Assembly (NCBI GenBank): GCA_964016885.1
Contig: OZ024741.1
Coordinates: forward strand, 297,786,001 to 297,850,000
DNA length: 64,000 nucleotides
Source of the DNA: Eledone cirrhosa
Lineage: Eukaryota
Direction of reading: 5' to 3'
The notes under the pieces are model-generated. The model was not told the origin of the DNA. It saw only the letters and a list, made by a program, of their open reading frames with translations, and made no database searches. The position numbers and the translations under genes were made by a program. Positions within the stretch are counted from its first letter, which is position 1, and the number at the start of each line of letters is the position of its first letter. Positions 1-64,000 of the stretch are shown in pieces.

Positions 1-43
1 ACCTATATATATATATATAATTCAAATATATATATATATATAT

Positions 44-101
<58 letters not shown>

Positions 102-162
102 TCATATATATATATATATATATACATTGGACGGATAGGTGTCCTCATCTGGTTTTGTTGTT

Positions 163-209
163 AACACAACGTTTCGTCTGATCTACCCTCCAGCCTTCAT
201 CAGGTGTCC
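163..209 (-). ncRNA. Hammerhead ribozyme motif, inverted copy of 513-559
   Basis: Reverse complement of 513-559 with one helix II mismatch (CAGAC instead of CAGCC). Confidence 0.7.
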
Positions 210-512
210 TAGTGATGTTATTATTAACGTTTGTTCAGGTCACTGCCTAGAATTGTACACGGAATCTTGAGGTTAGTAGCCCGCTTTTTAACCACTTTTT
301 TCTCGTGAAAAAAAAAAAATTTTTCTGCTTCTTTGTGGAAGGATAGAAAAATATCAGTTTATAAGCCCTAAAAATTCACGAGAGAAAAAAGAAAGAAAAG
401 AAAAAAAAAGAATTTCACGAGAAAATGTGGTTAAAAAGCGGGCTACTAACCTCAAGATTGCGAGTACAATTCTAGGTAGTGACCTGAACAAACGTTAATA
501 ATAACATCACTA

Positions 513-559
513 GGACACCTGATGAAGGCTGGAGGGTAGATCAGCCGAAACGTTGTGTT
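513..559 (+). ncRNA. Type I minimal hammerhead ribozyme (Penelope-like)
   Basis: GGACAC-CUGAUGA-A-GGCUG(loop)CAGCC-GAAAC-GUU|GUGUU. Intact core, 5-bp helix II, helix I GACAC/GUGUU, palindromic AACGUU helix III. Confidence 0.8.
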
Positions 560-705
560 AACAAAAAAAGATGAAGACACCTATCCGTCCAATGTATATA
601 ATGTAAATGTAAGGGAGATAACCAACTTTATTGACAATCCTTATAAAAAAGGGAGATAACCAACTTTATTGACAGATATAAACATCAGATTCATTTGAAG
701 ATAAA

Positions 706-2069
706 TCTCTAATATTATCGTTTATTTCTTGTTTATTCTTTTTGCACTTTCAAAGTTAAAAAAACACTTGTTGTTTTAACTTGTTTCACTATATTAAGTG
801 TTAATTTTCGCGTTAAGGGCCTAATCTCGCAGCAGACTCGAATTGACGAGATTTTGATGATGGTTTGTTTATTTTTAGAACAATCGTTATGGGACTTTCC
901 ATTCAAACCATTGGGACCTACAACTTTTACATTTTTAAAACTTTCATAAGCCATGTTGACACTCAGACTGGTCATGACGGATACCCACTATATCGCCGGA
1001 GAAGACCCGAAGATGGTGGATTCACAGCAAGGGTTGGCAAACATGAGGTTGCTGGATATCCACGGATATATAAATCTATTGATACTGTATGTGATCCACA
1101 GGATGCGGTCAATTATCCAGTTGAATTTCTAAATACTTTAAATCCTCCTGGTTTACCTTCTAATACATTGGTTCTGAAAGAGGGAACGCCAGTTATTTTG
1201 CTGAGAAATATCACTCCTCCAAAACTATGCAATGGTACACGCCTTGTGGTTAAAAAACTGCCTCCACTTAGTATTGACGCTGCCATTCTATCCGGATGTG
1301 GAAAAGGCGAGGATGTGATAATAACAAAAATTAGCCTGACTACATCAGGCGTGGATACTCCCTTCTCCTTTCGCCGAACCCAATTTCCCCTTCGTGTTGC
1401 TTTTGCGATGTCCATAAACAAGTCGTAAGGTCAAACTCTGTCCGTCATTGGAATTCACTTGGATGAACCTTGCTTTTCGCACGGACAATTCTACGTTGGC
1501 TGCTCACGAGTTGGCAGTAGAGATAATCTCTTTGCGTTTGTTCCGAAAAGAAAAACAAAGAATATCGTCTATCCCGAAGTGCTTTAGTGTTAACAAAAAA
1601 ACTTATTACAGCTCTGCCTTGACTTCACCTTACTCATTACAAAACGTACCAATAAATATGTCATGCAGGATATTTTGGATTATAAGTTCAAAATTTAACC
1701 ATACACAGCAAAGGATGATCTCAAAGAATAGATTTTCTCTTATTCTACTCTCATTGTTTTTTTGTTTGTATACAACTCTGCTTTCATTACAACTTTTTGT
1801 ACTTTAGCAAAACTGCCTGTTTTTTTTACAGATTTGCAACGTGTATTGTCTTTAATCATTTGTATAACTACATCCTGTTCAGTGTTTTCCTTCATTATCA
1901 ACATAGTTTTATGTGTACAAAGATTGCATTAAAGATTCGTTTGCATTAATTATTGAAGTCTTCTGCTTATTTTGACAGGTTGGGGACAAATAATGTTCTT
2001 CTTTTACTTCCTAGCTGTATATTCTTAGCATAATTTCAAACCCCCGGCAACGCCGGGTAAATCTGCTAG
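706..2069 (+). mobile_element. Internally deleted Helitron with Pif1-helicase remnant
   Basis: 865-1590 encodes YPLYRRR..., then YPVEFLN..PPGLP..LLRN..KLCNGTRL..RTQFPLRVAFAMSINKS*GQ..FSHGQFYVGCSRV. 3' hairpin cccggc-aac-gccggg plus CTAG at 2066-2069, followed by T. 5' TC end at 706 is tentative. Confidence 0.85.
865..1590 (+). pseudogene. Helitron RepHel (Pif1 helicase C-terminal motifs), disrupted
   Basis: Conserved Pif1 motifs with an in-frame TAA in KS*GQ and a large deletion between YPLYRRR and the helicase C-terminus. Confidence 0.85.
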
Positions 2070-2095
2070 TATATATATATATATATTTTTTTTTG

Positions 2096-2232
2096 CAGCA
2101 AAGAGTTACGGCCTTTTATGGTCTGAGTTCAAATCCCGCCGAGGTTAACTTTGCCTTTCATCCTTACGGGGACGATAAAATAAAGTACCAGTAATACACT
2201 GGGATAATTGCTGGCCTTGTGCCAAAAGTAGA

Positions 2233-2237
<5 letters not shown>
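2096..2237 (+). mobile_element. tRNA-derived SINE family A, 5'-truncated
   Basis: ctgagttcaaatcccgccgaggttaactttgcctttcatcc...gataaaataaagtaccag core, which recurs many times in the window. Confidence 0.8.
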
Positions 2238-2296
<59 letters not shown>

Positions 2297-3856
2297 TAGA
2301 GGAGGATGAACTCCACCAGGTTTAAACTGCTCAAAACGTCATGTTACGACAGCGCCACTACGAGTCAATCAGAGGCTCATAGCAAAACATGAGTAAGAGT
2401 TTCTAATATATGAACAAGATAATTGTGGCTTGTCGAAGTTGATAGAATATAGTCATACATTGTCGCTAAGACATGATATTTAGTCATTTTATAAATCTTG
2501 GTCTCACTAATAACAATTTATGTTCTGAATTTGTGGTGGTTCGTTATTAGAGCGTTGTAATGATCGGATGCTGAGAAGTAGTCAGTTGAATTGCTGCCAT
2601 TAATTTCACCTGTCATCAACGTTACCTCCACTATTGTGTTGAGCTGATATGGTTTTAACCGGTTGCCAAGCTTGATATTGTTTACTTATATAATCACCAT
2701 ACTTTTCTATGGATGTTTATTGAGACCTAACGAAAAACCATTAAATGGGCCATGGTTTCAACAAAACATGATATTTACGAAACTTGTATTTTAGGCTTTC
2801 CGTTATGTAGAAACTTATACCACTTACTCTGTTGCTATCGTAGTCGTTGCTGTTTGTTTTATTATTATTAATTAATTCATTTATTTATATTTCCTATGTC
2901 TGTAAATCATTAAGAGCAATGTGCAGCAAGCCACAAGGTACATAGATAATTAAAACTCAGTGCTGCAATTCCAATTCGCCATCGTACTATCCTTTTATGA
3001 AACTGCGTCTCTTCTTTTACTTGTACACAGGCGACTTCTCCAAGAGAGAGAGGGGGGAGGGGAGTGTGTGTGATTGGTAGGGTGTGATAAAGATATATCG
3101 ACCACAGTACTGGACTGGTACTTTTTTTATCGACCTCGAAAGGATGAAAGATAAAATTGACCTCGGTAGGATTTGAACTCAGAGCGTAGACAGTTTGAGC
3201 GAATACCTCAATGCATTCTGTCCGTTCTACCAACTCTGCCATATGCACCTGTACATATTTACAACTTTATACAGTGATCTATCGGCAATTAGAATGGACC
3301 TCCATAGGTTTTGACGATGAGTGTACTATTGTTTGATCAACAAACAGCCTACTCGCAAAATTAGCATGTAAGTGGCTGAGCATTTTACTGATATGTGTTC
3401 CCATAAAGTAATTCTCGGGAGTAATCAGTGTGTGTGCAACAAGGCTGGCCTTTTTAACTAAAAGTACAATCTATCCAACGGGTTTCGAAAGAGTTTCCAT
3501 CTACTCGATTTCACTCAAAAGTTATGGGTCGAACCAAGACTATGAACGCAGTTGGATCAAACCCGCGATCTAATGATTTCAAGGCAAGCTTATTAACTAT
3601 TCAGCTATGCAGCAGCCATATAGCGGGAGTTAAGTATCACAGCACGATACCAGGATAAGTGTCCCAGTGATGATGCAAAGATACGCCAATCTTTAGTGTG
3701 ATAGCATGCTCCCGTAAGCATTTGTGACATTTATTTTGGTGCTCACCTGACAGATAACTAAACAACACGTACGGTTACAATTTCTATCAATGTTCGTCCA
3801 TTAAGGTCTTCTATAACTCAGATGTTGCTATGAAAGTAAGATAGGATATGTTTAAC

Positions 3857-4041
3857 CAGACCTGTCAACTCTCCCCGTGCGACCGGGATATCTCCCACCC
3901 ATGTTCGGGTGGGGGAGAGATGTCATCTCTTATGAAAATGGGTATAGCTTTCATTATGTAAAATCTCCCCCATTTTGCCTCATTTCTCCCCGTTTTTTTC
4001 ATGGTACCCCTCGTTTGGGTTTTCAGAGGTTGGCAGGTCTG
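3857..4041. mobile_element. MITE with imperfect TIRs (cagacctgtcaactct / agaggttggcaggtctg)
   Basis: TIRs present; a second copy lies in opposite orientation at 6241-6405. Confidence 0.8.
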
Positions 4042-4229
4042 TTGAATGTTTGTTGTTGAATGTTTGAATATTTAGCTAGGCCACTGACACTATGTGCGCA
4101 TGCGTAGCTGTAAGAAGTTCGTATTGCAACCACATAGATCCTGGTTCCATCCTTCTGCGTAACAATTTGAGCTAATCTTTTTTACTTGTAAGTGGAATTC
4201 AGTAGATAGGAACGGCTCAGAAATTCGTC

Positions 4230-4231
4230 GC

Positions 4232-4306
<75 letters not shown>
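4230..4306. repeat. (GCGT)n microsatellite
   Basis: Direct reading. Confidence 0.95.
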
Positions 4307-4789
4307 ACTTTCGATGATTTGTTCTTCATCAAATTAGACCCACCCACATTACTCTCGTCCTCAAGATTGCGACGAACCAGTGATTGGTCAGCTGGAAACC
4401 TGTAACCAACGACGCTATTGTTCACTATTTGCGATATAAACTAAAATAAATAAAATCTGTTGCCCATTAAGGTTTGATAATGCTCTGGACTTGGTTTGAT
4501 CTGATGCTGTTATTGTTGCCATTTAACATCTCCAGATCATGCTTCCTTTTTGTTCTTTTACAAATGCAGATATGAGTCTTTAAAAATACAAAAATGCATT
4601 ATGCTGTGATATTATCGAGACATAAGGAATATTTCATAGGAAACATTGAAATAACATATGTGCATAGAAGAAAGACAACTATTGGAAACTAACAGTAGAA
4701 TTATGGATGTTGTGACTTGAAGGAAAAGCAAGCATCAACCATTTCGTATCGAACGTAATAAATATCTTGTGGTGAGTGTTGTTAACATT

Positions 4790-4982
4790 TATATACTCGT
4801 GTAAATATTGACGTTTTAAAACTATTTATTTTTTAGATTGAGTTTATGGGGTCGACTATTACACAGATCCTACTTTCAAAAAGCTGAAATTTAGGTTGAA
4901 ATTATGGGGTCGACTATTACACAGATCCTACTTTCATAAAGCTATTACATAGATTCTACCTTCAAAAAGCTGAAATTCATAC
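4790..4982. mobile_element. pogo/Tigger-like MITE remnant with ~59-bp internal tandem duplication
   Basis: tatggggtcgactattacacagatcctactttca occurs twice; tatactcgtgta start. Confidence 0.45.
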
Positions 4983-5069
4983 TACAAGCCAAAATATCGC
5001 ATGAATAAGCACAAGCTTAGATTGTCTCTAAATGAATAAAAATAAAAAATAAAAATTAATTAAAGTAAT

Positions 5070-5412
5070 AATTGTTTCTACTTTAGGCACAAGGCCAGCA
5101 ATTACCCAGTGCATTACTGGTAGTTTATTTTATCGACCCCGTAAGGATGAAAGGCAAAGTCAACCTCGGCGGGATTTGAACTCAGATCGTATTAAAGTAA
5201 TAATGGTTTCTAATTTTGGCACAAGGCCAGAAATATTTTGTTGAGGAAGAAATTAATTTTATTGACCCCTGTATTTGACTGGTACTTTATTTTATTTACT
5301 TCGAAAGGCGAAGATAGCGTCAGCGGGATTTGAACTTAGAACATATAAAAACCGAGAACGAATACTGTTAAACATTTCCCCGGCACTCTAACGAACTTGC
5401 CACTCATCGCCT
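5070..5412 (-). mobile_element. Two tandem copies of SINE family A
   Basis: Reverse-complement core ggatttgaactcag / gatgaaaggcaaagt / aggcacaaggccagcaatt. Confidence 0.8.
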
Positions 5413-6182
5413 TAGAATTACAGTAATAATTACTGATGTTTCTAAGCAGCAACACATTTTGTTTTACTACTTAATCATAAATAAGCTTTGTCTGTAATTG
5501 AAAGGCAAAAAAAAACTTCATAGTAACTCAGTGGATTCCATACAATTTTAATCGGCTTTAATCGTTCCCTTTACGATTGATAGTGTGTTGCTACGTAAGA
5601 TTTCTATTCGTAATGAATATAAGTATTTACTTGATTATGTTTCATATTCATAAGTATTTATAATATAAATATTATAAATATAAATAATATAAATATTATT
5701 GGATGTTTGTATTCCTTAGTTGGGAAAGGAAGGTCAGTTACCATGACTTTTAATGAGGCCTCCGAGACAGGTGGACGAAAGAAGGGAGAAAGGTGTCCTC
5801 AAACCGAAGACATTACCCAAATGATTGCAACAGAATGAACTTGGCTAAAGGCACCGAAAGGGCAAGTGCTATTCTTAAACCGAGCAACCGATTAAGTTTA
5901 CAACCAAGTAGGGCATAGCGAGATTTTTAACGTAAAGATCCGGAACGGATACCGCAAGGTATCTCCTCCAATGGTTTAACAATTTCGTTAACCTATTGAT
6001 AGATCCAAATAATCATTTTACCGACAGAGGATGAATAAAAACTATTTTTTGGTGCTAGTTAGATTTGACCTAGAAAATGAATGAGGTAAAACGTCTTTAG
6101 AAGTATTAATTGCTTTTCTTACTTGCATTTCTTGTTGCCAAATTTCCTTTCCCATAATTTAATATTAAAACGGTATGTAAGA

Positions 6183-6556
6183 GTGGTGGATTGGCAGTAT
6201 CGGTAGAGCGTCGGATAAAATGTTTTGCAGTATTTAGTTATAGACTTGCCAACCTCTAAAAACCCAAACAGGGAGTAACATTAGGCAAAATGGGGAGATT
6301 TTACATAATGAAAGCTGTACCCAATTTTACAAGAGAAGACATCTCTCACCAACCCCAAAGTGGGTGGGAGATCTCTCCGTTGGACGGAGAGAGTTGACAT
6401 GTCTGTAGTTATGACCTGCAACTCCCACTGAGATCAACATTGCCTTTCATCCTTCCGAGGTCAATAAAATAAAGTCCCAGTCAAGTACTGGGATCAATAT
6501 AACTGGCTTTTCCCCTCCCTATAAATTGTTGGCTTGTGCCAATATTAGAAATAATC
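6183..6556 (+). mobile_element. SINE family A interrupted by a MITE (6241-6405)
   Basis: SINE head gtggtggattggcagtatcggtagagcg is split from its body by the MITE; tagtta is duplicated on both sides. Confidence 0.8.
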
Positions 6557-7110
6557 ATTTCTTACATATACCGAAGATCGGGGATTTTTTTTATGAGGTG
6601 TATATAAATACTTTCGTTACGTGCCAGCGAAGGCTCATTAATACACACAATAAAAAGGACGTAAGTATGTTATTGATTATGTAATGTGAGATTATCGACA
6701 AAGTTATATAAAAGTACGTGTAGAGTCAAGGTCATTATATAATAAATAAATAAATGGACATATTAAAGATATAAATGAAATATACAGAATAAATAGATAA
6801 TTACACAATACATATAATGATTAAGAACTATATAATTTAAAAGACATGAAAAACATTTAAAGTAAATCATCACAAACAAGAGAGAACCACACCAGCTAAG
6901 TCAAGTTAATGCATCTCATGACTGGCTGCCTTTCTATTGAAATCAAATGCACCTAAAAGAGCTCGTAAGCATTTCTGCGTAAAAAAAAAAAAAAAAAAAG
7001 CGCGAACGTCTCCGGTTGCTGTTGTTTTTATACAGTGATACATTATTGATGATGATTTATTTCCGTAAGTCCCACATGACCTGTTCTTTGCCAACACCTT
7101 ACCATTTACC

Positions 7111-7447
7111 TACTCTTGGGTCTCAAATAATAACACCCCCCCCCCCCCTCCGCTTATTAAATTTTGCTAATAAATCTCCGGCGAAATTTTATTTTAAGTG
7201 GTAGCATTCCTGCGATAATTAATTTTCTTTAGACGCTAAAAATATTATACATGACAAAAATATAACATTACTAGAAATCCCATACGTTATAAAATAAATA
7301 GGATGGTTTGCAGTGTCAATATGTAAACTAAACGACTAATTCTGTTTTTTTTTTTAAATCAAGGGATATAACCTAGAAAAATTGTCGATCCCCCCCCCCC
7401 CCCTCGCTTAATCCCCCTCCCCTACTATTATTTGGGACCCGAGAGTA
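7111..7447. mobile_element. Tc1/pogo-type MITE with TA target duplication
   Basis: TIRs ta-ctcttgggtctcaaataata / tattatttgggacccgagag-ta. Partial relatives near 21790-21852 and 59290-59470. Confidence 0.8.
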
Positions 7448-7630
7448 CCATAAATCTTTCTCATCATATAGCACACCGTCACTAATATTCAATTTATAAA
7501 CGGTCAGATCTGATCTGAGATGGACATTGCTCGTTCAGATAGCTGTGAACTTCATATCTTCTTATGAAGTGGAGAATGCTTATTGTTTTACACACATTTT
7601 CCATTTTCCTTTTTCTGCGCGGTTGTCTGA

Positions 7631-7975
7631 CATTATCATCGTCGCATGTGGATGGGGTGGTACTACTGAGATCTCCTTGTCATATGCACAAATGTTACAG
7701 AGGCAGGACAAGACCGATGAGCCAGATCAATGCGTCATTTATAGCATTATGGATTGCCTCCAGGCCGCCGGGAAAACGTCTGAGGGGGTAATCTCGAGCA
7801 ACATGAGTACTGTCTGGTCAGGGTCCCCACAGTCACATGCTGGGCTGTCTTTCATTTTCCATCGATGGAGATGGTAGGCTGTGTTGGGCGGATCCGATTA
7901 AGGGACACCCATTGCCTTCTGGACTACTGAGATGAAAAGATTCGGTTTCTGTAGCTTCTGGGAATAAGGAGAGAA
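7631..7975 (-). mobile_element. Vingi/Ingi-like LINE 3' fragment
   Basis: Minus-strand translation across frameshifts: RRQWVSLNRIR...HLHRWKMKDSPACDCGDPDQTV.HVARDYPLRRFPGGLEAIH...LIWL. Short gatgat tail. Confidence 0.7.
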
Positions 7976-7989
7976 TCTCCTTAGACATT

Positions 7990-8755
7990 TCTCGCGCTTT
8001 AGCTGGCAGTTCTGAGATCTGTAGTTGTGTTCGCTTTAAACGGTATTTTCTTTCTCTGCCTTTCTAATTCGTCAGAGCAGAAAACCATGAAGTAACACAT
8101 GCTGCAATAAGTATAACAGCTGGGCTTTGTACCTTACTCCACTAGTCCCATTGATTCTGATCATCAAATTAGCACGTTTACTAAATTTACTGCATTGTCC
8201 AAGTTGATTTCTCCACATGTTATCAAGTCGTGTGTTTAGACTTACATCGTTCACAAGTTAGTCAGATGTAGGAGAAATCAACAAAACCATGTTCTAAGTT
8301 GATACCGAAATGTGGGATTGGTATTGGTCCCCCACTAGTAATGCAGGTTTTTCGTTTAAAGATTAATCTGCACAAAAAAAAAATCAAAATAACATGCCCA
8401 ATTGTTTTTATAGGTACCATGTTTATACATTTATTTTTCAAAGTTATTTTGGATGGCATGTCAAATGGTTACGGAACTTCATCCAGATTGCCTTTTTGCT
8501 CTAGTTCATAAATTGTTGCCTTCCAAACTTTGACCACATGTTTGTGATTCTACAGAAATGTTCTTTATACTATTTAGGTGCCTTCCGTGATATCTCTTCG
8601 TACTGTTTCATGAAATGTTAGCGCCAAGACAAAGTCCTAATATTTTTTCCTGGTATATTTCTATTTTCCTTTTCTACCAGTCTCCCTTGCAAAGCACGTG
8701 AGCATCTTTGTTGAAACTTCATATCCAATACTTCTTTACTCGTATACTCATAATT
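7990..8755 (-). pseudogene. Degraded pogo-family (DDE_1) transposase
   Basis: Minus-strand peptides GNLDEVP*PFDMPSKITL...IKTIGH and DVSLNTRLDNMWRNQ resemble pogo motifs NMDETP.FDMP..TTGHEK and LDVSLNKPFK. Many stops. Confidence 0.6.
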
Positions 8756-8920
8756 TTACGAATTTGTGAAAATTGCGTATAGATATATCAAATAACGACT
8801 TTATATTGCAGTTTCCTGGTGCGGATAGAAAAGGAAGAGCGATAGAAAGAAGGGCACAAATGATAGATAGACAGACATGCTGAAGTTCATGTTTCCCCGC
8901 TCCCGTTTTTTTCTTTAATG

Positions 8921-9104
8921 TCACTTCCGGTTTCTTCCATTCATGTATACTTTTTCAATTAATGATAGCCTATAATCACTCAGCTGCCTGGTTGCGTGTT
9001 GTTTCGCATATTCAGCAACTTGGAGCTTTTGACTAATTTTATATGCTTTTCTTTTCTATTTGGTTGCCATTTTGTAGTGTAGTATAAGGGTGTTTCCAGG
9101 TAAC
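8921..9104 (+). promoter_or_regulatory. Candidate promoter: ETS motif (cacttccgg, 8922-8930) and RFX X-box (gtttccaggtaac, 9092-9104)
   Basis: Motif matches only; about 3.9 kb upstream of the first coding exon. Confidence 0.3.
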
Positions 9105-10776
9105 AGGTAGCTCTTACTTCTATTTTCCTACGAATGGCTTGTGAGACATCATGGAGGTCAATTCGTCATAAACTAAACCAAGCAAGCACCATTTTGCTGC
9201 AGTAAACCATTGTAACGTACTTAATAGTTATCAATACATTACAAAACTAATAAATAAATATGGTATTCATACTACTGAGATACATTTATTACACGTGAAT
9301 CATAACTGTAAACCTATATTACAAGATTGAGGGTTTAGGGAGAATTGGCTCCGGCTGTCAAACATCACTTTACAGCCTGACCTTTTATTGATAAAATACA
9401 TGGTGATTTAGGGAGTTTATTTTCATTGTCTTTCATCCATTCAAGTACTGGGTTCGATTCTTCCTCTATATCTACTTCTCACTTCTGTTCTCTCACTCTC
9501 TCTATCCTTCTCCAAAAGAAATCTATTGTATTAAGACCTGGAGATAAGATGGGCTCCGCTAGGTTTAAAAAGATGCCTTATAAACGCTCTATGTTGATAC
9601 GGCGCCTTTACCACTCCCTCGGGAGTTACGGGACAATTTTTAGGAAAACGAGAAATACAGTAATTAAAAGATCTTGACTCACTACGTTATGTACATTAAC
9701 ACTGACCTTACATAATATCTGTGATAGACAGAACAGAAAAATCGATAGAATGTTTCATTAAAAAGTCGTTCATCTTTTGGGAGACTGCATAAGCTCCGTG
9801 TGAACAGTAGTGATCTCGAACCAAGGCTAGCAGCCTCAATGGAAAGACTAAAATAACATGAAATGAATAGCTACGTCAATTGATGGAAGATTGGATAAAT
9901 GGATGGATGGATGGATGAGTGAATGAACGAAAGACATTTACTTTGACAGCTGTTGTCGACGTGTTAATTACAATAATACAAACAGAAAATTGCGTATTGA
10001 TATATCAAACAACGACTTAGTTTATATTATAGTTTCCTGGTGCGGATAGAAAAGGAAGAGCGATAGAAAGAAAGGCACAAATAATAGATAGATATTTAGA
10101 TAGACAGACAGGCCGGCAGGCAGGCAGATGTGAAATTAAGATTGAAGTTTGCCATTAAATATTCATTGTTTAAAAAGTCACGTTTTGTGGTTTGTTTGTT
10201 TGTCAGTTGTTTTGGTTGTTCTAATAATTGACTTTCTCCCTCCTCAATGGAATGATGAGCCGAACAGAGCGTTGTGAAAACATTGGCTTCAGATCTGTTT
10301 GAATAATGTGAATTACCTTTCAGTCACTTCGTGCCAACAGCCAAGATCCTTAGCTCTTCCCCCTTTCTCTCTCTCCTTCCCCACGCCCCCCTCTCTCTCC
10401 TATTTTTTCTCCCATTAATAATATTATCCATGTCTTCTATAATAAACAGTGAGCTGTCGGACATTTTTTCCTGGTTGTACCATACGTACTTCTCTCTTGT
10501 CTTGATTTCCTCCGCATACATACTTCGATTCACAGCTTTAGATCTATTAATTAACTTAGCTAAAGTTATTATTTTTTCTTTCATAATTTAATCAAAGAAG
10601 ATTCGTTACCAATGGGTCTTCATATTTAGATTCGTGTGATTGAATTTCAGTTTGAAATTCTGAAGATAAAAAAAGTTGTTGCAGGAAGGATTTTTGAGTG
10701 TTGCAGTTTTGTGGGAGAACGAATGTGGGAAATGGGTTACAGTAGAAGTGTTATAAATGTGAAGGTGAATGTACTC

Positions 10777-11010
10777 GTGGTTAGGGTGCTGGACTAACGA
10801 TCATAATGTCGAGGATTCGATTCCTAGACCGGGTTGTGCGTTGTGCTCCATTTCACGTTGCTCCAGAATAAGTACTGGTATTAGCAAGAAGTTAATCCTG
10901 CGATGAACTAGCGTCTCGTCAAAGGTGGGGGAGATTATTGTACTTTTAGTCGCTTAACGCCGATGAAACCAGGATAAGCATCGGCCTGATGAACCTCCGG
11001 GCTTGGGAAT
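10777..11010 (+). mobile_element. tRNA-derived SINE family B
   Basis: gtggttagggtgctggactaacgatc...ggattcgattcc...tttcacgttgctccag. Relatives at ~11190, 26405, 47590, 53070, 57118 and 63150 (minus). Confidence 0.7.
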
Positions 11011-11861
11011 AAAGAAATAATAAGAGAAGAGACGGATTGGGTGGGCATGGGTGGACTCGGGAGGAAGTGTTATGGAGCTGGTTTGTTCAAAGAGCAGTTA
11101 TTGTTGTAATCACTGAAGAAGCAACAGGGAGAGAAGAAAAAAAAACGCATGTCTAAGAGCCAGGACATACAGAGTTCGTTGTGAAGTAGCGTGGCTTAAT
11201 GTTTAGGGTGTTCGGCTTACTATCGTATGTTCGTGAGTTCAACTTTCGGCGGCGCCTTGTGACCTTTAACAAGACATTTTATTTCATGTTTCTCCAGTTT
11301 ATTCAACGAGTTAAATATAATAACATATCTAATTTGGAGGCATATAAACATGCCAGAAAATACGAATTTCCCTGTAAATTGAAAAAATGATAAGCATTAT
11401 TAATCGATTTTCGGATCTTATAGGACTCTCATCAGAAGACGAGTATATCATCCAATCAACCACAAGGAAACATGTATTTGACGGGTATATGAACCCATTC
11501 GCTCTTAGTATTATTCTGAAACGGTATACTAATTTGCATATAATTAGCGCTCGTGTTGGTGAAAGTTATATCTGTATAAATGAAGAGTGTATAACCAAGA
11601 GTGAACCAACGTGTATAAATATATATACATATCTAATTTGGAGGCATATAAGCATCCCAGAAACTACGTATATATATATATATATATATATAAACTCTCT
11701 CTCTCTCTCTTATATATATATAATCAAGGGAGTGTAACCTTCAGTTACTGTAGGTTCCCCCGAGTGAGCACTAGATGCGTAGTTTCCCGTCTTGAGCTGA
11801 AACGCGCGTCACTACTCAATAAACGCAATGAAGACATAACAAATCGTCCTTTTATTATATA

Positions 11862-12455
11862 CTAGCAGAATGGCCCGGCGTTGCTCAGGATTTGCTCTAG
11901 GGTTCTTATATATTTGATATATATTTATCCTTATCGAGCCTCATGAAATAAATACGTTTGTTTATATTTTGTTTTTGTGTATGCAAAAATATCTGTATAC
12001 GAATATATAATTATATATATATATTAAAATAACAGATTAAAGTTTAAGCAAAGAATCGCTGCTTTCACCCTTAACAGGATCTTCTGAAACAAAAAAATCA
12101 ATCTGTGAACGCAGAAGTAAATATTTCGAAAAACGTTACACACTATATATATATATACACACACACATATAGCGTCATAATGTCATAATGCAGACAGCCA
12201 GACATACAGACAGATATTATAAGGGCGCAACGTTATATGTATGTATCTATCTAAAAAGAGAAAGACTAAGAATTATAGAGAGAAATCGCCTAATGTGGTC
12301 CCTAGGGCATTGAAAATTTGAAATTATTTTTGCTCAAAACACTCACAGGACCATACGTATTACATGTGTAAAGTTTGAAAACAATCGGTTTGGTGGTTCT
12401 CGAGTCTTAGGGAGTCATACAGACAGCCAGACAGAGATTCTCTGTTTTAGATATA
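11862..12455 (-). mobile_element. Non-autonomous Helitron
   Basis: Minus-strand 3' end cctgagcaacgccgggccattctgCTAG (hairpin plus CTAG), and a typical 5' region with (ACAG)n at ~12415-12450. Confidence 0.65.
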
Positions 12456-12956
12456 TGTGTGTGTGTGTGCGTGTGCGTGCGTGTGTGTGTGTGCGTGCAT
12501 GCATGAGGGAAAAGGGAAGTAAGGTTCTATAAAAAAAACAGTGGTTATAGGGAAAAGGTGAAACTGGAAATAGCACGGGTCTGTTTTTCTTCTTTTTTTT
12601 TTCTTCCTTTCTTTGATTCGTCAAAGTGACATTATTGGAAAAAGGAGAGGGACATGGACAATTCTTTTAAAAAAGAGTTTTATAATGTATATAAAGTATA
12701 ACCGGTTTCGAAGTATTAGTAAAATTCATCTTATCAAATGTTGAGTATTACAATTAAAAAGAATTAATAAGAATTAAAAACTAAAAATTAAAGATTTAAA
12801 ATTAAGTGTTGAGGCAAGTTTTTTTCATCTTCCTTATTGAGAAGGAGACTGGAAAAAATATATACTATATCTATATTATACTCACCATTCTTATTGTCCT
12901 CATGATAATCTAATCTCCATACCAATTACAAGTTCTTCTGTATTTGACAGGTGAAA

Positions 12957-13053
12957 ATGGCCAGCTCCACGGGCAAAGAATCTTTGATGAAACAGTATCT
13001 TCAGTCATTCCATCAATTACCCATTAACAACATTTATACAAGAAAAACACAAG
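12957..13053 (+). CDS. First coding exon of a FAM216-like / giant repeat-protein gene (exon starts 12951)
   Basis: Acceptor tttgacag|, strong Kozak aaaATGG, MASSTGKESLMKQYLQSFHQLPINNIYTRKTQ, donor aag|gtgaga (phase 1). Confidence 0.65.
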
Positions 13054-13103
13054 GTGAGATACAAGAACAACTACAAATATATTTATCACCTGCTTCTCTC
13101 TAT

Positions 13104-13135
<32 letters not shown>

Positions 13136-13151
13136 TCAGATAGGAGGTGGG

Positions 13152-13292
13152 GGGGTCTCGCATCTGGTGCAAGAAAAACCACAAGCCCTCCATCTCAACT
13201 CTACTTTTGAAAAGCATAAGAACTGTGAAATCGGTAAAGGAAATAAATAAATATTCTTAAAAAGACTCCAGTTGTATTTTCGATTTCTTTTC
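13152..13292 (+). mobile_element. Short repeat family with degenerate hammerhead-like motif (same family as 48124-48367)
   Basis: gaaaaaccac..ccctccatctcaactctacttttgaaaagc..aagaactg.gaaa.cggtaaagg is shared with 48220-48295. Confidence 0.7.
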
Positions 13293-13304
13293 CTTATATG
13301 TGTG

Positions 13305-13362
<58 letters not shown>

Positions 13363-13586
13363 CAAGTTAATATAAATTAATATATTTGATAAACACAAAT
13401 ACCAACATATCCATGTTTGTATTGTAAACGACTTATCCATGTTTATATTGTAAACGACTATGTTGGTATTTGTGTTTATCAAATATATTAATTTATATTA
13501 ACTTGTATTACACGGCTCAGAAATACTTCTTTCTTTGAACTATTTCTTTGTAAAGGACTACCTGAGTTTGAACTCATTATTAATTG

Positions 13587-13617
<31 letters not shown>

Positions 13618-13667
13618 CCCCGCGCATATACATACACGTGCATACATGTATATATATATTTACATAA

Positions 13668-14010
13668 TTTTGGATGGCCGTTGACTCTTATGAGTTTCTC
13701 CACTCTTTTGTCAGGTTTTGCTTTTTGTCCTGAGGGGTGTCCAAAATCATCCTCCTCACCAAGTAAACTTAGTGGGGTTGCCAGTTTAGTCACGGACGAC
13801 CCGACCATGCGACAGGTTGTAGTGGGTTACATCTTACCAGAAGCACTCAAGAGTGACCTGACGATCGCGCGGTTAAACCACTGGAAGTGAAGGACCCCTA
13901 GCCTTTGTCAGGGCATTCGTCTAGGAGATGGCAACTCGGGAAACTGGGATAATTCCGACATAAAACCTACGGCTCAGTCGTTACTGATGATGTTGATCTT
14001 TTCTTCTTTT
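13668..14010. mobile_element. RTE-type 5' region with an inverted 5' segment (13668-13861 minus, ~13875-14010 plus)
   Basis: Both parts match the co-oriented 5' region of the elements at 24208 and 28221, but here they point in opposite directions. Confidence 0.75.
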
Positions 14011-14092
14011 CGAGTTATGGCTACTGTATACACACACAAAAACAAGATGGTGTAGGACAGAACAAAGGAGAGACACACAAAATAAAAACCTA

Positions 14093-14134
14093 GTCACTGA
14101 GGAGGTCAAGAATGTGTGACGAAATAGCTTTGAC
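14093..14134 (+). ncRNA. Hammerhead motif in a ~190-bp non-coding repeat (14065-14255)
   Basis: GUCA-CUGAGGA-G-GUCA(loop)UGAC-GAAA-UAGCUU|UGAC. Core intact, one helix III mismatch. Confidence 0.65.
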
Positions 14135-14583
14135 AATATATAAACAACCCTCTGGTTATCGAACCAAACAACCAACCGGAAATGTATAATACATTGAAGT
14201 GAAAACCAACTGGTTCGTGTGTTTTTTATTGGCACATGACCCTCCCAGAGTATAACAATATCTGTTTCAACACATGTTTTCAGATAAGAAATCTCGCAAA
14301 ACAAATTCAAAAACGAATTATCTATCTAACTATCTATTGTTGCGCCCTTGTGGCTAATAAAGAAATCTATCTATCTGCCTGACGCGTGGAACATCGCCGA
14401 TAAGATTTTTTGTAAATTTATATACGAAAAACAGAACAAATTGTTTGAAAAAACATATTATTTTATAGATTAACCCCCAAGCTGAATTGTCAGCTGGGTG
14501 ATAATCCCATTTTTCGCCCCTTTAGGGGCGAAAATTTAATTTACAAATTGTTTTAAAATATCAAATTTTGCCAACTATAAAAC

Positions 14584-16492
14584 ATGAATAACACGGAAAG
14601 AACGCTGGAGAACGTCGACAGAGAAAAGAGAGAGAAAGAGGCATATGTTAACGTTATATCTGCTTCTGCTACTATGGACGTCGCCATAGATACGACTGTC
14701 AACAAAGGGAAAAAAATATTGCCACTTGAAGATTGTACAATTTCTACCGTCGAAGCGGAGAGAAATGAAAACTCAGGAATTAAACCCATTAACATACACA
14801 TGAAAAAGTCAACATCAATAACTCCACAGATACATCTACACATTAAGTTTCACCTCGTCAAGGAACTGAGATTTCCAACACCGAGGCTAACAACGATAAC
14901 AACAACAACAACAACAGCAACACCACACAAAAAAATGTCTTTCGCTGAAACAGTGAACAAAAAACAAGATTTTATAAATCTTGACATCTCCAATGCAAGA
15001 GATATGCTCCAGCAAGGGAGAAAATTTGTAACTTTCGAAGAGAAAGGTGGGTTTAGAATTAACTCACCCCTTGAAATAAAAGAAGATGCAGTTCGAAGAA
15101 CTTTAGGACTGTATTCAATACCACAAGAAAGCCGATATTTGTTAGTCAAACAGATATAGAAGCTACTTTCAAGGAAATTCTAGCAAATATCGACTTTCTC
15201 CAACGAGGAAAACAGTACGGAAGTGTTTTCGTACTGTTTAAAAGCGAGGCACTCGCCCCAAAACATTCTGTGACACCAATAGTGTCAAAAGCATTCACCT
15301 TTTTCCCTACATACATGGGGGAAAAGGACACAAAAAATAAAAATAAAAAATATACCCCCAAACATTAACATCTGGTGGATCTTGGCTGGCTTCGTAGAGC
15401 CAGAAACTAATATGATTCTTTCGATGCGAAAGTCTATTCGACAAAGGTGGGAGGGTACTGATTTGGAGATTCTGTTGCAAATGAGGCCGGAGAGAATCTC
15501 CAAAATACCCGAAAGAGTCGTCATCGACGACAACAACAAAATAAACATTTCGGTAGAAGGACGAAAAATTCATTGCTTTCGCTGTGGTAACACAACACAC
15601 CTAAAAGCCTCCTGTCCTTCAAAAACACACCACAACAACATCATAAAAAAACACACACCAACACCAACACCAAAACAACCACCACCACCACAAATACAAC
15701 GACAGACGAAACGAGCAACCACACCAAAACAAACAGCCACTCAACCAACGACAACAGAAAAAACAGAGACAACACTCCTGAAGAACACAGCCCCACCCCA
15801 TCCCACTCCATCAAACACTACCACAAACACACACACCGAAACACCACCACCACACAACATACCCCTACCCCACACTCCTGACGATGATTATTCATCGACG
15901 GATGAAACTACTTCTCCTTCTTTAAGTGAAGAAGAGGGAGATCCGCAGAAATCTAAAAAACAAAAAAAGAGACACCACAAAACCCCCAAAACTCCAACAC
16001 CAACACACAACCACAGACACAAACAACACAAACAACACCACAGTCAAACATCCCCCTACCAGCAAAACCAACACCACCCAAACACAAGCACCCACCATAA
16101 AAAGAAAACTCCCGGACGAACAACAAACTAAAACAACACAACAAAAACACAAACAACAATACACATACATCAACACAAACAACAAGAGTTTGATGGAGGT
16201 CATCTCCCAATACCCCAAGGTGGAGACGGAGGGCAAAACTTTCGTCAAGGCAGAATCGTCTCCACACCTTAAACTTATAAGGGTTTCTATGGAAACCTAT
16301 AATGACCTGAAAAATAAATTTTCACAGGACGTGGGCAACCCCTGCCAGAAACCCATCAACCGCGTCCTGTTAAAATGTTTCCCCACCCCATCCAGCACCC
16401 AAATGGAGATTGAACAACCCGATCTCAAGGAAACGAAAATTAAGTGCACCTTTCGTCCTTTTTCTTCAACTCTTCTTCACCAACATGGCTAG
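14584..16492 (+). pseudogene. Tx1 ORF1 (gag-like, zinc knuckle), frameshifted
   Basis: CFRCGNTTHLKASC (C-X2-C-X4-H-X4-C) and a Thr/Pro/His-rich linker, split over several frames. Confidence 0.75.
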
Positions 16493-19400
16493 TTTACGAG
16501 TTGGAAGCGTGAATGTGCGTGGCCTAGGGATGCCCTGGAAACGGGGCCAACTTTTAAACGACCTTAGGTCACACGGTATGGACGTGATAGCCATCACCGA
16601 GTCCAGGATCCACAACAGGCAGCAACTAACCCCCATCTTCGACGACTTTGAGATCTACGTATCTCTCTGTCAGCCAGGAGGGGGAGTGGGTGTCATGTTT
16701 CGGAAGAATCTGGACGTCGAAGTACAGCAAGTACACTTGGACCCGGAGGGTAGACTGGTAGTCCTAGACGTGAACAGTATTGGAGGTGGAGCCTTCAGAC
16801 TGGTGGCCGTTTATGCCCCGAATGGGCAATCGCAATCACCGCCAGACTTCTTTAAGCGTCTAGAGTCTTTTCTGGGAACGTCTCGCTCCTTACTTTTAGT
16901 GGGGGACTGGAATGGTATCCTAGATGCACGATGGGACTATGTGGGAGCAAGTCCCAGTAGAGAGGGGTGCAACAGCCTCAAAACTTTAATCGGCCAATTC
17001 CAACTGGCCGATAGGTATCGACTGGATTTCCCGACTACACCACAGTGGACGTGGGAAAACCGCAGCGGGACATCTATATCGTATTTAGATAGGTTCTTCC
17101 TTACAGAAAGGGACAAGGAGATGTTAAGCTGTCCACGAATGCACATGGTTGCCTATTCAGATCACAAATTAGTCGTCTGCTTAGTCAACCGTGATAGAAT
17201 ACATAGACAAGGACCCGGATACTGGAAGCTGAACGTGTCGTTGCCGGCACGTAAAGCTTACAGTGAACGGATAAGTAGACTAGTCAAGCAACAGTTAACG
17301 GGAACCATCGTCAACAATAAATGGTGGTACTCTCTCAAGAAAGCAATTAGAATAGAATCGATAGGGTTTAGCAGAGAGTTAGCCTTACAGAAAAACAAAA
17401 TAGAAAGAGAACTAGTAGCCAAGGTAGAGGGGGGGGGGGGGGGCACTTAGAAGTGGCAATGCGGCTAGAGTGTTAGCGTCGAGAACGGCACTGGACCAGG
17501 TCTTCGATGCGAAACACGAAGGCTGCGTTGTCAGAAGCAAAACGCATGCTCTGGGAAACGAAGGAGCGAAAGCTGTCAGCTGGGCCCGAGTGGCGGAGGC
17601 GAAAAGTGGCAACGAGTCCATGATTCGGTCTTTGAAAGACCAAAACGGACGCGTGCTACTTGACCCCAAGCAAATATGCGCGGCCTTTCAGCAGCACTTT
17701 GTGCGACTGTTTGAGCAGAACGACGGTGAGCCGAACGGGGCAATGGACTTTAGTTCATACTTCGACGGCCTGCCGCGTCTCTCGAACACAGACGCCGAGT
17801 TCTGCGAAAGACCGATCACGGACACTGAGATACGGGACGCTCTGGGCCGCTGCGGGAAACGCAAGTCACCCGCTCTAGATGGTCTACCCTATGAGTTTTA
17901 CATAGGCATGCCGGATTTGTTCTCTGGCGTCCTCGAAGCCGTCTACTGCAATTGGCAGCAGAACGGGAGAATTCCCAGTTCTGCAGGCAAGGGCGTAGTA
18001 ACGCTGATGTACGAGATGTAACGTTGGTGTACGAGAACAAGGGGAACGAAATTAACAACTTCAGGCCCATAACTCTGCTCAACACAGAGTTAAAGATTTT
18101 GGCCAAGGTGCTAGCGACGAGGTTGGCTTTTGTCGTCGAGAACATGGTAGGGAAAGCGCAAACGTGTGCAATCCCGACCAGGTCCATACACGACAACCTC
18201 CACCTCATGTGATACATCATAGAGAGGGTGGGTAGTAAACCCGGCTTCGGTGGGGCTTTGATCAATTTGGATCAGTCTAAGGCATTTAATAGGGTCGACC
18301 ATCGATACTTGGAAGCGGTTCTCAAAGTGGCCGGTTTCGGTCCCGTTTTCAGAGCCTGGATCGAGGCGATGCACACCAGCATCTGCTGGAGGGTCAAGGT
18401 GAACGGCTACTTATCGGAGCCGTTCGCAATCACGCGTTCCATTCGACAGAGGTGCCCTCTCTCCTCCATTCTGTATGTATTGACTCTAGAGCCACTACTG
18501 CGGAAATTGGAGCTGTTGCAGGGCATCCCTCTAGAACCGGGACTGCGCAAAGCGGCGTCGGCTTATGCCGACGACGTGACGGTAATGATGTCGAGCACCT
18601 CGGAAATCGGGGTGATCGGCAACTTACTGAAAGAATACGAAACGCTGACGGGAGAAAAACTAAACCCGGACATGTCTGTCGGTTTGCAACTCGGTACGTG
18701 GAGGGGCAAACCGATGACGTCCGACAGCGTCGTTGGACGCTGGACGGACCGGTGAAATTGCTCGGGGTCTGGTTGGGTCCAGACCTCCAGGTGGAGAAAA
18801 ACTGGAAGGAGGTCACGGCCAAGGTGTTTGCACTCACCCAGAAGTGAGCAGAGTGCAAACTGTCCTTGAAAGGTCGAGCGGAGGTGGCGAACACTTTCAT
18901 AGCGTCCATCATCTACTACTGCTTGACTGTCGTTCCTTGTCCCCGTGAACACCTCGCCAAGCTGGAACGCGTGCTCCGCTGGTGAGGAGATCCGTGGTGC
19001 TGTCAGCACCCTTCCAACGGAGGGCTGGGAATGCCGTGGTTGATGATGCGCAAACATGCGCTGAGGCTGAGGCACCTCCAGATATTCCTCACCGACCCCC
19101 AACCGGTGTGGCCACCGTTTGTGAGACAGGCTTTCCCACAGCTCGTCTCGCTGACGGAGCTGCAGTCCTGGGTCAAGAAAAGACCGAAAACGATGGGCGC
19201 CTGGCACATTGAATGCGCTCAGGCGCTCACAGTCCGCTGGCAAGCGGGCACAGTAATCAGTGGAGACTCCACTTCGACATTCTATAGAGGGATTGTACGT
19301 TACAAGGGCGACGACGTGCTCGGAGAGACTCTAGGCATCAACGACGATGAGCTCACCAGTCTGTTTGGTAGGACTTTCCGCTCGGGACCTATGGACAACT

Positions 19401-19918
19401 TCCAGAGGTCCCTGGCCTGGCAGTGCTACCGAGGAGCTCTACCGGTTCGTGACAAGATCTACAGGCTCGGGCGCCCCGGCAGGGATCCTTCCAAGAGGAC
19501 GTGTCCAAGATGCGCGCAGGACATTGAAACAGTCCTGCACGCAATTGTACACTGCCCGGGCGTAACCGACCTGTGGAACTATGCAGAACAACTGCTGTCG
19601 CGTATGGGACAAATCCAGTTGACGGCCGAATCCATAGTAAGGATCAAACCGCCAGCCTCTTTGAAAAACGAAAGAGAGGCGGTCTTCCTCTGTACAGTGG
19701 CTATGGTGAAAGAAGTTATATGGTGGACGAGATTGAGAGGACTGAGGACAGATGCCTTTCTCTCCGGACAACAATTGATTCCCTTCTTTAAGTATCACTT
19801 TAGAAGGAGAATCAGAGTGGAGAGAGAAGCACTGCACCCCAGTAAATTTACTGAAAGGTGGGTGAATGAAGCGAAAATGGCCCGAGTGATTGGGCCTCCT
19901 CTGTTTATAAGCCTGTAG
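16485..19918 (+). pseudogene. Tx1 ORF2 (AP endonuclease + reverse transcriptase + zinc finger), disrupted
   Basis: MASLRVGSVNVRG start. Lesions: G-run ~17430, ~20-bp duplication ~18000-18036, stops ~18210 and ~18845, frameshift ~18745. Confidence 0.93.
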
Positions 19919-20149
19919 GTTGAAGAAGAGAGCAAAAGGAAGAAAGGAGCACTTGCACAACACGCTCCTGAAGTTGAGGGTTGTTCTATCGACGGGGTAT
20001 TAAACAACCCATTTGTGGCGGCTCCCCCCTATTGGGGATTTCGATTGTTGTAATTGTTTGTTTTTATATTTTTTACACGACTGTATGTAAAATCCCCGGC
20101 ATGTCTTTGTATGGTCCCCTTTTCTTGTGCGCCCTTGTGGCAAATAAAG

Positions 20150-20152
<3 letters not shown>

Positions 20153-20207
<55 letters not shown>

Positions 20208-20442
20208 ATATATATCTCTATATATATCTCTCTCTCTATATATATATATATCTATATATATATATATATCTCTCTATATATATATATCTCTCTCTATATA
20301 TATATATCTCTCTCTATATATATATATATATCTCTCTATATATATATATCTCTATATATATATATATATATATCTCTCTATATATATATATCTATATATA
20401 TATATATCTATATATATATATATATCTCTCTCTATATATATA

Positions 20443-20477
<35 letters not shown>

Positions 20478-20560
20478 ATATATATATCTCTATATATATA
20501 TATATCTCTCTATATATATATATATCTCTCTATATATATATATATCTCTCTATATATATA

Positions 20561-20595
<35 letters not shown>

Positions 20596-20624
20596 CTATA
20601 TATATATATATATCTATCTATATA

Positions 20625-20659
<35 letters not shown>

Positions 20660-20834
20660 ATATATATATATATATCTATATATATATATCTATATATATA
20701 TATATCTATATATCTATATATATATCTATATATATATCTATATATATATATATATATATATCTATATCTATATCTATCTATATATCTATATATATATCTA
20801 TATATCTATATCTATATATATATCTATATATATA

Positions 20835-20870
<36 letters not shown>
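20153..20870. repeat. Compound (TC)n/(TA)n microsatellite
   Basis: Direct reading. Confidence 0.95.
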
Positions 20871-20874
<4 letters not shown>

Positions 20875-21299
20875 TAAATATTGTCTCATATCGAGACGTG
20901 GCGAGAGTATATTTGAATTCATAGAAAAATGAGAAACCTCATCGCTAGTACAGTTGTTAAAACAACCAAACGTTGTCAATGACAGTGATTTGGCAAATAT
21001 GCCTCCAGAGGATAGAGACCAGCGGCCAGTTGTCGGCAGAAAGACAATCCATAAGGTCCAGAAACAGGCAGATGAAATATAGACATGTTTGAGAGAGGAG
21101 AAGGGCAAGGGATAGTGTGTTGGTGCATAGAAGTAATTGGAAGATGGATATATAGAAAGGCGATGTACAAGACAAGTTCACCCACACGTATATGCACCCT
21201 CATCAGCTCTCAAATAAGCAAAATGATTTCGCACGATTTAATTGAGAGTATCATTTTAAAATTCTGGATCGTGCAACAGAAAAAATATATCTAGTTTCT

Positions 21300-21495
21300 T
21301 TCACTGAGTCATACCCTACTAAGCCATACCCCACTGAGTCATACTCCATTCCCCACTAATCCATACGGCATTGAATTACACTTTACTGGGTCATACTTCA
21401 CTGAGGAATACTTCAATGTTATACTTCATTGTGTTATACTTCACTGAACCATACTTAACTGAGTCATACTTCACTGAGTCATAATTTACTGAGTT
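21300..21495. repeat. Degenerate ~20-bp tandem repeat (cttcactgagtcatac)
   Basis: About 9 diverged units just upstream of the exon 2 acceptor. Confidence 0.7.
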
Positions 21496-21535
21496 GTCTT
21501 ACTTTCTATAGCAACATTTTCTCCCTGTTTTTCAG

Positions 21536-21730
21536 AGAGTACTTCTTCTCCACAAAAGATGTCACGTCCATTACTTCCCCCTATTTCACACACTGGTCAA
21601 AAACGATATCAATGGAAATACCTGCACGATTCCTACATGTGGACTCTAGCTCGTACGTACAGTGTAAAAAACATGAGGAGATGCATTCGTAATCGCTACA
21701 TGGATATTTTGCTACATGAAGGCAGTAAAG
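21536..21730 (+). CDS. Exon 2, FAM216-like domain
   Basis: Acceptor gtttttcag|, phase 1 to 1, donor aag|gtaaga. PLLPPI..GQKRY...YMWTLARTYSVKNMRRCIRNRYMDILLH resembles FAM216A YLCSIAKIYNANYLKMLMKRQYMHVLQH as recalled from memory. Confidence 0.8.
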
Positions 21731-22374
21731 GTAAGAAAAATTGCAAAGACTAAATGGCGATGAGAAAATATCGAACATATTGTTTATTCTAACTCCCCCA
21801 CGTATTCCACCACCACCCCTTATTCCCTCCCCCATTATTTGGAACCCGAGAAACTCTATAAACCCGTCAGATCGTCTGTATCTGTAATTCAAAAGGCCAG
21901 CCTTGTTACACATTGCGTCACGCTGAACCCTTTTGAGAATTACTTAAAAGGTACATGTCAGTAGAATGTTCAGTTAAATACCCTAATTTTCATGAGCAGG
22001 CTGTTCCATTGATTGAACAACTGGATCACTCATCGTCGAAAGTGGCGGAGATCCATTCCATTCTATTGCAATTGATTGTAGTGTTTATGATTATGTGTGT
22101 GCGTTTAGTCGGTTGAAAAAGTTGAAACCTTTTACTCACAATATCATTTAGATATCCCAATCACTCAATAGATCTCGCTACTAATGTGAATCTGAAGTGG
22201 GGAATTTAAGAACGGTATTTGAAAAATAATAACTGAATATAAATACCCAATGTTTAGTACAATGAAACCACTATAATGCATGAATAAGTCAAGCTAATTA
22301 TATAAATATTCTGAACTTCCACGTTGTATTCACTTTCTCATTTCTTTGTATCCGCAACTGTATATATATATATG

Positions 22375-23120
22375 ACGTCGAGGTTCTGGACAGAAGTGGC
22401 TGTGATAGTGTCGAGTCCTTGATTTTGAAATATCAGCTGCGCTGGACAGGCCATCTTGTAAGGATGAATGACAAGCGAATGCCGAAGCAGCTGTTTTATG
22501 GCGAGCTCCAAATGGGAAAAAGGAACGCGAGCAAACCCAAGATGCGTTTTAAGGACTGCATCAAGGGGGCGCTCAAGAAAAGTAACATCCCTTGTGAGCA
22601 CTGGGAAGCATGCGCTAGCGACCGATCGCATTGGAGGAAAGCAGTGGCTAGTGGCAAGAGTCTATTTGAGGAAACAAGAAGAAGGCACGTGACACTAAAA
22701 AGAGATGTCCGGAAAGGAATCCATGTTGGCCTTCCCGAAGGCACTGACAGACGGCCTGACCTGACATGTGAGACCTGTAATAGGGTTTGTCTGATCAAGA
22801 CAGGTCTAAAGAGTCACCTGAGAGTGCACAAGAACAGGGAAGCAGGCACCTGTGGAGCTATAAGTGTTCATCAGACGACGACATGTAATGTTTGTGGAAG
22901 GGTATGCAGGTCGAGTAGTGATCTCACACGACACCTTGGGTCACATGGGCCCAGCACTAGGTGTCAATAATTGTCACAAGTGTAGTGTTTGTACCAGAGT
23001 TTTCAAGTCGCTGGCTGGACTAAAAGCCACACTCGTTCAGCGCATCGGTAGGGGTTCTTCTACATAGATATAAAGTAGTGGCCGTACTCGAAAACGAGTT
23101 GGCAGCCACCATGTGTATGT
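22375..23120 (+). mobile_element. RTE-clade LINE 3' fragment with C-terminal C2H2 zinc fingers
   Basis: QLRWTGHLVRM..RMPKQLFYGEL..GKR....PKMRFKD; fingers CETC..HLRVH and CNVC..HLGSH; 3' end ggcagccacc followed by (atgt)n. Confidence 0.9.
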
Positions 23121-23189
23121 ATGCATGAATGTGTATATATATATATATATCCTGTTTCTTCTTATATATATGTGTGTGTGTATCATTAA

Positions 23190-24205
23190 TTATCAGCAAA
23201 GCTAGTGATGCCTTCGGAAAGTTGGAAAAGCGACTATGGCCCCAGAGAGGTATCTCTATTGATACTAAAGTTAAAGTCTACGTGACTTGTGTATTGTTAT
23301 CTCTACTGTATGCTTGTGAGACGTGGGCTACTTACAGGGAGTATCTAAAACAGTAGGGGTGTTGTCACCAGCAGTGCCTTCGTCGAATGTTGGGTCTACA
23401 CTAGAGGATGTATGTTAATGATCTTGAGGTCCTTGAAAGAAGTCACTGTCAGAGTATCAAATCGATTATCTTTCAAAACTGTCTCTGGTGGGGGGGGGGG
23501 ATATGTGGTGCAAATAGAGGACTGTAGGTTACCGAAACAACTCCTTTATAGTGAGCTGAGCAATGGTAAATGTCCACATATGGTAAATGTCCTCATAAAC
23601 CTAAGATGAGGTTCAAGGACTGTGTGAAAACATTTCTGATGAAAGCCTGCATCTCCGATGGAGACTGGGAACAAGCTGCCAATGGTTGAACTCTGTGGGG
23701 GGAAACTGTATATGAAGGGAAAGTCCATTTGAAATGGCCCTAAAAAATTATGAAAGGTTAAAAAGAGATGTTAAGAAGGGCTTGGAAGTAATATTTCCAG
23801 GAAGCGCAGAAGGCCAAGGAGAGATGACATACAACGAATGTGGGAGATCCAGCCTCAACATCAAAGAGTTGTAAAATGAACCATGTAAAAAGGGTTGATA
23901 GAGATTACTGTAGTGCGTAAGGTATAACAATCTGCCATCAATGTGGTAAAGTCTGCAAGTCGGCAGGAGGCCTGACGCGGCACATGAAAATACATGGCAA
24001 CATGGCAACCAACCATCGATTTTTGTTGTCAAAGGCCATGTACTTAACATCTGTGCCAGAGAATGTAGGACTTTTGATGGCCTAAACAGTCGCATCCGTG
24101 CTACACATATGCAGAAGCGTGTTTGAAAATTCAAGCAATGGCTATACTTGAGCGCAAGGTAGCTGCCATCATGTATGTAATGTAATGTAATGTATGTATG
24201 TATGT
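23190..24205 (+). mobile_element. Older, diverged RTE LINE 3' fragment
   Basis: SKASDAFGKLEKRLW..TKVKVY..LLYACETW and RLPKQLLYSEL; many stops; (tgta)n tail. Confidence 0.85.
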
Positions 24206-24207
24206 AA

Positions 24208-24800
24208 CATGTATCCCAGTACAACCTGTCCCATGGTCGGGTCGTTGGCGACTAAACTGGCAACCCCACCGAGGTTTCTTGGTGAGGAGGATGACTTTGG
24301 ACATCCTGCAGGACTAAAAACAAAACCTGTCAAAGGGCAAAGGAGCTCTTAAGAGTCAATGGCCATCCGAAATCACCGGGAGAGGTGACCCCTTAGCCTT
24401 TGTCAAGGCAGAATTCTAGGAGAAGGAAAACTCTGATATAACACCTGCAACCCTGATGGTATCCAATGATGTTGACTTGTTCTTCTTTTTGGTAAATATC
24501 ATCTTGGTTAAGAGAGTGGGACTGGCTTTGTGCAGTGCCTTTGCTCACTATAAAAGCTTCACGGCACAGGCATTGCTTTATATCTGGAGATCTCTCTGCA
24601 CTTGTCGTCACATGGTACCATGGGCCCAGCACTATGTGTCAATAATTGTCACAAGTGTAGTGTTTGTATCAGAGTTTTCAAGTTGCTGGCTGGACTAAAA
24701 AGTCACACTCGTTCAGCGCATCAATAGGGGTTCTCCTACATGGATATAAAGTAGTGGCCGTACTCGAAAACGAGTTGGCAGCCACCATGTATGTATGTAT
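24208..24800 (+). mobile_element. Non-autonomous bipartite RTE derivative (RTE 5' region fused to RTE 3' end)
   Basis: The 3' ~170 bp (catgggcccagcact...ggcagccacc) is nearly identical to the end of 22375-23120. A near-identical inverted copy lies at 28221-28823. Confidence 0.85.
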
Positions 24801-25636
24801 GTTAGACGTCAAGCTCATGAATTAACGTGTAAATGGGTTGTGTATTCCACAAACACGTGTACCCTTAACATAATTCCCAAGAAGAATCACCCTGATGCAT
24901 TGAATTACAAATGCAATTCATCCAACGGGCTTCCATACAGATTCTGCCTAACCAATTTCACTCATAAAGATTGGGTGGATTTGAGGTTATGGTAAAAATA
25001 CATGCGATACAGTTGGATCGAATACGGCACTTCGTGGTTACGAAGGGAACTTCTTAACCACATGACCTTGCTCTGTCCACGAGATATTTAATATAACTAC
25101 AATGGTAGTATTAAAACCCTTACAATATAGCACTCACCTCATAGATACGAATTCTCTTGTGACTATGTAACGATGGTGATGACAATGATGACCATGATGA
25201 TCGTCATCATGATCATCGTTACCATCATGATCACCATCATTATTATTATGATAATCATCATCATCATCCCTCGTTATCTTGGAGAATGTGGTGCACACTC
25301 ATACACTGTATTTTCGTTTTTACTTTGCCTGTTGGAGTCCAATTCACCAACAGAAGGAGTTGAAAGTACAAGCTCATTGAAACACGCATAATTATTTTGT
25401 TCTATACCCCCACGTCTTAAGCGGTGTGTTCTACCACTATATGATACTATTTTACAAATAAATGGATTGTGTAGTTTAAAAGTAAACTCTCAATATCGGA
25501 CATGAAGCAGTGGTGATGACAGCAGTTGAATTGTTAGCCTTTATTGACCTCAACCTGATTGACACGGCCAGTTTTAACAATCACAAAAAAAGAATAAGTG
25601 CATTTTGATCTTCCTGTTATGTCCACTATCTTCCAG

Positions 25637-25829
25637 GTTTCCATTCTCCACACACTGTTCAGGCCTATGCTGGCTCAATATCAGCTGCTCTTTATAAAGG
25701 TTCTTCCAAAGGGATCCAACAGAATAAACCTCCCGACCCATTCGACATTTTATTCAAGAGAAAGTCGAAATCTCACTCTACAGATACAGAAGCCTGTGCT
25801 ACTTCAGAATCAAAGTTAGACTCTGCACG
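25637..25829 (+). CDS. Exon 3 of the FAM216-like gene
   Basis: Acceptor tatcttccag|, open in phase 1 (GFHSPHTVQAYAGSISAALYKG...), donor acg|gtaagt (phase 2). Confidence 0.75.
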
Positions 25830-27432
25830 GTAAGTATTTTATGTCGTCAGATGATACACTTGGGTATTTGTTGTTGTTGTTGTTATTTTCGCCCTGAATC
25901 AACAAATCACTGATTAAAGGCACCCCAGCTGAGACATAGCCTTTTATTCATACTGCATTTAGGACTATATTACCCAATTTGTCTTTCATAGTCTAACTAG
26001 GACCATATTGTTTAATGTGCTCTGTTTTTAAGACAGTAAGGCCGTTGTTGTTGTTTTTGTAGTTGATATTCGTTATCCTCAATTTAACAGTGGTTGAGCA
26101 GACCCAGGATAAAAAGCGTTTCAGCTGAGATTTTTTCTAATCTTAATTTAAAACAGTAGCGTGATTTTAGGGATCTTTGGTTGCTATTTCCAAGAAATCG
26201 AGAGATACATAGAAGCCCCCTTGTTGGACAGGGTGAGATTAGAAAATGATTTGGCTGCTATTTGTTGATAGGTCAAGTTATCAACTAGAAATCTCCCGTG
26301 TTGGCTCAGTGGGTTTTCATTTACATCTATAGAATATTTTGGCAAATTTTCCACTGTGTATCGCCACAGTAAATTAATTGACATGTATGGTTGTGTAGCG
26401 AATGAGCGTAGCTTAGTCATTAAGGTGTTCGGCTGACTGTCGTAAAGTCGTAAGTTCCTGGTAGCTCGTTTGCCCTAGAGCAAAACACTTTATTTCACGT
26501 TGCACCACTCCATTAAACTGGCAAACATGCGTTGTACCGGTAATTCAAAGGGCAAGCTTTGTCACACACTTACACGCTAAATTTCTCTAAGAATTGCATT
26601 AAGAGTTACACCTTGCCTATGTAATGCTCAGCAACGTATATGTTCATTTCATGAACAGGCTCTGCCAATGTTCGAACAGCTGAAACAGTCATCGTCGAAA
26701 ACGACGGAGGTCCTTTCTTTCACGGCTATTTCTCACACGATTAGCGTCTTTTTCTTACGTAGGCACAAACCTTCGGATTTAGAAGATTATATCGAACGCA
26801 CTATGTAACCTAGGACATATCAACTTCGGAAAGATGAAGGGTAAAGTCGACACCTGTGAGATTCGTAATCAGAACATAAATCGTCGTAAGTAAAGACTGC
26901 ATTGCTTGGCGATCTATCGATTTTGCTAATCCACTACAAGATTTACGAGACGAGTTTCCTGAAGTATTTTCTAGAACGTATGAGCTATTTCACTATTCGG
27001 TTGACATTTATAACCATTTGTGTAATCATAACATTGATTAAATTTAGTTATCTTATTATTATTTCAAATTGTGTTACCGTATAGCGAATATACTACGTCT
27101 GTGTCATTTTTTATAAGATTTTCAAGCGGCATTTTGGTTTTTATTATACACCTTCAGCAGGCGGCGTCTTCGTAGTATCTGTAGAACATCAGACAGACAA
27201 AATGCTTTGCGGGATTTAGTTACACTTTTCTACGTTCTGAGTTCAAATACCGCCGTGGTGAACAGCCTATCAACCTGACGGGCACGGTAAGATAAAGTAC
27301 CATTTGCGTACTGTGGACCATATAATCGGCTTTCCTCTTCCTCCAAATTGCTGATCTTGTGCCAATATACTCTGATTAGATTTATACCAAATGAGACTAA
27401 CAGAGACGCTACATATTCCACTCTATTTTCTC

Positions 27433-27533
<101 letters not shown>

Positions 27534-27844
27534 ATCTTACCCACACGAAATCGTTTTCCTCACTGTTTAACGAAAGTGTGCACTCTGGCCAGTTGGGTTC
27601 GAATTTTAATAATACGAACATAGTTCCCTATTGAGTGAGTGAGGAAACTGCCGAAGCTATGTCCGTTCCATTCCACTGGCTTCATCTCCTAATTATGTGT
27701 GTGTGTGTGTGGTTATCTATAGGCTTTATGTAATATGAATGAAAATACATGGCTATCAGTGACCAGTTCGTACATGTTCAATAAAATACCTTGATAATTA
27801 ACAAGCTTCTAGCTGATGCTGTGTTTTCCAGAGTCTTCTTTTAG

Positions 27845-27930
27845 TTCCCAGACGAATATCTCTAGAGCTGAAAGTTCTAAGTATTCAACAATGCATCCTG
27901 TGGGTCATGTCAACTTTGTTTTTTATGTGG
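27845..27930 (+). CDS. Tentative exon 4 (phase 2 to 1)
   Basis: Acceptor tcttcttttag|, SQTNISRAESSKYSTMHPVGHVNFVFYV, donor tgg|gtaata. Provides the phase change needed to join the giant exon in frame. Confidence 0.45.
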
Positions 27931-27942
27931 GTAATATACATA

Positions 27943-27983
<41 letters not shown>

Positions 27984-28062
27984 CATAAGCAGAATAAATG
28001 GAGAAGGTAATACATTTAAAAACAAACTTTACATCTTACACTGTATTTCATCCATGCATATA

Positions 28063-28109
<47 letters not shown>

Positions 28110-28169
28110 ATGTATGTATATGTGTATGTATTCGTGTACGTATGTGTGTGTGTATATATATATATATAT

Positions 28170-29165
28170 AATGCTCCTTTTATAGAAAAACGTAAACAAG
28201 GGGAATAAACATACATACATACATGGTGGCTGCCAACTCGTTTTCGAGTAAGGCCACTACTTTATATGTAGGAGACCCCTACCGATGCGCTGAATGAGTG
28301 TGAATTTTTAGTCCAGCCAGCGACTTGAAAACTCTGGTACAAACACTACACTTGTGACAATTATTGACACAGTGCTGGGCCCATGGTACCATGTGACGTC
28401 AAGTGCAGAGAGATCTCCAGATACAAAGCAATGCCTGTGCCGTGAAGCTTTTATAGTGAGCAAAGGCACTGCACAAAGCCAGTCCCACTCTCTTAACCAA
28501 GATGATATTTACCAAAAAGAAGAACAAGTCAACATCATTGGATACCATCAGAGTTGCAGGTGTTATATCAGAGTTTTCCTTCTCCTAGAATTCTGCCTTG
28601 ACAAAGGCTAAGGGATCATCTCTCCCGGTGATTTTGGATGGCCATTGACTCTTAAGAGCTCCTTTGCCCTTTGACAGGTTTTGTTTTTAGTCCTGCAGGA
28701 TGTCCAAAGTCATCCTCCTCACCAAGAAACCTCGGTGGGGTTGCCAGTTTAGTCGCCAACGACCCGACCATGAGATAGGTTGTACTGGGATGCATGTTAC
28801 CAGTAGCACTAACTGGTGACCTGACATACATACATACATACATACATACATACATACATACCTCTCTCTCTACATATATATATATAACAAAGAGGGTGTT
28901 GTAAGATACCAGGTAGACCATAGCCCACCAGAGTACTCGATACTTGGGGTAGTAGAGTGGGTAATATGAAAAGAGTCAGGACCCCGACGGTTGAGGTCCG
29001 ACCGTTTCGATAGCTAGATCCGATCTAGTTCGGATCTAGCTATCGAAACGGTCGGACCTCAACCGTCGGGGTCCTGAATCTTTTCATATTACCCACTCTA
29101 CTACCCCAAGTATCGAGTACTCTGGCGCGTTAAGGTCCACCTGGTATCTTACCACACCCTCTTTG

Positions 29166-29216
<51 letters not shown>

Positions 29217-29297
29217 GTATGTATGTATGTATGTATGTATGTATGTGTGTGTGTATATATATTCCCCTTGTTTACGTTTTTCTATAAAAGGAGCATT
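28170..29297. repeat. Long palindrome centred at 29024-29029; left arm interrupted by the RTE derivative
   Basis: 28824-29023 versus 29030-29245, and 28170-28206 versus 29261-29297, are reverse complements. Confidence 0.9.
28221..28823 (-). mobile_element. Full-length copy of the non-autonomous RTE derivative, inserted in (ACAT)n
   Basis: Reverse complement of 24208-24800 with ~25 extra 5' bases; flanked by ACAT repeats on both sides. Confidence 0.88.
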
Positions 29298-30176
29298 AGT
29301 GTGCAATATAGAATTATTTTAGAAGCGTAAATCTAAAGTGTAATAATTAGAATAAGATACATGCATAATGACTTCGGCTTGTCACTCTTGAGTAATCAAC
29401 TGTAGTCGTTACTCGGCTGAAAGGAATGGGGGATGGGGTGGAATGTTTGATGAATGTCAGAATGGATGTCATAAGACAACCTCATATCTCATTACATCAC
29501 GTACTAGTCATCGTATTTCATATATCGGGCGAGTTTTCTTTAATATTCATGAGGAATTTAGATAAGTTAGGACAGGGTTAAATGAGTTCGTTTTAAAAAA
29601 AATCAAACTCGGTAAGACAAGAAATGATTTAAAATATCCCAGTAAAACAAAGTAACAGATACATTTGTTTAAACCATCCATGGCAAAATCAGTAGAGCGT
29701 CGGACGACATGCTTTTCGGCATAGTTTCTCTTCTTTACTTTCTGAGTTCAAATCCCGCCGAGGTTATCTTTGTTTTTCACCTTGACGAGGTCGATAAAAT
29801 AATGTACCAGTAATGCACTGGGATTGATTTCGTCGACTTTCCCTAATCTCCGAAATTGTTGGCCTTGTGCCTAAATCAGCTTGGTATGATTTATCTTCTG
29901 TTTCAATGTTATTAGTTGGTGTATGTGTGTGTGTGTGTGTATGTATGTGTGTGTGTATGTATGTCTGTATGTAAGACTCTGATACATTATATATATCCAA
30001 ACAGGAACTCAAGCACCGTGCGAGTCAATGCCAGGAAACAGATTCCACGAATTAACCAGCAAAACACAGGAAATGGGAATTCAGAAACGAATGCTTGGAA
30101 ATCTAAACCTCAAGAAAATGTGTTACAATCAGCGAGGGACGGCAGAGGTACGGACTTCCATAGCACTATCCCATGA

Positions 30177-30207
<31 letters not shown>

Positions 30208-30577
30208 TGTATGTATGGTCTCCTAACTCCTGCGGGAGACGTAGGGGTGCCATATTGACATACGGCACCCATCTTTCTCCAGGCCTGAGTACAGCAGATT
30301 TCTTCAAGAGAACGATAGAAAGTGAGAGATTGAGGAAATGAGAAAGATATATATATAGAGGAATCGCCCCCAGTACTAGACTGGTACTTTTTTATCGACT
30401 TCGAAAGGATGAAAGACAAAGTTGATCTTGGTGGAATCTGAACTGAGAGAGCAGAGAGCCAGAACGAATAACATAAAGCATTCTATCCGACGTCTGTGTG
30501 TGTATTTATATATATGTGTGTACGTATGCATACTTACATTTATGTATCAGCTGTGATAGGGCGAGAAATAAAATTCC

Positions 30578-30627
<50 letters not shown>

Positions 30628-30797
30628 ATAATAATAAATTTGAAGACTAAAATCCAAAGAGGGCTCGATAAGAATAAATATATATCAAATATATAAAAAC
30701 CGTACAGCAAATATTTAAGTAAATAGTTAAAGGTGAAAGCAGCGATTCTTTGCTTAAACTTTAATCTGTTATTTTAATAAATATATATATATATATA

Positions 30798-32110
30798 GAA
30801 GTGGTTAGACAACAGTTAGTTCACCATACCGAGAACAATTGTTTCACCTTAGCGGATCCTCAGCTCGGAATGGGCATGGTTATAGGAACAGGAAGGACAA
30901 CCGTACGAACGCGCATGCGTAGAAACCCGGTCACTTCACACAGGCAATACTAGACTGCGTGCGAGAGGTGTAAGGGAGATAACTGCGAAAGTCCGAAAAG
31001 TTTTTAGGTTGAAAATAAAATTACAAAGAATCAGTCCGGAGCCTTGTAGTTATGCAATAGGTGTTCGGCGACGTGTGGACAACGTGTAAAAAATTCATTT
31101 CTCGTGTTTAGGCAATCACTATTGCGTAATCTCTTTAGAATAGTAATTCGTTCGTCAATACATAAGCCACACGTATGGCTTGGACTTAGTGATGGCTTTC
31201 CATTGAATTGAGTAGTCTATACTTGAGTCCTTGAGGGACCATACGTGGCTCGCGAGTTTCGTGGATGAACGTCTGTCCCGGTATCTGAAGGTAGACTGGT
31301 GGTTCAGTAAACTTTCCTTAAATCGGCCCTCCGCCATGCCCACATAGGATTTGACCTCCTGTGGTTCGTTTGGTCAGTTGGAAGTGACCACAGCTTCATA
31401 AATTACAGCTGGTGTATTGCATTGCTGTTGAAGGGGGCAAGCTTCAGGCATACGGCAAGAGCACCCTAGTGGGGTGTTGCTCCTAGGGCTGCTGGTGATG
31501 TGGGCCTTCACGTTCTTAGCGCAGGAGTATCCTAGTTTAACTTTGTATCGGTTAAAGATGGATCGGTATTTATGACCTATGGGAAAGTGTCTATCTAAGA
31601 GGGCTAAAAATTCTTTTCCTACATTGGTTTTAACCTTGAGTGAGAAGGGAGGAGAGAACCAGATAGTTTGTCTATTGTTGCGCTTACTTTTCTTAATGGT
31701 GTTGCTGCTAGTGGGAGAGTAAGTGATAGGTTGTGAGAAGCCGCTGTTAGCCAACGCCGTGTTATAGTAGGGTGCCGCCCTGTCAAAGATAGCCTTATTA
31801 GAGGAGAGGATTGAGATTCTAGTACTGATATTCTTAACGATATTCTTAACAGTGGGAGGGTGGCGTGAGTCCTTGTGAATGTAATTGAGTTTCTCGTTTA
31901 GCTTATGGAAGGGTATGTGGGTGTGTGTGCGAAGGTCTAAATTAATGTCTAAGAAATCTACGCTAGAGAGGTTGGTGGCTACTGTTATCCTAAGGCGTAA
32001 CTCATTGAAGGTAGAAGCTAAGTCTTTTTAAAACCGGTCGAGGTCGTGACCACTTTTATGGCTCGATAAAGTCAGTCCATCATCACGGTATATTCCCGTG
32101 TGGAAGTCAA
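30798..32110 (-). mobile_element. 5'-truncated Penelope-like element (RT C-terminus + GIY-YIG endonuclease + 3' pseudo-LTR)
   Basis: GIYRDDGL (~32073-32096), IWFSPPFS..VKTNVGK, CSC...CPL...C...VIYEA, YVGMAE..FKE...NH, TKLASHVW; contains stops. Confidence 0.92.
30829..30868 (-). ncRNA. Hammerhead ribozyme in the Penelope pseudo-LTR
   Basis: CCGAG-CUGAGGA-U-CC(GCUAA)GG-U-GAAAC-AAUU-GUU|CUCGG. Perfect 5-bp helix I, palindromic helix III AACAAUUGUU, very short helix II. Confidence 0.75.
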
Positions 32111-32227
32111 CTTGCCATTTCATCAGGGGCGTGTCGTGTCCATATAAGGGTATGAGTTATCCATCTGAGGGTAAAGGTTCGTTATAATATGTTAAAGAAA
32201 TCTTTTCTTTCACAACCTATAAAGAAC

Positions 32228-32293
<66 letters not shown>

Positions 32294-32469
32294 TGTGTGT
32301 GTGTGTGTGTGTGTAGGGAAAAGGATAACAGAGAGTTGAAGATGCATTTTCGACTCTTTAATATAATTTTTCCAATATAACTTGTAAAATTTGTTTAATT
32401 TTCTAACCTCTAAGATTTTTCACTACATACATACATACATACAAATATTACTAAAATAGAAAAAAAGAT

Positions 32470-32650
32470 TGCTGACCTCCGGAAAACTATAGAATTTCTG
32501 ACAGTGCTCCTTACCGTATTTGCCGGCCTATATTTTACGTTATGTTTTTACGTTTATAGGCATTTTTATGGACCACGCCCAATATTCACGGTTTTTCACT
32601 CTTCGCGGGTGCTTTAGGAACGTAACCCCCGCGAATACCGGGGGCAACTG
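32470..32650. mobile_element. Tigger/pogo-like DNA transposon end
   Basis: ttcgcgggt...ggaacgtaacccccgcgaataccgggggcaactg terminus. Confidence 0.55.
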
Positions 32651-33060
32651 AAATATATATATATATCATAAAGAAGAGAGACGGTTTTAAATGTACATTC
32701 TCTATTTATTGCATAATCCTGTTATACGTATTTCGAAGACATCAAAGTGATTACATAATAACCCTGTGGTCTCATTAGAAGGTGCAAAGTTGTAATGTTT
32801 TTATTCTGATATACCACTGTAGTTAGGAACATGGTGGTAGTAGTCCACTATTGACACTCCGTCTAATACTTATAGATAATTGATTCTACTTGTTGCACAA
32901 TGCCACCAATTATCCCGATGCATAACTGGTGCTTTATTTTATCAACCCCGTAAGGATGGAGGCAAAGTTAACCCCGGACCTTAAGGACCCACTAGGCGGA
33001 GTGCTTACTGTTTAAACTATAGTCGGTCGATTAATTGATCAACTAACGTTCCTTTACTTG

Positions 33061-33115
<55 letters not shown>

Positions 33116-33118
<3 letters not shown>

Positions 33119-33303
33119 GTTTCTACTTTTGGCACAAGGCCAGCAATTACCCAGTGTATTACTGGTACTTTATTTTATCGACTCCGTAAGGATGAAAGGC
33201 AAAGTTAACCTCGACGGGATTTGAACTCAAATCGTAAAGGGACGTAACTATGCTAGAAAGCATGGCGTCCAACCCTCTACTTATACTGCCAATTCACCGC
33301 CCT
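33116..33303 (-). mobile_element. Full-length SINE family A
   Basis: Complete reverse-complement copy from head (gggcggtgaattggcag) to tail. Confidence 0.85.
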
Positions 33304-34724
33304 ACCAGAGGGAGAAAAAGGGCGAGAGACATTTAAATGGTGTAGTCTCTCGTCTTGCTGATAAGTTAAGTGTTTATCATCAATACTATCGACTACACAC
33401 ATGAAACGCCATACCTTATCATGACCACAGTCTAATGACTAAAACCAATAAAAGAATAAAAGAAAATATAAATATACAAATATATATCTATTTCGAAATA
33501 CATACATGCTAACGGACTATACATGTATGCTTACACACACACGCACACGCACACACACATGCAAACGGACTTACATATATATAAATACATGTATACACAC
33601 GCATACATACATGAATACACACATTCTTATGTATGCATACATACAAACATACATAAATACGTACATACATAAACTGTGTGAAATAGGTGCATACTTTAAC
33701 AGGAGAAAATCGATTTCTTTATTGATGTCTATTCCTTTCAATTATTAATGCAACAACTATCAGCCTGGTTATTTATCTTATTACATTCATTGAAGATACC
33801 TTTAAATCAAGATTATCGCTGTTATATGTTTCAAACTTTAATTTATCTTACTGATATTCGTTTATAATGGCATGGTTGGACACACTGAAATCAACGACTT
33901 CGCTGACAAACCCAGGAATGACAAACTGTTATCAACATTTTATTAGTTATAAAAGGACTCAAAAACTTGATAATGGTTTCTAATTTTAGCACATGGCCAG
34001 TTATTTTGAAGAAAGGGAACTATATTATGTTGTTGACCCTCGTTCTTGACTAGTACTTTATTTTTATTTTTACTTTGGAAAGATGAAAGGCAGAATTTGA
34101 ACTCAGAAAGTAAAGAGCTATGAACTCTATAATGACTTTTATAATTGTAATTATATGGTAAAGGAGGAACCTTCTGTAGGATATATGAATAGGATGAATA
34201 TGTGATACCGAGCCCACCCCAAACTAAATAATGTCACAATAAAGCAGCCACGCCCATAAGCAATATCTTCCTGTAAATAGAACACACATGTACACAGACA
34301 CATCTTCTAGTTTAACACCGTCCCTTCGTCCTTTGGTGACTTTATGGAAGTCTACTTTGTGGTATGCATTTGATCCTGTTCTCCAGTCTGAAGATAACAT
34401 CCTGTCTTCTTCCTACTAGTCTTGTATACACTGAAAAGTGTCATGGGCGCAGATCTTCCCTGAAAAAGCGACAAAAATATAAAAACAAAAGGTGGGTTTT
34501 TTTTCAAAGAAAGAAAGAAACCATCTAACTCGTATGTAGAGGGGGAATACTATGTTAGAATCAGAGACGAATACTTAAATACATATTCAAATTGTTACTC
34601 CTGTATGTATAGGGTAAAGTGTTTGTGTGTACGTGTTTTAATCTTACTTATTTATAATTATTAGTGTATATGTGTGATTATACTTTGCTCATTTAATAAG
34701 ACTGGGTTGTTATTTTTTTTATAG

Positions 34725-37700
34725 GAAGACGACGAAAATATCGTGAAAACACCGACGGAGAAAAATGCCAGACTGAAACCCAACATTTATCAGAAAAAGA
34801 TAAAGCGGAGAGTGAGATGAAAGGAAATGAAGACGTTCCTTTCACGAAAGTTTCCAATTCAGGCATATCTTCAGAGAACACTTGTAACAAAACAGACTTT
34901 TCTCATGGAATATCTGAACGAAATGTTAGCAAGGTATCTCGTAAAAAAACAACCAAAGATCAAACGAATTCCATTACTTTGAAACCCACTAAAGATGTTG
35001 ATAAACAGAAACATACATCAAGAAAATATGGTTCGTCAGAAACAACAGAGGGAGGAGATGTAAATACAGATGATGTTATCAGACAGAGGAAAAAGAAAGG
35101 AAAACTGAAAAAGAAACTGAAAAGAGATGTTGATAGTCCAAAACAACACAATAATAATGTCGTTGATTTCCAGTTACTAGACGATTCTCAACCTCAACGA
35201 AATGATGACTTTGAAGAGCGAGATATGAATGATGTAAAAATAGACCAAAATGATACAAACTGTAAAGAAAATATTGATAATTATTCCAATAATGCTGATG
35301 AAGAGAAAAATGATGAATTGATGGCCAAATATTTGCCAATCGATGTAACTAACCCAAGTCAAGGAGTTTCTGTAGATGACGGTAATTCTGAAGATGACGT
35401 AAAAAAGATTTCGGAAGACCCTGAAGACAAAATGGAGGATAGCGAGGGTAAAGAAAAAGACCAACCGCATGGCATTAATGCAGTTGGACAGAATGGGTTG
35501 AATTTATCTAAAAAGGTCCCAGAAGAACCTGAAGATGAGATGGAAAATGTCGAAAATAAAGAAAACGACCAGCGGGACGACACTAATGCTGTTGAAAAAA
35601 ATCGACTGAATTTGTCCCTGGTTACATCTGATTCCTTAAACTACGACGAAGAGGGTGAAAAAGAAACAAGCTTAACAACATCTGAGGTCAAAAAGGATAT
35701 TAACGAATCTCTTGATAAGCCAGATGTTGAGACTGGATCTTTAGAAACGAAAAATAAAGAAAATGTTGAGAACACGGAAACATCCGAGTTAGATGTTGAA
35801 ATAAACAGTGATGACAGACTGCAGAATGTCTCATTGATATCAAATCATAGTCCAGAAAATAATGATGCTACTGAAAAGACTGTGTCATTTATCAACAATG
35901 ACAAAGATAATGATGATAAAGTCGAGATAGCGTCTGGCATTGACAGAAATGAAAATCACAGCAAATTAAATAGGAAAGGTAAATTGAATAAAATGAAAAC
36001 CGATCAAAACACTGGGAACGATATTGGAAACGCTGATAGATCTCCGAGAAAATCGAAAACCGATGAAAACAATGGGAGCGATATTGGAAACGGTGATAGA
36101 TCTCCCAGAAAATCGAAAACCGATCAAAACACCGGGAAAGATATTGGAAACGATGATAGATCTCCGAGAAAATCGAAAACCGATCAAAACACCGGGAAAG
36201 ATATTGGGAATGATGATATATCTCCGAGAAAATCGAAAACCGATCAAAACACCGGGAAAGATATTGGGAATGATGATATATCTCCCAGAAAATCGAAAAC
36301 CGATCAAAACAATGGGAACGATATTGGAAACGATGATAGATCTCCGAGAAAATCGAAAACCGATGAAAACAATGGGAACGATATCGGAAAGGGTGATCGA
36401 TCTCCGAGGAAAACAGAAACGGATCAAAACACTGGAACAGATATTGGAAACGATGAGAGATCTCCGAGAAAATCAAAAATCGATCAAAACACCGGGAAAG
36501 ATATTGGAAACGATGACATATCTCCGAGAAAATCGAAAACCTATCAAAACAATGGGAAAGATATTGGAAACGATGATAGATCTCCAAGAAATTCGAAAAC
36601 CGATCAAAACAATGGGAACGATATTGGAAACGATGATAGATCTCCGAGAAAATCGAAAACCGATCAAAACACTGGAACAGATATTGGAAATGATGATAGA
36701 TCTCCGAGAAAATCGAAAACCGATCAATACAATGGGAAAGATATTGGAAACGATGATAGATCTCCGAGAAAATCGAAACCCGATCAAAACAATGGGAACG
36801 ATATTGGAAACGATGATATATCTCCGAGAAAATCGAAAACCGATCAAAACAATGTGAAAGATATTGGAAACGATGATAGATCTCCGAGAAAATCGAAAAC
36901 CGATCAAAACACTAGAACAGATATTGGAAATGATGATAGATCTCCGAGAAAATCGAAAACCGATCAAATCAATGGGAAAGATATTGGAAACGATGATAGA
37001 TCTCCGAGAAAATCGAAAACCGATCAAAACAATGGGAACGATATTGGAAACGATAACAGATCTCCGAGAAAAACAGAAACCGATCAAAACACTGGAACAG
37101 ATATTGGAAACGATGATAGATCTCCGAGAAAAACAGAAACTGATCAAAACAATGGGAACGATATTGGAAACGATGATAGATCTCCGGGAAAATCGAAAAC
37201 CGATCAAAACAATGGGAACGATATTGGAAACGATGATAGGTCTCCGAGAAATTCGAAAACCGATCAAAACACTGGAACAGATATTGGAAACGATGATAGA
37301 TCTCCTATAAAATCGAAAACCGATCAAAACACCGGGAAAGATATTGGGAACGATGATATATCTCCGAGAAAAACAGAAACCGATCAAAACACTGGAACAG
37401 ATATTGGAAACGATGATAGTTCTCCGAGAAAATCGAAAACCGATCAAAACAATGGGAACGGTATTGGAAACGATAATAGATCTCCGAGAAAATCGAAAAC
37501 CGACCAAAACACCGGGAAAGATATTGGAAACGATGATAGATCTCCGAGAAAATCGAAAACCGATCAAAACAATGTGAAAGATATTGGAAACGATGATAGA
37601 TCTCCGAGAAAAACAGAAACTGATCAAAACAATGGGAACGATATTGGAAACGATGATAGGTCTCCGAGAAATTCGAAAACCGATCGAAACACTGGAACAG

Positions 37701-40700
37701 ATATTGGAAACGATGATAGGTCTCCGAGAAAATCGAAAACCGATCAAAACAATGGGAAAGATATTGGAAACGATGATAGATCTCCGAGAAAATCGAAAAC
37801 CGATCAAAACAATGGGAAAGATATTGGAAACGATGATAGATCTCCTATAAAATCGAAAACCGATGAAAACAATGAGAACGATATCGGAAACGGTGATCGA
37901 TCTCCGAGAAAAACAGAAACCGATCAAGACACTGGAACAGATATTGGAAACGATGATAGTTCTCCGAGAAAATCGAAAACTGATCAAAACAATGGGAACG
38001 ATATTGGAAACAATGATAGATCTGCGAGAAAATCGAAAACCGATCAAAACAATGGGAAAGATATTGGAAACAATGATAGATCTGCGAGAAAATCGAAAAC
38101 CGATCAAAACAATGTGAAAGATATTGGAAACGATCATAGATCTCCGAGAAAATCGAAAACCGATCAAAACACTACAACAGATATTGGAAATGATGATAGA
38201 TCTCTGAGAAAATCGAAAACCGATCAAATCAATGGGAAAGATATTGGAAATGATGATAGATCTCCGAGAAAATCGAAAATCGATCAAAACAATGGGAACG
38301 ATATTGGAAACGATAACAGATCTCCGAGAAAAACAGAAACCGATCAAAACACTGGAACAGATATTGGAAACGATGATAGATCTCCGAGAAAAACAGAAAC
38401 TGATCAAAACAATGGGAACGATATTGGAAACTGTGATAGATCTCCGAGAAAAACAGAAACCGATCAAAACACTGGAACAGATATTGAAAACGATGATAGA
38501 TCTCCGAGAAAAACAGAAACTGATCAAAACAATGGGAACGATATTGGAAACGATGATAGATCTCCGGGAAAATCGAAAACCGATCAAAACACTGGAACAG
38601 ATATTGGAAACGATGATAAATCTCCGAGAAATTCGAAAACCGATCAAAACACTGGAACAGATATTGGAAACGATGATAGATCTCCTATAAAATCGAAAAC
38701 CGATCAAAACACCGGGAAAGATATTGGGAACGATGATATATCTCCGAGAAAAACAGAAACCGATCAAAACACTGGAACAGATATTGGAAACGATGATAGT
38801 TCTCCGAGAAAATCGAAAACCGATCAAAACAATGGGAACGGTATTGGAAACGATGATAGATCTCCGAGAAAATCGAAAACCGACCAAAACACCGGGAAAG
38901 ATATTGGAAACGATGATAGATCTCCGAGAAAATCGAAAACCGATCAAAACAATGTGAAAGATATTGGAAACGATGATAGATCTCCGAGAAAAACAGAAAC
39001 TGATCAAAACAATGGGAACGATATTGGAAACGGTGATAGATCTCCGAGAAAAACAGAAACCGATCAAAACACTGGAACAGATATTGGAAACGATGATAGA
39101 TCTCCGAGAAAATCGAAAACCGTTAAAAACACCGGGAAAGATATTGGAAACGATGATAGATCTCCGAGAAAATCGAAAACCGATCAAAACAATGGGAACG
39201 ATATTGGAAACGATGATAGGTCTCCGAGAAATTCGAAAACCGATCAAAACACTGGAATAGATATTGGAAATGATGGTAGATCTCCGAGAAAATCGAAAAC
39301 CGATCAAAACAATGGGAACGATATTGGAAACGGTGATAGATCTCCGAGAAAAACAGAAACCGATCAAAACACTGGAACTGATATTGGAAATGATGATAGA
39401 TCGCCGAGAAAATCGAAAACCGATCAAAACAATGGGAACGATATTGGAAACGGTGATAGATCTCCGAGAAAATCGAAAACCGATCAAAACACTGGGAAAG
39501 ATATTGGAAATGATGATAGATCTCCGAGAAAAATGGAAACTGATCAAAATACAGGGAAAGATATTGCAAAAGGTGACAAATCTTCCATAAAAACGAAAAA
39601 GAAGAAAAGTAAATCGGCAGTTAAAACCTCTTCAAGTATAGATTCTTCAACTGATATAAGTGAGACAAACCAATTTTTTACTCTGAAAGAAAATGTTCTA
39701 GCAAATGAAGAAGAAAAACCTATATCTAAAGATGGCGATGTGAAATCTGATTTAGTGCATGAAACATCTCAAAAGAAGGTTAATGCCGATCTCACTAGTC
39801 CGCAACAAACGAATGTTAAAGATGGTAGCGTTTCAGAATTATCTTCTGGAGATTTAAGACAGATTCCAAAACTAGAAACCATCGAAACTCATAGAAATAG
39901 TAATGATATTCAAGAAAAAGATCAATTATCACTAAGAGGGGACAGTAAACCAAACTTTGGAAACGAGACTCTAGATAAATCTCCATTACTTGCTATCCCT
40001 TCTGCAGTAGATGATAATGATGACGTGAATAGGCTTGATATGGATGATATTCGGGAAAACGAAAATGAGACGAAGTCGATGAGTACAGATATTGGTACTG
40101 ATAACAATGAAACGGTACCTGCAGCTGAAAAGCTCGCAGGGAATATCGATGTAAATGACGTAGCACGAACGGATAATGAAAATGGACGTTCTGATGGAAA
40201 CCTACCCGATGAGATGATTGAAAGATATTCTATAAGTAATAATAAGATATCTTACACAGACGGTTCAAAAGAGGAGACAATTACAGCAGCCGAAGTTATT
40301 GACAGTGATATTAAATATTCTACTGATGTAGATATTGATAACAACATACCTAAACATTCAAATAACATTACTACTGCGGCTACTGTTGTTGATGATGTAG
40401 TTGCTATTAATAGTGATGTATATACAGATGTTAATGAGAAGGAAAAAATTACGAAAGTCGTTGATGAGGAAAATCTTCGCAATGTCACCGATGAAAATTT
40501 AGCCAATGATACATCTCCAAATACTGAGAATGTAATTGACGACGGTAATATTAATAGTGCTATGACAAGCGATATTCTACACGCTACGAGTTTGGGTGAT
40601 GTCACACCAGACAATGTAAACTCAGTCCTTACCAATGTGGATCTAAAAGAAACCAGGAAAAACTCCCTTGGCGGAAATAACACTTCATGTGTCTTTAATA

Positions 40701-41968
40701 ATGAAGATGAAACAAATAATAAAGAAAGTGATAAGAAAAGGAGCTTCGATGATAGCGAGCCTCTCGACGAAGTCACCATTAATAAAATGCAACCTGAAAT
40801 ATCAGAAAGTTCCATTATTGACAGTAATAAGAAGCGTGGTGATGTCTCTGTCACTGTCAATGACAATTTTAGTGAAAGCGTGAATAATCTATCATATGAG
40901 GCTGGCCTTAATAACAACACACAGGAAAATATAAGTAATTTTCATGATAGTCAATCTAGAGAACCGAAAGAAGCTTCTAATGGAGAAAACATTGACAAGT
41001 CAATAGATGAAGAATCTAAGACGTTGGGACATTCTGATGACAGTGAAAATAAACCTGATGATAAATCTCCAACGATGACGACACTCGTTGAGGATAGCAA
41101 CAGAAAATCTGATGAAAAGAGTAAAATCAATGAAAGTGATAACAGTTTTGATGCAGTTGAGGAAAATGCTGAAAACGACGGTGTTCCATATAACAAACAT
41201 GGGGAACTCCAGAATGAGAATGATGGCGGCATTGGAGTTTCATCTGACTCTGTTCAAGACAAATCAGGAAATTCTGACATGGTTGACAATGTTCAAAATA
41301 TAACCAAAATAGAAACAACACCTCGTCGGAAGAACGCTATTGGTATCAATGAAGTGGTTGAGCTTGATAACATAGCCTTTGATCGTGAAGGATCTGTTGT
41401 TGCTGACAGCGAAACTAGAGAACAACGTAGTTCTTATGTAGAAGAGAATGATAATGATAATGATGGTGGTGATAAGAGGGATTATGTTATTGGGGGTAGA
41501 GAAAATATAAGCGTAACTAAAGACAACGAAATGAATAATGACATAAATGTCTCAGAATACGGTACGACGAAAAGTGATGTGGATGGTGGTGTAAAGGTTA
41601 AACAGATTACTGATGGGGGTGCACAGGATACAATGACAGGCTCAGAAAGTGCGATTAAAGACAGCATAAATAATTCAACAATCACAGGGAATACAACCGA
41701 ATATAGTCTGATCAACAGAAATAATGTACTTGTTACAGAGAATATTATTGAAGATGGTGGTGATAACAGTGATCTATCTGGAGTAAATGAGGGTGATACT
41801 AGAAATGATGGTGATATTACAGTATTACAGAAAGTTCCAGAGAATATTGCCGAAGATGGAGACATTAATAAGGTTTCTGCAGAAGTTAGAGAAAGTGGTG
41901 ATGTTAAGATAGCTACGGAAGTAGTTCATAAGGATAACACGAGAGATGATATTAGCAACGTTGTATGA
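34725..41968 (+). CDS. Giant terminal exon: acidic D/E/N/K-rich low-complexity protein with a 20-aa tandem repeat
   Basis: Acceptor ttttttttatag|; 7.2-kb uninterrupted frame (2383 aa from internal Met 34817); no TE or microsatellite interruptions in an otherwise TE-saturated window. Confidence 0.9.
35993..39590 (+). repeat. Coding minisatellite, ~60 x 60 bp (KTDQNNGNDIGNDDRSPRKS)
   Basis: Units stay in exact register with the 60-nt lines from 36001 to 39541; no indels or stops. Confidence 0.98.
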
Positions 41969-43232
41969 GAGGTTACGGATAAGTCTACTGGTGAAGGTAG
42001 TATTAACACTGCCTCAACGGGAGTCACAGAGAATATTGCTGTAAATGATAATGTTGACAAGACGGCAGCAGATGTTACTAAGTACTCTAATGTAGATAGA
42101 AATGATATCAATGATGTGGCAGAAGTTACAGAGCATACTCCTCTAGATGGAAACATCAGCCTCCCTGTATCAAGAGTTACAGAAAATGCTCCTGGAGATA
42201 TAAATTTGAACAATGATAAGGACGAAACGGGGAGTATTACTGATAATATTGGTAATGCCAATATTACTGAAAGAGCAACGGAAAGTAATACTAATAACAA
42301 ATCAAAATATAATAAATAGTCCGACTGGGAATATTAACACTGAAGATTAACACTGAAGATTAACACTGTTCAACTGATAATCACAGATAGTGATTATAAG
42401 ACTATCATGAAGGTTAATGATGTATATAGTACAGCAGAAGATGTATGTAGTATTAGTGATAATAGAAATATCAACTGAAGCACAATATGAGCTACCGGTG
42501 TTCACTGTTAAATTTCGACTTGGTGAGACTCCAAATTATATCCCTCCTTAAAACGTTGCAGCAGAAACACTCACAAATGTTGAAAATGTGCATGCCTTTT
42601 AGTTATTTTGAGATATTTGCGGATTGTGAGGTCCTAAGCTGTAGCTTGCTTAGTTTATGTCTAAATCGGGCTGTGTTCAATTTACAACTAGTTATAATCA
42701 ATATTTCATCATAAATTATAAAAGTTAAGAAATGATAGAAGTGAGTCTGTATTTTCAGTAAAGAACTATAAAACATTCGGTTGAGAATTTAAACATAAAT
42801 ATTTTTATATAAGAAAAGCATTTCCTTATATGGACATGGATTCAAAAGAAAATAAATAAAAACAAAGCATACTCATTTCATAAGTATTTTGAATTTACAT
42901 AACAGCATAAACTGACTCGAGGTCAACTTTGCCTTTCATTCGAGGTCGATAAGAAAGTATCAGTCTGGTACTGGGTCGATTTTTTTCTCTTCTACATCTC
43001 TTTCTCACTTCCTTTCTCTTTCACTCTCTATCCTTCTTTGTAAGAAATCTGCTGTATTCAGACCTGGAGAGGAGATGGACTCCGCCAGGTTTTAAAAACT
43101 GCCCAAGAAATGCCGTTTGTCAATACAGCGTCCCTACGCCTCACTCGGGAATTACGGGACCATGCATGCAAGCATATAGGCATCAACTGACTGGTATAAA
43201 AGCAAAAAAGAGAGACATAAAATAAGAAATCA

Positions 43233-43275
43233 GTCACTGAGGAGGTCACAGAATGTGTGACAAAAGAGCTTTGAC
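43233..43275 (+). ncRNA. Hammerhead motif, second copy of the 14093 family (repeat 43208-43393), probably inactive
   Basis: GUCA-CUGAGGA-G-GUCACA(gaaug)UGUGAC-AAAA-GAGCUU|UGAC; GAAA is mutated to AAAA. Confidence 0.55.
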
Positions 43276-43643
43276 AATATGTAAACAACTATCCGGTTAG
43301 TGAGCCAACCAAACGGAAAATTATTATAAATTGAAGTGAAAACCAACAGGTGTATGTGTTTTTATTGGCAGCATGGCCCTCCCAAAGTATAACTATATAT
43401 ATATATATATATGAATAAAGTTAGTCCTTCATCAGTGATCTTCCAACCATCATTGGTATTTCATCGCTTTAAAGACCATATACCTCCGGTTGGTGCGAGC
43501 AACGGCTAAAAAAAAGTCGTTGGGACACGTAAATAAAGGGGACGCGAAAGTGTAAACAAACAAAGATGGTGAAGCAATAAATGTGAAGACTAAAATCCGA
43601 AGAGGGCTCGATAAGGATAATATATATAGAGAGAGCAAATATT

Positions 43644-43770
43644 TATTAAAATAACAGATTAAAATTTAATCAAAGTATCGCTGCTTTCAGCCTTAACGGG
43701 ATCTTTTGAGTTTCAGAAGATCCCGTTCAGGGTGAAAGCAGCGATTCTTTGCTTACACTTTAATCTGTTA

Positions 43771-43778
<8 letters not shown>
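43644..43778. repeat. Palindrome of a dispersed repeat (also at ~12022-12090 and ~30725-30780)
   Basis: tattaaaataacagatt...gggatctt / aagatccc...aatctgttattttaata. Confidence 0.85.
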
Positions 43779-43808
<30 letters not shown>

Positions 43809-43817
43809 GTGATCTGA

Positions 43818-44023
43818 TATAGGCACAAGGCCAGGAATTTTTTTTTGGGGGGGGGGGGGGGGAGTAGACCCCAGCACTAACTGGTACTTTATTTTACCGA
43901 CCTCGTAAGGATGTAAGACAAAGTTAATCTCGGCGGAATTTGAACTCAGAATGTAAAGGGCCGTAACTTTATACCGTGAAGCAGGGTGTCCGACGCTCTA
44001 CCGATTCTGCCAATTCACCGCCC
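43818..44023 (-). mobile_element. Full-length SINE family A
   Basis: Complete reverse-complement copy. Confidence 0.85.
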
Positions 44024-44699
44024 AAATCTAAACTATAATAAAGGAAGGTCTGCGGGACTGCGTACGGTTTATTTCTTTTAATCCAGTTAGTAAAATAAGT
44101 TGGATTACTTTGAATAAATAATGAATGAATATTACATAATTTATGTGCTAAATTTCGTAAACAAATAATTTCGTAAAAATAAATAATCTAAAATTGACTT
44201 CTTTTCAAAGTTTCACTTCCGGTATATCGTCGCCACCACCACCACCACCACCACCACCACTTCAACTACCATATATATAGAAAGAGAGTGTCTGATGAGA
44301 GAGATAGAGAGATTATGATTTTCTACACGCTGACGCGTATGAGTGTGCACATCCATAAATCTATATGTATGAGTATATAACTATTATGAGTATATATAAC
44401 TATAATCGCGCAAACACAAACTTATAAAAATACACTCTCACGGACATAATTCACACAAATATACATACTTTCACACAAATATACATACATTCACACATAC
44501 ATTTACACAAACATACATATATTCACACAAATATACATACTTTCACGTAAACATACATACATTCACACATGTACATTTACATAATCACACACATACAGTC
44601 ATGATAGCGTTCGGTGAAGTGGAAATGGGAGGGTAAAACAAGTATAACGTTTTATTTATTCATTAACTCTTTATTTTATTTATTAACACTTTTTTTTTT

Positions 44700-45355
44700 A
44701 AACTCATTTAATATAATGGTTACAGAACGAAAACATTAACAAATATAATATATACAAAGGAAAGGGAAAGGAAAAAAAGAAAGAGAAAAAATACACAAGC
44801 ATATAAAATCCACATCTTAGACCACATAGAACAAAATGCAGACGAAAGAGTGGTAAAAAACGAGCCGCTACCAGAGCAAAAGATAACAATATAGCGAGGA
44901 GCACTGAGAAACCTCTCTAAGGATTTTTGAGGCAAGCTAGCAGCGTTACCTGAGGTGATGGCGAGGCTGAGGTGCTGGAACAATCAAGTGCCCTCACGAG
45001 CATCACCAGTTACCTCTGTTTGGCGTGAAGATAAGAACCTCGCTGTCAGTAGCCCGACTACCCCAAACGTCTCAAACGCCACAGGTTGGATAATGTAGTA
45101 AGTTGACAGAACACGGTATTTTAGGATTTTGTTCCGTTCTGCTGCGGATGCTGTAGCTCTCGCCCTTACCGCTGCATCCAGAATGTGGGAAGAAGCAAAA
45201 GAGTCACTAACTGTGACGTCCCAGGTAAGGCACCTGCCTCTTGACCAGGAGCACAGAGTAAGACCGTCAAGTCTTTTCCCATTAATTCAGGACAACCCAG
45301 ACGGTTACAAAATTGAGGAGATGTTTGCCCGGGCCAAAGCTCTTGAGTGGTAATA
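44700..45355 (-). mobile_element. CRE-clade (restriction-like endonuclease) non-LTR retrotransposon 3' fragment
   Basis: Minus translation GKRLDGLTLCSWSRGRCLTWDVTV...AAERNKILKY...PVAFETFG...LFQHLSLAITSGNAAS. Confidence 0.8.
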
Positions 45356-45514
45356 CGACAGTGTATGTATGTGCGCGCGCGTGAGTTTGTCGGCGTTCTT
45401 AAATTAGAGACACGTGTGCGTGTGTCACTGTTTTTAAGTTAGACATATATATATGTGAGTATCCCTTTCCTTCCTTTTACACACATACATTCATACAAAC
45501 ACACATACGCATTG

Positions 45515-46125
45515 CGTGATGGACGGGTGGACAGAAGTCCCTCAAATTTATATACATGTGAATTGAGTTCTGCTGAAGCAGTTAGAGAGGTACAAGTATC
45601 TTGGAGCCGTGTTGATGAATGATGGAATGCAGGAGGCTGAATTAAGTGCAAGAATTGCAAAAGCTGATGCACTAAAGCGCCAGCCTCAGCAATCAGAAGA
45701 AGCGGAGTAGGTGTAAAAGCCAAACTCGCTGTCTTCCTGGTATTCCTGCCAACTCTTACCGAGGATCATGAATCTTGAGTAATGACCAAAAGAATACAAT
45801 TGCAAATAAAAGTGGCAGAAATGAGATTCCTCCGAAGGGTCTTTAGAGTAACCTTACTCGATAAAGTGCATAGCTCAGAGAGTCACTCCTGGTAGAGCCT
45901 CTACTTCTCCGAATTGAGAGATCACAACTCCGATATTATGAGCATGTGGTTAGAATGTCTCAGTAAAAAATCGCTGGACACATTTTACAGGCAAAACCAA
46001 CCGGCAAGAGACCCAGGGGGAGACATTGAGCAAGATAGTTGGATAACATCTATGAGCTTGGCTGGTCACGCTTTGGGATCCAGCTGGATCAGTTAGAGAT
46101 GTTTGCTACTGACAGACTGGCTGGA
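45515..46125 (+). mobile_element. RTE-clade (Expander/Rex3-like) LINE fragment
   Basis: RYKYLG, ARIAKA, VAEMRFLRR, VEPLLLRIERSQLR..HVVRM, with stops. Confidence 0.8.
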
Positions 46126-46335
46126 AGGCCAGCAATTACCCAGTGCATTACTGGTACTTTATTTTATCGACCCCGTAAGGATGAAAGGCAAAGTTAACCT
46201 CGGCAGGATTTGAACACAGAATGGCAAGGGCCGTAACTATGTGCGTCAAAACATGGCGTCCGACCCTCTACCGATACTGCCAATCCACCGAACAATAATA
46301 ATGTATAGTAAGGAGGTTGAGAAAATGACGTTTAC

Positions 46336-46819
46336 CTTATAATTTCAGATAATGTCGATGATGCCTTTATCATCTTACCTGTATCTTTTGAAACATTGGC
46401 CGCCTTGTGGTTCGGGTTCCTTAGAAGATATTCCTGTGAATAATCTAAGTCATCTTGTGAGAAATACACTGAGTTGATTCTCTTGGTGGCGATACCTCGA
46501 CCAGCATTCAGCACCATATCATAGAATGCCTCGTGTTCTCTGGTCACTGCTTTTACCGTGAGCTGTGTGTTCTTCCATACTCTATTTGTAAGACGGCCGA
46601 AGACAGAAACTGCGTTTCCCAGTCATGTATTGTATCATGGATCGTAGATTGATGACAATCTACAGGCTGGAACATGACTGCAAATCTAAAACCTTTGCAA
46701 GATCTAGAAAAACTTTTGAGTTCATGAAGTAGATCGACAGATACTGCACGAAGGACTGGGATCATAAATACTTGACTACAAGATCTTGAACGTTTGTCTT
46801 TATTTTTAGCTCTTAACAT
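46336..46819 (-). pseudogene. Candidate coding exon of an unidentified gene, frameshifted by an ~80-bp RTE-like insert
   Basis: Two non-repetitive ORFs in different frames. The junction encodes RTE-like AVSVFGRLTNRVWKNTQLTVK. Donor aag|gtaaac. Confidence 0.4.
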
Positions 46820-48080
46820 CTTGTAGGGCTTTAGCGAAAATTATCTAAAAACGGATTTATTAATCTTTACTTCCGGACAGATTGTTGTGAAGATTTACAG
46901 TATTAGTGTAAAGACTAATTTCTAATGTGATACAGTTATAGTGCTGTTTCATACTTTTCAGAAGGATTTACTCATGTGATTTCATGAGGTACAGAATGTT
47001 AAAATTTAGCGTTACAAACCAACAAAACTTAAACAGCGTCATTGCAAATACTTAAAATGACGGTAGAGTCTATAAGGGAGAAACTTTTTAGTTCTTCCTT
47101 GAATTCTAATAATAGTTTCTGATTTAGGCACAAAGCCAACAATTTGATGGGAGGGAAAAGTCGATTAAATCGATTCCAGTGCGTTACTGGTACTTTATTT
47201 TATCGACCCCGTAGGGAGGAAAAGCAAAGCTAACCTCGGTGGGATCTGAATGTATAACCTTAAAGAGCCGTAACTATATGTTGTAAAGCATTTTGTTCGA
47301 CGCTCTACCGATACTACCACCGCTCTCTTGAATTCCAATAAAAAGTGAAAATCATCAGTTATTGAATCTGAATAGTTTTATTTAGTTAAACATATAGAAA
47401 AAGAAATCAGTATTGGAAAGGACAATAAATGCCATAAAGGATAGGAAAAGAAGAGGAAGAGCAAGGACTACTAGTTAAAAAAGAAGAAAGAAAGGGAGAA
47501 GGGGAGAATATGATAGACTCTACACCTGGTCAGAGCGGTGTTTCGGCTACGCCCCGGGGACAAAATGGCAAAGGCAATTTGGGACAGTGAAGATGCGTTG
47601 GTATTTTAGACTCACGATCATAAGGTTATGGGTTCAATAGCTTGACGGAGTATCACATTGTGTTTTTGAGTAAAATACTTCATTTCCTGTGACTCCTCCC
47701 AAGAGTTGCAAATGGCAGTTAATATCAGCAGTGGAAATGCCATTGGAAACATAGTTTCCTTGGTCCAATCGAACTATTAGCTTCTTTATTATTTCATTTT
47801 CTACTATTCCTTACCAAATTCTTGCTAAATTCTGTCTTGACACGTGACTTCTTATGGCAATTCTCTAAAATAAGTATCAATTCGCCAGTTGAATAGGTTC
47901 TAACTTCGTATTTGTAATATTGATTTCATGTATTATGACGCTAAAGAAAACAAACCTTGTTCTATCACATCTAATCAGACAGCAGTCAAATGATATGTTC
48001 AAGCTATATCATCTTCGGTGATGCAACTATGTTAATTACACACACATACCCAGTGATATATATCACTGGGTGTGTGTGTG

Positions 48081-48123
<43 letters not shown>

Positions 48124-48131
<8 letters not shown>

Positions 48132-48367
48132 AAAAAGAGATGAAATCGAAAATGCAACTGGAGTCTTATTTTTTAAAAAATATATATATTTATTTGGTTC
48201 CTTTACCGGTTTCGCATCTATGAGAAAAACCACAGACCCTCCATCTCAACTCTACTTTTGAAAAGCAGAAGAACTGCGAAACCGGTAAAGGAACCAAATA
48301 AATATATATATTTTTAAAAAAAATAAAACTCCAGTTGCATTTTCGATTTCATCTCTTTTTCTTTATA
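48124..48367. mobile_element. Palindromic element with degenerate hammerhead motif (48252-48292)
   Basis: Arms 48124-48216 and 48275-48367. CUU-UUGAAAA-GCAG(aagaa)CUGC-GAAAC-CG-GUA|AAG. Confidence 0.75.
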
Positions 48368-48422
48368 CTTTCACTCGTGTAGGACACCTCGGTTATTTTT
48401 CAATTTGTAAAAAAAACCTCAC

Positions 48423-48482
<60 letters not shown>

Positions 48483-48490
48483 TATATATA

Positions 48491-48564
<74 letters not shown>

Positions 48565-48578
48565 TATATATATGTATA

Positions 48579-48628
<50 letters not shown>

Positions 48629-49012
48629 TGTCCCTCCAAACCGTATACACACTTCAGCATCATTCAAATAAAAGTGCGAATACATTTTTGGGGGACACCC
48701 TGTGTATATATGTATATATATACACGTGTGTCTGTGTGTGTGTGTGTGTGTGTAGAAGCGTTGATTTAAGAAGCATTGGGAACATTTGAAATGTAGTCGT
48801 CCCAATGTAGAAATGATCATAATAATAGTCAATCACAAAAAAAAATCATAGTTGAGAAAGTCGAGTAGAATACCCCAGGAGACGGGGAAAAGGCGAGGAA
48901 GATGCTTGCAAGGAATCGAACCACGCATTTCTCGAACAGCGGGGAATGCGTTAACTACTACACTAATGGGATGTCAGTGAAATAGTGCACGATTCGCAAC
49001 TATTGTTTTGAT

Positions 49013-49053
<41 letters not shown>

Positions 49054-49259
49054 ATGTGTGTGTGTGCGTGTGTGTATGTGTATGTGTGTGTGTATAGAGA
49101 GAGGTTAAATCCTCATCGCGGTGCCAAGCGGTTTCGGCTTGTGTGTCCAGCCAACCTTTACAAGGGTATAGGAATGTTTGCAGGGTACGTAAAAATAGGT
49201 CACTAGACATGGTACTGTTGCGTTAGATTCTCTCTCTCCCCCTCTCTCTCTCTCTCTGT

Positions 49260-49305
<46 letters not shown>

Positions 49306-49433
49306 GTATATAGTTGAATAAAATCCAAATATTCGAGGTTCGTGGGTAATCCGCAAGCTGGATAGGATGGTAAAATAGAGCAGTCGCAAGGCGTATGTAA
49401 ATATCCAGGTTCGAAATACAAAGACTGTATATA

Positions 49434-49864
49434 TAGGGTGTCCCGGAATTAACTATTTATTTCCGTGGAATCGAACTATTTAAAAATAAAATTCACTTTT
49501 ATTTCTGTTCTTCGTGTTTAATATGTGTTAAAAGTATATAAATTTCTAATTTTAATGCTTTCCAAATCGGTGGATTGGACGTGAGGGACATCGAACTTGG
49601 CCTCCACGTTCCCCAGATTTGACCCCACCTGGATTTCTTTGCAAGGGGTTTAAAAGATCAATAGTTTAGCTGAGCTTAAAGAACACATTCAGTTAACAGT
49701 GCACGAGATAACTTCTGAAATACTTCAAAATGTGTTTCGCATCGCTAATATTTATAGATCAATTTGTTTTGTATCATAATTAAGTAATAAATATAAAATT
49801 CTGTCAATTTTTTTTTTATTTGACCAATTTCATTGAAATAGGTAGTAAATTCTGGAACACCCTG
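49434..49864 (+). mobile_element. Internally deleted Tc1/mariner element
   Basis: TIRs tagggtgtcccggaatt / aattctggaacaccctg; WPPRSPDLTP motif at ~49598. Confidence 0.8.
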
Positions 49865-49954
49865 AATATATATATATATTAAATAACCTGCTTTCAATAA
49901 AGTCAGTGAACACCCAGAGTGTCTTTCTCTATCTCTTTCTTTTCTCTTTCCCTG

Positions 49955-50021
<67 letters not shown>

Positions 50022-50559
50022 TCTTCTTATCTTTCTCTTTGACATTAGTTCTAACCAAAATAACTGTACTACAATGCTACGTTTAACGTATCTTTATTTC
50101 CTGTCAATATAACGATGGCCTGTTAAAGGTCTTTCTCTCTTCTAGTTTCTATGTTGACACTTCACAAAGGCACGTATGTCGTTTTTCAAAAAATTACAGC
50201 CGATGATTTGTGTCACGAGGTTAGTCGTCAGTGAACGCCATTTTCTTTTGGACGGGGAGCAATCTCTCATTATTTCCGTTGATTTTTATCTTACTAACGA
50301 AAGACCAATTGTTTTCGCTATCTGAATGCATGCATTAATGTATGTGTGTATGTAATGGACAACAGCAACAACACCAACCAGCAACTCCTATTTACTCGCC
50401 GCCGCCGCCGCCGCTGCTGCTGCTGCTACTACTACTACTACTACAAGTTTCCGATATCCAAATGGCCTCTTTAATTAATCGAACCTCATATCTTTCAGAT
50501 ATGGGTATCTGAAAGATACAAGGTTCGATTCCTCATAGCCGCCGCTGGCATACCCCACC

Positions 50560-50634
<75 letters not shown>

Positions 50635-64000: not shown

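Follow-up and report, generated by a model that had tools for sequence, protein, structure and literature searches.

The window analysed here, a 64,000-nucleotide stretch of the Eledone cirrhosa genome, carries a palindrome of two outward-pointing arms of ~180 nt each. We conclude with high confidence that this palindrome represents an autonomous Penelope-like retrotransposon (PLE) inserted in 5′-truncated, inverted form. In the pseudo-LTR (pLTR) of this element a decayed tRNA-derived head is linked to a hammerhead motif. The arms likely arose when the element's own reverse transcriptase (RT) made copies of two short stretches of a single source RNA, which were joined head to head. A self-comparison of the window recovers the arms as inverted repeats at 153-300/422-569 (148 nt, 96% complementary) and 119-159/560-600 (41 nt, 93%), bearing out the outward orientation described in an earlier note on this DNA. 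The window copy keeps the last ~290 nt of the element on the plus strand along with ~190 nt in inverted orientation, and is made up, with its flanks, of the following parts:

5..118, no strand: (TA)n/(CA)n microsatellite read from the sequence, an AT-rich target into which the left end of the element merges
119..309, minus: left arm, an inverted pseudo-LTR copy that starts at the tRNA-like head and ends without the optional tail
238..309, minus: putative tRNA-derived head of the left arm, with a 5′ acceptor-strand remnant at 303-309 suggested by eye
163..208, minus: minimal type I hammerhead of the left arm, with a G-A mismatch in helix II; predicted cut after 168
310..336, no strand: A/T-rich inversion-junction filler of 27 nt
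337..371, plus: 3′ end of the RT/GIY-YIG ORF (KDRKISVYKP and stop; last codons 339-371, stop 369-371)
372..426, plus: A-rich spacer with repeated TCACG units
414..484, plus: putative tRNA-derived head of the right arm; an A run replaces the 5′ half of the A box; B box at 462-472
485..513, plus: AAT-rich linker from head to hammerhead
514..559, plus: minimal type I hammerhead of the right arm, with palindromic AACGUU at 549-554; predicted cut after 554
522..608, plus: start of the element ORF, from the ATG in the CUGAUGA core as far as the short 3′ end, the tail being absent
609..2070, plus: Helitron-like repeat, a neighbour outside the element that the junction interrupts; it contains a Pif1 2B domain at 1141-1425

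The right junction cuts the Helitron-like repeat at an ATGTAA microhomology, while the left end runs into the (TA)n. The palindrome had been described as devoid of an ORF, a description contradicted by the last codons of the element ORF at its centre and by the opening codons of that ORF (ATG at 522) in each arm. Both arms of the window copy have an in-frame stop at codon 6 (537-539) in common.

The Helitron-like repeat has 1462 first-look candidates in the genome, and its Pif1 2B domain is recognized with E 7.8e-12; that it is a Helitron, with a 3′ hairpin/CTAG, is our assumption. Copies of another dispersed short repeat, presumably SINE-like, lie in both orientations at 2117-2238, 3096-3193 and 5059-5350 of the window.

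Parent element and its genomic copies

The parent element is represented by L065 (G000:C2:119922000-119930000), the sole full-length copy that we found, which is decayed in that stops and frameshifts interrupt it. It comprises an inverted 3′ piece, a pLTR starting at the head, the ORF and a second pLTR. The ORF begins with the ATG within CUGAUGA and continues through the tail, an N-terminal domain, the RT and the endonuclease to end in ...RKISVYKP. The unit of the element accordingly reads head, linker, hammerhead with the start ATG in its core, RT, GIY-YIG, stop, A-rich spacer and head again. This confirms the link to Penelope and the inverted insertion that the earlier note had suggested and, with head-hammerhead pLTRs flanking an ORF, supplies the autonomous PLE with the same end for which it had advised searching. 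The 5′ part of the ORF is covered by just 1-3 copies, and its 3′ end sits upstream of many genomic arms.

The protein matches RVT_1 with E 3e-06, under the curated cut-off, and its best, albeit weak, PDB match is telomerase RT (E 0.014); it has 30 longer homologues with identities of up to 71%. A Pfam search of the protein did not match the GIY-YIG domain, while the GIY-YIG/CCHH residues align in the endonuclease part. By this aligned motif the element has the architecture of an EN+ PLE, namely a single ORF with the RT followed by a C-terminal GIY-YIG. PLEs of the EN+ Penelope/Poseidon type have a CCHH motif inside the endonuclease and lack the upstream CX2-5CxxC linker (PMC8557442); by eye, the endonuclease of the element has CxC plus two histidines and no upstream cysteine cluster. 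The hammerhead lies inside the pLTR, as in other PLEs, and L065 combines tandem pLTRs with an inverted 5′-truncated copy. A tail of ~30 nt at one end of inverted pairs is a further PLE signature (PMC8557442): among 56 inverted pairs of a biased set of copies it is present at one end in 45, at both in 4 and at neither in 7, the last including the window copy, which in this respect counts against our interpretation. Judged by its sequence, the element belongs to the PLE class on every feature tested, and its motifs place it in the Penelope/Poseidon type.

The part of the ORF after the tail matches the N-terminal domain of the relative P0003 (47% identity, E 5e-28). By eye, P0003 (a relative at 55% identity) seems to start at a Met further upstream and to translate its hammerhead region in a different frame, suggesting that start-codon use varies among such elements. 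Other PLE-like families in the genome (L137-L145, ~33% identity) have many copies and open frames of up to 923 aa, and look younger than the family of the window element.

A similarity search of the 3.0-Gb genome gave at least 43 matches, with the best 40 of 160 candidates scored; many of these lie in inverted pairs with differing spacers. An exact 21-mer of the hammerhead core retrieves 75 genomic arms, as against none for the reversed control. All 75 were classified, and they constitute our sole unbiased set; a larger set of 92 clusters is biased, including protein-selected loci and some insertions split in two. Left out of the counts were L004 (a duplicate of L065), L137-L145 and L149-L164 (other families and tRNA matches), and BLAST pieces below 78-80% identity. 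Among the 75 arms, 23 are collinear with the ORF and run on into it, 54 belong to inverted pairs whose breakpoints vary, and 5 stand alone (solo) and start at the head; L047, a sixth arm with the solo label, comes from an ORF-bearing insertion that was split. A head-pattern scan of the genome yielded 66 matches, with the 13 new ones that were checked being ORF-linked, inverted or truncated, or solo in 3 cases. When contigs from metagenomes, viruses and prokaryotes were scanned by pattern, there were no matches. The copies diverge by 3.7% from the family majority.

The 5′ starts of the arms, measured from the GTGG of the head, are unevenly distributed: 22/75 fall at -45..+17, none at +18..+29, 22/75 at +30..+56 and 8/75 at +57..+90. 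At the head (-45..+17) the rate is 0.078 per 10 nt at risk versus ~0.02 in the ORF. The strongest hot spot is that at +30..+56 (window 457-483; 0.122 per 10 nt), which covers the T-arm/B-box region with its many short palindromes and might reflect stalling of the RT, fold-back or the end of an RNA. The spacer between the ORF stop and the head varies from 14 to 119 nt across 47 ORF-collinear arms; it displays TCACG units in repeated form and, in places, runs of G. The RT switching templates, from the 5′ end of the RNA to an A-rich 3′ end, or simple instability of the A runs, could account for this.

Hammerhead motif and tRNA-derived head

The right arm contains, in order, CUGAUGA (519-525), a bulged A526, helix II (527-531/542-546), GAAACGUU and helix I (514-518/555-559), with GAAA at 547-550. 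Folding predicts pairing probabilities of 0.91-1.0 for helices I and II. With the core nucleotides, both helices and a palindromic helix III all present, this is a minimal type I hammerhead of the dimer type, as the earlier note had it, and both the AACGUU palindrome and the predicted cut after 554 can be read as given there. The note had placed a complete hammerhead in each arm; in the left one helix II has the G-A mismatch. An 18-mer of the hammerhead core occurs twice in the window at ≤3 mismatches, versus 0.02 expected. Neither a hammerhead nor a tRNA was matched when the window and three stretches within it were scanned with Rfam. Across copies the core is not better kept than its flanks (17/698 versus 280/7993, p=0.16), against the conservation that had been anticipated and in keeping with what the earlier note had itself named as evidence against its reading, although no selection on the ribozyme core would be expected in copies that are dead.

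RNA transcribed through the whole locus would form a single ~180-bp hairpin (-331 kcal/mol predicted). The ribozymes being on opposite strands, one transcript carries a single sense ribozyme, buried in this hairpin; on this model, self-cleavage of the window copy through a cis dimer would not occur. By eye, other PLE-like families of the genome have the same hammerhead core with differing helix II sequences. Further minimal hammerheads of this kind are found in L141, L205, L206 and L207, that of L141 lying 351 nt upstream of a long PLE-like ORF. Elsewhere, a single arm contains nine tandem 65-nt hammerhead units (L133:1275-1977; G000:C23, about 19253861-19254418), an array like that of retrozymes that could allow dimers to form in cis, and L126 has three similar repeats.

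The head was examined by aligning the family majority sequence in register, from the D loop to the T arm, to 16 genomic tRNA-model matches. Its best score is 51, as compared to a mean of 32 and a maximum of 47 for 500 dinucleotide shuffles. Control segments do not rise above their shuffles (151/500 and 277/500 reach their scores), and 8/500 shuffles reach the score of the reverse strand of the head. The signal comes from three SINE-like heads, L162-L164 (47-51), with the other 13 tRNA matches scoring 30-39, within the range of the shuffles. This comparison, made solely through the family majority sequence, points to a tRNA-derived head that is closest to tRNA-SINE-like heads. The tRNA-like head of the earlier note thus stands at the level of the family, while in the window itself neither Rfam nor ARAGORN (0 tRNA genes) finds a tRNA.

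The head is decayed: an A run occupies the place of the 5′ half of its A box, and among 71 scored heads the B box has a mutated form in 46, is otherwise changed in 23 and is intact in 2. In the right arm of the window the B box (462-472) has an A at the invariant T55 position. These calls use the A- and B-box consensus as we take it to be. Contigs of three related organisms contain the same head preceded by an intact A-box half, resembling by eye the SINE-like head L163; one related run has an intact B box (loose ends), and in run X22 contigs span the head to the ribozyme. The window's own genome gives no match to the intact-A-box head at ≤1 mismatch. Contig depth, which is not copy number and comes from runs whose RNA status is guessed, is 3405-4012 at the head versus 3065-3376 at the ORF 3′ end in X2, and 1655-3948 versus 1538-1752 in X9. 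This similarity weakly favours an autonomous sister element over a free SINE. X2 and X9 have, relative to L065:4918, an extra segment of ~35 nt between the head and the hammerhead, with what by eye is a second B-box-like motif. We found no report of a tRNA-derived PLE pLTR in the open-licence literature searched; Repbase/Dfam or the supplements of papers may list the family.

Formation of the insertion and rival readings

A route for the formation of the palindrome is offered by PAc of Anolis carolinensis, whose protein type nicks AT-rich DNA, extends both strands and initiates internally at two sites that define the tail (PMC11167929). By this precedent, the protein of the window element would have nicked the AT-rich target and extended both strands, with reverse transcription beginning internally just 3′ of the hammerhead to give either the short end (~600) or a tailed end. 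One cDNA would have reached the 5′ end of the RNA, located at the head, and run off there, giving the left arm; the other would have passed through the spacer into the end of the ORF before stopping, giving the right arm; and the two would then have been joined via the 27-nt filler. Since both arms have the codon-6 stop, the source was likely defective and mobilized in trans. Rare variants common to both arms of a pair (21 in 36 pairs versus 0.023 per pair across insertions) indicate one source or later conversion; fold-back of a single cDNA, or gene conversion between the arms, would also give such shared variants in place of the two-cDNA route.

To the interpretation as a truncated PLE insertion we append a tentative proposal, which we hold to be possible though unlikely, that the head is or was an internal Pol III promoter transcribing the whole 2.5-kb autonomous unit. 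The full-length copy begins at the head, the 5′ junctions of 22/75 arms cluster there, and the heads of related organisms retain an intact A-box half and, in one run, an intact B box (loose ends). Moreover, TTTT is absent from the sense strand of the ORF majority and from 2331 nt of in-frame natural segments, where 3.76 are expected (P=0.009); Phe codons are TTT:TTC 3:14, as compared to 79:64 for other T/C pairs (p=0.004); and nine other PLE ORFs of the genome are without such a bias (all P≥0.09). The clustering of junctions at the head together with the lack of TTTT thus suggests a Pol III-driven autonomous lineage. However, the depletion weakens under stricter nulls (P=0.07 for a dinucleotide shuffle, P=0.11 for a codon shuffle), and its sample is one family with segments from two copies, L065 itself having one TTTT as a minority letter. 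When the family multiplied in this genome, half of its A box was already lost and its B box mutated (46/71 heads, 2 intact); the A runs and the T-arm hairpin could by themselves produce the clustering of junctions; and the hot spot at +30..+56 is stronger than the cluster at the head. Further, the Penelope of D. virilis has a LINE-like internal promoter (PMC2377424), the autonomous partners of TRIMp3 elements must, it is argued, use Pol II (PMC10886601), and the translation of an uncapped Pol III RNA lacks an explanation. In its fullest form, and with the same reservation, one may speculate that a Penelope lineage captured a tRNA-SINE head, was transcribed by Pol III end to end and had TTTT purged from the 2.5 kb of its sense strand, with its short copies as the direct raw material for PLE-mobilized ribozyme SINEs in related species.

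The earlier note had instead regarded the palindrome as a non-autonomous, Pol III-driven SINE. Such a separate tRNA-headed hammerhead SINE, moved by a PLE RT, appears highly improbable to us. In its favour are the tRNA-derived head itself, the five solo, head-started arms, the intact-box version of the head, for which the summed depth of contigs is high in related organisms, and the precedent of Pol III hammerhead SINE-like repeats in Schistosoma (PMC6765202). However, SINEs are short (<700 bp) non-autonomous retroposons and not truncated coding elements (PMC3531059), whereas the window copy has ORF codons at both its ends and 23/75 arms of the family run on into the ORF. Internal A and B boxes are not intact, with half of the former replaced and the latter intact in 2/71 heads, and the intact-box head is not found in this genome. 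A fixed 5′ end and target-site duplications are hallmarks of SINEs. Six solo copies have neither a fixed 5′ end nor poly(A) and no consistent target duplication, their flanks sharing only AT-repeat matches or one 12-nt match. The head depths in X2 and X9, which are close to those of the ORF 3′ end, fit truncated autonomous copies, depth being a poor measure. There is no SINE subfamily among the arms of this genome. The arms are very probably the pseudo-LTR of the autonomous element seen in L065, and the label non-autonomous, which fails for the family, may hold narrowly for the window copy with its codon-6 stop, as it was likely moved in trans.

Long inverted arms and TA-rich ends would suit a MITE with long terminal inverted repeats and a TA target duplication. 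This reading can be set aside with near certainty, as spacers and arm starts differ in every copy, the tail is one-sided in 45/56 pairs and the interior is RT/endonuclease ORF sequence.

Relation to known systems

The closest counterpart is PAc of Anolis carolinensis, which like the window element has a single ORF with an RT together with a C-terminal GIY-YIG, pLTRs, an ORF start in the hammerhead with the cut 26 nt downstream (32 nt in the window element), an optional tail of 30-40 nt and AT-rich targets (PMC11167929). The PAc account, in excerpt, mentions neither a tRNA-derived pLTR head nor a TTTT-free sense strand, both of which belong to the window element (PMC11167929). The hammerhead shares with the minimal hammerheads of metazoan PLEs the lack of loop 3, the palindromic 15.2-16.2, the bulge before helix II, G10.1-C11.1 and a 5-bp helix I, while its helix II is of 5-6 bp as against 7-8 in the published PLE versions (PMC4209133). 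Dual minimal hammerheads on opposite strands, 100-700 bp apart and derived from truncated PLEs, are already known (PMC4209133).

SINE-like hammerhead repeats of Schistosoma similarly have a Pol III-type promoter before the hammerhead; however, these are non-coding tandems, whereas the head described here belongs to a coding PLE with copies dispersed as inversions (PMC6765202). A comparable acquisition is seen in the TRIMp3 elements Cassandra, Helenus and Ajax, which have a small-RNA-derived Pol III promoter in their terminal repeat, possibly via insertion of a SINE, although these are non-autonomous LTR elements under ~1.3 kb, unlike the window element (PMC10886601). Non-LTR retrozymes consist of pLTR-derived hammerhead units comparable to the 65-nt array in L133, whereas the window copy is an inverted pair and not a tandem array (bioRxiv 10.64898/2026.07.22.740005). 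The excerpts of PMC13282606 and of this retrozyme preprint do not mention a tRNA-derived head. By analogy, the window copy would work like other truncated PLE ends, and its promoter might resemble that of the Schistosoma repeats or of TRIMp3.

Thus, the class of the element is already known, and what appears new is the putative tRNA-derived head on the pseudo-LTR, an unusual 5′ portion that was perhaps at one time its promoter. Were the Pol III proposal true, it would run counter to the general expectation of Pol II transcription for autonomous retrotransposons, assign a promoter to the PLE pseudo-LTR and raise the question of how an uncapped RNA with its start codon in a ribozyme core is translated. 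The window copy cleanly illustrates that Penelope copies, when truncated, can pass for SINEs or MITEs, and the set of 75 arms maps the points at which reverse transcription starts and stops.
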